Source: Tolypothrix carrinoi HA7290-LM1
GTDB lineage: Bacteria > Cyanobacteriota > Cyanobacteriia > Cyanobacteriales > Nostocaceae
Direction: 5' to 3'
Length of the DNA stretch: 64,000 nt
NCBI GenBank assembly: GCA_019358935.1
Contig: JAHHIK010000007.1
Coordinates: 53,884-117,883, forward strand
The stretch's first letter is position 1. Each line of letters opens with the position of its first letter. The notes under the pieces are model-generated. The model saw only the letters and a program-made list of their open reading frames with translations, had not been told where the DNA came from and did no database searches. A program made the translations under genes and the position numbers. Shown piece after piece: positions 1 through 64,000 of the stretch.

Positions 1-3000
1 TCTTCTGCATGTTCCGGGCAAATTTGGAAGTTATCTGCATCAAGGCGCTTGAAGTCAATTGCAGGCTCTATCAGAATCGGGATTTCTTGGCGTTGTTTCA
101 GTTCTTCTGCTAGCTGTTGCCCGACTCCAGAACTGTCAGCAAAAATTAACCAAGTTCCTGGATTTTCAGGCTTATGGGGAACAGCTGATGAGGGCTGAAC
201 TTCTTGCCCAAGCTTTGGGCTAGTAGCCAGAATAACGGTGTGGAGAGACTTATCTGTTTCTGGTAGTGTATCTGCAATGCTAGCAACTTCCGCAAACCCG
301 ACATCTTTTAGCAAAGAACGCCACTGAGGCTCAGAAAGCAAAGGGTGCGATCGCCGCAGTTGGACATCAGTAAATAGCCACCAGCCGTTGAGCAATCCAA
401 ATACTAGATCCGCGAAGCGGTCAGTGGCTGTCAACTCCAGCAAAACCAGCAACCCGGAGGAAGCGAGAAGCTGTTTGACATTTTCTAGGGTCTGACGAAG
501 GTCACGGGTCGCGTGCAGTACGTCTGATGCCAGAATCAGATCAAATGAATGCGGCTGAAATCCTTGCGCGACTATATCCGCCTCAATATCCAGAATTTGG
601 TACTCAACAAAGGGATAATCGCGGAACTTTTGCTCGGCAGAGACTGTAAACTGTGGTGAAATGTCAGTAAATATATATTCTGTCCGACGTGGCGTCAGCT
701 TTGGAAGGACATAGGATGTCAGCGAACCTGTACCTGCGCCAATTTCTAAAATCCGTACCGTTCGCTCTTTTGGTAAACCTTCCAGCGCAATAACGATCGC
801 TTTTTCAACCAGCAGGTTATAGATCCGATAACTAGGTGAATCTTGGTACAGATGCTCAGATGTTGTCACAGAACCTTCCGGAAAAATGAGTTGCAGTGGC
901 TCGACTTCTCCTCGCAACACCTGACCCAACTTCTGACCGCACCGCCCTAACAACGTCAGTTCCGCTTGATAAGCGCTAAATTCCGCTAAAAGTGCTTTCC
1001 AAGTCTCAATAGGCTCCTTCATGGACGGTATGCGGCAAACTTCCCACTGGTCATCTACCCGACGCAGCACGCCTTCTTCAGCCAGGATTTCCAACAATCG
1101 ACCCAAAAGTTGTCGATGGTGAGACACTACGCCTAACTGTTCTGCAAGAGTTTCCGCGCTTATACGAGTCAGCAATTTCGGCTCCCATCCAAGTTGCTTG
1201 AAAGCTTTAAGAACGTAAGCAGCACATAAAGCATCAGTTTGTGGCTTTAACTGCTCGTAGAACTGCTTCCTTCCTAATTGCACGCTCAACCGAGTCGCTT
1301 CGGATTGGAGGTCAAAGGCGATTTGCATCGGGGAGGGCAGATAATCAGGGGTGGGGCGAACTAACTCTTGAGTGGGACGTGCCTTCATCTCCCATTGGTA
1401 TTCGTAGAGGTAATCCACTTTCTTTGAACTTTCCTGCTTGTTCTCCAAGGACTGGCAGACAAGTCCGAGAATTTCTACCAGTACGTTTCCGGCATCATCG
1501 AGCAGTTGAATATCTCCTTTGAGACGGGTGGCGGCGGTTTGCTCCATCAGGCGGGCGTAGCTCCACATTTGCAACCCTGGACGACCGTAAACTCTCACTT
1601 GTTCTATCTGTACTGGCAGGTAAGTCACTTTAACAGAGACAGTGGCGAGCGACACCTGAAAACAAGCATCAAGGATAGCCGGATGCAACTGGTATTCCCC
1701 GACTTCTGTCTGTAAAGCATTACTGATCTGAATTTGAGCCAGCGCTTCGCCTTCGCCGCTCCAAAGCTGCTCGATTCCTTGAAAACAAGGACCATATTCG
1801 AGTCCTATTTCCTGGAATTGCCGATATAGATCTATCTTAGAAATTTCGTTGGGACAACGGCGGCGAATTTCATCCAGCACAACCTGCTTAGAGACAAAGC
1901 TATTTTGATTACGGCTCAGCTTGCCAGTTGCGTGTCGAACCCACTCCGATTGGGCACCTTTAACATTGCTGTTAATCTCGAAGAATGTTTGGCTTAGCTC
2001 TATACTTAACTGAAGTGTTGACGCACTACTTTCTGGTAAGAAGAGAGCTTTTTGAAATTCAATTTCCTCTATAATATAAGCGCCATCTTTGAAAATTTCC
2101 GATGCTGCAGCCAAAGCCATTTCCACATAAGCTGCTCCCGGATAAACCACGGCTCCTTGGACGCGATGGTCATCAAGATAACTGAGGCGATGCTTGTCAA
2201 TCTCTGCATCCCAAATCGGTTGACTTGATTTCAGACGGCTTCCTAAAAGGGGGTGGACTTGTTGCCCCAACATTGAGCGCTGGGGGATTGTTCCAATCCG
2301 CACTCCCATAGATTCTTCAGACTCGTGCCAATAACGCTCTCGCTGCCAGGGATAAGAAGGCAAACGCACGAAACGCCCTTGCTGCGGATAGAGCTGATCC
2401 CAGTCAACCGGGTATCCCAAGGTGTAGAGCTTGCCAAATGACGAGAGCATCGTAGGGCGTTCCGGTTCTTTACGCCGCAGGGTTTGAAGCACTGTTCCAG
2501 ATATCTCAGCTAAAGCCAGACACTCAGAAATTGAATTGGCGAGAACTGGATGAGCGCTTATTTCGAGGAAGGTGTTATAACGAGCTTGAATCAGGGAAGC
2601 GATCGCCGCTGCAAAAAGCACTGGCTCCCTCATGTTCAGACCCCAGTAGGTACCATCCAACTCTGAACCGTCTACCTGCTTGCTAGTAACGGTAGAGAAC
2701 AGAGGAATTGTAGCCTTTTTAGGCTTGATTTTTTGCAGAGATTGTGCTAATTCTGCCTTTAATGGCTCCATGAAGGGGCTGTGATAAGGCACCTCAACTT
2801 GCAGGAACCGGCAGAAAATTTGTTTTTGTTCTAAAGATGTGACAATTTCTGACAAGGCGGCGCTATCCCCAGCCAGGGTGACGGCACTGGGGCTGTTAAC
2901 AGCTGCAATAGAAACGCAACTCTCGTATTTTAATCCTGCTAATACGCGCTGGGCTTCCTCTTGAGACAGCCCAACAGCTAGCATTTTCCCTTTGCCCGCA

Positions 3001-5060
3001 GCCGATGCTTGAACGCGGCTGCGGTGGAAAATGACCCGCACGGCATCTTCTAGACTCAGAACTCCGGCAACGTAGGCGGCTGCGACTTCACCGACGCTGT
3101 GACCCACGATTGCTTGGGGCGTAATGCCCCAGTCACACCACAAGGCGGCTAGAGCGATTTGCACGGCAAAGATGGAACACTGAGCGATTTGGGTAGAGTT
3201 GATGCGGCTCGTCTCTTCTGATGCTCTAAGTTCTGACAACAATGACCAATCAGCATATTGCCGCAGCAATTCGTCGCAGTGTTCGATTACCTCTCGGAAT
3301 ACGGGTTCGGATTCCAACAACTGACGTCCCATTGCCCACCACTGGGGTCCCATACCAGAGAAAACGAAAGCCAGTTTGGGTTCAAAACCTGGAGCTAGGG
3401 AACCCGAAGACATAGCTGGACGGTTTTCTCCCGCTAGAAATGCTTCTAGGTTTTCTACCAGTTCTTCTTTAGTATAAGCCACCAACGCCAACCGATAGTC
3501 GTGATGACCTCGGCGATTGCTAGCAGTGTAGCAGATGTCTGTCAATGAAACATCAGCGCCCTCTTCAAGAGCGGTTAAAAACTCATGGGTTGCTTTTGCA
3601 ACAGCGATAAGTGCCTCCGGACTCTTTGCTGATAGGGGTAATAGCACTGAAAGAGAACCGCGCTCTGAATCGGCTATATTCGTTACAGCATCCGTTGCTA
3701 ATCCTGATAAAAGCACATGGGCATTCGTTCCCCCAAATCCAAAGGAATTCACGCCAGCAATGCGCGGTCCATTTTCGTTTTCCCAAGGTTCAAGGGTAGT
3801 AGGCACGCGCAACCCCAATTCTTCAAAAGGAATTTTGGGATTCGGTGTTTGAAAATGTAGATTTGGCGGAATTTGGCAGTGCTTGAGAGCCAGCGCGACT
3901 TTGATGAGTCCAGCAATTCCCGATGCTGTTTCCAAATGTCCAATGTTGGTTTTTACTGAACCAACTGTACAGTAGTTTCCTGGAGTCCGATTTTTACTCA
4001 GTACGTTTCCCAGAGCGATCGCTTCTATCGGATCGCCCACGGGTGTGCCTGTGCCGTGAGCCTCAATATACTGTATTTGATGTGGCGATACCCCTGCCTG
4101 ACGGCAGGCTTCCTGGAGTGCTGCTTCTTGAGACTGTCCGTTAGGAACCGTGATGCCATTGGTTTGACCGTCCTGGTTGACTGCGCTGCTAAGAATCACG
4201 GCATAAATCGGGTCTCTATCTGCTTGCGCTTGAGATAAAGGCTTCAAAATAACAATACCGGCTCCCTCAGCGCGGACATAACCATTAGCTCGTGCATCAA
4301 AGGTAAAGCAACGCCCATCGGGAGAGAGCATTGATGCCTGAGAAAATCCTATGGTTGCTTCTGGTCTGAGTATCGCATTCACGCCTCCTGCTATTGCCAG
4401 CACAGACTCTCCATTCCAGATACTTTGACACGCAAGATGAACTGCAACCAGCGATGAAGAGCAGGCTGTGTCAACAGTCATACTTGGTCCTTTGAGGTCA
4501 AATACGTAGGAAATGCGGTTAGCTGTGATACAGTTAACGCCGCCCAAGTTTGTATAAGCGTTAATGGAGTCGCGATCACTCCCTTGGATGTTTTGGTAAT
4601 CGCTACCTGATATTCCAACAAACACCCCTGTCTTCGAGTCAGCAAGGCGTTCTGGCATCTGCCCCCCGTCCTCCAGCGCTTCCCAGGCTACCTCCAGCAT
4701 CAGTCGTTGCTGCGGGTCCATGCGAGATGCCTCTCGCGGAGAAATTCCGAAAAATTGGGCATCAAATTCGTCTATCTTATTTACAAAGCCGCCCCAGCGG
4801 GTTCGTATTTTGCCCGGTTTTGCTATATCCGGGTCGTAAAAATTATTTACGTTCCAGCGCGACTCTGGCACCTCGCTAATGGCATCCACGCCCGAAAGCA
4901 GCAGTTTCCAGAAAGCTTCTGGGCTGTTGACATTGCCTGGAAAGCGGCAGCCCATACCGATAATGGCTATGGATTCTTTTTCTCTACCACTGCCCCCACC
5001 TTCAAAGTACGTGGTTTCTTTTAAAGTTTGCTGCTTAAGATATGGCACATCCTGAGTCAT
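1..5060 (-). CDS. Type I polyketide synthase, 5' part (KS-AT-DH-C-methyltransferase, continuing toward a probable KR beyond the window edge)
   Basis: Manual translation from ATG at 5060: MTQDVPY...IAIIGMGCRFPG (KS start), DTACSSSLVAVH (KS Cys, ~4440-4475), GHSVGEVAAA (AT Ser, ~3080-3107), HPLLG and DHRVQGAVVYPGAAY (DH), HPAILDACFQ, ILEIGAGTGS (SAM-binding cMT, ~720-755). It is absent from the ORF track, consistent with no stop codon before position 1. Confidence 0.93.
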   Translation of the reverse strand, partial: MTQDVPYLKQQTLKETTYFEGGGSGREKESIAIIGMGCRFPGNVNSPEAFWKLLLSGVDAISEVPESRWNVNNFYDPDIAKPGKIRTRWGGFVNKIDEFDAQFFGISPREASRMDPQQRLMLEVAWEALEDGGQMPERLADSKTGVFVGISGSDYQNIQGSDRDSINAYTNLGGVNCITANRISYVFDLKGPSMTVDTACSSSLVAVHLACQSIWNGESVLAIAGGVNAILRPEATIGFSQASMLSPDGRCFTFDARANGYVRAEGAGIVILKPLSQAQADRDPIYAVILSSAVNQDGQTNGITVPNGQSQEAALQEACRQAGVSPHQIQYIEAHGTGTPVGDPIEAIALGNVLSKNRTPGNYCTVGSVKTNIGHLETASGIAGLIKVALALKHCQIPPNLHFQTPNPKIPFEELGLRVPTTLEPWENENGPRIAGVNSFGFGGTNAHVLLSGLATDAVTNIADSERGSLSVLLPLSAKSPEALIAVAKATHEFLTALEEGADVSLTDICYTASNRRGHHDYRLALVAYTKEELVENLEAFLAGENRPAMSSGSLAPGFEPKLAFVFSGMGPQWWAMGRQLLESEPVFREVIEHCDELLRQYADWSLLSELRASEETSRINSTQIAQCSIFAVQIALAALWCDWGITPQAIVGHSVGEVAAAYVAGVLSLEDAVRVIFHRSRVQASAAGKGKMLAVGLSQEEAQRVLAGLKYESCVSIAAVNSPSAVTLAGDSAALSEIVTSLEQKQIFCRFLQVEVPYHSPFMEPLKAELAQSLQKIKPKKATIPLFSTVTSKQVDGSELDGTYWGLNMREPVLFAAAIASLIQARYNTFLEISAHPVLANSISECLALAEISGTVLQTLRRKEPERPTMLSSFGKLYTLGYPVDWDQLYPQQGRFVRLPSYPWQRERYWHESEESMGVRIGTIPQRSMLGQQVHPLLGSRLKSSQPIWDAEIDKHRLSYLDDHRVQGAVVYPGAAYVEMALAAASEIFKDGAYIIEEIEFQKALFLPESSASTLQLSIELSQTFFEINSNVKGAQSEWVRHATGKLSRNQNSFVSKQVVLDEIRRRCPNEISKIDLYRQFQEIGLEYGPCFQGIEQLWSGEGEALAQIQISNALQTEVGEYQLHPAILDACFQVSLATVSVKVTYLPVQIEQVRVYGRPGLQMWSYARLMEQTAATRLKGDIQLLDDAGNVLVEILGLVCQSLENKQESSKKVDYLYEYQWEMKARPTQELVRPTPDYLPSPMQIAFDLQSEATRLSVQLGRKQFYEQLKPQTDALCAAYVLKAFKQLGWEPKLLTRISAETLAEQLGVVSHHRQLLGRLLEILAEEGVLRRVDDQWEVCRIPSMKEPIETWKALLAEFSAYQAELTLLGRCGQKLGQVLRGEVEPLQLIFPEGSVTTSEHLYQDSPSYRIYNLLVEKAIVIALEGLPKERTVRILEIGAGTGSLTSYVLPKLTPRRTEYIFTDISPQFTVSAEQKFRDYPFVEYQILDIEADIVAQGFQPHSFDLILASDVLHATRDLRQTLENVKQLLASSGLLVLLELTATDRFADLVFGLLNGWWLFTDVQLRRSHPLLSEPQWRSLLKDVGFAEVASIADTLPETDKSLHTVILATSPKLGQEVQPSSAVPHKPENPGTWLIFADSSGVGQQLAEELKQRQEIPILIEPAIDFKRLDADNFQICPEHAE

Positions 5061-5125
5061 GACGGATTTATTCTTGAAGGGTTACTTTTATTCTTACTGT
5101 GGTGAGCATCCATAGGAGTTGATTT

Positions 5126-5171
5126 ATGCTTCCGGTAGTGAAGTCATAATACGATTCAGTACCGGAAGCAT
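5126..5171. promoter_or_regulatory. Stem-loop in the PKS leader region (terminator-like on + strand)
   Basis: Perfect 12-bp stem ATGCTTCCGGTA/TACCGGAAGCAT, extended by TGAA/TTCA, followed by a T-run on the + strand; ~65 bp upstream of the PKS ATG. Confidence 0.45.
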
Positions 5172-6185
5172 TTTTTCATACTTCTGATGATAATACAACA
5201 TCTATTGAGCTAAATGATGACGTAATCTCGTATTAGTAGAGATTTTGTGTAAAAAAAGTTTGTGCCAATAGAGATAATCATATCCACCGCTTGGGTGGCG
5301 ATTAACTCCTCTCGAATCTCCTTTTCCCCATGTCCCGCATCCGATGCAGAACTCGCCATCACAAACCCGGCTCTACCTCGCTCATTTAAATAACTGTAAA
5401 AATACTGTACTGGAGTTTAGACTAACGCTCTTTTATTACTAAACTTAAAGTATAATTAATTACTAACAGCTTAACCTACCAGGAGTGTTTGATTGGGTTC
5501 AAGAACAGCTACCTCCACCATCACCGTGGTGAAATTAAAGACGATCATGTTAAATTGTGGCAGATGGGAGGATTAGATGAACTACTAGAGCGGGGTTGTC
5601 AACAGGTGCGAGGTTATCTAGTTAATCTTGATGAGAATCACAGCGATCGCCATCTTTGTGATAGCATCAGCAATTCTCAGAGATGATATTGTATTACTCA
5701 CGTTCGCGTCACTACCTTTGACTAAAAGCCATTATCGGCATTTAGAAAAGTCTTCAAGCACAAATTTAGCTAATGGTACGGTGACCTTATGTTCTTAAGA
5801 AAAAAATAATAAATTTAATCCTGGCAATCAAAAAAAGCACTGTAGCATAAGCAACAAAGGAGCTAATCATGTTACCTTCACTGCGCGGTATTGGCAATCT
5901 CTTCAATCATCCTCAGAGCAAATTATCTCAATCGTTGCTTGCTTTCGGCTCTCTTTGCTACTCGACATTTGTCAAGTACGCATTCGTGGATGGCGTATAG
6001 ATATGGGAGTGCAGTAGTTGGCTGCTGCGGTGCTTAGTGCGACTCTAATTCTTCCATTTGTTGCTTTTTCGCTTCGTTTCTGCTCTCAGACTAACTATTC
6101 CCCCAGAACAGCCTCCAATTGGGCGATCGCTTAAGAGTGAATCGGTGCAACCTGTTCTTGAATGGGCGCTAACTGTGCAGCTATC

Positions 6186-6297
6186 TTGACAATAACGTTA
6201 TTGGCAGAGTCTGGTTCCTCTGACTCAGTTTTGACAATAACGTTATTGGCAGAGTCTGGTTTCACCGTTTCACCTTTGACCATTACGTTATTAGCTA
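6186..6297. repeat. Three parS-like palindromes upstream of parA (45-bp period)
   Basis: TTGACAATAACGTTATTGGCA at 6186 and 6231; degenerate TTGACCATTACGTTATTAGCTA at 6276. Same core as the repeats inside parB. Confidence 0.75.
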
Positions 6298-6775
6298 CTT
6301 TGGCATCAACGAGCGAGAAGGCGTTTTAATGTAGCTCAAGATTTGGAGTGCCTGTGCCGGCAAATTTTACTCTAACTGTTTAAGTTTCTCATCAATTCTT
6401 CGCACACTTGACGCGAGTCGGCACACCCTATCACTAGACGCATCAGTTATAGACTACAAAGCGCCTGTTCTTACCAAAGACAATTGCTCGTGACCCGACA
6501 TCTTCACATACAGCTAGCAGCTTTACACTTGAGAAGAAATAATAATACTTCCTACGGAATTTTCCGCGCATTACTATCAGCAAGACGCGTGGAGTGCAAG
6601 CGATCGCTCGCAGTGCTCAAATTGGTAATAAGCGGTACTAAAGAAGCGATCGCGCTTCTTGACTCTGCGGTCAATCGTAAGAACGTCATCAAGTCTTTTT
6701 ATGAGACAAACACAATTTAACAGCACTAATTGAGTTATCTTACCTCTATATGGGGCAGAGCCAATCAACTCACTT

Positions 6776-7531
6776 ATGAGCCGAATTATTGCAATATTTA
6801 ATCAAGCGGGTGGTGTCGCCAAGTCAACTCTTACCCAAAACTTGGGCTATCATTTAGCACAACTCAAGCATCGTGTCCTCCTCATCGACATGGACCCTCA
6901 AGGCTCCTTAACAATCTTTATGGGTTTGGTTCCTAGAGTTTTAAGCAAAACTGTCTATGATGCCATAGTCGAAGAACAACCCCTGTCGATTCATCAGGGA
7001 ATTCACGGCATGGACTTAGCCCCCACCAACACCACCCTTAGTACAGCGGAAATGCTATTGGTCAATGCCGAACTGCGCGACTTCCGTCTCAAAGAAGCTA
7101 TTGAGCCAATCCAGGACGATTACGACTTCATCTTAATAGACTGCCCTCCCAGTCTAGGACTGCTAAGTTACATTTCTCTTGTAGCTGCTACTCATGTCCT
7201 TGTCCCCATCGAAACTCATTTCAAAGCTTTTGAAGGAACAAACGAACTCCTGAAAACCGTCGCCAGGATTCGCACCAAAGTCAACCGTCATCTTGAGATA
7301 GCTGGGTTTGTTCCCACCAAATACGATTCCCGTAATTCCCAGGACACTCGCACCTTGGGAGCAATTACTGAACAACTCTCTCAGATGGGAAAAGTCTTTC
7401 CCCCCATTCCTCGTTCCACTACCTTCGTTGATGCAACAGAAGACCGAATGCCCCTAGCCGTGTATGAGCCAAAGCATCCAGCTGTTGCTGTCCTTAAACA
7501 GTTAGCTAGCAGCATGGAGTCCTTAAAATGA
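6776..7531 (+). CDS. parA: ParA family plasmid partition ATPase
   Basis: 251 aa; NQAGGVAKST Walker A variant, LLIDMDPQG, ILIDCPPSLG; overlaps the parB start (ATGA). Confidence 0.95.
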   Translation: MSRIIAIFNQAGGVAKSTLTQNLGYHLAQLKHRVLLIDMDPQGSLTIFMGLVPRVLSKTVYDAIVEEQPLSIHQGIHGMDLAPTNTTLSTAEMLLVNAELRDFRLKEAIEPIQDDYDFILIDCPPSLGLLSYISLVAATHVLVPIETHFKAFEGTNELLKTVARIRTKVNRHLEIAGFVPTKYDSRNSQDTRTLGAITEQLSQMGKVFPPIPRSTTFVDATEDRMPLAVYEPKHPAVAVLKQLASSMESLK

Positions 7532-8874
7532 TCCGCAAACGCAACCAACCTCTCAAAAGTCAAATTGAAGTGCCTTGGGACCCCAGAAGCGATTTATCTC
7601 CCAACGCTGCCGCCGAGTCCACCCAGAACGTGCCATTAGAGCAGATACGTCTCCCCCAACAGCAACCCCGGCGTTACTTTGACCCTCAAGCTCTAAACGA
7701 GTTAATCGACTCAGTCAAACAGCATGGCATCCTGCAACCCTTATTAGTGCGCCCCATTGATGAGGGTCAATACGAATTAGTGGCAGGGGAACGACGCTAC
7801 CGCGCCGCAAAAGATTGTGGACTTGAAAAAGTTCCCGTCGTTGTCCGCGAGTTGAGTAACGAAGATGCTTTCCAACTCGCACTAATAGAAAACTTGCTTC
7901 GAGAAGACCTCAACCCAGTGGAGTCAACTGAAGGCATCCTACAACTGTTGGCAGTCAGGTTAAAGCGCAATGTTGAGTCAGTTCCAACCTTACTGCATCG
8001 CCTACAACGCGAATACAAAGAAGCCGCCAAAGTTGCCAATAACGTTATTGGCAACTTTGGCGCATCGGATCTAGACACTGCCAATAACGTTATTGGCAAA
8101 AGTGAAGCGGATGATGAACCGGAATCTGCCAATAACGTTATTGGCAAAACTTCAGTATCGGATCAAGACACTGCCAATAACGTTATTGGCAAAACTTCAG
8201 TATCGGATCAAGACACTGCCAATAACGTTATTGGCAAAAGTGAAGCGGAGGAATCAGGCGCTGCCAATAACGTTACTGTCAAAAATGAATCTGATGAGGG
8301 GGAATCTGCCAATAATGTTATTGGCAAAAGTGAAGCAGATCCAGACGCTGCCAATAACGTTATTGTCAAAAATTCAGCATCGGCTCAAGACTCTGCCAAT
8401 AACGTTATTGGCAAAACTGAGTCGGATGGTTCATCACCATCCCCCAACCCGAATTTAAGTGCCAATCCAGACCTGAAGATTATTGAAGAAGTATTTATCG
8501 GCTTGGGGACAATGACCTGGGAGTCCTTTGTCAATAATCGTCTGCCCCTACTAAACCTCCCAGAAGACATCCTCAATGTGCTGCGCTCTGGACAAATTGC
8601 CTACACCAAAGCCAAAGTTATTGCCCAAATCAAAGAGGACTCAACACGGCAAACCGTTTTAGAAAAAGCCGTTGCCAATAGCTGGTCACTATCACAAATT
8701 AAAGAACACATCCAAACCCTATCACCCACTACGCCACCACCAACGCCTCTCAAGTCTCGTCTGGATGCCACAATCCGTCAGGTGAAGAAAGCCCGGATTT
8801 GGGATGACCCCAACAAGCAAACTCGTCTATCAACACTTCTAGCAGAACTGGAAACCCTCCTGGCTGAGGATTAA
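7528..8874 (+). CDS. parB: ParB/Spo0J family partition protein with an internal 9x ANNVIGK repeat insertion
   Basis: QPRRYFD, GILQPLLVR, GERRYRAA (CTP-binding Arg patch), ENLLREDLNPVE; ~130 aa repeat region before ESFVNNRLPLLNLP. Confidence 0.93.
   Translation: MIRKRNQPLKSQIEVPWDPRSDLSPNAAAESTQNVPLEQIRLPQQQPRRYFDPQALNELIDSVKQHGILQPLLVRPIDEGQYELVAGERRYRAAKDCGLEKVPVVVRELSNEDAFQLALIENLLREDLNPVESTEGILQLLAVRLKRNVESVPTLLHRLQREYKEAAKVANNVIGNFGASDLDTANNVIGKSEADDEPESANNVIGKTSVSDQDTANNVIGKTSVSDQDTANNVIGKSEAEESGAANNVTVKNESDEGESANNVIGKSEADPDAANNVIVKNSASAQDSANNVIGKTESDGSSPSPNPNLSANPDLKIIEEVFIGLGTMTWESFVNNRLPLLNLPEDILNVLRSGQIAYTKAKVIAQIKEDSTRQTVLEKAVANSWSLSQIKEHIQTLSPTTPPPTPLKSRLDATIRQVKKARIWDDPNKQTRLSTLLAELETLLAED
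8025..8412. repeat. Array of nine 18-bp palindromes GCCAATAACGTTATTGGC inside parB (candidate parS)
   Basis: Cores start at 8035, 8080, 8128, 8173, 8218, 8263, 8308, 8350 and 8395. Spacings are 45,48,45,45,45,45,42,45, all multiples of 3. Six copies are perfect and three have 1-2 mismatches. Confidence 0.85.
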
Positions 8875-9064
8875 ACGCCACTAAAAACAACACCCATAAT
8901 CCGTAAAACCTTTGCCCTGACTGCATTGGAGAGTGTATAACCAACTACGAACCTGGCTGAACTGGAAACCCTTCTCACTCTCGATTAAACGCCACTAAAA
9001 CCTACGCCTATAATCAGTAAAACCCTTATCATTACTGCATTATAGAATGTATAACAAACCACAA
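8843..9064 (+). repeat. Imperfect ~114-bp tandem duplication of the parB 3' end and downstream DNA
   Basis: GAACTGGAAACCCT...GATTAAACGCCACTAAAA...GTAAAACC...ACTGCATT...TGTATAAC begins at 8845 and again at 8959. Confidence 0.8.
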
Positions 9065-9124
9065 AAGCAAAATTAATAAACTACACTAGCATTTAAATCC
9101 TTTGTTGATCGCCCTTTCCTGACA

Positions 9125-12019
9125 ATGCTAGATAAGCATAAGATTGATCAGCTACTGAACGCCTGGTTGGATTTCTTTTATCTGGAAAACCTTTCCCATG
9201 CTGAAGTTGATGCTGCCGACGATGATAACCAAATCTTGGACAAAGGCATCTCCCTGGTCGGCGACAATCTGCTTATAGAAGAATCTTTATTTAAACAACT
9301 CAAGCAACAATTCCTCGCGCTCAAGAAGAAAGGTAAAAATAATGACTTTCAAATGGCTGTAGCTTTGCCTCAAATTTGGCGGGCAATTGAAGGCAGTCGC
9401 CGATTTTATCCCCTGTTTAAGATTGATATTTCCAGCATCTTTCAAGGCAACTACCGCGCTAAAGGTTGGGATTTGAATTCTTTTGAGTTCCAACCCGTTC
9501 CCCCAAACTTGATGGAATTGTATCAGCTTGACGAAGAAGAAATCGAAGCCTTAGTCATAAAAGAAGGTCTCAAGGTCTTCTTAGAAACCACCTTTAAGCA
9601 ATCTTTCACCAGCCTGCAAGACTTTCTTGACCTTGTTGACTTGCCAGTCAAACCTTACACAACCAAACGCGCTCCCTATCTGCTGCACTTTGACTTCGTT
9701 GCTTACAATTACAATCTCAAAAAAGACTTACAGAAAATATTAGAGCAGCCGCAGTGGGAGTGGGCAGAACCAGGTCATCCCGCTTATGAGTATCTGTTTG
9801 GGCAACCCCAACCACCACACCATGAAGTGCTGTTTCTGGGTGCTTTTCCGACTCATCCCCCCACGGACTCTCAAGCAGTGGCTCTCAAACACACCCAAGA
9901 GAACCCCATCACTGCCGTTATTGGTCCTCCAGGAAATGGCAAGACTACCTTGCTGTTGCACAAACTAGCCCAGCAAGTGGTCAAACGGGCTGTGCAGTTG
10001 GCGCAAACGGGACAAGATGAAAGTAATTTGACCCTAGTTACCAGTACGAACAACCGGGCTGTCTCCAATGTTGAGCAACGATTAGCTCAAGACTTCCCAA
10101 CCAACCGATTTTATTTATCAGGAGGCTCTAAAGAGTTAATCACAAAACTTGTTATACCCAAACTGCAAGCCGCCATTGATTGGTTACAAAACGAGACTTT
10201 TAACGAAACCGAATGGCAGGGAGTGTCTCAAAAACTGTTAGCAGGAGTCAACCAACTGCATTCTCAACTAGAGCTTGACCAAAGACAACTTCAACAACGG
10301 GCAGAGGATGAACAACTGCTTCGAGAGCTTGTTGGGGATATTCAAGCAAAGTCTCTTGAGATAGAAACGCCCCAGATAGAGCAGCAACTTCAAGAGCAGA
10401 TACCATATCCTGAACCCGACTACTCCCAATTCCCCCTAGAAGCCTACCAGATAATCAAGCCGCATTTGGACAATGCCAAGCGATCGCTCCCGCGTGTAGA
10501 CCACTCCCAATTTAATGGTAAAGCTGGTAACTGGTTGGTTCGAGTCCGATATTGGCTCACGAAACTTTGGCAAAAGCTGACCAGAACCACTGAGCGACAC
10601 ATTCTACGAAAGTTGCACAAACAGATTTCAGCTCCGGTTCTGGCTACCCTAGCAACACCCTTTCCCTTTCAAATTCCTCTCACCAGGGAGTCTCTGTCTG
10701 CTGCTTGCTCCTCTGTCGCGTCGCAGCTAGAAGCAGCACACCAGTGGCACACCAAATTTCAGAAATTGGCTGACACTCAAACCCATTTAGACTCGCTCCA
10801 ACGCCGTCAAGATGACCTTGTTGCTCAGAAACAACAAGTTGAAAAACGGTTGGCTGGCTATCCCACTCAAGATTTTTACACTCGCTTCTACACCGAACAG
10901 CACCCGCTCGCTGTGCAATTATTTGAGTGGTCTTGGCAGTATCTGCAACTCCAAGCACTACGACGCAAGCATGAAGTTATTGCCTCCTTAAAGACTTACA
11001 TTAGTGTTTTGAGTGGCGAATGGGAGGCTTTTCGCTCCTTTGGGCGTGACTGGCGAAATATTTACTCTGACCTCAGCTTGCTGTTTCCAGTTATCACTTC
11101 AACCCTGCACTCTGTCCGTAATCTACTGCCCTATCCTGACAGTGGCTGTATTGACCAGTTGATTGTCGATGAAGCCGGGATGATTCCCGTCCATCAGCTA
11201 TTTCCTGCCCTCGTCCGCTGCAAAAAGGCTCTTGTGGTGGGCGACCCCTTGCAGTTGGAGCCAGTCATTAGCTTTAGCAAACAAACTCTAGAACAATATT
11301 GCACGCAGGCTTTTTTCAAACGGGGACTGAGTGAGTCAGACTATGACCGTTACAGTCCGACAGCTTGCGACACAGCAACCGCGTATCACCGAGCAGCAGG
11401 AGCTAGTGGTCAATCGGGAGACTTGGGCAAGGGAATTATTCTTAAAGAACACCACCGCTGTGTTCCACCCATTATTACTTTTTCAGATCGCCTCTGTAAC
11501 TATGGCTTAATCATCAAAACCCCAGCCAAAGCTTCTGCACTTGGTTCCAACCTAATTGCTTACCACGTCGAGGGAAAGTACGAATCCCACACAAACCCTG
11601 AAGAAACGAGAGCCGTCGAAGCGATTATTGAGGAGCTGCTTAAGTATGGTTACTGCATTGACAAGCCAGACAATGAAAAAACAATTGGGGTAATTTCGCC
11701 TTATCGTCGTCAAGCCAACGCCCTTGGGTCTCGTTTATGCTCACGCTGGGAAGATTTTAGCAATAACAGTATTGGGACAATTCACACCTTTCAAGGGGGC
11801 GAGAAATCGGTGATTCTCCTATCTACTCGCCAGTGCCGTAAAGAAGATTCGCTGTGGTTTATTAATCGCCGTCCCAATTTACTGAATGTCGCAGTAAGTC
11901 GTGCCAAAGAATTATTCATTTTGGTGGGGAATTTAGAGCATCTGGAGCAAGGAGGTGGCTACACCAAGATGTTAGTGGAACATATTCGGCAGCACGGAGA
12001 GATTCGGTTGTTACCGTGA
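9125..12019 (+). CDS. Superfamily 1 (DNA2/NAM7/Upf1-like, AAA_11/AAA_12) helicase
   Basis: GPPGNGKTT (I), STNNRAVSN (Ia), VDEAGM (II), VGDPLQLEP (III), EHHRC (IV), GTIHTFQGGEK (V), NVAVSRAK (VI); coiled-coil insertion. Confidence 0.88.
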   Translation: MLDKHKIDQLLNAWLDFFYLENLSHAEVDAADDDNQILDKGISLVGDNLLIEESLFKQLKQQFLALKKKGKNNDFQMAVALPQIWRAIEGSRRFYPLFKIDISSIFQGNYRAKGWDLNSFEFQPVPPNLMELYQLDEEEIEALVIKEGLKVFLETTFKQSFTSLQDFLDLVDLPVKPYTTKRAPYLLHFDFVAYNYNLKKDLQKILEQPQWEWAEPGHPAYEYLFGQPQPPHHEVLFLGAFPTHPPTDSQAVALKHTQENPITAVIGPPGNGKTTLLLHKLAQQVVKRAVQLAQTGQDESNLTLVTSTNNRAVSNVEQRLAQDFPTNRFYLSGGSKELITKLVIPKLQAAIDWLQNETFNETEWQGVSQKLLAGVNQLHSQLELDQRQLQQRAEDEQLLRELVGDIQAKSLEIETPQIEQQLQEQIPYPEPDYSQFPLEAYQIIKPHLDNAKRSLPRVDHSQFNGKAGNWLVRVRYWLTKLWQKLTRTTERHILRKLHKQISAPVLATLATPFPFQIPLTRESLSAACSSVASQLEAAHQWHTKFQKLADTQTHLDSLQRRQDDLVAQKQQVEKRLAGYPTQDFYTRFYTEQHPLAVQLFEWSWQYLQLQALRRKHEVIASLKTYISVLSGEWEAFRSFGRDWRNIYSDLSLLFPVITSTLHSVRNLLPYPDSGCIDQLIVDEAGMIPVHQLFPALVRCKKALVVGDPLQLEPVISFSKQTLEQYCTQAFFKRGLSESDYDRYSPTACDTATAYHRAAGASGQSGDLGKGIILKEHHRCVPPIITFSDRLCNYGLIIKTPAKASALGSNLIAYHVEGKYESHTNPEETRAVEAIIEELLKYGYCIDKPDNEKTIGVISPYRRQANALGSRLCSRWEDFSNNSIGTIHTFQGGEKSVILLSTRQCRKEDSLWFINRRPNLLNVAVSRAKELFILVGNLEHLEQGGGYTKMLVEHIRQHGEIRLLP

Positions 12020-12179
12020 GCGCACTCCGGTTCTGGGAACGTGTGCAGTTAAACAAAGGCTTATCCAAGAAGCGATTAAAATATAATAAATATACTTACT
12101 ATGGAATTTGTAAAATCATTCAGCTTTTACACTCCTCCAAAGCACAATTAAACAGGAGAGATTGACAGAGGACAAGCCG

Positions 12180-13919
12180 ATGGCTTACGCAATCTTCCGC
12201 ATTGAAAAACAAAAAACTTGGGGACAAATTGCTGGCAGTGCTGGTCACGCCCAGCGTACCAGAGAAACACCTAATGCTGACCCCAATCAAGAAAATATCT
12301 GGCTGATTGGCAATTCTACACAGGATTTAGTACAGGTTGTGCGCGATCGCATTGGCGAGCAAACGATTCGTAAAAATGCAGTGCTTTGTGTAGATATGTT
12401 ACTGGCTGCCTCTCCAGAATATTTTCGTCACGACAGTATAGCGGAAGCAGGGGTGTATGAGGATGACAGACTAGAAGCTTGGGTGAAGCTGAACGAGCAG
12501 TGGTTGAGTGAGCGATTTGGCGATCGCATTGTGTCAGCTGTCCTGCACCGAGATGAAGCCACTCCCCATATTCAGGCTCACTTGGTTCCCATTGATGAAA
12601 AAGGCAAACTCAACTGTAATGGCATCTTTGGCTCTCCTAAAATTTTGAGGAAATGGCAAGATGACTATGCCTCGGCCATGCAACCACTTGGTTTAGAACG
12701 GGGGATAAGAGGTAGTAAGGCTACGCATATTGACATCCAGCAATATTACAGCAACATCAACGCTGACCATACGTTGGACATGGACGTGCTGCTCGACAAA
12801 GCCAGAGATAGGGATAGAGCCGAACGTCAGCGTAGGGAGATGGAAGCTACTGCTAAGGCAGCACAAGCGTCAGCTGACCGATTGAGGGAACAAAACCAGC
12901 GGTTGCAATTACAAATTCGCAAGCTCAAGAAGCAACTGGCACAACAATCAGAACAGCTGCAAGACATTCCTCTAGAAGATGTGGCTTATGAACTTGGGTT
13001 GTCAGGCGATAATGATTCGGAGAATCGGTGGGTTGGTGCGGGTATTGCACTGGAAATAAACGGAGCTAAGTTCTCCGACTCTGGGACACAAACCGATGGT
13101 GAGGGTGCGATAGAACTGGTGCAGCACGTTATGGACTATGACTACCCCTCAAGTGTTGCTTGGTTAGCTGATAGATTTGGGGAGACAAAAGCGATCGCTG
13201 CCACCACAGCTAAGTCCCAACGACAAGCAGAGGATATTATTGCTACCAAAAGAGTTCCACAGTTTGAACCACCAGCACCGGATGAAGATAAGTGGTTGGG
13301 GGTGAGGCGCTACCTGGTCGAGACGAAGGGATTAAGAGAAGACTTAGTGGACAAGACGCACTCTGTAGGGCGCATCTATGCTGATGCCCAAGGAAATGCT
13401 GTATTCTTGCAACAAGCTATGGACTACTCTGATGGACAACTTAGGCGGGATCGGGTTACGGGAGCCAGTATGAAGGGAAGTGGCTTTAATGGGTTAGCAC
13501 TCGGTTCAAGTCGAGAATCAGGCTGGTTCGGGGTGGGGCTAGGTCAGGGAGACGTGCAAAGAATTGCCCTAGTAGAGTCTCCTATTGAGGTTTTGTCAAT
13601 AGCTTCGTTGTACCCCAATCCCAAAGTCCCCACTCTCTACTTAGCAACAAATGGAACTGATGCCCTGCCAATGGAGCTAATGCGCTCCTTGATGTCGCGT
13701 GGCGGTGAAATTTTTGTGGCTTATAGTGCTAGTGAGTCGGGGGAAAAGCTGGCTCAACAAGTGATGGAGCAACTGCCAGAAGCAACCAGAGTTAAACCCC
13801 AACTGGGTGAAACTTGGAATGAACAGCTACGAATTAGTCAACAGCAAGTTCGAGAGCAGTCCAATAGACAAACGCAACATAAACAGAAATCTATTGATGG
13901 TGGGGGAATGGAGCTTTAA
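12180..13919 (+). CDS. mobV: MobV (Mob/Pre) family relaxase with C-terminal DUF3991/Toprim-like region
   Basis: MAYAIFRIEK, HAQRTRETPNAD, RKNAVLC, LHRDEATPHIQAHLVP (HxDExxPHxH), GLERG; coiled coil followed by a VESPIE Toprim-like motif. The ATG at 12180 is preferred to the TTG at 12162. Confidence 0.88.
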   Translation: MAYAIFRIEKQKTWGQIAGSAGHAQRTRETPNADPNQENIWLIGNSTQDLVQVVRDRIGEQTIRKNAVLCVDMLLAASPEYFRHDSIAEAGVYEDDRLEAWVKLNEQWLSERFGDRIVSAVLHRDEATPHIQAHLVPIDEKGKLNCNGIFGSPKILRKWQDDYASAMQPLGLERGIRGSKATHIDIQQYYSNINADHTLDMDVLLDKARDRDRAERQRREMEATAKAAQASADRLREQNQRLQLQIRKLKKQLAQQSEQLQDIPLEDVAYELGLSGDNDSENRWVGAGIALEINGAKFSDSGTQTDGEGAIELVQHVMDYDYPSSVAWLADRFGETKAIAATTAKSQRQAEDIIATKRVPQFEPPAPDEDKWLGVRRYLVETKGLREDLVDKTHSVGRIYADAQGNAVFLQQAMDYSDGQLRRDRVTGASMKGSGFNGLALGSSRESGWFGVGLGQGDVQRIALVESPIEVLSIASLYPNPKVPTLYLATNGTDALPMELMRSLMSRGGEIFVAYSASESGEKLAQQVMEQLPEATRVKPQLGETWNEQLRISQQQVREQSNRQTQHKQKSIDGGGMEL

Positions 13920-14216
13920 CTGCTTGTTGGATGTTCAGGCGTCAGCAGGCGATGGTCTCTTATAGTACCGCCGTTGGCACATCAAGGAGCGTCCAGGAGA
14001 GCGCAGCGTCTCCGCGATTGAGAAGTGAAGCCGACGCACAACTAAGGCATCGCTTCCCTTGAAGTTGGAACCTCTTAAAATCAAGAGGAGTGGAGCCTAG
14101 AAGAAGGATGCGGTTATGGAAGAAGGCTCTCCCCAGAAAATTTCATTCCTTCCGTGAGTTCGTAATTCTTTTAGTCCACCATGTGTAGTCCACCATGTGT
14201 CCGTCCCTTGACCACC

Positions 14217-14320
14217 CCATCAAATCACTTCATGCATTTTCATCTGCCAATAACGTTATTGGCAATTATCGCCATCAAATTACTGAATGCATTTTCAGCT
14301 GCCAATAACGTTATTGGCAA
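14217..14320. repeat. Two further perfect parS-like palindromes in a 55-bp direct repeat
   Basis: GCCAATAACGTTATTGGC at 14246-14263 and 14301-14318, each preceded by CCATCAAAT..ATGCATTTTCA.CT. Confidence 0.8.
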
Positions 14321-14598
14321 CGTGACTGTTGAAAAAGGAGAGAACGTAACATTTAGCAAAAATTGTACGTGCTCGAAAAACTGGAAATACGGTTAATCGC
14401 ACTTCTTAAATTCAGGATTACCGCACCTAAATTTTGACTGAATAAAAGGTAGTAACAATACGAATTTATTGGGTACGGTTTTCCCTAAAATGTCTAGCTC
14501 AAAAAGTGGGGTGATGCGGATATCGTTTTGCGATCGCCTAAGAACAACTGGTACGTTATGGATGTAAAATACCCTAACGGTACAAAAATTTATCATGA

Positions 14599-17500
14599 GT
14601 GGATGTAACGCGCCCGATAATTACCATGACCGATTCTGAGGCTGATAACCAAAAACTACAAACGCAACTCGCCCAAACGTACCGTCAGCTACCACCACTA
14701 GAAGAAAAGATTGTTCAATTGTTCTCGGTAATTTACGAACCGATCAACAGAACTTCGTTCTTAGACTGTTTGAATTACATCGGTGCGCGCGATCAAAATT
14801 ACAAGCCTTTCACTAACGCTACATTAAAGCCCTATATTGATGGATTGCTAGCAGCAGGCTTGCTGGTTCAAGAACAAGGACAGGGGCCTCAGTGCCATCC
14901 GTTACTGGTAGAGATTGCTACTCGCTCGGCGGTGAAAGCTGGCTGTTTTGAAGTCATGGCAAAAACGGTGCATGATAAGTTAGGAGTAAAAGCTCGTTGG
15001 CAAGATGGGCCACTGTATTTCCAGAGCGCGAGCCAATTTATCAGAGAAGTTCGTATTGGTCTTTACAGCCAGAACCTCAGTTTCATTAACAAACAGATTG
15101 AAGATTACAACAGATACAATAACAGCAAAGACAAGATATCCATAGAAAATATCTTCGAGCAAGTATGCACTAACCCATTCGATGCAGATTGGTTTCGCAC
15201 CCTGCCACAAGAATTGTATGACAGCTGCATATCTATCATCCTCATCAATGCAGCGCTCTTATGTTCTCCCGCAGATGTTGCCTTTGCCCTACTTCAAGAA
15301 GAATGCGCGACTTCGAGTGGACATTCCTCAGATTACTTGCACCTAATTTTGACAGAACAACTGCTGCTACGGGGTTGTATACAAGAAGCACAACAGAGTT
15401 TGGAGCGCATATCCGACGATTATCGAGCGGAAGCCGCCGTATGCAAGGGTTGGTTGAATTTTTTACGTGGCGATAATCAGCAAGCGATCGCTGATTACAC
15501 TGCTGGGATCAAATCCCTCAAGAAAGCCACAGGCAAGCGTCAGGTGTATTTTAGCACTATGGGCGGCTTGTTTTTTATTTTGGCACTGATCAAAGATGGT
15601 TCGCGGGATAGTCTCCAAGAAGCGCTTGATTACACCAGTCTGCTTGCACGTCAGTCAGACCATTGGCTGAAGTCGATTTATGCACAGTTGAAAATCCTGC
15701 TGCAAGTCCAATTAGGCGATATCGCTCAAAAAGAATTCATCATCAGCAACCGCATCCTGTTAAGAGAAGAACACAACAGCCTAGAAACCCTATTTTTCGC
15801 CCTGTGCCATTACTGGGTAGATGCAGACAGAGCCAAAAAGCACCTGCCCAGATTGTTAGAGGAATTCTACCAACAAGCCGTGGCATCTGGTTATCACTGG
15901 TTGGCGATGGAGAGTGCAGAACTCTTGTCCCGGCTCAAACCGAACAGCAGCTATGAAACTCAGGCAGAAATCCTAGGCGAAGATATCGGTATAGACAGCA
16001 TTATTGACGTGATGCAGCCACAAGAACCTTGGGAGATGTGCTTAAACGCACTGGCAAATCTCCATAAGGAACCGCAAGCACCTGTAAAAGCTGAAGCAGA
16101 ACTGCGCTTGGCATGGTTTATTACTTTCTACCCCAGCAAATGTATCTTGCAACCCCGCGAACAAAAGGTTAACGCCAAAGGCGAGTGGAGTAAAGGTCGC
16201 CCGATAGCCATCAAGCGTTTAAGCGCTCACCTGGGTGAGTTTGATTATCTCACGCCCCAGGATATTCGGGTATGTGGCTGCATTGAAACATTTACGAACT
16301 ATGATTATGGATATCACGGCAAAACCGAGTATACATTCAACGCCAAGGCAATCTCTGCGTTAATTGGACACCCCTTGGTATTTTGGGAAGATGCACCAAC
16401 CACCCGCGTGGAAATTGTCAAGAGAGAACCGGAACTAATTGTCAAAAAAGGCAGACGAGATCGCTTAACTTTGGAATTTTCTCCCAAATTAGAGGCATCA
16501 CAGAATATCCTCGCTGTCAAGGAAACCCCAACCCGCATCAAAGTGATTGAAATTAGTGCCGAACACCGACGCATTGCCGAGATTATCGGTAAAGAAAATC
16601 GGCTCAACGTACCCGCTACTGCCTCTAAGCAAGTCTTAGCCGCCATCAATGCTGTCTCTGGAATCGTCACCGTGCATTCTGACATCGGTGGTGGAATGGA
16701 GGGAGCAGAAGTTGTACCAGCCCAGACTATACCCCATATTCACCTGTTGCCTGCCAATGCCGGATTGAAAGTATCCCTGCTATCTCGCCCCTTTGCCCAA
16801 GGTGGCCCCTACTATCGCCCTGGTACAGGGGGTGAGACTGTGATTGCAGAGATAGATGGTAAGCGGCTGCAAACCAGACGTAATCTGCATGAAGAAAAGC
16901 AACTTGCTAATGCCGCCATAAAAGCCTGTCCCACCTTGACTCGTGCTGAAGAACAAGATAGGGAATGGCTTATAGAAGACCCAGAAGACTGTTTAGAACT
17001 GCTGCTAGAACTGCAAGCATTAGGAGACACAGTGGTACTGGAATGGCCGGAAGGAGAAAAACTGCGTGTCAAGCACCAAGCTGACCTCAAAGATTTTCAG
17101 ATGACTATTCAACGCCAGCAGGACTGGTTTGCTGCCACTGGCGAATTGAAACTGGATAAAGACCTAGTGCTGGATATGCAGCAACTACTAGAACTATTGG
17201 ATAAAACCCCAAGTCGTTTTATCCCCCTTGGTGACGGTCAATTCCTGGCTTTAACCCAAGCGTTTCGCAAACGTCTTGATGAATTGCGGGCGTTTTCAGA
17301 AAAACATAGTAAAGGTATACGCTTTCACCCCTTGGCAACATTAGGCTTAGAGGATTTGGTAGACTCCGTGGGCAAGGTGAAAGCAGACAAACACTGGAAG
17401 GCACACATCGAGCGTCTCAAGGAAGTGCAAAGCCTCCAACCGGAACTCCCCTCTACGTTCCAAGCTTCCCTGCGCGACTACCAAATGTCAGGGTTCAGTT

Positions 17501-18867
17501 GGCTGGCACGGCTAGCTCATTGGGGTGTGGGAGCCTGCTTGGCAGACCAAATGGGACTCGGTAAGACCGTGCAGGCATTGGCTGTTATCCTCAGAAACGC
17601 TCAATCAGGGCCAACCCTGATTGTTGCCCCCACTTCGGTGTGTATGAATTGGGTGAGTGAGGCGCAGAGATTTGCCCCTACTCTTAATATCGTGCAATTT
17701 GGTGGGAGCGTTCGCGAAGCGTCGCCTACGGCGAGTCGCCAGCAATTACTCAACAACTTGCAACCATTTGATATGTTGGTGTGCAGCTACGGTCTTTTGC
17801 AACAGGAAGAAGTATCCCAAATGCTCTCTATGGTGCAGTGGCAAACGATTGTGCTGGATGAAGCCCAGGCAATCAAAAATATGACCACCAAACGTTCTCA
17901 GGCTGCAATGAACCTCAAAGGTAGTTTCAAACTGATTACCACCGGGACTCCGATTGAGAACCACCTCGGCGAACTGTGGACTTTGTTCCGCTTTATTAAT
18001 CCTGGGTTACTGGGTTCCTTTGAAAGCTTCAATCAACGCTTTGCTATCCCCATTGAGAAATTTCAGGATAAACTTGCACGCAACAAACTGAAAAAACTCA
18101 TTCAACCATTTCTGTTGCGTCGCCTGAAAAATCAGGTGCTGGAAGAATTGCCGAATCGTACCGAAATTCTGTTACATGTGGAGTTGAGTCGGGAGGAAAT
18201 GGCTTTCTATGAAGCGTTGCGCCGTGAGGCAATATCTAAACTGACGGAAAGTGAGGCAACTGCTGGCCACAAACATCTGCAAGTGCTGGCAGAAATTATG
18301 AGACTCCGCCGCGCTTGTTGTAATCCTAGTCTGGTGATGCCTGACACTGAACTATCCAGCTCGAAATTACAACTTTTTGCTGAGGTGCTGGGGGATTTAC
18401 TGGAGAATCGGCATAAGGCTTTGGTGTTTAGTCAGTTTGTTGACCATTTGCACATCATCCGCGATTATCTGGATAAACAAGGTATTAGTTATCAATATTT
18501 AGATGGCAGTACCCCAGCCGCAGAACGGAAAAAACGGGTGGATGCTTTCCAGGCTGGGTCAGGTGATGTATTTTTGATTAGCCTGAAGGCGGGGGGTACG
18601 GGACTCAATCTCACCGCCGCCGATTACGTTATCCACATGGACCCTTGGTGGAATCCCGCCGTAGAAGACCAAGCCTCAGACCGTGCCCATCGCATCGGTC
18701 AACAACGCCCGGTGACTATCTATCGCCTAGTAGCGAAAGATACTATTGAAGATAAGATTGTGGACTTGCATCAGCACAAGCGAGATTTGGCAGACAGTCT
18801 GCTGGAAGGTACTGATATCAGTGGCAAGATATCGACAGAGGCGTTACTAGAGTTAATTGGGGTATAA
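14599..18867 (+). CDS. SNF2/SWI2-family helicase with long helical N-terminal region
   Basis: LRDYQ, LADQMGLGKT, LDEAQAIKN, TGTPIEN, LVFSQF, SLKAGGTGLNL, DPWWNPAVEDQASDRAHRIGQ. Alternative ATG at 14626. Confidence 0.92.
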   Translation: MDVTRPIITMTDSEADNQKLQTQLAQTYRQLPPLEEKIVQLFSVIYEPINRTSFLDCLNYIGARDQNYKPFTNATLKPYIDGLLAAGLLVQEQGQGPQCHPLLVEIATRSAVKAGCFEVMAKTVHDKLGVKARWQDGPLYFQSASQFIREVRIGLYSQNLSFINKQIEDYNRYNNSKDKISIENIFEQVCTNPFDADWFRTLPQELYDSCISIILINAALLCSPADVAFALLQEECATSSGHSSDYLHLILTEQLLLRGCIQEAQQSLERISDDYRAEAAVCKGWLNFLRGDNQQAIADYTAGIKSLKKATGKRQVYFSTMGGLFFILALIKDGSRDSLQEALDYTSLLARQSDHWLKSIYAQLKILLQVQLGDIAQKEFIISNRILLREEHNSLETLFFALCHYWVDADRAKKHLPRLLEEFYQQAVASGYHWLAMESAELLSRLKPNSSYETQAEILGEDIGIDSIIDVMQPQEPWEMCLNALANLHKEPQAPVKAEAELRLAWFITFYPSKCILQPREQKVNAKGEWSKGRPIAIKRLSAHLGEFDYLTPQDIRVCGCIETFTNYDYGYHGKTEYTFNAKAISALIGHPLVFWEDAPTTRVEIVKREPELIVKKGRRDRLTLEFSPKLEASQNILAVKETPTRIKVIEISAEHRRIAEIIGKENRLNVPATASKQVLAAINAVSGIVTVHSDIGGGMEGAEVVPAQTIPHIHLLPANAGLKVSLLSRPFAQGGPYYRPGTGGETVIAEIDGKRLQTRRNLHEEKQLANAAIKACPTLTRAEEQDREWLIEDPEDCLELLLELQALGDTVVLEWPEGEKLRVKHQADLKDFQMTIQRQQDWFAATGELKLDKDLVLDMQQLLELLDKTPSRFIPLGDGQFLALTQAFRKRLDELRAFSEKHSKGIRFHPLATLGLEDLVDSVGKVKADKHWKAHIERLKEVQSLQPELPSTFQASLRDYQMSGFSWLARLAHWGVGACLADQMGLGKTVQALAVILRNAQSGPTLIVAPTSVCMNWVSEAQRFAPTLNIVQFGGSVREASPTASRQQLLNNLQPFDMLVCSYGLLQQEEVSQMLSMVQWQTIVLDEAQAIKNMTTKRSQAAMNLKGSFKLITTGTPIENHLGELWTLFRFINPGLLGSFESFNQRFAIPIEKFQDKLARNKLKKLIQPFLLRRLKNQVLEELPNRTEILLHVELSREEMAFYEALRREAISKLTESEATAGHKHLQVLAEIMRLRRACCNPSLVMPDTELSSSKLQLFAEVLGDLLENRHKALVFSQFVDHLHIIRDYLDKQGISYQYLDGSTPAAERKKRVDAFQAGSGDVFLISLKAGGTGLNLTAADYVIHMDPWWNPAVEDQASDRAHRIGQQRPVTIYRLVAKDTIEDKIVDLHQHKRDLADSLLEGTDISGKISTEALLELIGV

Positions 18868-19188
18868 CTGAGAGTTGATGGATGCCTTGCAGCAAGCGGG
18901 TTGTGCAAAGATTTACTCAGATCATATAAGTGGAGTGAAAGCAGCCTAACCGATACCACTTGTTTATTTTAAGTTGCCTGCTTATAAACTATCTCGTGGA
19001 GGCAAGTGCCGATTTCACTTCTTCTTTCCAAAATTTCAGCGTGAAGCGACTTTTACCCCAAATAGGTGTTGAGAAAATGAATTCTCGCAACCTAAAATGG
19101 GTGTGGGGTGGGCGTAAAAAATCCTCGACTCGAATGAAGAGTGAATTAAGCTGGATTTAGCAGACGATATGTTTTAAAGCCTCAAAAC

Positions 19189-20184
19189 TTGAAGAAGGTG
19201 AACATCCACCACCAGATCGCCAATTTTAATTTCAACCCGGAGTCGCTGGCGTATCCCTTACCGGTACCGCTAACTTTACACCCAGCTGAGGTTTACTTGC
19301 GATCCTTGGGTGAAGGTTCCCGACGCACGATGCGCGAAGCTCTCAATAATATAGCGAAACTCCTCACTAACGATGCTTGCGATGCAACAACTATTGATTG
19401 GTCGAAACTAAGATACCAACACACGGCTGCGGTTAGGTCGGTGTTAATGGAAAAATACAGTCCGGCAATGGCTAACAAGATGTTATGTGCGTTGCGACGG
19501 ACTTTGAAGGAAGCATGGCGGTTGGGGTTAATGTCCACGGATGAGTATGGACGAGCGACTGATATTGAATCTGTGCGGGGGAAGAGTTTACTGAAAGGGC
19601 GATCCCTTGATAATGAGGAAATTACTGCATTATGGGATGATTGTATACGGGATAACTCAAATTTGGGGGCGAGGGATGCGGCGCTGCTGGGGGTTTTGAC
19701 GGTTGGGTTGCGCCGTAGTGAAATCGCGCACCTTGATTTGAGCGATTTTAAGCCGCGCAGTCGATCGCTGACTATCCGCGAAGCTAAGGGGCGTTCGGAG
19801 CGAATTGTATACTTACCATTAGCTAGTGTACGGGCTGTGCAAGATTGGTTGGTTATCAGGGGGAAAGAGGCGGGAGCGTTGTTTTATCCGTTGGATAAGG
19901 GGCATAAAGTTATACCAAGACGCATGAGCGAGCAAGGGGTGTTGCGGGCTTTGCAACGGCGTGGGGAACGTGCGGGTGTGGAGGGGTTTACGCCGCACGA
20001 TTTTAGAAGAACTTTTATTGGTAATTTATTAGATGCGGGGGCAGATATTGTCACTGTAGCTCACCTTGCAGGTCATGTGTCGCCAAACACTACGAGTAAA
20101 TACGATAGGCGTGGGGAAGCTGCGAAGAAACGGGCGGTTGATTTGCTGGATGTACCTTATAGGGGGCGGGGTAAAGGTAATTAA
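19189..20184 (+). CDS. Tyrosine recombinase/integrase (XerC/D-like, probable plasmid resolvase)
   Basis: RDAALL..GLRRSE, KG, HDFRRT, LAGH, TTSKYD catalytic pattern. Start codon uncertain. Confidence 0.9.
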   Translation: MKKVNIHHQIANFNFNPESLAYPLPVPLTLHPAEVYLRSLGEGSRRTMREALNNIAKLLTNDACDATTIDWSKLRYQHTAAVRSVLMEKYSPAMANKMLCALRRTLKEAWRLGLMSTDEYGRATDIESVRGKSLLKGRSLDNEEITALWDDCIRDNSNLGARDAALLGVLTVGLRRSEIAHLDLSDFKPRSRSLTIREAKGRSERIVYLPLASVRAVQDWLVIRGKEAGALFYPLDKGHKVIPRRMSEQGVLRALQRRGERAGVEGFTPHDFRRTFIGNLLDAGADIVTVAHLAGHVSPNTTSKYDRRGEAAKKRAVDLLDVPYRGRGKGN

Positions 20185-20216
20185 GCAGCAATCAAATTAC
20201 AGCAATTTTCAGGTAA

Positions 20217-21973
20217 GGGACTTCCAAGGAATAAATTACTCAACAAAAATCAGAAGACGATATTTCAAGAATAATGATAATCATTATGAGTGGGAAGAGG
20301 TGGTTGCCTATGTCTTCCACCTCTTACCACTCTCAAGTATTCACTAAAAACTCTGCACTCTGTAACGAATTTCAGGCGCATGGGAATAATTAATATTGAT
20401 GATTTTATAGTCAAAACATTTGAGTAATGGTGATTTAAATTAGGTGCTTCCACAACAGATATCAACAAACCACTTTCCTAAATTGGGAAACTTTTCATGT
20501 GTAGATCTAGTGAGACGCTCTATTTTTGTTTCGATAGCAGACATAGCTTTATTGGTAAGCTTAACCCCAGTTTCATAAGTTTGAGCTACTAACTTAACCA
20601 CAGGGTGTTTACCTTTCCATGTCATGTTTTGGGCAAAGTTCAAAGCTGTTTCAACTTCATCTAAAATACTGCCATTCCAAGACTTTTCTAATATCCCCCA
20701 TGTTCGCTCTATTGGATTGTATTTGCTGTGATAGGGTGGATAGTACGCTAAACGTATGTTGAGTTGATATTGATGAGCAAACTCGATTATACGTTTCATA
20801 AACTGGCTACGGCGCGAATTATTCTCTCCACCATTATCTTGATTAATAATAAGTGTTTTTATTTCCGAAAATCTCCAACTTTCATTATTCCAAAAATCTG
20901 ATAAAACATCAACAATAAAATCACTCGTTACCTTAGACTCTGTAAAGTATAAAAATAGTTCATCTAATTATGGAAGGAAGATGCCATAAGGAGTTATGGT
21001 TGTTTTTGGATTATAATCATGGTCGTCAGTTTTAATTGAAAGTCGGTTTCTACCACCTCGGTCAAAGGAACCAATATTGACACGACATGAGTGCATCAAG
21101 ACTTAAACGTAAAATGCTCTTGTCATCCAAAGCCGATTGATTAACTATTGCTAGTTGCTCAAAGATAGCATCAGTTTCGGGTATTTTTTTTGAGGGAAAA
21201 CTTTTGCTACCCGTTTGAGTCGATAACCTAAATAATTCAATTTGATGCGAATTGTTTCTTCGGTCGGTAACTGTTCATAACTATAACCGAACTTCTCAAT
21301 TAATAGCTTTCTTACTTGGCTTGCAGTTAGGCGCGTATACAGTCTCTGACTTTTAAAACTGGGGTCGGTAAGACGAGTGGGAATCCACTAATTTTTTAAT
21401 ATCTTCTAACAGACTTGGTAAATGTTCCTCTGCCTTATAACGCCCCTTCGCCGAATAATTATCTACACAAGTAATTCCACTAGTTAATTCTTTAATCCCT
21501 TTACGAATAGTATTTCTATCCCACCCTAACTCTTTTTGAGCTAGTAATTGTCGCAGTACCTAACTCTATTACAACTTGGGAAGAGAAAACGCCGCCTTGC
21601 TGCACCTTTGAGTTGGCTTGCTGTTTCCTTGAACAATTTTATGACTGGATCAGTTAATTCTATTGACACTTCAAAGACCCAAAATCTCAACCTCAATTAA
21701 TGTACTACAAAAAGGGGAAGAAGAAGCCGCCGCCGGCGGCTTCTTCTTCCCCTCTAACAATGATTATCATTATTGTACTTGGTGATTTTATTCTTTGGAA
21801 GTCCCTAATGCTCTTAGGGAGATCCAAAAAATAAAATATCCAGCCCTCCGGGTTCATCAGTTCGACGGGACGTAAACCGACCCCTGAGACTGATTCACCG
21901 TCAAACCTAGATGCCCCTATCCGCAACCAACCATTTCAATACACGGCTGGATATTTTATTACTTGTAAGTGCC
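20217..21973 (-). mobile_element. ISAzo13-family insertion sequence
   Basis: Imperfect terminal IRs GGGACTTCCAAGGAATAAATTA / GGCACTTACAAGTAATAAAATA (revcomp of right end), flanked by a TAA duplication (20214-16 and 21974-76); contains a disrupted transposase. Confidence 0.8.
20440..21669 (-). pseudogene. ISAzo13-family transposase, frameshifted
   Basis: The GTG at 21669 gives SIELTDPVIKLFKETASQLKGAARRRF. The C-terminal fragment has YYPPYHSKYNPIERTWG and NMTWKG. No continuous ORF. Confidence 0.82.
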
Positions 21974-21980
21974 TAAGGTA

Positions 21981-22120
21981 TTGAACTTTAGTATGAATTT
22001 AGATTCCAACCTTAGTTGGAGCCAACCTTACATCGATATATGGACTGATTCATCAATCATTGTATTGTACAAAAGTTTCAACTTTGAGTGGACGACAAGT
22101 TAGAGTTAATTGCATATATT
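21981..22120 (+). promoter_or_regulatory. Promoter with five 16-bp boxes phased at 24 bp and a TATATT -10-like hexamer
   Basis: Boxes at 21981 TTGAACTTTAGTATGA, 22005 TCCAACCTTAGTTGGA, 22029 TACATCGATATATGGA, 22053 TCAATCATTGTATTGT and 22077 TTCAACTTTGAGTGGA, then CGACAAG; TATATT at 22115. Homologous to 45015-45130 on the - strand. Confidence 0.7.
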
Positions 22121-22873
22121 TAATTCAGGCAAATATTGAGAGCAATTTAGTTGCAATATTTCAGTTTACTTGACACAAAGAGAGTAAGAAGAGGGTTGTA
22201 TGCTCAACGCTGATGCTGAACATACAGTATCAGTGAGCTTTGACCGTGACCTGATATTTCCCAATTCCTGCCTGATATATCTAAAAAGTGTACATTGCTC
22301 GCATCAATGTTCGCGTTTTGGCAACAGCACGATCGGCTTTACGTCATCGTCAGATCAATTGTGTTATTGATTCTTATTCATGGTCTTCTGGCAACGGAAT
22401 AATTTCTCAGTATTTCAAACAGCTTAGATCATCTACTAATTGAGTCAGTAATCTTAATCAATATTTCGTTGAGGATAATCTTATGACACGTATGCCATTA
22501 CTAGTTGAAGATGATTTTGAGTATTCCAAAGTTCCAACTCAGAGTAACTTTTTTGGAAATTCTCCTGTTAATCATGCACTCACTGCTGTCGCCCAAGAGG
22601 TCGCTAGATTGCTTCAACACGCAAATCCTGTTCAAGCATGGCAGCAACCACGCTGAAACAATTGCAATTCGATCCATAGAACCGGAATACAGCCAAATTC
22701 TTACTATTGAAACGTTGACTGAGTTAGAGTCAAATCTATGTCAGACAAACACGAAGCTGTGAACATTTTTCCATCTCATGTGAAAGCAGAAACCGCCTGT
22801 GCAAATGAAGGCTTTTCCCATCTGGTAATTCGTTTGGACTAGTTTTTCTGCCTCGTTCAAGAGTGGGGTAAAT

Positions 22874-23804
22874 ATGATGTACAAAACGACAATTTTTGAT
22901 GTCACAACTCATTACCATCAAACTGCTTGGCAGATTATTCAAAGCTATATTCAGCTTACAAAGCCTCGTATCCTCTTACTGTTATTGATCACAACGACTG
23001 CTGGTATGGCAATGGCAGCAAAAGGACGTGTTGATCTCTGGCTGCTGTTGATCACTTTAGTCAGTGGTGCTTGTGCAGCAGGAGCCGCGAATACTATGAA
23101 TTGTCTCTATGATCGTGACATTGATTATGAGATGGAAGGCACACGCCATCGTCCGTTGCCATCGGGTCGGATACAGCCTCATTATGCCTTACCGTTTGCG
23201 ATCGCCCTCACTCTGATTTCGTTTACACTTCTAGCCGTTTTTGCAAATCTGTTGAGTGCAAACTTGGCAATGGTTGGGATTCTCATTTATGTGCTGGTCT
23301 ACACCCATTGGTTGAAACGGCATCACGCCCAGAACATTTTCCTGGGAGGAGCAGCAGGTGCTATTCTGCCTCTGGTCGGCTGGGCAGCAGTGACAGGCGA
23401 TCTAAGTTGGGCGGCGTGGTGCTTGCTTATTTGCGCTCGTGTTTCTCTGGACACCGCCGCATTTCTGGGCATTGGCAATGATGCTGCAAGATGATTATGC
23501 CAAAGTAAACGTGCCGATGCTGCCTGTAGTGGCAGGAAATGAAATCACAACTCGACAAATTTTTGCCTACACTTTGATTCTGGTTCCAGTTAGCTTACTG
23601 CTCACCTACCCGTTCCAAATCACCAATTGGCTGTATCTAGTTATTGCGATCGCCCTGGGAAGCATTTTTGTTCATAAAGTCTGGTTGTTAATGCAGTCTC
23701 CCTCAGATTTGGAGTTGGCCAGATCGTTATTTAAGTACTCGATCATTTACATGATGTTGCTATCGGTGGCGATCGTAGTTGATTGCTTACCCATCTTTAA
23801 TTGA
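22874..23804 (+). pseudogene. ctaB: Heme o synthase (protoheme IX farnesyltransferase), split by a frameshift near 23425-23440
   Basis: [28 protein letters not shown] and GGAAGA..PL.GWAA are in one frame; [26 protein letters not shown] continues in another frame. Could also be a sequencing error. Confidence 0.85.
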
Positions 23805-23872
23805 GCAAAGAGAGCGACATTGTTAAGCCGTTGGTTAAATTGCTTGCTGCTGTTTATTAACCACTTCCTAAA

Positions 23873-25225
23873 ATGAATTCTTCTCGCCCCACAGTGATTA
23901 TCGGAGCAGGCTTTGCAGGTCTTTTTACAGCTTTGCATCTGCGTCATCAGCAAGACTTGCGCTCGATCATTTTGATTGATCCACAAGAACGGTTTGTCTT
24001 CAAGCCAATGTTGTATGAACTATTGACAGGTGAATTGTCAGAAGATGCCGTTTGTCCGACTTATAAAGAGTTGCTGCAAGGCAGTGATATCAACTTTGTA
24101 CAGGACAAAGTAGTGGCGATCAACCTGCAAGAAAAACGTCTTAAGTTAGCTTCTGGCTCAGATTATATCTATGATCATCTGGTCTTAGCTGTTGGCAGTA
24201 TTCAGGGTTATTTAGGAACAGAGGGCGCACAAAAAAACGCATTCGCATTTCGGACACAAGAGAATGCGATCGCTCTGGAACGCCAGTTACGAGAATGTTT
24301 GCAACGTGCTAGCCAAACGGATGACGAAACACAACGGCGATCGCTCCTCACGTTTGCTGTCGTTGGGGCAGGCCCGACAGGGGTAGAAATGGCGGCAACC
24401 CTGGCAGATTTGTTACCCGACTGGTACGCCCAACTCGGCGGCGATATTCGTCAGATTCGCATTGTCTTAATCAATCATGGCAAGACGATTCTCGCAGGCG
24501 ATGTCAACGCGGGTTTGCAGGAAGAGGCTCTCCACGCTTTCAGAACTCGAACAGTACCTGTTGAGTTGATATTAGGCGTAGGGGTGAAAGCGGTTGCTCA
24601 AGACCACCTGGAGTATCAACCTGCCAACAGCACTGAGATAAAAACGCTGTTGACTCAAACCACCATCTGGACAGCCGGGACTGCCGTGAACCCACTCATC
24701 CAAAATCTCAAGTCCCAAATTCTCGCAGATCACCTGGATAAGCATGGGCTACCGCTTGTCACTTTAACTCTGCAACTGCTGGATTTTCCAGAAGTGTTTG
24801 CCGCAGGCGATTGCGCGGACGTGCAGCCACAAACCTTACCGGCTCTAGCCCAGGTAGCATATCAGCAAGGTGCGAGCATTGCCCACAATTTGATTGCCCT
24901 TGCTAAAGGAGCATCCCCTAGCCCAGCCCATGTGAGTCTTCGGGGTACGCTAATGAAATTGGGTTTAGGAAATGGGGTAGCAAACTTGTTTGACAAAGTG
25001 CAGATAACTGGCAAACCTGGCGATCTAATTCGCAGTGCAGCGTATTTGGAAATGCTGCCCACCCCACTGCATGACTTTAAGGCAACCACAGAATGGCTGA
25101 AGGAAGAAACTTTCCATCGCTATCACAGACCCAAGATGAAGCCAGAAACCACCGCAAAACAGCCTCTCTCTTCGGTTGAACAACGAGAGCGATCGCTCAT
25201 CCAGCTGTGTATGCCACTGGATTAG
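23873..25225 (+). CDS. NAD(P)/FAD-dependent oxidoreductase, type II NADH dehydrogenase-like
   Basis: IIGAGFAG, FKPMLYE, YDHLVLAVG, VVGAGPTGVEMA, VFAAGDCA, AQVAYQQG. Confidence 0.88.
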   Translation: MNSSRPTVIIGAGFAGLFTALHLRHQQDLRSIILIDPQERFVFKPMLYELLTGELSEDAVCPTYKELLQGSDINFVQDKVVAINLQEKRLKLASGSDYIYDHLVLAVGSIQGYLGTEGAQKNAFAFRTQENAIALERQLRECLQRASQTDDETQRRSLLTFAVVGAGPTGVEMAATLADLLPDWYAQLGGDIRQIRIVLINHGKTILAGDVNAGLQEEALHAFRTRTVPVELILGVGVKAVAQDHLEYQPANSTEIKTLLTQTTIWTAGTAVNPLIQNLKSQILADHLDKHGLPLVTLTLQLLDFPEVFAAGDCADVQPQTLPALAQVAYQQGASIAHNLIALAKGASPSPAHVSLRGTLMKLGLGNGVANLFDKVQITGKPGDLIRSAAYLEMLPTPLHDFKATTEWLKEETFHRYHRPKMKPETTAKQPLSSVEQRERSLIQLCMPLD

Positions 25226-25356
25226 AGTGGACAACCTCCTCACCGCCGCCAAGCGAAAACTTTGAAGAGATTCCCACCATCACCTCAGAACCCTATGGTT
25301 ACGGGGAATCTGACAGATTGACAGTTGATCGATCATCTATTTAAAGAGAACCACTG

Positions 25357-25941
25357 ATGAAGACACGAACAACAAAACGATTGGTTGGTGGAATCTTAAC
25401 AATTGGCATGATTGGACTGCTACGCTCGCAGCCTCTCTTCGCGCTTACAGTCAGGCAAGCTCAACCAAATTCCTCTCAAGACTATGTACTTCCCTACCGG
25501 GGCAGTTGGACGGGAACCTTCCGTACTGTCGGTTCTCAGGGGCAGATACTCGTATTTATTGATCCTGCCGGCAAACTGTACGGAAGTTTGAAGTCTAATG
25601 ATGGTGAGAACTTTGCTCAAATTAGCGGTTACCATCGCGGAAGTAAGTTTCATCTGGTTTTCACCCCTCCACCCAGCAGCCTTAACCAGTTTGGCACCGC
25701 TAGTCCTTACACCGTTGATGCAACCGCAAAGTGGGAGCAAGGGGTGAGTCGATTTGTCATCTCAGCCCCAACTAGAACGGGTCACTCACAATTATATACA
25801 TTTGAGAAATCAATCGATAAAACAATACATCGAACGGAGTTGCGATCTCCTCTGGCGAGGCTTAAGCCCATCGCCTCCCTTTTCACTAAAAGTGAATTTA
25901 ACGCAACTACAAGCAATTCGAAAAACCATTCGGGATGCTAA
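25357..25941 (+). CDS. Hypothetical protein with signal-peptide-like N-terminus; its 3' end runs into the tal/pgi remnant
   Basis: ATG with a purine-rich upstream sequence; basic N-terminus plus a hydrophobic stretch; no recognised family. Confidence 0.5.
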   Translation: MKTRTTKRLVGGILTIGMIGLLRSQPLFALTVRQAQPNSSQDYVLPYRGSWTGTFRTVGSQGQILVFIDPAGKLYGSLKSNDGENFAQISGYHRGSKFHLVFTPPPSSLNQFGTASPYTVDATAKWEQGVSRFVISAPTRTGHSQLYTFEKSIDKTIHRTELRSPLARLKPIASLFTKSEFNATTSNSKNHSGC

Positions 25942-26229
25942 AAAAGTCGCTACCTGCCTCGGCTTTGGCCCACGCTTTTTGCATTCCACCGGACAGGCTT
26001 ATAAGGGTGGAACCAACAGAGGTGTGTTTTCCAAATCACCTGTGATGATGCCACAGACATTCCTGTGCCTCAGTAGAAATATACCTTTGGGGTTGTGAAA
26101 GCAGCTCAAGCACGGGGAGATTTTCAAGTTTTGGTAGAACGCGATCGACGGGCATTGCGACTACATCTGGAGAAAGATGTTGAAGCTGGATTGAACATTT
26201 TGAGGCAAGCGATCAAGCAAATTTTGTAA
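25880..26229 (+). pseudogene. C-terminal remnant of a bifunctional transaldolase/phosphoglucose isomerase
   Basis: LQAIRKTIRDAKKVATCLGFGPRFLHSTGQAYKGG, then after a frameshift ITCDDATDIPVPQ*KYTFGVVKAAQARGDFQVLVERDRRALRLHL; contains an internal TAG. Confidence 0.75.
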
Positions 26230-26254
26230 GCCCTTTTGCACAGGTGATGTACTT

Positions 26255-27502
26255 CAGGACTTACGCAACTGGCACAATGCGATCGCATTTTAATAGTACA
26301 TAAGTACTAATTAAATCGGATTCCGAAAGCTTTGTCTTCGCAATCTTATGTCGCTGTCTTGAAAGCACTATTGAAATATTCATGAGAAAATAGGTAGAGG
26401 GTGTATTAGATAAATTTTACTTACGGTAATGAGATTTACTAAGCTTAATTACTGCCAATATTTATTAAGTAGTCAAATTAATTATACAATCACAAATTTG
26501 GCGGAGCATTTAGAACAGATCAGTCATGATAAAATCAACCGTTATTTAAAGAACGAAAAATTAACGCCTCGGATTCTTTGGGATAACGTTAAAGATTTAA
26601 TAGAAACATCGGTGAGCGCCTATGTGATTTTTGATGACACAGTAATTGATAAAAGATACGCTCTAGAAATAGAGCCTAGTAAACGACAATATAGCGGCAA
26701 TGAACATGGCGTCATTCAAGGAATTGGGCTGGTAACTTGTGTATATGTTAATCATGAACTTGGGAAATATTGGGTAGTTGACTATCGGATTTATGACCCA
26801 GATAAAGATGGAAAAATCAAGATAGATCACGTCATAGAGATGCTGCAAAACCTTGTGTACCATAAAGATTTACCATTTCAAGCTGTGTTAATGGACAGTT
26901 GGTATGCAACGAATAAATTGATGTTATATATTGATAGTCTAAATAAATATTATTATTGTCCCTTAAAACGCAATCGACTTGTTGATGATACGCAAGGTCA
27001 AGAAAATTATAATAAAATTGAATTACTATCTTGGAATGGACTAGAACTTAAATCAGGTAAAATAGTAAAAATAAAGAAGTTCCCTCAAGCTAAAAAAGTG
27101 AAACTGTTCCGGGTAACTGTCTCTACCGACAGAACGGATTTTATCGCGACAAACGATTTATCTCAAGATTCTACGGACGTTGTACAAAAAGTGTGTAAGG
27201 TTCGATGGAAGATTGAGGAGTTTCATAGAGAATTAAAACAATTGACTGGTCTTGAATCATGTCAATGTCGCAAAGGTCGTATTCAAAGAAACCATATCGC
27301 CTGTGCTATTTTAGTCTGGCTTAGGCTCAAAGATTTAGCATATAAAAGTAGTCAAACAATTTATCAAATTAAGCACTCCTTGCTGTCAAATTATTTAGTT
27401 GAGCAACTAAAACGTCCAAATGTTCCCATGTTTATTATCTAGTTGTTTGGCGCTAGGCGCGGCTGCGCCGCGCCCTCGCTTGTGACAGTTGCGTAAGTCC
27501 TG
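26255..27502 (+). mobile_element. IS701-family insertion sequence, apparently intact
   Basis: Terminal IRs CAGGACTTACGCAACTGGCACAA / TTGTGACAGTTGCGTAAGTCCTG; 5-bp direct repeat TACTT at 26250-54 and 27503-07. Confidence 0.9.
26429..27442 (+). CDS. IS701-family DDE transposase
   Basis: YCQYLLSSQINYT, IFDDTVIDK, VLMDSWYA, RWKIEEFHRELKQLTG. Confidence 0.9.
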   Translation: MRFTKLNYCQYLLSSQINYTITNLAEHLEQISHDKINRYLKNEKLTPRILWDNVKDLIETSVSAYVIFDDTVIDKRYALEIEPSKRQYSGNEHGVIQGIGLVTCVYVNHELGKYWVVDYRIYDPDKDGKIKIDHVIEMLQNLVYHKDLPFQAVLMDSWYATNKLMLYIDSLNKYYYCPLKRNRLVDDTQGQENYNKIELLSWNGLELKSGKIVKIKKFPQAKKVKLFRVTVSTDRTDFIATNDLSQDSTDVVQKVCKVRWKIEEFHRELKQLTGLESCQCRKGRIQRNHIACAILVWLRLKDLAYKSSQTIYQIKHSLLSNYLVEQLKRPNVPMFII

Positions 27503-27608
27503 TACTTGAACAGGAAGGATGAAATATTGCTGTTCTGTTAATGAACCAGAATCTTATCTCTAATCAGAACCGACTCTATGCAAACGAGAATTACATTGGA
27601 GAAAAATT

Positions 27609-28637
27609 ATGCAGATGGGAGTGATTGGTCTAGGACGTATGGGTGCGAACATTGTTCGGCGACTGCTGCAAAACAATCATGAATGTGTAGTGTTCAATCG
27701 CACACCTGACAAAGTGAAACTACTTGCATCAGAAGGGGCGATCGGCACTTACAGCTTGGATGATTTTGTCCAGAAGCTCAATAAACCTCGTGCGATTTGG
27801 TTGATGGTGCCAGCCGGAGAACCAACCGAGCAGATGGTGAAGGAACTGGCTGCAAAACTGCATTCCGGCGATATCTTAATTGATGGCGGCAACTCTTACT
27901 ACATTGACGATATTCGACGGGCAAATGATCTGATGCAAAAGGGCATTCACTACCTAGATGTGGGAACCAGTGGCGGAGTGTGGGGTTTGGAGCGGGGTTA
28001 TTGCATGATGATTGGTGGATCTCAGATGGTGGTTCAGTATCTCGATCCCATTTTTAAATCATTAGCTCCCGGACGGGGTGATATTCCGCGTACTGTTGGA
28101 CGGGAAAAGGTAGGCGGTACGGCTGAAGAAGGCTATCTGCACTGCGGATCGAATGGGGCGGGGCATTTTGTCAAGATGGTGCATAATGGCATCGAATATG
28201 GCTTAATGGCAGCCTACGCAGAAGGATTGAATATCTTGCATCACGCCAATGTGGGTAAGCAGAACCGTGTGGCTAATGCTGAAACGACCCCCCTCCGCAA
28301 TCCTGAACACTATCAGTATGACTTGAATCTGCCTGATATTGCCGAAGTTTGGCGACGGGGCAGTGTAATTGCCTCCTGGCTACTGGATCTAACTGCGATC
28401 GCCCTCCTGGAACAACCAGACCTATCAGGCTTTGGGGGGCGCGTGTCTGATTCAGGCGAAGGACGCTGGACGATCGCAGCCGCCATTGACGAAGGCACTC
28501 CCGTTCCTGTACTCAGCGCAGCCCTGTATCAACGGTTTAGCTCACGCGGCGAAAATGATTTTGCGGATAAGCTGTTGTCTGCCATGCGTTTCCAGTTTGG
28601 CGGACACGTAGAACAACAGGCGGAGATAAAATCATGA
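27609..28637 (+). CDS. gnd: 6-phosphogluconate dehydrogenase (decarboxylating, short type)
   Basis: [58 protein letters not shown]. Confidence 0.95.
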
Positions 28638-29050
28638 CGATTGCCACTGCACCTCAGTCTCAAGTTGAAAGCTCGGTTCATCCGGCTGAACCTTTTGTGA
28701 TCGTCATCTTTGGTGCTGCCGGAGATTTAACCAAGCGTCTGCTGATCCCTGCCCTTTATAACTTGAAACGCAGTAATTTACTGCCACAGGAGTTTGCGAT
28801 CGTTGGGATTGCTCACACTCCCATGAGCCAAGACGACTTTCGCAGCCAACTCAATCGGGATATCCACGAATTCGCAACGGTTGCGGTTGACGATCGCCTC
28901 TGGCAGCAGATCGAGCAGCGATCGTACTATCTTCAAGGTAAATTTCAGAATGAAACAGTCTGTCTAAGAGATTCTAGTTTACTCCTGCGGCACATTCCTC
29001 ACCATCAGGTGCATTGGTTTTGCCGACGCTGTTGGCAAGATATGTCGTAA
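28634..29050 (+). pseudogene. zwf: Glucose-6-phosphate dehydrogenase N-terminal fragment fused to an unrelated tail
   Basis: IVIFGAAGDLTKRLLIPALYNL matches the G6PD N-terminus; only ~105 aa of a ~500-aa enzyme are present. Confidence 0.85.
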
Positions 29051-29098
29051 GCGGAAAGGAAAGAAGTTTTACCAAACAATAATTTTAGGAGAAACACA

Positions 29099-30046
29099 AT
29101 GACTCATCGAGTAAAAGAAATTCTCAGTTGGTATGGCAGCGACAATCCCGGAACGTTGACTAATTTAGCTCGGTTGCTGAATCATGGCAAACTAGCTGGA
29201 ACTGGCAAAGTCGTCATGCTGCCTGTGGATCAAGGCTTTGAGCATGGGCCAGCTAGCAGTTTTGCGCCCAATCCACCAGCCTATGATCCTCGCTATCATT
29301 TTGAGTTAGCGATCGCAGCAGGATGCAATGCCTATGCCGCACCGTTAGGATTTTTGGAAGCGGGAGCGCGAGAATTTGCAGGTGAAATTCCCCTAATTCT
29401 GAAAGCCAATGATCACGATGTGTTACTAGCTGAGTCAGACCCAACGCAAGCACTCACTGGCAGCGTGGAGGATGCGCTGAGGTTAGGATGTGTGGGGATC
29501 GGTTTCACTATCTATCCAGGTTCAGCCCATCGGTTTGAGATGTATCAGCAGATTCGAGCCTGTGCCGAGGTAGCAAAGCGGCATGGATTGGTCGTGATGA
29601 TTTGGTCTTATGCGCGGGGATCGGGTTTAAGTAAAGTGGGTGAGACAGCGATCGATGTGATTGGCTATGCGGCTCAGATTGCGGCTCAATTGGGCGCTCA
29701 CATCATCAAAGTGAAACTGCCCAACGAACACGTTGAACAGGATGCAGCCCGCAAGGTGTATGAGCAAGAGCAAATTCCGATCGCAACATTATCTGAACGA
29801 GTGCATCATGTGGTGCAATGTGCCTTTAACGGACGGCGGATTGTCATTTTTTCGGGTGGGCCGATCGACAGTGATAATGCTTTCCTCAATGAAGTTCGTG
29901 CCATTAATGCCGGACATGGATTTGGTTCGATTATCGGACGCAATTCTTTCCAGCGTTCTAAGCCAGATGCACTGCGATTGCTCAACACAATCATGGATAT
30001 TTACAGTGGACAGTCTGAGACCATTCGCACTCCTGCACTGACCTAA
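29099..30046 (+). CDS. fbaB: Class I fructose-bisphosphate aldolase (DhnA/FbaB type)
   Basis: LPVDQGFEHGP, VEDALRLGC.GIGFTIYPGS, AAQLGAHIIKVKLP, GSIIGRNSFQR. Confidence 0.92.
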   Translation: MTHRVKEILSWYGSDNPGTLTNLARLLNHGKLAGTGKVVMLPVDQGFEHGPASSFAPNPPAYDPRYHFELAIAAGCNAYAAPLGFLEAGAREFAGEIPLILKANDHDVLLAESDPTQALTGSVEDALRLGCVGIGFTIYPGSAHRFEMYQQIRACAEVAKRHGLVVMIWSYARGSGLSKVGETAIDVIGYAAQIAAQLGAHIIKVKLPNEHVEQDAARKVYEQEQIPIATLSERVHHVVQCAFNGRRIVIFSGGPIDSDNAFLNEVRAINAGHGFGSIIGRNSFQRSKPDALRLLNTIMDIYSGQSETIRTPALT

Positions 30047-30226
30047 TTTGTCTATCAAGACTGTTTTGATGAGTTTGCGATCGAAATCGATCAAAACAGC
30101 CTAAAAATTGGGTTTGTTGTCTCTATTACGAACCGACTCCTCACCTTGAAGCAATCTTCCCCACCCCAATATGCCTGACTTTTTTCATCGCTTGCATTTC
30201 TCTACTGCTGCCAGGAAAGCTAGATC

Positions 30227-31204
30227 ATGAGAAAATCACGTCCAAAGCCTACCCTATTGAAAGATTATCGTCCCATCATTCCTGCTTCCTTTTTTGGCAT
30301 GATTCTGGGTTTGGCAGGATTAGGTAGTTGCTGGCGAGTAGCTGCTAAACTTTGGCACTTGCCTACCTGGATTAGCGAAGCAATTATGTTGCTGACAATT
30401 GCAATCTGGCTCGTGTTGTTGCTGCTTTATGTGGGTAAATGGCTGTGGGCGAGAGCAGATGCCTTAGCTGAATTTGAGCATCCTGTTTTGTGTTGCTTTA
30501 TCAGCTTAGTGCCTGTGTCTACGATGTTTGTGGCGCTAGCGATCGCACCCTACTCTCATGCGATCGCCATCACATTATTTGTTGTCGGTGCAATTGGTCA
30601 GTTAAGCTTTGGCGTGTATCGTTCCGGTCAGCTATGGATGGGAGGACGTAAGCCAGAAATAATTACACCCATTCTCTACCTCTCTACAGTCGCGGGTAGT
30701 TTTGTCAGTGCGATCGTTGCTAGTACCCTCGGTTATCGAGAGTGGGGCCAGTTGTTTTTTGGAGGAGGGCTGTTTTCGTGGCTAGCACTGGAGTCCATGA
30801 TTATGCAGCGCCTCTACTTGTTAGAAGCATTGCCTAAACCACTACGTCCAACGCTGGGCATTCAACTTGCCCCCCCTGTCGTTGGCTGTGTTGCTTATTT
30901 GAGTATCACCAGTGGTCAGCCTGATGCCTTTGCTCAGTTCCTCTTCGGCTATGGACTGTTGCAAGGGCTGATTCTACTGCGGCTGCTACCGTGGTTGTTT
31001 CAACAACCCTTTACAGCTACCTACTGGGCGTTCACCCTCGGCATTGCCGCCTTGTCGCTGGCATCCTTGCGCCTTGTTGAACGCGGCATGACTGGAATGA
31101 TGCAAGAATTGGCACTACTGCTATTCATAAGCGCAAATATTGCGGTCGGCAGTATTGCTTTAGGGACAGTGTGGCTCTTGCTGCGGGGCAAATTACTAAG
31201 CTAA
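30227..31204 (+). CDS. tehA: TehA/SLAC1 family dicarboxylate/tellurite-resistance channel
   Basis: PASFFGMILGLAGLG, LRPTLGIQLAPP, YWAFT; about 10 TM helices. Confidence 0.85.
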   Translation: MRKSRPKPTLLKDYRPIIPASFFGMILGLAGLGSCWRVAAKLWHLPTWISEAIMLLTIAIWLVLLLLYVGKWLWARADALAEFEHPVLCCFISLVPVSTMFVALAIAPYSHAIAITLFVVGAIGQLSFGVYRSGQLWMGGRKPEIITPILYLSTVAGSFVSAIVASTLGYREWGQLFFGGGLFSWLALESMIMQRLYLLEALPKPLRPTLGIQLAPPVVGCVAYLSITSGQPDAFAQFLFGYGLLQGLILLRLLPWLFQQPFTATYWAFTLGIAALSLASLRLVERGMTGMMQELALLLFISANIAVGSIALGTVWLLLRGKLLS

Positions 31205-31244
31205 CGATCATTCATTTTTCCAGAACATATTGGGAGTAGAACTT

Positions 31245-31355
31245 ATGGCTGCAACAACTAAGCAAAATAACACTAAATCGTTCGTTTACTCAACTCGAAT
31301 TGATATTCCTGTAGAAATCCGATCGCAACTAGATAACCCAAGTTGCGGGTTATAA
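31245..31355 (+). pseudogene. Truncated Dps N-terminus (36 codons)
   Basis: GGAG RBS, then MAATTKQNNTKSFVYSTRIDIPVEIRSQL; the YxTRIDIP pattern resembles cyanobacterial Dps N-termini; early stop. Confidence 0.55.
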
Positions 31356-31659
31356 AATTCTGAATACTTCGTGACCATTGATTTAAACAAATGCACATGA
31401 AAAATTGGCGGTGGCGTTATGGCTACCGAAAATTAGAGTCAAGCTAAGATCAGAGCATTAAATTATTTTAATGTATTAAAATTAACTGATTAAATAAATG
31501 CTTTTTGGAGAGTAAATGCCAAAATAAATACTTGAAGTTTCAGCAAAAAACTTGGCAAACTACAAGCATGAATCGATTTAGGAAAATCCCTTATTGTCTC
31601 ACTAAAAACCGTTTCGATGTAATGCCGAGTATGTTGTTTAATAGGGTTCCAATTTGATT

Positions 31660-32610
31660 TTAATTATGCAAAGAATTATGGGCTTCATTGAGTTTGTTGG
31701 CTGATTCTTCTAATAAGCGTTGTTCATAAGCATTTCTTGATAACAGCAGTTGGCGCTCAATACCTGTTGAGCCAATGATACATGGAAGTCCAAGAACAAC
31801 TTCACTGCCAACTCCATAGTTAGAATCTGCTCTGGCCGATACTGGAAATATCTGCTTTTCATCTCGCAGGATGGTATCAACTAACTGACAAACTACTGTT
31901 GATATACCATAGCTTGTATTTCCTTTGCGTTCAAAAATGTTATAGCCTCGTTTACGAGTTAACTGTGCGTACTCTTGCTGAATTTGTTCTAGCGTTGTTC
32001 CTTGTGGTATGGGAAATTCAGTTAACAGAATTCCCCCAATAAATGCACTAGACCAAACCACAAATTCACTGTCTCCATGCTCTCCAATCACATAAGCATG
32101 AACGTCAAGTTTTGCAACATTCAGTCGCTTTCCAAGTTGATATCTCAGTCTAGCAGTATCAAGAACGGTTCCCGAACCGAAAATTAGGTTTTCTGCTCTG
32201 GTGGAAGTAGCGATCGCAATCCGCGTTAGTACATCCACTGGATTGCTAATGATAAGTACGATTGAATTCGGTGCAACTCGATCCAATTCTTTGATTGTCG
32301 AACGTATAATCTCTGCATTGTCGCTCAATGTATCTAATCGGGTCTGTCCTTGTTTCGGCTGCACCCCAGCAGTCACAATAATGATATCTGAATCAGCTAA
32401 GTCTTCATACTGATTTGATGGTATAATCTCCATTTCTTTAAGTAGGGGAATGCTGTCTTCGATATCCCATACTTGCCCTTCAGCTTTTGATAAGGTTCGG
32501 TCAAAAAGGACAACCCTTACACATCTACCGAGTAGAACTAAAGCATTTGCAACGTCTGCACCTACATTACCTGCACCAATAATACCGACTTTAGATGTTT
32601 TACTAATCAT
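31660..32610 (-). CDS. ldh: L-lactate dehydrogenase (LDH/MDH family)
   Basis: KVGIIGAGNVG, TAGVQPKQGQTRLD, SNPVD, GSGTVLDTARLR, GEHGDSE, KGNTSYGI. Confidence 0.88.
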   Translation of the reverse strand: MISKTSKVGIIGAGNVGADVANALVLLGRCVRVVLFDRTLSKAEGQVWDIEDSIPLLKEMEIIPSNQYEDLADSDIIIVTAGVQPKQGQTRLDTLSDNAEIIRSTIKELDRVAPNSIVLIISNPVDVLTRIAIATSTRAENLIFGSGTVLDTARLRYQLGKRLNVAKLDVHAYVIGEHGDSEFVVWSSAFIGGILLTEFPIPQGTTLEQIQQEYAQLTRKRGYNIFERKGNTSYGISTVVCQLVDTILRDEKQIFPVSARADSNYGVGSEVVLGLPCIIGSTGIERQLLLSRNAYEQRLLEESANKLNEAHNSLHN

Positions 32611-32626
32611 GCTATATCTACTTTTT

Positions 32627-34078
32627 TCAAGAGTGAAATGTCGTTTGTTTGGTAAATCCTTGGGTCTGCAATTGCTGTCTCCTTACAACGAGCGAAAACA
32701 ATATATTTAATCCTTCGGTCATCGTGGGATGAGTCAAAATACCATCGCGTAGAACGGTGTAGGGCATCTGAGCTTGCATCACCATCTGCACCGTTGAAAT
32801 CACTTCACCTGCTTCATGACACAACAAGGAACACCCTAGAATACGATCTGTATCTGCATCCACAATCGCCTTCAAAAGTCCATCGGTTTGACCGAGTGTT
32901 CTTGCTCTAGGAACGGCTGACGCATCCACCTTCGCCACGCGGATAGCATATCCTTGTTGCTGTGCTTCAGTTTCAGTCAAACCCACATGAGCCAGTTCTG
33001 GATCGATGAACAGACAGGATGGAACCAATCGATCCCGTGTACTACAGTTGCCCCCATCAATTAAATTAGCTTTGATAATGCGATAATCATCGAGCGATAT
33101 ATGAGTGTATTGCGGGCCGCCGTTGATGTCGCCTAACGCCCAAATCCCCGGAATGTTCGTCTCTAAGCGATCATTGACTTGAATAAATCCGCGTGTATCG
33201 GTTGCCACACCAGCAGCAGCTAAATTTAAGCTATCGATATTGGGCGCACGACCAACGGCGACGAGCAAATGCGACCCTTGGAGCGTGATTTCACGATCGC
33301 CAACTTGGATTTGAAGGATGGTTTCATTACCAGTGCAATCAACCCTCAACACCTTCGCCTTCAACAAGAATTCAATACCATCTTGTTCTAGCAGTGTTTG
33401 AACTGCGATCGCTATATCTGGATCTTGCTGTGACAGGATTTGCTCACTTTGCCCAATGACAGTAACGCCAGAGCCAAAGCGCCGAAACATCTGGGCAAAC
33501 TCTAAACCAATATAGCTACTACCGAGAACGATCAGGTGTTTAGGCAGGTGTTCTAGCTCCATAATCGATTCACTCGTTAAAAACTCAACTTCTGTGAGTC
33601 CGGGAATGGATGGAATTAACGGTCGTGTGCCTGTATTAATAAATAACCGTTCGGCGGTAAGTAAGCGATTGTTCCCCTCAGTCGTCGTTACTGCGATCGT
33701 TTTGGGAGCAACAAAGCGGGCTGTACCAATGATCAGTTCGTGACCCAAAGCAGTTTCTAAATTGTGCAAGTTCATTTCACGCATCCCTTGCACAACCGAT
33801 CGTTTTCGTTGGATCACCTCTGCTAAATTAACGCTGGGTGTATTGGTTTTAACCCCATAAGCGGCACTTTTTCGCACTGTGTTTGCTACATTGGCACTCG
33901 CCACCATAGTTTTAGTAGGAATGCAGGCAATATTAATGCACCCGCCACCAATCATGTTTAAGCTGCGTTCAACCAGAGCGGTTTTACGTCCGTCAGCAAC
34001 CAGCGCTGGTGCCAGTGTTTTACCCGCTTTGCCGCCGCCGATAATAATGTCGTCATAGTGTTGAGTGTCCACTTCCAT
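32627..34078 (-). CDS. Class I pyridine nucleotide-disulfide oxidoreductase (MerA/RclA-like, no C-terminal Cys pair)
   Basis: IIIGGGKAG, GGGCINIACIPTK redox motif, ALGDINGGPQYTH, THPTMTEG. Confidence 0.85.
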   Translation of the reverse strand: MEVDTQHYDDIIIGGGKAGKTLAPALVADGRKTALVERSLNMIGGGCINIACIPTKTMVASANVANTVRKSAAYGVKTNTPSVNLAEVIQRKRSVVQGMREMNLHNLETALGHELIIGTARFVAPKTIAVTTTEGNNRLLTAERLFINTGTRPLIPSIPGLTEVEFLTSESIMELEHLPKHLIVLGSSYIGLEFAQMFRRFGSGVTVIGQSEQILSQQDPDIAIAVQTLLEQDGIEFLLKAKVLRVDCTGNETILQIQVGDREITLQGSHLLVAVGRAPNIDSLNLAAAGVATDTRGFIQVNDRLETNIPGIWALGDINGGPQYTHISLDDYRIIKANLIDGGNCSTRDRLVPSCLFIDPELAHVGLTETEAQQQGYAIRVAKVDASAVPRARTLGQTDGLLKAIVDADTDRILGCSLLCHEAGEVISTVQMVMQAQMPYTVLRDGILTHPTMTEGLNILFSLVVRRQQLQTQGFTKQTTFHS

Positions 34079-34245
34079 ATCCTTATGGGTTTGATCGGGT
34101 GAATACGATTTTTAGAAGTTGTTATGAATTTTAGAAAAACTGGCTGACTAAGAGGGTTTTAGCAATAACGTATTTGGCGAGTGTAACTCAAGATGCTTGC
34201 CAAACGCTGGGTTGACAAAAAGTGCATAACACCCGTGCTTAGGAT

Positions 34246-34611
34246 TCAACTTTTTCTACAAGCTTGCTTCATCAAGATACGGTTGTTTTTATACACCTCT
34301 AAAGTTCCAGACTGCGGGTTATCCAACGTGCCATCCCACACCCAATATTCATAAATTCCACTCCGAAACTTATACACTCGAACACCTTCTGTCGCTTGGC
34401 TAGTTCCTTTGCCCAAACTTAAATTACCATTGGGACTGGTCGCGCGATAAAGCAGTTCACCGGAAGTATAATTCTGCCAAATATTGATGTTGTACCCACC
34501 CTGGCATTTTGTACTCAGGATGATGCCAGCAGTAGAATCAGCAGAAGCTCTTAAGGAAAAATTAGCTAAGATACTGATTGGCAGAGCCAGGAGTAACGCG
34601 GATGTTTTCAT
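34246..34611 (-). CDS. Hypothetical secreted protein
   Basis: Signal-peptide-like MKTSALLLALPISILANFSLRASA; small beta-rich domain with 2 Cys. Start uncertain (the ORF extends to 34698). Confidence 0.65.
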   Translation of the reverse strand: MKTSALLLALPISILANFSLRASADSTAGIILSTKCQGGYNINIWQNYTSGELLYRATSPNGNLSLGKGTSQATEGVRVYKFRSGIYEYWVWDGTLDNPQSGTLEVYKNNRILMKQACRKS

Positions 34612-34814
34612 AAGTTTTGTAAAATTAATAAGTTTGACATTACTCGATTGCTGCAACAACTTCATCTGTAGAAAGGACTGCATTGGCGATATATCCAAAG
34701 TTGATCAGTGCTGCCTTATAGCCGTCACCCAGTTTTGGATGGGGAGGGGCTGCTGTTGCATCCTTAATGCTGTTTCAAAAACGCCAAAGTGCGAGCGCGT
34801 GCTAATTCTGCAAC

Positions 34815-35219
34815 TTATTGGCGATCGTCGGAACTAAGTGCTTGATAGATTAAAGGTGCAATGATAGCGATATTTTTCACCAACTCATCGGAGAGAGAAA
34901 ATCGCTGTTTTAAGTAATTAGGATCGTTGTAACTCACCCACACCTTGCCGTCAGTCGCTTCCCATGCCAGTACTTTCAGGGGTAAATCCAGGGCGATCGT
35001 TGGTTCTGCCACCATGAGGGAAGTTCCGGCTTTCGGGTTGCCAAACAGCAACAACTGTGTAGGACACAGGCTTAGTCCGACTTTTTCGGCTTCAGCCTGT
35101 TGATCGATGCGGGCAAAAATGGTGATGCCTTTGACTTCAAGGACGGCTTCTAATCGATCAATGGTTACAGGCACTGAATATTGACTGAGCTGGCTAATGA
35201 TGCCGTTGTTTGCATTCAT
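34815..35219 (-). CDS. DUF302 domain protein
   Basis: KGITIFARID, LLLFGNPKAGT.LM, ALDLPLKVL.WE. Confidence 0.85.
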   Translation of the reverse strand: MNANNGIISQLSQYSVPVTIDRLEAVLEVKGITIFARIDQQAEAEKVGLSLCPTQLLLFGNPKAGTSLMVAEPTIALDLPLKVLAWEATDGKVWVSYNDPNYLKQRFSLSDELVKNIAIIAPLIYQALSSDDRQ

Positions 35220-35271
35220 AGCAGTGGACTTCTTGTAGGATAAAAACTGGGTGATATGGTCGTTGGGCTTT

Positions 35272-35751
35272 TCAAAGATTGAGGTCTGACAATCCTGGAT
35301 GATCGTCAGGACGACGACCTAGTATCCAGTGGTATTTGCGTTCGCTTTGGTGAATTGGCAGGTCGTTGATGCTGGCAATACGCCATCGCATGAATCCATG
35401 TTCGTCAAACTCCCAATTCTCATTGCCGTAAGAGCGAAACCAGTTGCCGGAATCATCATGCCATTCGTAAGCAAATCGGACAGCAATGCGGTTGTCTTGA
35501 AAAGCCCAAAGCTCTTTTATCAGACGGTAGTCCAATTCTTTAAGCCACTTACGTGTCAAGAACTGAACGATCGCCTCACGACCAGATAGAAATTCTGAGC
35601 GGTTGCGCCAAATGCTATCCGACGTGTAAGCGAGTGATACTAGTTCAGGGTTGCGTGTGTTCCAAGCATCCTCTGCAATTCGGACTTTTTGGATAGCGGA
35701 TTCATTATCAAAAGGCGGCAGGGGTAGTCGAGAATTTTCAGGGTTGTTCAT
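35272..35751 (-). CDS. DUF1348 (NTF2-like) family protein
   Basis: [46 protein letters not shown]. Confidence 0.88.
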
Positions 35752-35981
35752 AGTATGTAAGCGGTAGAATCGCGATTCTCGTTCCGAGAGGCTTCTCTAC
35801 GAGACGCTCCGCGAACGCCAACGTCTCAGCATGGTTAGATTAAAATTACAGCAGATTTCAAGTTGGTGGAGTACACAAACTAAGTCCCAAAGCCAGGTAT
35901 GAACCCTGTTTTACTTCTGGATTCTGAATTCTGCTGTAAGTGCGTGCCGACCGAATTACCTCAAAAGCAGTTTAATACAGA

Positions 35982-36062
35982 TCAATGACTACCACCCGCG
36001 ATGTGCAGCGTTTCCCCAGATGCCCCCGTCACAACTGCGATTTTTCCCTCTAGTTTTTTCAT
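35982..36062 (-). pseudogene. Internally deleted SDR (26-codon remnant)
   Basis: [15 protein letters not shown] joined in frame to GETLHIAGGSH*, i.e. the first and last motifs of a classical SDR. Confidence 0.75.
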
Positions 36063-36454
36063 GATGATTTCTTAGGATCGGGCAGCGTGAACTCTACAGT
36101 TTCGCTAGTGATTACTTTGTGCGTGGGGTCAGCTAGTTCGATCAGCACCTTGTGTACGCCAGGTTCTAGTCCGACCAGGATGATAGTTTCCCCACTGGAA
36201 TCTACAAAGTGCCACGGCGCGTCGTCAACGGTGATGTGGATATGACCGATGCGCGGCGATACTTCGAGAGCACCTTTGCCAAACACTGGCAACACACGCA
36301 AATTCTCCGTCCGGTACTGGATGAAGACGCGTCCCTGTGCTAGCGGTTCGGGAAGCGGTGGATCGACAATCAGCTTGGGTGGTGCTTCGTTTTCAATCGC
36401 AATCAACGGTGATGATCCGATAATGTCCCTAGCGCTCGGTGTGTGGCTGTTCAT
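36059..36454 (-). CDS. Conserved hypothetical protein (DUF6130-like)
   Basis: LIVDPPLPEPLAQGRVFIQYR, SPRIGHIHITVDD.PWH. Confidence 0.75.
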   Translation of the reverse strand: MNSHTPSARDIIGSSPLIAIENEAPPKLIVDPPLPEPLAQGRVFIQYRTENLRVLPVFGKGALEVSPRIGHIHITVDDAPWHFVDSSGETIILVGLEPGVHKVLIELADPTHKVITSETVEFTLPDPKKSS

Positions 36455-36491
36455 AGCAGGTAATTACCTGAGAGTAGTTTGTATTACGATC

Positions 36492-36711
36492 GAATGGCAC
36501 TAAGAAAAGCGGAAAGGCTTATCAATGAATGGCACTAAGATAAGCCGAAAGTCTTGTTTCACCTCGTTCCCAGCCTGTAGGCTGGGAATGTATTTCGAGA
36601 GGCTCTGCCTCTGATCAAGCCTTTGGAGGCGGAGGCTCTTAGAATTAGTTCCTAGCCTGGAGGCTGGGAACCAGTCACAGCAAGGGCTGTGTCTTAACTT
36701 AATGCCATTTC
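36492..36711. repeat. MITE-like intergenic repeat with internal hairpins
   Basis: GAATGGCACTAAGA occurs twice (36492, 36527); palindromes TTCCCAGCCTGTAGGCTGGGAA and GTTCCTAGCCTGGAGGCTGGGAAC; the right end TCTTAACTTAATGCCATT is roughly inverted to the left end; a similar end occurs at ~40329-40360. Confidence 0.5.
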
Positions 36712-36799
36712 GCTTTACCCTTTTCCCCTACGCTAACTCGGTAAGCAGCAAAGCGATGGAAGAGCGTCTTTTCCTTTCCCCAAAAACATCGATCGCATC

Positions 36800-37795
36800 C
36801 TATTGCAGATGTTTTTTCAATTCAGCAGCAGCTTGAACAAACAGAGAGCGGACTTCTGGCAGCTCGGCTAAACCATTGAGCAGTCCAAAGTCATGAATCA
36901 TGCCGTTGTACTGCACCGTTGTCACCTCTACCCCAGCTTCATCGAGCTTGCGTCCGTAGGCTGTGCCTTCGTCATGCAAAATATCGCTCTCTGCAACCAC
37001 AATTAATGCTGGAGGCAAGCCTTTCAGTTGCTCAACCGTCGCTTGTAAGGGAGATGCGTAAATGTCTTTGCGCTTTTCTGGGTCAGCGATGTACAAGTCA
37101 TACATCCACTTCATCGTGGGTGCGGTTAGGTACCGTTTGTCGCCGAATTGATGATAAGAATTCGTTTCAAAATCGGCATCGACGATCGGCCACATCATGA
37201 TTTGTAGCTTGATGTGTGGTCCTCCGTTTTCTTTCGCCTTCAAAGCAGTGACTGCTGTCATATTTCCGCCGACACTGTTGCCGACCACTGCCAGATTCTT
37301 GCCATCCACCCCAATCTCCTCACCATGCTCGGCAACCCATTTGGTCGCAGCATAAATCTCATTGATCGCCTGTGGGTACTGAGCATCTGGCGTGCGCGTG
37401 TAGTTGACAAAGACCCCTGCAAACCCTGAAAGCACAACCAGATCGCGAACCATGCGCTTGTGTGTTGGATAATCACCCAACACCCAACCACCACCATGAA
37501 TAAAGATGAAAACAGGCAATGTGCCTTTGACGCCTTCCGGTCGCACGATATTGAGCGTAATCGAATAACCGTCAGCGATAATTTTCTTCTCAGACTCTTC
37601 AATGCCTGAAAGGTCTACTGGAACAGAAGCCTGTGCATCCACGAGTACTTGACGTGCTTCGAGTGCAGTGAGTGTCTCCAGCGGCACACCTCCTGAATTC
37701 AGCACTTTCAAAAATTCCTTCACCCCACTGGAAAGACGTGGATCATCTGCAACTTCCAAAATTTTTGCTGCTGGCGAGTTTGTTTGAGCAACCAT
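36800..37795 (-). CDS. Alpha/beta hydrolase, HSL-family esterase/lipase
   Basis: HGGGW, GNSVGG nucleophile elbow, D.LHDEG, HDF. The start MVAQ at 37795 follows an AAAGGAGA RBS. Confidence 0.9.
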   Translation of the reverse strand: MVAQTNSPAAKILEVADDPRLSSGVKEFLKVLNSGGVPLETLTALEARQVLVDAQASVPVDLSGIEESEKKIIADGYSITLNIVRPEGVKGTLPVFIFIHGGGWVLGDYPTHKRMVRDLVVLSGFAGVFVNYTRTPDAQYPQAINEIYAATKWVAEHGEEIGVDGKNLAVVGNSVGGNMTAVTALKAKENGGPHIKLQIMMWPIVDADFETNSYHQFGDKRYLTAPTMKWMYDLYIADPEKRKDIYASPLQATVEQLKGLPPALIVVAESDILHDEGTAYGRKLDEAGVEVTTVQYNGMIHDFGLLNGLAELPEVRSLFVQAAAELKKHLQ

Positions 37796-37961
37796 GACAT
37801 TCTCCTTTGATAAGTAGTAAACAATCTGTTGAAATGACACTGTTAAGTGAATTGATTTAACAGTGATACTTGATTCAGCAGTGATTGTGGAATGGCAATC
37901 ACTTTCTACCGACATCGTTTCCCAGCCGGAATTATTTGTTACTGGTGAAAAGGTTGTCGAC

Positions 37962-39398
37962 CTAGCGGGTCGCTGCCTCGATCGGTTGTTTCCACACCGC
38001 AGCAGCATAGAGCGAGTTCTCAAAATCGGGGGCGATATCGCCTGTGATACGTGCCTCATGATGCGCCCAGTCCTCAAAGAACAAGTCGTGACTGATGCAC
38101 GATACTATTGCAGGTATGTCGCGGCGGATGCTAAATATGTCACCAATTGGCAAGCCAAAGCTGACGAAACCAGCAGGATTAAATACGTGAATGTCTTTCA
38201 GGTAAGGGGCAGTGCCAGGTACTTTTTCTAGGTATTCGCGGGCGCTACCGAAGTAAGGGTGCGTTCCCAAATAGTCGTCGCGCAGGTCTTCTGGTGGCTC
38301 GTAGCGATCGCGCCAGAGGGCAATGTGCTGGGCAAAGTCGGCTAGTTCGGGACGCTTTGTTGGGTCAACGAAGTAACCAGTGCCAGCGATCGCAAAATCA
38401 AACTCGAAAACCTCATCATTCACCTGGGTGACAATGCGATCACCCATTTCCCGTGCCGATTTCCAAGGTGCAGATAGGTGTATGTGAAAGTTCGGGAAGG
38501 CGATCGCTCGCTCAATCGCGTTCCGTGATGGCGTGGAGCCTGCTTGACGAAAGCGCCAAGCTTGGAACCATCGGGCTGCATCGGGTAGTTGGGGATAGTT
38601 GCAGTAAGCACCAGGGTATTCCCGTATCCGAATTACTGGTAGAGATGCGATCGCCGATCGCCGTGAAAACAGGTGTACTGCCTGAGCTCCCGATTCCAGC
38701 GCCACTCCTGCTGCATCGAAAGCTGAAGCCGCCGCACCCAGCACCGCCACAGTCTTACCGCGCAGTGCTTCAAAATCGATGGCATCGGCGGTATGTGCGT
38801 ACAGCGTGCGTGGTAAGTCAGCCAGTACTAGAGGTATGTATGGGCCACCAGTGCCAGCCACGCCATTGGCGAAGATAATTTTGCGCGTAGTCTCTACCTG
38901 CGGGACATCGTTTACCTCAAGGTGTAGGCGGAAGAAACCTGCGGCTGGCTCAATCCGCACCAACTTCGTCCGGTAACGAACCTGGATACCGAGGAAGTGC
39001 CGATACCAACTGAGGTACTCAGCCCATGTCACTCGCCCAATGCGATCGATCGCCGCGTAGGCTTCCGCACCGTGCCGCGCTTCATACCAGGCTTGAAAGG
39101 ATAATTCTGGGATGCCTAGTTCTGGACCAGGCACATTTTTCGGCGTGCGGAGCTTTTCCATCCGCGCTCGCGTCAGCCACACGCCTGCATGAGCCTCGTC
39201 ATCAGCTGCATCGATCGCCGTCACGCGACCGATCCCAGCACGCCGTAGCGCAAATACAAAGGTGCTACCACTGCCGCTGCCACCTATTATAGTGACATTG
39301 TGATCGATGCCAGGGCGATCGGGCACCCAGTTTTCGGGATCGGGACCGAGCAGGCGTAGTGCCTCGCGGGCAGTAAAATCGGAATTGCTCGTTGTCAT
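37962..39398 (-). CDS. FAD/NAD(P)-dependent monooxygenase (HpyO/SidA-like)
   Basis: IIGGSGSG, W.TRARMEKLRTPK, FQAWYEARHG, VAVLGAAASAFD, IAGTGY. Confidence 0.78.
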   Translation of the reverse strand: MTTSNSDFTAREALRLLGPDPENWVPDRPGIDHNVTIIGGSGSGSTFVFALRRAGIGRVTAIDAADDEAHAGVWLTRARMEKLRTPKNVPGPELGIPELSFQAWYEARHGAEAYAAIDRIGRVTWAEYLSWYRHFLGIQVRYRTKLVRIEPAAGFFRLHLEVNDVPQVETTRKIIFANGVAGTGGPYIPLVLADLPRTLYAHTADAIDFEALRGKTVAVLGAAASAFDAAGVALESGAQAVHLFSRRSAIASLPVIRIREYPGAYCNYPQLPDAARWFQAWRFRQAGSTPSRNAIERAIAFPNFHIHLSAPWKSAREMGDRIVTQVNDEVFEFDFAIAGTGYFVDPTKRPELADFAQHIALWRDRYEPPEDLRDDYLGTHPYFGSAREYLEKVPGTAPYLKDIHVFNPAGFVSFGLPIGDIFSIRRDIPAIVSCISHDLFFEDWAHHEARITGDIAPDFENSLYAAAVWKQPIEAATR

Positions 39399-39458
39399 GT
39401 TGATCTCCTCATATCTCGTCGCGATGGATGGAAGAATCGGAATAGCATCTTTTGGACT

Positions 39459-40208
39459 TCAAATCTGTGCCATACCGCCATCAACAAACAACTCAATGCC
39501 ATTCACAAAGCTGCTGTCGGCTGAAGCGAGAAAGACAACGGCTTTGGCAATCTCATCGGGTTTGCCGACTCGTCCCAGTGGGATGGTGCTAGCTTGGCTG
39601 TCCACGAATTCTTGCAACTGCTGGTCATTCAGTCCCAAATGATCGTAACCAGGAGTCGGAACCACACCAGGGCTAATGGCATTCACTCGGATCTTGCGTT
39701 CTCTGAGGTCGAGTATCCAATTCCGAGCAAATGATCTCACGGCGGCTTTGGTGGCGCTGTAAACACTGAAAGCTGGCGTACCTTTTATAGAAGCAGTCGA
39801 AGCATTCAGGATAATAGAAGCGCCCTCTGGCAACAGTGGCAGCGCCTTTTGTACGGTGAACAGCAAACCTTTGACGTTTATGTTGAATGTTTTGTCAAAG
39901 TGTTCCTCAGTGATTGCTCCAAGTGGGGCAATTTGTCCACCGCCAGCATTAGCGAAGATGATATCGAGGTGTCCTTGCTCTTGCTTAATGGTGGCAAACA
40001 GACGATCGAGGTCTGCCAGATTAGAAACATCGCTCTGCACAGCCGTAACATTTTTTCCAATGGCTTCTACAGCAGCATCTAGTTCGACTTGGCGACGACC
40101 CGTGATGTAGACATAGGCACCTTCAGCAACAAACTGTTTGGCTGTGGCAAGACCGATACCACTGTTGCCACCCGTGACAAGGGCGATTTTTCCTTCTAGT
40201 TTTTTCAT
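39459..40208 (-). CDS. Short-chain dehydrogenase/reductase
   Basis: [16 protein letters not shown] (YxxxK), IRVNAISPG. Confidence 0.93.
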
Positions 40209-40360
40209 AGGTTAATCTGATGGGGATTCTGGATTTGTGTGAACCATTGAAGTGTTATCGGTTCTGTTGCATCACAGCTTTGAGAACAGTAGATTTAACC
40301 CTTCATTCATTGTTGGAACCAGTTGGGGCAAGGGCTGTATCTTAACAAGCGTGCCATTTC

Positions 40361-40900
40361 TTACATCTCCTTTGATTGATCTGCTTGATGACGCTGCTTG
40401 AGACCTACAACGAGGTCAGTCACTTGACGTTGAGCCTCTGCGCTCAGTGAGTCAAAGTCGTCTAAGAAGAATTGACGTTCTAGCGTTAACTTCCGGGTAT
40501 TGAGTAACCCTTCGATCTGCCAACCTTCGTCGCGTTTCGTTACAACGTATAGCGGCAGCGAATCTCGTGACGGTGAAGTTTCGGTTTGTCCGGGCAGTAT
40601 TACCCTGATAACTACGAGCATGAGCGCGAGTTGCGAGTTCACGAAGCGGACAAAATTCACCTCACCCTCCAGGCGTGTTCCTTTGACAACTGTGTCGAAC
40701 GCTTGCTGATGAAATGCAGCGATTTCTTTTCGACCCTTGAGATGCGTGCCCTCGAACGTGATGAAATCGGCAGTTTCGCTGAACGGGGCAGCGAAGCCTT
40801 CGCCGCTACCTCGATTCCAAGCATCAATCATCTGGCGATGGAAAGCACGGATTGCCGACTCGTCAGCAGTAGTGGTGGTTTGAGCTGTTTGTAAATTCAT
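40361..40900 (-). CDS. SgcJ/EcaC (SnoaL/NTF2-like) family protein
   Basis: AWNRG..EGFAAPF.E.ADFITFEG..LKGRKEIAAFH. Confidence 0.8.
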   Translation of the reverse strand: MNLQTAQTTTTADESAIRAFHRQMIDAWNRGSGEGFAAPFSETADFITFEGTHLKGRKEIAAFHQQAFDTVVKGTRLEGEVNFVRFVNSQLALMLVVIRVILPGQTETSPSRDSLPLYVVTKRDEGWQIEGLLNTRKLTLERQFFLDDFDSLSAEAQRQVTDLVVGLKQRHQADQSKEM

Positions 40901-40946
40901 AGTTTTGAGTTTTCTTTTTAAGTGATAGACCAGTTCTCAAGCGGCA

Positions 40947-41073
40947 TAGAGGGTGTTATGAACTCTGAAAATCATCGGCTCTGTGAGCCAGTTCCAATCA
41001 TTCCTCGAAAATCGCAACGAGGGCTGAATTTCGCTTCTGGACTAGGTTATATAGAAGTTCATAACACCCTCTA
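40947..41073. mobile_element. 127-bp MITE-like element
   Basis: Perfect 18-bp terminal inverted repeats TAGAGGGTGTTATGAACT / AGTTCATAACACCCTCTA, with TA at both ends; no coding capacity. Confidence 0.7.
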
Positions 41074-41116
41074 AGGGAGATATCCAGGTACACCCAGGAT
41101 TTCGTCGCCAATTTCG

Positions 41117-42688
41117 CTAGAGATGCGATTGAACTTGGACATTAAGTTTATTGGCAATGCTTTGTGAGGTACGCTCCGCTTTAATTAAATCTGCTGCTTT
41201 TTCACCAATCATGATGGTCGGTGCGTTCGTATTTCCCGTGGTGATTGTTGGCATGATGGAAGCATCAACAACTCGCAATCCCTCAACCCCATGTACCCGC
41301 AACTCAGGATCGACCACTGCCATTGGGTCAATGCCCATTTTGCAAGTGCCAACCGGATGCCACACAGTGCTGCAAGTGTCCCGAATGTAAGCTTCGAGTG
41401 CTGCATCACTCTGAACGTGGGAACCTGGAGCAATCTCCTCACCATGAAAATTATCAAAGGCACTGGTCTGAAACAATTGGCGGATTAATTTAACTCCCTC
41501 AACCAACTTTTGCACATCGGCTTGACTTTGTAGATAATTCATCCGAATGGTTGGTGGATCTTTGGGGTCAGGCGATCGCAAAGTGACGCTGCCAATATTT
41601 TGGAAACGGGTAAGAGAGACTGCACCTGTAAATCCAAAATCAGCAGGAGTATAACCAGGTGACAAGAATTGAATGGGGCCGAAAAAGAACTGCAAATCGG
41701 GTGCAGACTCCACATTGCCCTTGCTATGCAAAAATAATCCGGCTTCAACTCCATTACTGGTGATGGCAGGGTGTATATCTTGAGTAACTTCTTGAACGAC
41801 ACAAGTGAGAATGTGATCCTGAAGGTTTTGACCAACCCCCGGCAAATCTGCAACGACAGAAATTCCCATCGCTTGCAGATATTCTGCATCCCCAATACCA
41901 GAAAGCATTAGCAGTTTGGGCGAATCAAACGCACCCGCACTTAAAATCACTTCCTGGTTGACTCTGACCTGGTGGAGCCTACTTTCATGCAGATATTCCA
42001 CTCCCACACAGCGAGTGCCTTCAAACAGCAATCGCGTCACCAATGCCCCTGTCGTTACGGTCAAATTGGGACGATGGAAAATGGGTAGAAGAAAAGCAGC
42101 AGCAGCACTGTGCCGTTTACCATCCTTGACCGTCAACTGATAGAGTCCTACCCCTTCTTGCTGTACACCATTAAAATCAGGATTGTAGTTGTATCCCATT
42201 GACACACAGGCATCTACAAAGCGTTGGGAAACCACAGCAGGGGACATCAAATTGGTAACGCTCAACTCCCCATTAACCCCGTGAAATTCTGACGCGCCTC
42301 GCTGCTGTTGCTCCGATTTCTTGAAATAGGGCAAGACATCAAGGTACGACCAACCGGGATTTCCTAATTCCTGCCAGCGATCGTAATCTTGAGGATTGCC
42401 CCGGATATACATCATGAAATTAATCGAACTGCTGCCCCCCAAAACTTTGCCACGGGAACAAAACATTTTGCGGTAATTCAGGTAGGGTTCCGGCTCAGAA
42501 ACGTAACCCCAATCTACTTCAGAGCCTATTAGGCTAAAGCATTGCGCCGGAATTTGAATTTCTGGTTTTGTAGCTGGGTTGCCCGCTTCGAGGAGTAACA
42601 CGGTTGTGTCACAGTCTTCGGTTAGACGATTGGCAACCACACAACCAGCCGAACCTGCACCAATTACAATGTAGTTATAATTAGTCAT
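41117..42688 (-). CDS. GMC family oxidoreductase (choline dehydrogenase-like)
   Basis: IVIGAGSAG, RGKVLGGSSSIN, GQNLQDH, WHPVGTCKMG, GNTNAPTIMIGEKAAD. Confidence 0.93.
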   Translation of the reverse strand: MTNYNYIVIGAGSAGCVVANRLTEDCDTTVLLLEAGNPATKPEIQIPAQCFSLIGSEVDWGYVSEPEPYLNYRKMFCSRGKVLGGSSSINFMMYIRGNPQDYDRWQELGNPGWSYLDVLPYFKKSEQQQRGASEFHGVNGELSVTNLMSPAVVSQRFVDACVSMGYNYNPDFNGVQQEGVGLYQLTVKDGKRHSAAAAFLLPIFHRPNLTVTTGALVTRLLFEGTRCVGVEYLHESRLHQVRVNQEVILSAGAFDSPKLLMLSGIGDAEYLQAMGISVVADLPGVGQNLQDHILTCVVQEVTQDIHPAITSNGVEAGLFLHSKGNVESAPDLQFFFGPIQFLSPGYTPADFGFTGAVSLTRFQNIGSVTLRSPDPKDPPTIRMNYLQSQADVQKLVEGVKLIRQLFQTSAFDNFHGEEIAPGSHVQSDAALEAYIRDTCSTVWHPVGTCKMGIDPMAVVDPELRVHGVEGLRVVDASIMPTITTGNTNAPTIMIGEKAADLIKAERTSQSIANKLNVQVQSHL

Positions 42689-42804
42689 AAAGTTCTCTTC
42701 CTCTGTTATCTACAATGGATAAATGGAGTCAAGAATGAACTGATTTAAAGAGTGATTGCTGAAATACTGTTAGTTATTCATTTACAACACCCGATCTGCT
42801 GAAT

Positions 42805-43413
42805 TTAACTGCGTACCAATGGTGTATCCACCAAATGTTCTGCCAGAAACCAAACTTGCGTCTCATTAGTTCGCAGGACTTGGCTCACTAACAAATCGTT
42901 AGTGCCACTATCTTGATTTGCTGCTGTTTTATCGATCGCTACTCTCAATTCCCCAATGATTAACTCGTGCGCTTCCAGTAACCGCGACAACATCACGGGT
43001 ACTTCCTCAACGCCGTTGGGCGGACGCTTAATCTTAGTGACTTCTGCTACATGACGCGGGTCAGTGATTGCCACGCCTCCCAGTGTTTGTACCCGTTCAC
43101 CTAGTGCATCAATTAACTCAATTTGTTCACTGGCGTGTTTGTCGAGCAACAGATGCAGTTGATAAAACGTATGTCCGCGCATCAACCAGTGATGTTTCTT
43201 GTAAAGGTGATAGAGAATAATCGTATCTGCTAAAATTTGATTGACTAAAACACAGCTTTCGCTGCGGGTATTGGGGTTGAGAACAATTGGCAAATCACGA
43301 AGAGTACCATACTGCTGAATTTCATATCCATGTTGATGCAGTAAGGGTTGACTGCCATCGACTTCAGTGATACCTGTATTTTGAGTTGGCACGAGCGCAT
43401 CTCCTAGAGTCAA
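42805..43413 (-). CDS. dps: Dps family DNA-protection/ferritin-like protein
   Basis: LYKKHHW.MRG.TFYQLHLLLDKH, D.LGERVQTLGG, D.GTNDLL, WFLAEHL. Start uncertain. Confidence 0.88.
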   Translation of the reverse strand: MTLGDALVPTQNTGITEVDGSQPLLHQHGYEIQQYGTLRDLPIVLNPNTRSESCVLVNQILADTIILYHLYKKHHWLMRGHTFYQLHLLLDKHASEQIELIDALGERVQTLGGVAITDPRHVAEVTKIKRPPNGVEEVPVMLSRLLEAHELIIGELRVAIDKTAANQDSGTNDLLVSQVLRTNETQVWFLAEHLVDTPLVRS

Positions 43414-43469
43414 TAATTAAGTCTGTTCTATTTGTATGTACCGAGAAACTGCTTCTCTTAGGATTGGGA

Positions 43470-44279
43470 TTACTTCACAGCAGTGCTTGCTGCTTCAATC
43501 ACTTTGACAACCTCTTTTGGATGAGAGATAAAAGGAACATGACTGGAGTTAACTTCGGTTGTCTTAGCACTAATCCGTTTAGCCATAAATCGTTGAAGTT
43601 CAGGGTTGATGGCGCGATCGCTTTGAGTCACGAGAAACCAGGAAGGAATTGTTTTCCAGGCGATTTCATTCAGTGATTGCTCAAACGCTGCGCTGGCGAT
43701 CGGCTTTTGGGTTGCTGCCATCACTCGCGCCTCAGCCTTTGATACGTCTTGGGCAAAAAATTCGTGAAACTTCCCGCGATCGATATAGAGAAAGTTTGCA
43801 GCATCAGACACGATCGCCGTACTAATCGGAGGTGCTGCGTACTTTTTATTCAAATCACTCGTCTTTTCACCGACATCTGGTGCGAAAGCATTAACATAAA
43901 CCAGAGCTTTCACCTGTGGATTGCCAGCCCCCGCACCCGTGATCACATTTCCACCATAGGAATGTCCGACCAAAACAACGGAACCTTTTTGATTATTAAT
44001 CACCCGCTTCGTCGTTGCCACATCATCAGCAAGCGAGGTGAGCGGAATCTGCACAGCGGTCACTCTGTAGCCATCCTGCTCCAACAATGGAATGACGTGT
44101 TGCCATGATGTACCGTCAGCATAAGCCCCATGAACGAGAACGATCGCAGGTTTAGAGTTGGACGCTTGAGGTAATTCCCTGGAGGTGGCTGGTGTTGGAT
44201 GCATTGATATTCCAACGACAACACTTAATGCAAATAACCACAGCAACAATTTTTGAACTTTTTTCCATCTAAAAACCAT
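43470..44279 (-). CDS. Secreted alpha/beta hydrolase
   Basis: Signal peptide; VLVHGAYADG, GHSYGG, D.AINP, SSHVP. Confidence 0.88.
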   Translation of the reverse strand: MVFRWKKVQKLLLWLFALSVVVGISMHPTPATSRELPQASNSKPAIVLVHGAYADGTSWQHVIPLLEQDGYRVTAVQIPLTSLADDVATTKRVINNQKGSVVLVGHSYGGNVITGAGAGNPQVKALVYVNAFAPDVGEKTSDLNKKYAAPPISTAIVSDAANFLYIDRGKFHEFFAQDVSKAEARVMAATQKPIASAAFEQSLNEIAWKTIPSWFLVTQSDRAINPELQRFMAKRISAKTTEVNSSHVPFISHPKEVVKVIEAASTAVK

Positions 44280-44391
44280 CAGATCGCCTCTGTATTCTTG
44301 CTAAATTGCTGAAATCTCTGGTTCTTGTCTCCGTATAGAAATTATGAAATACTCCCCGCTGAAATACTTGTTGGGATAAGAATCAAAAACC

Positions 44392-44949
44392 TTAATCATT
44401 TGCAGCAACAATGGCTGCCATTATCTGCTCAACAGTCCAGCAATCAAGATAGCGAATTCCATTAATAAACAAAGCGGGCGCAGCCTCCACTCCACTTTGC
44501 AGTCCACCTTCGATATCCGCATTGATACGATCAACATACGCTCCCCTGGATAAATCCTGCAAAAATTGAGAAATATCAAGTCCTAAACGATTGGCGTACT
44601 CTACTAGATAGCCATTCTCTAACTCTTGTTGATGAATGAACAATATTTCATGCATTTGCCAAAACTGCCCTTGAGCCGCTGCGGCTTCCGCAGCTTCCGC
44701 TGCTCGTTGAGCATGTGGATGAATCTGTACCTGAGGAAAATGACGGAAGATAAAACCTAAATTGTTTTCTCCAAACGAAACCTTCAATTGCTGTTGAGCA
44801 ACTTTAATCAATCGATAGACGTTGGCACTTTGAAAACATTCATAATCTCCATACATGACGAATACTACAGCAGCATTCAGTACACCTTGGATACGATCCT
44901 GGGTTGAAGGCAGAACGAATAGAGAACGATTATCACGGTCGTAAGTCAT
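44392..44949 (-). CDS. DsbA/thioredoxin-fold protein (second Cys of CxxC replaced: ECFQS)
   Basis: YGDYECFQS, FRHFP, HAQRAAEAAEAA..QGQFWQMH, G...P..FING. Confidence 0.82.
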   Translation of the reverse strand: MTYDRDNRSLFVLPSTQDRIQGVLNAAVVFVMYGDYECFQSANVYRLIKVAQQQLKVSFGENNLGFIFRHFPQVQIHPHAQRAAEAAEAAAAQGQFWQMHEILFIHQQELENGYLVEYANRLGLDISQFLQDLSRGAYVDRINADIEGGLQSGVEAAPALFINGIRYLDCWTVEQIMAAIVAAND

Positions 44950-45014
44950 CTTTCGGTTTGTATTAAGCAAACTTAAGCCTCACAAACCAACTGCATCTAC
45001 ATCACTATGGATTC

Positions 45015-45130
45015 AATATAGACTATTGATCTTCTCTTGTCGTCCACTCTGGGTTGGCATTTTTGTACAATCGAGTGATGGATGAACCTGTCCATCTCGC
45101 AGTGGAAGGTTGTCTCCAACTTTAGTTGGA
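45015..45130 (-). promoter_or_regulatory. Promoter with four 16-bp boxes phased at 24 bp and a TATATT -10-like hexamer
   Basis: Boxes at 45115, 45091, 45067 and 45043 (on - strand TCCAACTAAAGTTGGA, TCCACTGCGAGATGGA, TCCATCACTCGATTGT, GCCAACCCAGAGTGGA), then CGACAAG, with TATATT 22 nt after the last box, exactly as at 22005-22120. Confidence 0.7.
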
Positions 45131-45159
45131 GTCTAAAGCCAATCTAAAGGGGAAAAGTT

Positions 45160-45412
45160 CAGAAGGCAGAAGGCAGAAGGCAGGAGGCAGAAGGCAGAAG
45201 GTAGAAGGCAGAAGGCAGAAGGGAACCCACGTTTAAAAACGTGGGATTGAAGTAAGGACGCCTTGTGTCTCGTGGCACTTTCCGCGACGCAGGAGCGTCG
45301 CTAACGCTGCGCTATCGACACAAATCTTTTTATACTAATGGGCAATAACCCACAACTAAAGTTTTCATTAATACTTCTTTCCTTCTGCCTTCTGCCCTCT
45401 GCCTCCTGCCTT
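45160..45412. repeat. STRR-type heptamer repeats (CAGAAGG x9) with inverted copies (x4)
   Basis: 45160-45222 (CAGAAGG)9 with two variant units; 45381-45412 (CCTTCTG)4; typical of heterocystous cyanobacteria. Confidence 0.85.
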
Positions 45413-45453
45413 TCTTTGTAAAGATTCACTTCCCTTCCCTTCTTTTTCCCCAT

Positions 45454-46083
45454 TTACAAACTGACAATCCCACGCTTAACAGCAGTAATCACGGCTTGTG
45501 TGCGATCGCTCACACCCAGTTTGCTCAAAATCCGATTTACATGCGATTTGACGGTACTTTCACCAATACTCAAAGCAGTCCCAATTTCTTGATTACCCAT
45601 TCCTTGTGCCATCAAACGCAGCACTTCCAACTCTCGTTCACTAAGTTCTGGATTGCTCATTCGCTGCAATAATTTTGCGCCCACTTCTGGTGGAATATAT
45701 TTCTGACCATTATGAATGGCGCGAATCGCATTCAAAAGCTCGCCAAGTTTAGAATCCTTAAGCAGATAGCCTTGAGCGCCTGCCTGTAAACCGCGATAGA
45801 TATCTTCATCGCCATCGTAAGTTGTGAGTACCGCGATCCGAGCCTGCTTAAATTCAGCACAAATCGCCATAATGGCTTCAACACCTCCCATTTTGGGCAT
45901 TCGTAAATCCATTAGTGTGACATCAGGTTGGTATTCTCGAAACGCGTCGATCGCCTGCTGCCCATCTTCAGCTTGAGCGATCACTGTCATTTCTGGATCG
46001 CGGTTAATGATGGTTGCTAGACCCTTTCTGACTATGGCATGGTCGTCAACAATCAGCACCCGAATCGTAGTGGATTGGCTCAT
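45454..46083 (-). CDS. NarL/LuxR-family response regulator
   Basis: VLIVDDH, LMDLRMP, LTTYD, GYLLKD, LSERELEVL..MAQG..NQEI...L.I.ESTVKSHV. Confidence 0.95.
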   Translation of the reverse strand: MSQSTTIRVLIVDDHAIVRKGLATIINRDPEMTVIAQAEDGQQAIDAFREYQPDVTLMDLRMPKMGGVEAIMAICAEFKQARIAVLTTYDGDEDIYRGLQAGAQGYLLKDSKLGELLNAIRAIHNGQKYIPPEVGAKLLQRMSNPELSERELEVLRLMAQGMGNQEIGTALSIGESTVKSHVNRILSKLGVSDRTQAVITAVKRGIVSL

Positions 46084-46091
46084 TGTAATTC

Positions 46092-49000
46092 TCACTCTCG
46101 ATTGATAGTGACAATAATTTCTGTTCCTTGACCCGGTTGACTTTGAATCGTCAGTTGTGCGTTAATACGCTCTGCTCGTTCGCTCATTCCTAATAAGCCA
46201 AACCCACCACTCAAAGGAATGCTACCCACTCCAAAGCCCCTGCCATCGTCTTTAACCCGTAAGATACACTGTGTCTCGTTGTACATTAACTCAACCCGAA
46301 TTTCGCTGGCACAAGCGTATTTAATCGCATTGGTTAATGCTTCCTGCCCAATTCTAAGTAAGTTATTCTCTACTTCAGTTGGTAAGGAATAGGCTGTACC
46401 CTGAGTTTCGCAAATCAGAGCCGTGTCGGTCGTCGATCGCATTTGAGCCACAATACGATGCAGGGCACTCTCTAAATTACCCTCTTCTAGTAGCCGCGGA
46501 CGGAGTGCTGATACGGATCGCCGTGCCCCTGCCAGCCCAGCGCGTGCTAGTTCCTCAATCATTTCCAGATGTACTTGGGTTGCTTCCGGGTCATCCGCCA
46601 GCACCTGTTCTGCTGCTCTAACCTGAAGCAGAATACCTGTGAAGGATTGAGCCAGTGTATCATGAATTTCTCGCGCCATCCGGTTGCGTTCTTCCAGAAT
46701 GGAGGCTTGCTCAGCTCGTTTGCGTTCGCGCAGTGCAGCGTTTCGCTGTTCGCTAATGTCAAGAATTATTCCTAGCATCCGCACAGGCTGTCCGGCTGTG
46801 TCATAAATTCCTCGACCTCGACCTACCAGCCAATGAATACTGCCATCTGGATGAATGACTCGATATTCAGCTTCAAAATCAGTATGAGTTTCTAGAGCTG
46901 TTGTAATAGCTTGTTCAACCCGATGAATGTCTTCTGGATAAACGCGATCGCGCCATACCTGATAGCTGCTCTCAACCTCACCGGGAACTAACCCCAGCAA
47001 TCGAGCATAATTGTCGTTCCAATCTATTTTGTTCTCCGTGATATTCCAGTTGCAACTACCGATGTGCGTGAAGTCCATCGTCAGCCTGCGTTGCTCTTCA
47101 CTTTGTCGCAAGGCATTCTCCACTCGTTGGCGCTCTTCAATTTCCTGCCAAAGGAGCAAAGTCCGCTCAGTAATTTGCTGTTCTAACGTTTGGTTGTAGT
47201 CGGCTAGAAGTTTCTCTGCTTGTTTGCGCTCAGTGATATCTTGAAAGGCTACAATCGCATAAGCTACCTTGCCCTGTTCGTCAAAAACTGGCGTTCCCCA
47301 TGCCTCAATGGGAATAATAGTCTCGCCTTGGTGAATCTCTAAATCATCCGTTCTTGTACGTTCGCCTTTTAACGCTCGGACGATTGGCATCTTCTCAGAT
47401 GAACAGTTTTGATCCGTTCCAGCCAGGTAAACTTGATAAACCTCTGCAAGATGCTCTGGTGTTGCGGAAGGATCGACGCCTTTGCCTAATAGCTGAATGC
47501 CTCGTTGATTGACATAGTAAGGGCGACCAGTCGCATCCAAAACCCCAACTCCCACTGGAACCGCCTCTAGAAATTGATTTATCTGACTTTCGCTAGCGCG
47601 TAGTTTCGAGTAGAGTTTGGCATTTTCAATCGCGATCGCTGCCTGAGTAGATAGAAGATTCAAAAGTTGCGTTCGCGTAGCGTCTCCTTCGGAGAATCGT
47701 TCCGGTGTAAATGCTCCAGTTGCCAACTGATTTTCTAAATACAACACACCGATGAGCTTGCTTTGATTGAGCAGCGGTAAACAAAAGACTGATTGAGTCT
47801 GGTGGTGTTGAATATAGGGATCATTGATAAAATTACCTTCATGAGTAGCATCATTGAGAATGACCGACTTATGAGTCCGAATCACATAATGAATGATCGA
47901 TTCAGGTAAACGATTTGCGATCGGAGTCGATTGCAGCACTTGGGTTGCACAGACCTGTGCACCCTCAATGAGTTCACAGGTCGCTTCGATCATCCATTCT
48001 CCTGCGTTTTCTAAAAGCAGACAACCAGTTTGTGCTCCAGCATTTTCAATTAAAATCTGCATGAGAGAGCTGAGCAATCGCTCCAATTCAATTTCACTCG
48101 AAATTGCTTGAGCTGCTTTCATCACCGTCGCTAAATCGAGAGCAGTATGTAAGGTATTTGAGATGGTTTCACCAGTTATGGTGCGAACTGGTGTAGAAAC
48201 TACGTTGGACGACTGAGGAAATAGTTGAGGATAACGAGTTTCTAAATCTTTAACCTTTGCCATTGCTCCCCACCGTTCATAGCAGTAGTGAGCTTCTTTC
48301 ATGTAGGTTTGGGCGATCTTTTGCCGACCTCGCACCAGATAATGTTTAGCAGCTAACTCATAGGCTAACGCCTCTTCCTGGATATATTCATTTTCCCTGG
48401 CTCCTTGAATTGCTTGTTCATAGAATTCCTCTGCTTCAAACCACTGACTTAGAACTCGTGCAGTCTCTGCTTGCACCAGATGATATTTATGCAAACAATT
48501 CATTGGCGCATACTGTGCCCATTGCTTCATTTTCTCCTGACTAACCGTAACTTTTTTGAGGAGTTCCTCCTGCACTTGAGTGCCGCTTTCAGAGTATATG
48601 GCGAGTCTTGCCAGCGCATCATATAGATAGTAAAAAGGACCAACAGGTGTGCCTGTTATTCGGATTAAATAACGTTCTGCTATGGTTGAGTTTTTAACTG
48701 CCTGAGCATACTCAGAAAATAGGTAGCACAGGAAAAGTTTATGGAAATAGACATCAAAGGTTGCCGTTCCATCATTTGTTACTTCATGTTGTGGCAATCC
48801 ATTTTCTTCATTGTAGAATTCGCCAACTAGACGAGTTGGGTTGACCGAAAAGCCCATCAAATTTGCGATCGCCTGCTGATATATTTGGTTCCAGGTTAGC
48901 GCCGTTTTCTGTTTGATTTGACGAATTGCTTCATTGTATTTCGTCATCTCGCGCTCAACTTCTACGAGTTCCTTTCCAACTGCGTAGAATTGGAAGCAAT

Positions 49001-52000
49001 AACAATGAGCACAATAAGCAGCAAACTCTAAATCTCCAACTTCTAAACCTCTTTGGTAGGCTTCTAGCAAGGGCTGGGTTGTGTTTCTAATATGCTCTTT
49101 CCAATGAATAATAAAGTTATTCACAATGAGTAATGTTCTAGCTCTGAGAGAATGAACATTAAGGTGTGATAATAGATTTAGCGCAAGTTGTCCAAACTCG
49201 TACCCAATCTCAATGTTCCCACTCGTTCCACAAAGAATTAATCCGTAAAAAGCATAGGCAAAGGGAGATACAACAGCATTACCAGATTGAATTGATAAGT
49301 TTACTTGTTTAGACACAAGCAGAGGCATCAAATCAGGAGCCGCAACATAGGCAGCAATCGTGATGCTTGATAAGATTCGCATCGCCGCCAACTTGTCCGG
49401 TTCGGTCATTTCCGGCAAATGGAGCAAGTCCTCGATTGGCTTCTTGCCAATAAGTGATGTGATTGTGTCTAGCTCAAGCTGAATGTCTGACTGAGTTGGT
49501 GTTTCAGGAAAACTGATTCCCAGTTGCTGCAAAACTTGCAATCCAGTGTTGATTGCTTCTAATGGCTGGTTCTGCGCGATGTCAGTTTGAATTTTGACTT
49601 CGTAAACTTTCACGATGTCGAGAACCGTTTTGGCTGCTTGCAGAACAACCACTGCCCAGGATTCTACCTGCTCAAACTCGCCACACAAATACGCGACTTC
49701 TGTTGTTTCTGTATATAACTCTAAGGTCAGCTCATAGTTAGTTTGCCAACTGGAGTCTGCCAGCCATGCTCTACCTCTGGCTAAATAGTTTTGAGCCACA
49801 CTATAGGCGATCGCAGCTTTTGCTTTCTGTCCTGTGATTAAATTTAATCTAGCAATTTCATTGCGTTCTAGTTGATCTGTGACAAGCTCAATTCCATGAT
49901 TAAGATGATCGACAATTTCAAACAGTCGGTCTGATAGTCTCTCTGGCAAAGTTTTTCCGAGGAGATTGCGACCAATTTGTAAATGAACAATTTGTTTTTG
50001 CGACTCATCGATTAAGGTGTATGAGGCTTGCTGCACGCGATCGTGCAAGAACTTATACTCTTGAATTAACAAGTTTTCATCTAATTCAGATAGTGGTTGA
50101 ATTAATCCAACTTGTATGGCTGTTAGTAAATCTTGAAAAATCGTTTCAGGTGGTTTCTCACAAACAATCGATAGAGTATCTAAATTAAACTCAGCGCCGA
50201 CGCAAGCAGCTAACCGGAGAATTTGCTGTGTATTCTCTGGCAGTTTCTTCAACTTGTGAAGCATCAACTCCACAACATTATCAGTGATATCTTGGGCTTG
50301 GATCTGAGCTATGTTCCACTGCCAGCTTAAGTCTTCAGCATCAAAGCTCAATAAATTTTCGCTATGCAGCATTCTCAAAAATTCACTGACAAAGAAGGGA
50401 TTGCCCTCAGTTTTACGCAACACCAACTCAGCTAACGGACGAACGGTGTCTGCATTCCGATGTAGCGTCTCGGCAATCAACTGACTCAACGGACCCAGCG
50501 TTAAGGGTGTTAAGATAATTTCCTGAAGCACTGCCCCTTGTTTTCGCAGTCTCTCTAGCATTAATGCTAATGGATGCGTTGGATTTACTTCATTATCTCG
50601 ATAGGCTCCAATTAAAAATAGTGATTTGGTTTGCTCATCCAGCAGCATCAACTCGATTAACTTCAGCGTTGCTGAGTCTATCCACTGCAAATCATCTAAG
50701 AAAATCGCAAGGGGATGTGATTCTGAACAAAACACCCGCACAAACTGCCCAAAGATTCGATGAAAGCGATTTTGAGCTTCAGTTGCTCCCACTTCTGGTA
50801 CGGGTGGCTGCTTGCCAACAATCAATTCAACTTCCGGGATCACATCAATGATGATTTGTGCGTTGTTTCCCAAAGCTGTAAGTAAGAGCGATCGCCACTG
50901 TTGCACTTGTTCGTCTGGTTCACTGAGCAATTGCTGCACCAATTTTTGCAGAGCATCTGCGATCGCGCTGTAGGGAATATTGCGCTGAAATTGATCGAAT
51001 TTACCAGAGATAAAATAGCCGCGCTTTTGGGTAATTGGTTTATAGATTTCTTGCACTAACGCAGATTTACCAATGCCAGCATAGCCAGATACCAACATCA
51101 TTTCGACTTGGAATTTTGGTTCGCCTCTTTGTTCGCTTTGTGAAGTTGTTTCTGAATTGTTTGGTAGAGAAGCAACGCGATTTGACTCTGGACACGCTAT
51201 GCGATTGTCCTCCGGACACGCAACGCGAACAAACGCCGCCAGTAACATTGCAACTTCCTTGTCCCGTCCATACAGTTTTTGGGGAATTTGAAACTGACCC
51301 GAAACGTCTTGAAGCGCCAGTTGAATGCTAGAGATTTGACCGATTTCTTCTAATTGTTCAGCACAGATTTCTAAATCCGCTTTGATGCCCCAAGCACTTT
51401 GATAACGATTTTCAGCATTTTTCGCCATCAGTTTGAGAATGATATCTGAAACTGGCTTGGGAATCGTTGTATTTATTTCATTAGGCGGAATAGGATGTTT
51501 GGCAATATGACAATGGACTAGCTCCAGCACGTCTGTGGTGGGAAATGGTAGTTGTCCAGTGAGCAGTTCGTAAAATGTCACACCAAGGGAGTAAAAATCG
51601 GTGCGGTAATCGAGTAAACGGTTCATCCGCCCTGTTTGCTCTGGAGACAGGTAGGTGAGGGTTCCTTCTAAAACATGAGGGTTCTTGAAAGTCGGATTCG
51701 TGCGGTTAAATTGGGTGGCAATTCCAAAGTCAATAATTTTGACAACACCAGTATCTAGGTTGAGGACTATGTTTCCAGGGTTGATATCTTTATGAATGAT
51801 ATTGGCTGCATGGATTCTGCCTAGAATATCGCAAACAGCGATCGCAAAACCTAGAAAAGTCGATAAAGGTATCGGGCAGAAAATATCTGGACGCTTGTGT
51901 ATCCATTGCTCTAAGGACTCTCCCCCAAAATCTTCTAAGAGAATCACCAGAGTGCGTTGATAGTCTTGCTGACTGTATGCCTTCACCACTCCCTCCAAGT

Positions 52001-52181
52001 TGAGGGAACGGGTAATTTTATATTCCTGTCTGTAGCGGGTTAGTTCTTGGGGAGAGGGATAATCAAGTTTTAGCATTTTTACAATTATCCCTACTCCATC
52101 GTCTCTGATGCCCCGATAAACTAGAGAATTAGAACTTTCGTATATCTTGTCTTGGATCGCAATACCAGGTAGAGTAATCAT
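46092..52181 (-). CDS. Hybrid Ser/Thr kinase - AAA ATPase - GAF - PAS - HisKA_3 histidine kinase
   Basis: HKDINPGNI, IIDFG, YLSPEQTGR; GYAGIGKS, FLDDLQW; GAF (LPLL..SKLIGVLYLEN); two PAS/PAC; ERNRMAREIHDTLAQ, QEALTNAIKY, DDGRGF, GFGLLGMSER. The ATG at 52181 is preferred. Confidence 0.93.
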   Translation of the reverse strand: MITLPGIAIQDKIYESSNSLVYRGIRDDGVGIIVKMLKLDYPSPQELTRYRQEYKITRSLNLEGVVKAYSQQDYQRTLVILLEDFGGESLEQWIHKRPDIFCPIPLSTFLGFAIAVCDILGRIHAANIIHKDINPGNIVLNLDTGVVKIIDFGIATQFNRTNPTFKNPHVLEGTLTYLSPEQTGRMNRLLDYRTDFYSLGVTFYELLTGQLPFPTTDVLELVHCHIAKHPIPPNEINTTIPKPVSDIILKLMAKNAENRYQSAWGIKADLEICAEQLEEIGQISSIQLALQDVSGQFQIPQKLYGRDKEVAMLLAAFVRVACPEDNRIACPESNRVASLPNNSETTSQSEQRGEPKFQVEMMLVSGYAGIGKSALVQEIYKPITQKRGYFISGKFDQFQRNIPYSAIADALQKLVQQLLSEPDEQVQQWRSLLLTALGNNAQIIIDVIPEVELIVGKQPPVPEVGATEAQNRFHRIFGQFVRVFCSESHPLAIFLDDLQWIDSATLKLIELMLLDEQTKSLFLIGAYRDNEVNPTHPLALMLERLRKQGAVLQEIILTPLTLGPLSQLIAETLHRNADTVRPLAELVLRKTEGNPFFVSEFLRMLHSENLLSFDAEDLSWQWNIAQIQAQDITDNVVELMLHKLKKLPENTQQILRLAACVGAEFNLDTLSIVCEKPPETIFQDLLTAIQVGLIQPLSELDENLLIQEYKFLHDRVQQASYTLIDESQKQIVHLQIGRNLLGKTLPERLSDRLFEIVDHLNHGIELVTDQLERNEIARLNLITGQKAKAAIAYSVAQNYLARGRAWLADSSWQTNYELTLELYTETTEVAYLCGEFEQVESWAVVVLQAAKTVLDIVKVYEVKIQTDIAQNQPLEAINTGLQVLQQLGISFPETPTQSDIQLELDTITSLIGKKPIEDLLHLPEMTEPDKLAAMRILSSITIAAYVAAPDLMPLLVSKQVNLSIQSGNAVVSPFAYAFYGLILCGTSGNIEIGYEFGQLALNLLSHLNVHSLRARTLLIVNNFIIHWKEHIRNTTQPLLEAYQRGLEVGDLEFAAYCAHCYCFQFYAVGKELVEVEREMTKYNEAIRQIKQKTALTWNQIYQQAIANLMGFSVNPTRLVGEFYNEENGLPQHEVTNDGTATFDVYFHKLFLCYLFSEYAQAVKNSTIAERYLIRITGTPVGPFYYLYDALARLAIYSESGTQVQEELLKKVTVSQEKMKQWAQYAPMNCLHKYHLVQAETARVLSQWFEAEEFYEQAIQGARENEYIQEEALAYELAAKHYLVRGRQKIAQTYMKEAHYCYERWGAMAKVKDLETRYPQLFPQSSNVVSTPVRTITGETISNTLHTALDLATVMKAAQAISSEIELERLLSSLMQILIENAGAQTGCLLLENAGEWMIEATCELIEGAQVCATQVLQSTPIANRLPESIIHYVIRTHKSVILNDATHEGNFINDPYIQHHQTQSVFCLPLLNQSKLIGVLYLENQLATGAFTPERFSEGDATRTQLLNLLSTQAAIAIENAKLYSKLRASESQINQFLEAVPVGVGVLDATGRPYYVNQRGIQLLGKGVDPSATPEHLAEVYQVYLAGTDQNCSSEKMPIVRALKGERTRTDDLEIHQGETIIPIEAWGTPVFDEQGKVAYAIVAFQDITERKQAEKLLADYNQTLEQQITERTLLLWQEIEERQRVENALRQSEEQRRLTMDFTHIGSCNWNITENKIDWNDNYARLLGLVPGEVESSYQVWRDRVYPEDIHRVEQAITTALETHTDFEAEYRVIHPDGSIHWLVGRGRGIYDTAGQPVRMLGIILDISEQRNAALRERKRAEQASILEERNRMAREIHDTLAQSFTGILLQVRAAEQVLADDPEATQVHLEMIEELARAGLAGARRSVSALRPRLLEEGNLESALHRIVAQMRSTTDTALICETQGTAYSLPTEVENNLLRIGQEALTNAIKYACASEIRVELMYNETQCILRVKDDGRGFGVGSIPLSGGFGLLGMSERAERINAQLTIQSQPGQGTEIIVTINRE

Positions 52182-52469
52182 AAAGCAACTCTTGAGAGGA
52201 TAATCTGGCATACCTCAAACTATACAGTAATTCTCCTTGTTAGAATGATAACTATAATTAACTACTTAGTTTACTTGCTAAATAGACTTGTCCGAAAATT
52301 TGAAAAGCAGTCTGTATCTGGCTTAGAGACAGTTAAAGTGTAAGCCCAAGTCAACCTAATTATGAGGGTTGTATTGCAAAAACTTGCGAAGGACAAAAGC
52401 TCTGTATAAATCAGAACCAGTTATGAAGCTACTCCGAAAATTTGAGCAACAAATAGTATTTGAGCGCTA

Positions 52470-53091
52470 ATGTCTGTTTTTTCAACTCCCTTAACTTGTC
52501 CCTTAACGCGTAACCAAGTAAATACTGAACTAATCGCTAATAACTGGGATGATATGTTACGGGTAGCTAGTTCCTTAAAATTGGGGACTGTAAGTGCATC
52601 CGAGGTGATGCGAACTTTGCAGCGAGGAAGTAGTTCAACGACAGTATCAAAAGCAATCGGGGAATTGGGGCGAATAACAAAGACGTTATATTTGCTACGT
52701 TATATTGATGACGAAACCTATCGCCGTCGCGTCCTCACCCAACTTAACCAAGGAGAAGGTCGCCACAGTTTAGCCAGGGTGACTTTCCACGGACAAGGGG
52801 GTGAAGTGCGTCAACGCTACCGTGAAGGTCAAGAAGACCAACTGGGCGCTCTGGGGCTGGTGGGTAATGTGCTGGTATTATGGAATACAAGCTACATGGA
52901 TGCGGCGGTAAAGCAACTGCGAGACCTGGGGGTGGAAGTAAAGTCCAAGGATTTATCGCGGCTCTCTCCTCTCGGATACAAGCATATCAATATGTTGGGA
53001 CGTTATCAGTTTACTGTCTTCTGAACATTTGAAGCGGGGTGAACTTCGTCCTCTACGTGATCCAGATGACTTTGGCGAATCCTATAGCTAG
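52470..53091 (+). pseudogene. Tn3-family transposase C-terminal fragment
   Basis: I..NWDDMLRVASSL, ELGRITKTLYLLRYIDDE.YRRR..QLNQGE.RHSLAR, LSPLGYKHINMLGRYQF. A frameshift precedes ...GELRPLRDPDD; the N-terminal ~80% is missing. Confidence 0.88.
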
Positions 53092-53117
53092 AACGTTGTG
53101 TAGATAAGGCTTGTAGC

Positions 53118-53156
53118 CAAGCGCGTACATTCCTGTTCCATTGCTACTCGCACGCG
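53118..53156. mobile_element. Degenerate Tn3-family terminal inverted repeat
   Basis: The reverse complement reads ..GCGAGTAGCAATGGAACAGGAATGTACGCGCTTG, resembling 38-bp Tn3 IRs but lacking the terminal GGGG. Confidence 0.55.
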
Positions 53157-53283
53157 CTCCGAAACTTCTTTATTCTGTAAGGCAATAAGCGCGGGGCGTA
53201 CATAAAAAATATTGACAGCAGAAACTGTGCCGCGTCGGTGACTCGACGTTTGCGTTGCGGTAAATTGGAGAGCAATTAGATAG

Positions 53284-56200
53284 TTACAAACTCAACCACG
53301 TATAAAACTGTGGCATCATTTGTTCTAATATACGTAGTTCCGCAGATGCAATTTTTTCCAGCAGTAGCACAGCACACCACCGACGATCCTCACTCCAACG
53401 TTGGAGGATATCTTTAATGGCATCAACCCCATGCTTAATGCCAGAGCGCAGTTGTTGGACACAATCTCTAATTGGTGTAGAATCGCCATCTTCGGGGTCA
53501 AAAATCTCAAAAACAGCATTTTCATTTTCGGTATCCACCCCCTCCCTTATGGGTTCCCCTATAGAATTAGGCGGGGGGGTGGATACGGGGGTATTGGGAG
53601 GTGCAATCCCATACAGTAACTGCAATCCAGCCTGAAATCGTCGTTGATCTTCTTCGGCTTGACGCGCTCGTTCTTCTTTTTGTGTACGTTTATTTTCTCG
53701 ATGCTTAATTACAGCTTGAGCAAAATCCAATTCCTCTTGCTTAAGTCCGTGGTATTTAACTTGTTTACCCCTCGGACCCACTTTATGGTCGTCCAGTTTT
53801 AATCCCAATTGGTCAAGCAAAGTCCCCAATAGCCATATTGGTTTACATTTCTTGGGAACCGTAAACCCTAAAATCGCCTTAACATGAGACGCACAAGAAG
53901 AGGCTATTTCGGTCATCCTCACCAAATCAGGGTCATTCGCTGTCACCTCAACACCCGCTACTAGGCGTTTGAGAACATCATGCAATCCCAAATTAAACCT
54001 AGCCAGCCAAGAAGCCGAATAATTCCCCCAGTCCATACATAACGGGAAGTGCAAACGCTCCTGACGGTCTTTGTCTGCCACAATTGTTGGTGGGCTTGGG
54101 TATTCATCACCAGTATTTGGGTCAACAATTGTACCATCTGGCTCAGATAAAATTGCCTCCAAATCGGCGATCGCTTTAATTAATTTCCCACTGTTATCTT
54201 TTTGTACCAGTGTTGAAGTTACCTCCATCCCGTAAGCATCTTTGATACGGAATTTTTCGCACTCGAAAACTTCTTCGGGTGACAAATAATCTTTACTAGT
54301 ACGTTGGCGATACTCAGTAGCCGAAATCTCCTTGGAAGAAGCAACCGCAGCATAATACGCAGCGTCTAAGGCAATGCCAGCATTTTTTAGTTGCTGTTGT
54401 GCAAGATAATTTTCCTCAGCACCCACTGAGATAATTACGTTACCCATCTCCGTTAGCAGGTTGCGTAAATCAGCCCGCAAATTGTTGATGGATTGGTGTC
54501 GAGAAGCCATTATTTGACAGTACGCATCTAATGCCCAGTCTTTTTCAGCACCTCTTCGTCCTGTTTCACGGTCAATCCTGATTAGGAAAGCCGTCATCTC
54601 GTTGGTTTGCAGCAACCGCTCCTTAATTTTACTGGCATTGGTATCTTTATAGCCAAAGGGCGGACGCGGAGCTACCCAAACGTGAATCGGGACGTTGGGA
54701 CGATAACGCCAGAGTTGTTGGGCGCATTCGGTAGCCGTTTGAGAAACCCCGTGAAAAACGCCAAAAACAGCGTCGAAATGATATTCAGGTATATCCACCC
54801 CAGTTCCCAAGCTAGGGGACGCTAAAAGGGCATCTAGGCTCTTTACAGAGTTAGTTATGTCCTTGATGAAAGCGACATTTTCTTCACTGCCAGAATTTTC
54901 TGAGTGGATCGCCCAAATTCGTAAGGGTTGTTTTATATCTGACCTTTTTTTGTCATCTATCTTTTGGGGTAATTGTGAGGGATCACTACCTGAAGTATTT
55001 TTGTCATCTATCTTTTGGGGTAATTGTGAGGGATCACTACCTGAAGTATTTTTGTCATCTATCTTTTGGGGTAATTGTGAGGGATAGTCAGAATTATTGT
55101 CATTAAATGGCGGTGGTTGCGAAATACTGTCTGCATTGCTAGCCTCCACAACAACGCGCATAGAGAGCGACTTTTCAAGTTTCTTAATAAACCGCTTGGA
55201 GTCCGAAGGCACCATAATTTTCTCACCCCTCATCAGCGCTGCTGAAATTTGGGCTACAAGGGCGGAGGAATTATCTCCTTCGTACCAGTAAATTAGGCGA
55301 TCGCCATTTTTCCACTCGTTTTTGATAATAAACGGTTTTTCTTCTGGTGGACGCATTGCCCGGAAGAAGTCCACCGTCACCTCGTCCATATGCGCGTCGG
55401 CAATTACAACCAAGGGCGCATTATACACGATATATTCCAGAACTTCTAAAATCGATGCCCGATGTTCTTTACAGGTTTTACTGTGCAGCAGGTGAGTTAG
55501 GTACTGGCAAGCTTCATCGATAAACACGCAACCGTAGGTGAGGGAATCGGTGCAAAGCTTGTGCAAGCTGTCGATGGTGATGCTGAGGGCAGTAGCCTTG
55601 GCTAAACCCGTATAACCCAAATCCGAGTACATCTCGGTTTTGAGACGATTAGCCAGGTTTTTCAGCAAGTTAACCCGATGCCCGTTGTTGAGGAACCGCG
55701 CTTCGGGATGAGAGTCACGCCATTTTGAGAGCAACTCGGTTTTGCCGGTTCCCATATCGCTGTCTAATACTACCAGTCCTGATTCTGGTAATTCAACTGA
55801 AGAAGATAAGTACTTGACATTTACCCGAACGTGTGGTTTGTATTTGCTACTTAGTCCTCTGTGGCTGAGGTAGAACGATCGCTGATAATCTGTGAGGCTT
55901 TTTGCATCGTCAACGATCGCAGTCAGTAGGGCGCTAGCATCGTCACCACGGGCTACTACGAAGTCATCGACCCCTTTCTCCATTCCGGGGAGTAAAGCCA
56001 CCTCACAGGCGCTCCCAGCAGCTTCTATTGCCTTACCTGTACGCAGGGTGGCTTGGAAGACCGACCAACGGGTTTTGGGGTTGGTTTCGTGGTCGAAGAG
56101 GATAATAAACTTGCGTCCCTTTTGTGCTAAAGGCAGCAAGTCGGGGTGCAGGCGTTCGTCGAAGTCTTTTTTACCAACTCGTCCGTTCCAAATACCGGGG

Positions 56201-56793
56201 AGAGCGATCGCTGCAAACCCAAGACTTAACAAACAGGCTGCTTTCTTTTCGCCTTCGCAAAGGATTATGGGTATTTCCGGGTGACGAATAACCCACTCCC
56301 AAAATATTAAGAGCGGATGTAGCCTATCAGTAAGGCGCGACAAGAGGGGAGAATTATAGCACTTGATATTATACCGCTTTTGAACTAAATCCCAAATGCA
56401 GTCGGGAATATCGAAGTAGGTAACGCGGTTGGGGGTTTTGGGTGGTGACTCGTATTTGACGAGTTTGCCTTTTTCTGCATTAATCCGGGGGTTAGTGGGC
56501 TTAAAGCGCCCCCATTCCATCGGTTGCCAGTTGTTTTGGGGGTCGAGTCCGGAAATCCACAATCCACCTAATTCGGCGTGTTGGTACTGCTTTAAGAAGC
56601 TATCGGTGACTCGACCTGCGTTTTTGCGAGGTATGGATTCGGAGATAAACAGGTACGAGTAGACGATCGCGCTCTCGATGTGGACGAAGTTGCGTTCGAT
56701 AAGCGCGTGGTGGATGGCACTACCGACAGCGAGTTCGTGGTACTCGGCGACTGTAAGGTTGTTGGGGAATGGGGAGAGAAATTCGTCGTTCAT
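53284..56793 (-). CDS. Plasmid replication protein, CyRepA1 family (DUF3854 primase-like plus helicase-like domain)
   Basis: KYESPPK, LCEGEKKAACLL, ALPGIWNG, KGVDDF (DUF3854/Toprim-like); SDMGTGKT Walker A; FIDEACQ; SPSLGTGVDI. Confidence 0.88.
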   Translation of the reverse strand: MNDEFLSPFPNNLTVAEYHELAVGSAIHHALIERNFVHIESAIVYSYLFISESIPRKNAGRVTDSFLKQYQHAELGGLWISGLDPQNNWQPMEWGRFKPTNPRINAEKGKLVKYESPPKTPNRVTYFDIPDCIWDLVQKRYNIKCYNSPLLSRLTDRLHPLLIFWEWVIRHPEIPIILCEGEKKAACLLSLGFAAIALPGIWNGRVGKKDFDERLHPDLLPLAQKGRKFIILFDHETNPKTRWSVFQATLRTGKAIEAAGSACEVALLPGMEKGVDDFVVARGDDASALLTAIVDDAKSLTDYQRSFYLSHRGLSSKYKPHVRVNVKYLSSSVELPESGLVVLDSDMGTGKTELLSKWRDSHPEARFLNNGHRVNLLKNLANRLKTEMYSDLGYTGLAKATALSITIDSLHKLCTDSLTYGCVFIDEACQYLTHLLHSKTCKEHRASILEVLEYIVYNAPLVVIADAHMDEVTVDFFRAMRPPEEKPFIIKNEWKNGDRLIYWYEGDNSSALVAQISAALMRGEKIMVPSDSKRFIKKLEKSLSMRVVVEASNADSISQPPPFNDNNSDYPSQLPQKIDDKNTSGSDPSQLPQKIDDKNTSGSDPSQLPQKIDDKKRSDIKQPLRIWAIHSENSGSEENVAFIKDITNSVKSLDALLASPSLGTGVDIPEYHFDAVFGVFHGVSQTATECAQQLWRYRPNVPIHVWVAPRPPFGYKDTNASKIKERLLQTNEMTAFLIRIDRETGRRGAEKDWALDAYCQIMASRHQSINNLRADLRNLLTEMGNVIISVGAEENYLAQQQLKNAGIALDAAYYAAVASSKEISATEYRQRTSKDYLSPEEVFECEKFRIKDAYGMEVTSTLVQKDNSGKLIKAIADLEAILSEPDGTIVDPNTGDEYPSPPTIVADKDRQERLHFPLCMDWGNYSASWLARFNLGLHDVLKRLVAGVEVTANDPDLVRMTEIASSCASHVKAILGFTVPKKCKPIWLLGTLLDQLGLKLDDHKVGPRGKQVKYHGLKQEELDFAQAVIKHRENKRTQKEERARQAEEDQRRFQAGLQLLYGIAPPNTPVSTPPPNSIGEPIREGVDTENENAVFEIFDPEDGDSTPIRDCVQQLRSGIKHGVDAIKDILQRWSEDRRWCAVLLLEKIASAELRILEQMMPQFYTWLSL
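54947..55085. repeat. 51-bp tandem repeat (~2.7 copies) in the rep gene
   Basis: GTCATCTATCTTTTGGGGTAATTGTGAGGGAT at 54952, 55003 and 55054; encodes PSQLPQKIDDKNTSGSD. Confidence 0.9.
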
Positions 56794-56987
56794 CAGCCCT
56801 CACCCCCTAAAGCTGGCACACCGACTGGGTGCATCTGTGGAAACCAAGAGAGGTCTTGGTAAAGGGGGGAACGATTCCAGTAATTGGCGAAATGTATATA
56901 GCATTGCCAAATAATGCCAGATCCGCAAAAACGGGTTTGGCATTTTGATCTAAATTAATCTATATGATCCGGGCTGTTCTAAAAGCC

Positions 56988-57086
56988 TAAAACCCTTATT
57001 TAGTAAGGGTTTTAAAAATGGATTGTCCGGGGATTCTAGAGTTTTTGTCCGGGGATTCTAGAGTTTTTGTCCGGGGATTCTAGAGT
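56988..57086. repeat. Putative replication origin: hairpin plus three iteron-like repeats with 22-bp period
   Basis: AAAACCCTTA-TTTAG-TAAGGGTTTT at 56989-57013; TTGTCCGGGGATTCTAGAGT at 57023, 57045 and 57067; AT-rich tract on the right. Confidence 0.75.
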
Positions 57087-57237
57087 CGTTGTTCTAAAGC
57101 TCTAATTTATATGCCGTAAGGCTTTGAAGCTTATTTTTTGAGTTATTTTTTTTAGAACAAAAAGATAACAGAAGAACAGCCGATTACAGATAATAATCGG
57201 CTGGCAGCGAGGTATTATTAAGTATTAATACTCAAAA

Positions 57238-58917
57238 TTAAATCTCAATAAATTTTTGGATCTTGCTAGCGTGAGCTTGACTGATGGTGCGCTCACCCCG
57301 TTCAATCAAGGAGATGAGTTTTTGGGACACGCCAAGAAAATCAGCCAGTTGAGTTTGTGTGCAGCCTTTGGCAATACGTGCTTCTCTAACTTGGTTGCCA
57401 GTCAAGTCGGTGTTTTGTGGCGGTGTAACCTTGGTTTTGGGCTGTAATCGTTCTACCTTAGGTTTGACTTTCGACTGTAATCGTTCTACTTTGGGTTTTG
57501 CCTTTGATGCTATAAGTTCAGGGATAGGGGCTGGGGGTTTGATAGTGAGTTTGGCTCTTAGCAGCTTGTCCAAGTAGCCTTTGGGCTTCTTATCCAGTGA
57601 GTCTGGTCTTAACTCTTCGGGGTAGGTTTCCGGGTCAAACACAATCTGCCAGCCCAGTTTGAGCAGTAGTTTTATGGCACTATCCCAGTGCTGCTTTAGG
57701 TCATAAGCTCTGCGACGGTCTAACCGGGCTTTGTCTATAATCGGTTTGGCGAATGCAATTTCTAGTAACTCCTGTACTTTGTAGTTCCCATTAAGGCGAA
57801 CCCGACTATCCAATGTAAGATATATAGCCAGCCTTAGCGCGAGTTCATCATGGTAGGGGTCAATTTTCAAAACTTGCTGGGCTAAGTAGCCAAACTGATA
57901 TAAAGCTTCCCGCGATTTGGCTCCAGCTCGGTTTAAAAAGTGTTTAGTCCAAGCACCGGGTTGAATAATTAGCTGAACTTCATCAGGCTCCTCTATTTTT
58001 CCCTGCAAATTTATCTGACCATAGGGCACAATTGTGATATTCCACATGCGACCAACAGGGGTACTAGCATTTATACCGCCTTTTTTGTTTCTACCTTCTA
58101 TCCACACTGTTTTAACTAACAAACAATCTAATGCAAACGCAGTGTTGGCAATTTCCAGCAGTTTTTCATGTTTGGGTAAATCAGTTCGTTTATCCCAACC
58201 CATCTCTTTTATTAAGTCACTGGCATTGAGAATAAATAAGCTTTCCCAAGGTCTTTCCTGTTTCATTGCATAGGCAGCAAAGATTAAGTGCAGTTTGGCA
58301 CTGCTAAACCCAAATTTATCGATGATTTGTAGGGCTTCATCCCAAGGAAGCATGGTAATATCACCAGGGTTGGTAATATAATGCTCAATATAATTTTGAG
58401 AATCGCCCTTGGCTTTATGTTGTAAGTAAGCTATCCCATTTTCATTTTGGTTCCATAACTCTTTTTGGATTTGAGAGTCAATACTAGAAAACATAATTGC
58501 TGCTGTAGGAATAGCTTCAAATTTTTGGGATTTAAATAATTTTGTTTGTCTAACTGTTACTGAAGTGTTGGTCAGGGAAATCGCCGGGTTTTCAGAGAAT
58601 TTTTCGTTTTGCTGGTTACTATTGTTATCTTCTTCCGACCAAGCGTTTGATTCTGGGAGATACAATTCATGTTCAGCGTTTTCAAAAGACTTATCTGGCG
58701 ATTTTATTAAGTTTATTGAATCATTTACGTAATTTTCTTTTAAAGACTGCATTAAATGGTGCTGTAAAGCTTTTAGAAATTGTTCTTTGTTAGGAAATAA
58801 AGTTGAATCAATTTCTATAATTAATTTATTGATGTCAATGTTCTCATGTTCTGATTGATTGACAAGATTCAGATTTACTATTAATGGTAGTTTAAGATTA
58901 AAATCGTCTGCTGCCAT
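57238..58917 (-). CDS. Large protein with C-terminal XRE-type HTH, possible replication initiator
   Basis: C-terminal VREARIAKGCTQTQLADFLGVSQKLISLIERGER; ~490-aa unassigned N-terminal part; the iteron-like repeats lie immediately downstream. Confidence 0.7.
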   Translation of the reverse strand: MAADDFNLKLPLIVNLNLVNQSEHENIDINKLIIEIDSTLFPNKEQFLKALQHHLMQSLKENYVNDSINLIKSPDKSFENAEHELYLPESNAWSEEDNNSNQQNEKFSENPAISLTNTSVTVRQTKLFKSQKFEAIPTAAIMFSSIDSQIQKELWNQNENGIAYLQHKAKGDSQNYIEHYITNPGDITMLPWDEALQIIDKFGFSSAKLHLIFAAYAMKQERPWESLFILNASDLIKEMGWDKRTDLPKHEKLLEIANTAFALDCLLVKTVWIEGRNKKGGINASTPVGRMWNITIVPYGQINLQGKIEEPDEVQLIIQPGAWTKHFLNRAGAKSREALYQFGYLAQQVLKIDPYHDELALRLAIYLTLDSRVRLNGNYKVQELLEIAFAKPIIDKARLDRRRAYDLKQHWDSAIKLLLKLGWQIVFDPETYPEELRPDSLDKKPKGYLDKLLRAKLTIKPPAPIPELIASKAKPKVERLQSKVKPKVERLQPKTKVTPPQNTDLTGNQVREARIAKGCTQTQLADFLGVSQKLISLIERGERTISQAHASKIQKFIEI

Positions 58918-58980
58918 AAGATAGCTCCAATTGATTAGAAGTCTAATTATTCATTTTTGTAAAGTGTGAAAGAAAGTTCA

Positions 58981-59877
58981 CTACAAAATGCCTGCCTCGG
59001 TTAATGCTTGACTTAAAGCATCAAAAAGGGACAAGTATTCCGCCCACTCAGTAAGATAGCCGTAGTCCAAACCCGTTTCTTGCAGCTTGAGTATCCCCAA
59101 AACATCGCGCCACTGTTTTTCTGACTGACTCCCCCTTAGACACCGCAGTTTTTGTAAAATCGTGTCCTCTGGGGAAGCAACCCAAAATTGGGGCATCCCT
59201 TCTACATCGAGCAACCTACGACGGGACAAAAGCGATACAGCAAATGGCGAATTGTCCATCAGATATAAATCAGCGTTGGCGATCGTTTCGGTATGCGTAA
59301 TGTTCAGCATTCGTTCCCGCCCCAACTTTAAATCCTCCACTGCTCCGGCGGGACAGTAGTATCCCCCTGTCTCTAAAGTTGTCACCAACAAATCGATTTG
59401 GGAGAGCCTGACAGAGATAACCAAATCCAAATCACGAGTTGAGCGAGCCTCCCCGTGAATGGAACTCGCCACACCCCCACTAACAAAGTAGGGGATATTT
59501 ATCGATTCAAATAATTGGTGGAGTTCGCCAGCTAGAGAAATCGAATCTTGAATCCACATAATTTCATCAGTACCAGTGGGTTGGAAGCCACAGGGGAATT
59601 TATCCCCCAAGACAGCACGGGCAAAGCGCAGGCGAATTTCTTCTATTAATGCATCTTTCTGCCGCCATTTGATACCCGCAAGACAAAGTTTTTTTACAGA
59701 GCGATCGCTCTGGACGAACATTTCTACCCTTTGTTTGAGGGAGAGTTGGCGCAATCGTTCAAACAGGTAGATATCGGCTTCGATGTTCGTATCGGCGGCT
59801 TGGGGGCGGTAGTTAGGGTGGACTATAGACGCTGCAAGTACGGATAAAGTTTGTTTTGGCTGCGGTTCTATGGTCAT
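58981..59877 (-). CDS. Nucleotidyltransferase-like protein with extra N-terminal domain
   Basis: YFVSGGVASSIHGEARSTRDLDLV (GG..A...G..R.T.DxD NTase motif), SPEDTILQKL, SEKQWRDV. Confidence 0.72.
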   Translation of the reverse strand: MTIEPQPKQTLSVLAASIVHPNYRPQAADTNIEADIYLFERLRQLSLKQRVEMFVQSDRSVKKLCLAGIKWRQKDALIEEIRLRFARAVLGDKFPCGFQPTGTDEIMWIQDSISLAGELHQLFESINIPYFVSGGVASSIHGEARSTRDLDLVISVRLSQIDLLVTTLETGGYYCPAGAVEDLKLGRERMLNITHTETIANADLYLMDNSPFAVSLLSRRRLLDVEGMPQFWVASPEDTILQKLRCLRGSQSEKQWRDVLGILKLQETGLDYGYLTEWAEYLSLFDALSQALTEAGIL

Positions 59878-60110
59878 GTCTCCTCTTTACCCTTTTCCGT
59901 AAGTGAAGAAGTTTTGGGCTGCGATCGCGTCCATCCCTCTCTATCCCTAACCGCTAATTCCAACAAAACCGCAGCCAAGTTACTAACCGACCTTCTCTCA
60001 TCGGTTGCCCATTTCTCTAGAAAGTCATATACCCCATCTGGTAAGTACACAGCCAATCTTTTAGTCATTTCATTAAACATAGTGCTTTCACCTGAATTAT
60101 CTCTATCCAT
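59874..60110 (-). CDS. CopG-like ribbon-helix-helix protein
   Basis: TKRLAVYLPDGVYDFLEKWATDERRSVSNLAAVLLE; its stop overlaps the start of the NTase gene. Confidence 0.78.
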   Translation of the reverse strand: MDRDNSGESTMFNEMTKRLAVYLPDGVYDFLEKWATDERRSVSNLAAVLLELAVRDREGWTRSQPKTSSLTEKGKEET

Positions 60111-60708
60111 GCTGTTATGTGTCTATCAAAATAATTTCTAGCACTTAACAAGGCTTTTATGTGCTGTATACGTGCTAGGATAGCATCAACAAACCAAGCT
60201 AGCCCAAAATCTTTACACTGACTGAATTTCAGCTAATTTTGGGAACAAATTCGTATTGCCATTAAGCCTATGAGGAGAGCAAAATCTTCAAAACGCGAAA
60301 ACCCTAAATTCCAAAACCGCAAACTTTCAAGCCAAGAGGAACTCAAAGTCAGTGCTTCTGAAGGCGTCAAGACCTGGGAACGGTGCAACCACTCCAATCC
60401 TTATTAAACAAGCGCTATTGATGCCACGCTTTTCGGGGTGTCGAGAGCAACGGTGCATCACTACCCCTGCTGGCAATAAATCACACAATCCTTATGGAGA
60501 AAGCAGTTGCATTTTTTTCGGTGCAGCCCAAGCGCAGTTAATACCCCAATTACAGGAACTGGAACTGTCATCTCTACGCACCGAAGAAAGGTTGCCAAAT
60601 TCCGACAGAAAGCCAGAAGTATTGATTTCTCGTTGGTTGCGTTGCAATGCAATACATATGGTGCGTAGTAACGGCAGTGCAGTTGAGCGTCATTAACTAT
60701 CAAGAAAA

Positions 60709-61161
60709 ATGAAAAATGTCCAGGCTAAAACTTACTTTGAAATTCACTATGAATCTGAAATAAGTGACAGAAGTTGGTACAGGATAAAGCGTGCTTTACG
60801 CGAATCCGGATTGGAGATAACCCGTGAAAATCTCCAACTCATTGCTGATTTGAAAAGGAGGACGGTGTACACCAAGCTGTCCTTGAAACAACTAATTTAT
60901 TGCCACTACTCAGCACTTCAGATAGCAAACAAACGAGTCTTAATTAAAGGGGATGTCGTCTACAGAGAACTCCAAAAAATTAGCAGTAATAAAGCTCACC
61001 GCACAACTATTATCAGATGGTTTCAATCAGTTCCCAAGAAAGAAGGTAAGTATTTTGATAAAAACAGGGACTACAAAGCAGAAGAGTTAGTGCCAGTATT
61101 TGCTGCTGCCTGTCTGTACGTTCAAAAGAAACTCTCCCAAAAGTTGCCATTATCCAAATAG
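60709..61161 (+). CDS. Hypothetical basic protein (possibly DNA-binding)
   Basis: 150-aa ATG ORF, first of a co-directional run; HTH-like ISDRSWYRIK and HRTTIIRWF segments. Confidence 0.65.
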   Translation: MKNVQAKTYFEIHYESEISDRSWYRIKRALRESGLEITRENLQLIADLKRRTVYTKLSLKQLIYCHYSALQIANKRVLIKGDVVYRELQKISSNKAHRTTIIRWFQSVPKKEGKYFDKNRDYKAEELVPVFAAACLYVQKKLSQKLPLSK

Positions 61162-61173
61162 GAGGTTGGAAGA

Positions 61174-62022
61174 ATGATTGCACGTAGCGATATAGAAAAT
61201 ATTCGTAAAGCTGTTAAACAATCAGGGGACTATAAACCCACAGCACAACAAATCCGAGAAGCCATTTTGAAAGTATGTCGTAATGGTAAGAATATCCGTA
61301 AGCACAAGCGGGAAATTGTACAGTCAGTAATCAAAATGCAGAATACCAAAAATGAAATGGGTTTTATTAACCTGGAACAACCAATTGAGATTAATACTGA
61401 AACACAAATAAACACTGCACATGAGCAAAAAAACCAAATTCAGCCAGTGTCAGATTCTTCACAAACCGAATTAGATAACACCAGATTAATTGATACAAAT
61501 AATATCCAACCAGGAAAATCATCACATTTGGTGCAATCTTCCGGGGGGAGGTTTCACGTAATTAGCGATTCGTCCAATATTGTTGATGAGACTTTTGTTG
61601 ATGAAATACTGAGTCAGGAGAGCGGTGAAGTAGTAGAAACATCATCCATAGTATTTAGTACCGAACAGAAGCAAGATTTAATCACAACCCAAGCATCAGT
61701 TTTAGGGATTGAACTATCCGAAGTAGAAGTAGCCGACTTAGCATCAACCGTTGAGGATACATTCACAGATTATGCAGAATTTATTCGAGAAGTTACTTCA
61801 GCAATTAAAACCTATGCCGACCATCACTATGATTCTTTAGAACAATCCATCGAAGATACCCATAAAGATTTAAAGAATCATTTTGCATACCGAGAAAGGC
61901 AACTCAATCAAAAGTTTGTAGAAGGTTTAGGCAATGTGAAAACGGCACTAGAGGTGAGCCAGTCAAACCTCAAAAGAACAAAAGCTACAATCCTCTCACA
62001 TCTCAAAATCAAGGGTTCATAA
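61174..62022 (+). CDS. Hypothetical protein with C-terminal coiled coil
   Basis: 282-aa ORF with GGAGG RBS. Confidence 0.7.
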   Translation: MIARSDIENIRKAVKQSGDYKPTAQQIREAILKVCRNGKNIRKHKREIVQSVIKMQNTKNEMGFINLEQPIEINTETQINTAHEQKNQIQPVSDSSQTELDNTRLIDTNNIQPGKSSHLVQSSGGRFHVISDSSNIVDETFVDEILSQESGEVVETSSIVFSTEQKQDLITTQASVLGIELSEVEVADLASTVEDTFTDYAEFIREVTSAIKTYADHHYDSLEQSIEDTHKDLKNHFAYRERQLNQKFVEGLGNVKTALEVSQSNLKRTKATILSHLKIKGS

Positions 62023-62166
62023 ACTTTATTTCTTGATATTGGGGCTGTGTTTAATACCTCTACTGATTCAATTGTTGTGGAGTTTCCGACCCTTGACCCC
62101 CAGCCAGCAACGACAAAGGTTAGTCGAGCAGGGTTTCATCTGTAAAGGACATTGCAAGGATTAATT

Positions 62167-62823
62167 ATGAAAAACAAAGCCAAAGTCCGCGACCACGTAT
62201 CAACCTACGGTAAGCAAATAACCAAAGCTACAAATCAAAAGTTTGACATCAACAATGCTTTGATTATCAAAGCCGTAAACGGAGACGAGAAAGCCCTCAA
62301 ACAGATTGGCGATATGGGTAAGCTGGGGGAGAGACTAGCTATGTCTATGCCACTTATCCGGGAAAATCTTAAAGCCTATATCGAGGGAACAACAGAGTAC
62401 AACACAGCCCTAGCAGACATTTATAAAAGTGGTGGTAAAGGTGCGATCGCAATTGATAAAGCCGCTAGTGATGTAACCCTAGAAAACACCCGTTACAACA
62501 ACCTGATTTCAGAGTACAAAGCTAGTTTATTTGCCAAGTTAGAAGCAGAGAACCAACGTCACGATGATGCGCTAGATGTCATCGAGTTACAGGCTTGGAT
62601 AGATACTCAAATGGCTACAGTTAACGCCAAAGCTAGCCTTGAATCTATTTCAAACAAGCCATTTTTAGCGCAGATGAAAGCAGATAGAGATTACGAAGAT
62701 AAAAAGATTAAACACCTACTAGAGAATGGTAGTGACTCAGATTTATCGCTTATCCCCAAAAAGCATTACTCAACAAACCCAGTAGTTAAGCTTTGGAATG
62801 AAATCAGAGATATTTTCAGTTAA
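62167..62823 (+). CDS. Hypothetical helical protein
   Basis: ATG after AAGGA; 218 aa. Confidence 0.7.
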   Translation: MKNKAKVRDHVSTYGKQITKATNQKFDINNALIIKAVNGDEKALKQIGDMGKLGERLAMSMPLIRENLKAYIEGTTEYNTALADIYKSGGKGAIAIDKAASDVTLENTRYNNLISEYKASLFAKLEAENQRHDDALDVIELQAWIDTQMATVNAKASLESISNKPFLAQMKADRDYEDKKIKHLLENGSDSDLSLIPKKHYSTNPVVKLWNEIRDIFS

Positions 62824-62890
62824 TTAAAAAGCCTCCAGACAGATGTGTAACTGGAGGTAAAAAATCAAAACACATTATGGTATTTTTATT

Positions 62891-63466
62891 ATGTCTGATT
62901 TGGAATTAGGAGAGGATACCACAATTTCATCAAACTACCCAATCCAAGAAGATACTGCATTTACCCCCGATGAAATCTCAGCTATCAAAGCTTACAAGGA
63001 TAATCTCAACCGAAAGCTAAACAAAAATCGAAGTATTTTAAAGGGATTAGAGACAAGTTTTTGGGGAATTACTTCCTACAGTTTAGCCCGATTTTTGATT
63101 ATTACAAGCGGCACTGGAGGAATCGCATTAGCAATAGCATCAATCCTCCTAATCAATCAAATAACCAATAGAGAAGTATTTGATGAGATAAATATTAATC
63201 GCAAAGATGGACAATGGTCAGCTGACAATATGGGTAAACTTATCAAATTTGGATTCTCAACCTTAGTCACTGCATTTGTAATGTGGAGTGCCTTGGGTAG
63301 TTTTTTGAACATTGTTAACTCATCAAAACAAACCTACAACCAATTGCAGGATACCGTTACAGCTTTTAATAAGCTACCCGAAGACAAGCAAAATGGATTT
63401 ATTATTGTAGGTGGTTTACTCGTCTTAGCTGGTATCTACACGATTATTGACTCAAAAAGAAGATAA
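62891..63466 (+). CDS. Hypothetical membrane protein (3-4 TM)
   Basis: Hydrophobic segments at ~aa 57-88, 116-140 and 170-187. Confidence 0.72.
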   Translation: MSDLELGEDTTISSNYPIQEDTAFTPDEISAIKAYKDNLNRKLNKNRSILKGLETSFWGITSYSLARFLIITSGTGGIALAIASILLINQITNREVFDEININRKDGQWSADNMGKLIKFGFSTLVTAFVMWSALGSFLNIVNSSKQTYNQLQDTVTAFNKLPEDKQNGFIIVGGLLVLAGIYTIIDSKRR

Positions 63467-63467
63467 G

Positions 63468-64000
63468 ATGAAAGTCTACTCAGGGTTAACAGTTATCGGG
63501 GTAACAATTGCTTTATCAAGTGCGATGTATTTAAGCCAGTCTAATCGTCCACATGACTTAGTAGCAATTAAATTCTGCCCGAAAACTGCCAACTTACCAC
63601 CTCGCTACGGTGAAGAATTTAGTCAACGTTCCCAAGAAAGTTTAGATAAAAAGTATTGCGACTACGAGCATAAATTGCTCAAAGAGATATGGTCACAAAA
63701 GCAATTTGAATCGTCTACACCATTACCAGAATCATCATTCAGCATTCGTCATATCCCTGCTAGTAATAAGAATGCGATTTGGTTTTTAGTTGCTCCCATA
63801 GCTTCTGGAATCGCTTATTTAAGTTGGACTAAAAAGGCAGAAATAGACGAACTCTCAGCACATTCTGAATTAGAAGCGTATAAAAGTTGTATTAAATTAA
63901 CCACAGTCTCTAATCAAAATGAGAGAGAATTTAAGACGCTTCAAACTAATCAAACATGGGATAAACAAAAAGTTAAGCATGGTTTTATATCCATTGAAGC
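63468..64000 (+). CDS. Hypothetical membrane protein, partial (runs off the right edge)
   Basis: Manual translation MKVYSGLTVIGVTIALSSAMYLSQ...AIWFLVAPIASGIAYLSW... is open to the end of the window. Confidence 0.7.
   Translation, partial: MKVYSGLTVIGVTIALSSAMYLSQSNRPHDLVAIKFCPKTANLPPRYGEEFSQRSQESLDKKYCDYEHKLLKEIWSQKQFESSTPLPESSFSIRHIPASNKNAIWFLVAPIASGIAYLSWTKKAEIDELSAHSELEAYKSCIKLTTVSNQNEREFKTLQTNQTWDKQKVKHGFISIE

Follow-up and report, generated by a model that had tools for sequence, protein, structure and literature searches.

The parB gene on a plasmid contig of the cyanobacterium Tolypothrix carrinoi HA7290-LM1 contains nine in-frame copies of a short palindrome which, to judge from comparative sequence analysis, is very likely the binding site of the ParB protein encoded by the same gene, and which probably serves as the parS centromere. 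The window, by which we mean the whole stretch of DNA analysed, comprises 64,000 nucleotides (positions 53,884 to 117,883 of contig JAHHIK010000007.1), and coordinates refer to it unless stated otherwise.

A plasmid-borne parAB operon

The operon consists of parA (6776..7531, plus strand), an open reading frame for a Walker-type partition ATPase of 251 aa (Pfam AAA_31, 5e-49), and parB (7528..8874, plus strand; 448 aa), whose start parA overlaps. The parB product matches Pfam ParB_N and HTH_ParB, scores above the cut-off of TIGR00180 and matches the ParB/Noc fold, with a CTPase domain (aa 32-123) followed by a DNA-binding domain with a clade-specific insert and by C-terminal helices. The CTPase motifs are present as Q46, G87-E88-R89-R90 and E121-N122-R125, with L124 replacing the usual Q, and their positions agree with the entries for the M. 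xanthus substitutions Q52A and E93A. Among the homologues described below, QPR is found in 195/198 and GERR in 194/198. The contig is a plasmid, since its ends overlap by 876 bp and it carries a CyRepA1-family replication gene (53284..56793, minus strand; NF042913, 332.7 bits against a cut-off of 200) and a Mob_Pre relaxase gene (12162..13919, plus strand; open reading frame, Pfam), and homologues of this ParB also reside on complete plasmids. An adjoining Walker-type ParA, a CTPase domain, the ParB/Noc helix-turn-helix (HTH) fold and a plasmid location together correspond to a type I ParABS system, for which a ParB-specific palindrome of 14-20 bp on the same replicon is also found, at the level of sequence. 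The protein falls outside the chromosomal ParB/Spo0J class, having E/R/N/T where that class has R173/T179/A184/G201-type residues, and outside the Noc class (TIGR04285, 151 bits against a cut-off of 315); the only canonical parS in the host genome is one site with a single mismatch, on another contig.

parB contains an in-frame array of palindromes

Scanning the window for GCCAATAACGTTATTGGC with up to three mismatches gave 13 matches where 0.04 were expected, and 0/100 shuffled sequences reached 13. Nine of these lie in parB. Copy 1 (8025-8062, core 8035-8052) is a perfect 38-bp palindrome and occupies the same position as the site of single-copy homologues. Copies 2 (8080-8097), 3 (8128-8145), 4 (8173-8190), 5 (8218-8235) and 9 (8395-8412) are also perfect, giving six perfect copies out of nine for a unit of 18-20 bp. 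The other three have one or two mismatches: copy 6 (8263-8280) has two, both non-synonymous (ANNVTV), copy 7 (8308-8325) has a single synonymous one in its centre, and copy 8 (8350-8367) has one that is non-synonymous (ANNVIV). Successive copies are spaced by 45, 48, 45, 45, 45, 45, 42 and 45 bp, so that the frame is kept throughout. The match scan and the reading frame thus bear out the first-pass annotation, which had described nine in-frame palindromes at 42/45/48-bp spacing; its translation of the repeat as ANNVIGK applies to six copies and fails for three, which read ANNVIGN, ANNVTVK and ANNVIVK. It had also contrasted near-invariant palindrome codons with divergent linkers, and third codon positions agree: inside the palindrome, five of six are 100% identical between copies and the sixth is 78% identical, whereas five of the seven linker third positions examined range from 31 to 58%, the other two being at 78% and 100%.

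The array is not an assembly artefact, because relatives carry 5-10 copies, the nearest named ones being contigs of Tolypothrix, Scytonema, Spirirestis and Brasilonema. As a side observation, two relatives (L002 and L003) are identical parB genes, each with 10 copies, that face opposite ways on a single 105-kb scaffold.

The palindrome occupies a fixed position across a ParB clade

Homologues were collected from genomes, plasmids and metagenomes in two sets. In the first, where 14 of 122 sequences were dropped (score below 250 or no anchor), 84 of the 108 kept carried a perfect 16-bp palindrome in the corresponding loop and 99/108 a palindrome centred on AACGTT. From the second, 25 of 106 were dropped (11 duplicates, 14 without an anchor), and 62 of the remaining 81 had a perfect site, including eight new versions. 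After at least eight sequences lacking the second anchor had been removed, the combined set held 198 ParBs: 149 with a perfect AACGTT-centred 16-mer, 31 with one unpaired position, 10 with two or three, and 8 with none. By comparison, such a palindrome occurs at 3 of 8,640 control codon boundaries. There are 32 distinct perfect versions of the site, all with the AACGTT core, and the sequences are related, so these counts exaggerate independence. The centre of the site lies 41-44 codons past the ENLxRxDL motif in 118/127 single-copy genes; the parB of Nostoc PCC 7120 pCC7120epsilon is one single-copy member of the clade. Across 99 sites, base pairing is 0.87-1.0 out to positions +-10, drops to 0.54 at +-11 and is about 0.2-0.3 further out. 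Symmetry thus holds to about +-10 and is at chance level beyond +-11, which gives a site of 20-22 bp for the clade.

Arrays with 2-10 copies, all in frame, are present in 22/149 ParBs, with five different sites and at least four changes on the tree, and contigs of related strains differ within the array by a net 42, 87 or 270 bases. These in-frame differences in copy number, together with the disorder of the region in structure models (below), agree with the earlier suggestion of a tolerant, expandable loop. Clade members were found in 162/401 genomes of the order searched and almost none in a phage collection and viral contigs. The ParB of pSYSG (Synechocystis 6803) was missed by the clade anchors and is without an ACGT-centred perfect 16-mer. 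Among 101 array copies the commonest central change is CG to TG or CA (8 and 5 copies), as expected from cytosine deamination, and these changes could be a hint that the site is methylated.

Palindromes of this kind could instead function as RNA hairpins or as cruciforms, or could be symmetric simply through template-switch mutation and slippage, unread by any protein. The array does fold strongly (z -15.4), the arms at times extend to 13-19 bp, copy 1 has a terminator-like score on the minus strand, and template switching may help both arms to change jointly. However, conservation is highest in the four central bases, where a hairpin would have its free loop, and G.U-type mismatches are not favoured, being rarer (14) than the mirror A.C type (31) among 91. 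On these two grounds we reject the RNA hairpin. This group of explanations, which would also leave the covariation with helix residues and the cognate non-coding copies described below unexplained, is highly improbable overall.

The site is encoded in a loop inside the DNA-binding domain

In the first-pass annotation the array was placed in a loop between the CTPase and DNA-binding regions, whereas the fold match and profile alignment put it inside the DNA-binding domain. All 105/105 residues of the Noc DNA-binding domain align to residues 125-263 of a single-copy homologue model (Z 11.8, rmsd 2.5), and in the profile alignment the TQEEV part of Spo0J precedes the insert and the VARRVG part follows it; the insert, of about 34 residues in the single-copy homologue, therefore splits the HTH region. 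In the model of this homologue, a loop (162-172) between two helices contains the peptide encoded by the site, with pLDDT below 50 at 167-170, and in the model of the window ParB residues 175-305 are disordered; both models are predictions without DNA. Before the array lies a clade-specific helix (aa 149-165, 7972..8022, plus strand; helix 149-177 in the model) that includes Q160 (8005-8007), and after it comes the predicted recognition helix (aa 331-343, WESFVNNRLPLLN; 8518..8556, plus strand), with residues 335-337 at 8530-8538.

Residues of the DNA-binding domain covary with bases of the site

Residues 335-337 covary with positions -6, -5 and -4 of the site, and residue 160 with the outer bases -8 and -7. 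The strongest signal is that of residue 337, which for base -4 outranks every other alignment column (253 in total; z 14.7, 43/43 representatives) and predicts this base of the site version in 61/62 held-out genes: N goes with T, H with C, and S, T, A or K with A. Residues 335, 336 and 160 track the site more weakly. Among 94 representatives, R336 occurs with G at -5 in 8/9 cases, K160 with GG at -8/-7 in 10/10, and R335 with G at -6 in 18/19, 15 further G's at -6 being paired with other residues. No residue accounts well for base -6 (0.27 of entropy), and an identical recognition helix can occur with CCA or CCC. A tree-aware comparison of residue 337 with base -4 yielded six supported independent pairs, of which five changed in the same direction, none in the opposite direction and one was unchanged (p 0.0625, not significant); for the other residue-base pairs the tree offered too few contrasts. 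In the alignment with Spo0J, residue 337 falls on the Asn of the recognition helix, and, with numbering matched via the spacing from a Gly, it is the predicted counterpart of N178 of Caulobacter ParB, given as DNA-contacting in PMC7383237.

The rule also holds for ParBs whose gene lacks a perfect site, which make up the most stringent test of whether ParB reads the palindrome. Eight of 49 such ParBs have a perfect site outside the gene, and 8/8 fit the rule for residue 337, including two cases of the rare H-C pairing; the other 41/49 have no perfect outside site in the flanks searched. Two of the five that have lost the site peptide carry K160, and both have GG at -8/-7. One of these ParBs, with R160, has C at -8, contrary to the trend. 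On plasmid Cy782204, where the in-gene copy is without its right arm, there are three perfect outside copies of the expected version.

Could the encoded peptide be what is selected, or could the loop be self-reading and help ParB to recognise its own coding DNA? The loop does come directly after the helix that holds residue 160, base -6 is ill explained by residues outside the loop, and the N-V of the peptide is nearly constant. Nevertheless, mismatches are spread evenly across the two arms (27 left and 36 right in 101 array copies), Asn is replaced in N-to-I and N-to-Y changes, and the five ParBs without a recognisable peptide keep the predicted site outside the gene; on these grounds we reject a self-reading peptide as the main explanation. 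With pLDDT under 50 in the loop, and with the conserved positions being the synonymous ones, a role for the peptide is in our view very unlikely. The apparent target of selection is the DNA, as the annotation had proposed, with the peptide a presumed passenger: synonymous positions are conserved, and members that lack the peptide retain their outside site.

Copies outside parB and the role of the site

A site cognate to the ParB occurs outside the gene for 34/149 ParBs, compared with 3/4,197 non-cognate pairs in the same flanks; for 115/149, no outside copy was found within flanks of 0.5-43 kb. The outside copies keep the family-specific 20-22 bp while their flanks are unrelated. The alignment of homologues thus supports the pattern that the annotation had suggested looking for, in which each family has its own palindrome at one shared codon position and further copies elsewhere on the replicon. 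The host genome encodes four ParBs with four different sites, each perfect on its own contig, and of 16 genome-wide matches to the window 18-mer (up to two mismatches), 13 are on the parB contig.

In the window, two perfect intergenic sites (14246..14318; starts 14246 and 14301, 55 bp apart) lie between the Mob relaxase gene and an SNF2 helicase gene, with flanks unlike those of the array; the pair is also present in L002 and L004. Another element (6186..6304, minus strand), about 480-590 bp before parA and found also in L001 and L004, repeats the beginning of the array in inverted, non-coding form, spanning 110-125 bp with 76-82% identity, linkers included. It holds sites at 6188 and 6233 with one mismatch each, plus a decayed third copy. 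Since the linkers were duplicated too, the 6188 and 6233 copies do not have an independent origin. Of the two non-coding occurrences cited in the annotation, that at 14246-14318 is perfect and in unrelated flanks, and that at 6188-6297 belongs to the duplicate of the array.

A ParB-bound palindrome need not be a centromere. As in KorB systems, its main role could be that of an operator or roadblock restricting parAB expression, with segregation left to another site or system. A cognate copy is located 45-91 bp before parA for 12/149 ParBs (within the 300 bp searched), the copies in parB stand in the path of transcription, and some plasmids have additional partition genes (ParM/StbA, ParG) and so a possible second system. 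Yet on 12 complete plasmids, searched with up to one mismatch, in-gene copies are alone on six; five have one extra copy and one has outside copies only. Distant intergenic arrays also look centromere-like: L106 has a non-coding array of 12 cognate copies with a 211-bp period, 1.9-4.2 kb after the parB start, and L137 has four non-coding cognate copies at a 103-bp period before parA. The CTPase motifs are moreover retained, and operator and centromere roles are compatible. We therefore consider a mainly regulatory site unlikely and parS the likeliest role, because of the intact CTPase motifs, the parA partner and the known biology of ParABS systems (as far as covered by the accessible part of PMC9178275). 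The copies before parA suggest that there is autoregulation as well. A KorB-type global repressor would have operators at several promoters of the replicon; outside copies number 0-1 on 11/12 of the complete plasmids and three on one, beside the copies before parA for 12/149 ParBs. Two further loci (L090, L094) have cognate non-coding pairs about 150 bp apart, and L107 also has a non-coding array.

If the palindrome is a parS, one ParB dimer would read the two half-sites through its recognition helices, with residue 337 at -4, R336 at G -5 and R335 at G -6, and the clade-specific helix would add reading of -8/-7 by residue 160. CTP binding would then close the ParB clamp, ParB would slide off the site, and ParA would move the complex. 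Duplication of units in multiples of three would add loading sites and leave the protein unbroken, since the peptide would be a passenger in a disordered loop, and copies directly before parA would add autoregulation.

Diversification of the site

In single-copy genes, a stretch of about 40 codons holds both the site and part of its reading head, so that one short recombination event could swap lock and key together. We compared a module, defined as the segment around the site minus the site itself and residues 160 and 335-337, with the rest of the protein. The module tree requires 46 site changes and the backbone tree 52 (minimum 31), and the nearest neighbour has the same site for 57/81 ParBs by module and for 41/81 by the rest of the protein. 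In one pair (L154/L163), with 93% identical backbones and the same recognition helix, bases -8/-7 and residue 160 differ, and DNA identity drops to 65% solely over helix and site, about 120 bp. Exchange of short cassettes may account for the module data, with modest support; convergence of DNA-reading residues could supply part of the signal, and fast local evolution may also do so. The annotation had suggested that site and protein specificity would be inherited together: their proximity stands, and of their moving together there are only signs. Tentatively, and at a little less than even confidence, we suggest a lock-and-key cassette in which a swap of about 120 bp gives a new, orthogonal specificity in one step, with over 30 pairs, a readable code and enlargement of the centromere by in-frame duplication.

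Incompatibility between plasmids is weakened as a driver of site diversity, because co-resident ParBs do not avoid shared sites: 3/58 co-resident pairs share one, against 2.7 expected by chance, a comparison of low power with 32 versions. Avoidance of shared sites driven by incompatibility is accordingly unsupported. Genome G059 has three co-resident ParBs with one site, its ParBs on several contigs (L074, L075, L078, L102) having a site in common; shared specificity is thus tolerated.

Relation to known partition systems

The sopC site of the F plasmid is a non-coding array of palindromic sites near the partition operon, and a parS-type site lies within the spo0J gene of Bacillus. Multiple palindromic parS sites near or inside the partition operon are also a feature of repABC plasmids (PMC9040568, accessible part); like sopC these arrays are non-coding, whereas the clade array is translated as part of ParB. 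The earlier view that a parS inside parB would be unusual was overstated. The megaplasmid of Thermus thermophilus has a 14-bp palindromic parS inside parBm that is specifically bound by ParBm (ParABSm; PMC4409726, PMC10085754), and the accessible parts of these reports concern one site in one species and describe no in-frame array, clade-wide position or code. On Streptomyces SCP1, both ParABS1 and ParABS2 have CTPase ParBs, with parS inside each parB and copies around the operon, as shown by ChIP-seq and BLI (bioRxiv 10.64898/2025.12.10.693275). Those sites, in contrast, are of 13 and 19 bp with three copies each, and the accessible text describes no repeated peptide array. This preprint surveys plasmid partition systems, and its supplements could bear on novelty.

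Chromosomal ParB-parS and Noc-NBS resemble the cyanobacterial clade in their CTPase and HTH fold, their 16-bp palindrome and a specificity set by few helix residues (PMC7383237, accessible part), and the parS consensus also has a central ACGT (PMC4409726). They differ in keeping their specificity within the family, where the clade has at least 32 versions, and in the clade a 34-residue insert splits the HTH and symmetry extends to 20-22 bp. The N178 position, conserved in chromosomal ParB/Noc according to PMC7383237, is the main switch here, and the positions that vary are different. Our literature search, in the main texts of openly accessible papers, returned no report of the site, its clade-wide position, the code or the translated arrays, and no parS reported for a cyanobacterial plasmid; the accessible text of PMC6328274 names the parB of pANL and gives no site, and that of PMC12704722 has nothing on the palindrome site. 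What appears to be new, from the sequence comparisons, is thus the clade-wide fixed position, the readable code and the in-frame expansion, parS inside parB being already known.

For a large share of cyanobacterial plasmids, the centromere would be predictable straight from the parB gene. With 32 or more candidate pairs of ParB and site, related by a residue-to-base code, the clade forms a natural library, and it is a setting in which to test how protein-DNA specificity can diversify without a broken intermediate. Such pairs might be used as parts in stable shuttle vectors and as multi-colour locus labels. Two cautions follow for genetic work: knocking out parB in these plasmids would also delete the site in cis, and recoded or extra copies of parB would titrate ParB.

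Other features of the replicon and its relatives

Reads from one RNA run with a small share reached from parA no further than the start of parB, a scan for promoters and terminators gave chance-level results only, and the upstream region 5900-6400 had no match among plasmids. The same ORF start occurs twice in the contig (G000:C7:323-1789 and 43095-44561), in addition to the overlapping ends; two plasmids of about 43 and 74 kb, both of them equipped with a Rep, a Mob and a ParA, may have been joined at a repeat to give this contig. At 8839-9065 are two 113-bp direct repeats, 79% identical, which repeat the parB end together with the DNA beyond it.

Two paralogous 144-aa ORFs on other contigs of the host (G000:C79:39663, L409, and G000:C102:1008) each have one perfect 18-mer, in frame as ANNVIG. 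These genes are 80% identical and adjoin integrase genes, and a distant homologue (L410) is without the peptide; the 18-mer in them may be a chance occurrence or a borrowed site. In L065 and L113, truncated parB fragments near an intact parB keep the site, as the window does at 6186-6304, and remnants of parB may persist as extra sites. Finally, a superfamily-1 helicase gene (AAA_11/AAA_12) closely follows parB in the window (9125-12019) and in L018, L020, L079 and L404, and in L079 a cognate site lies within this helicase gene.
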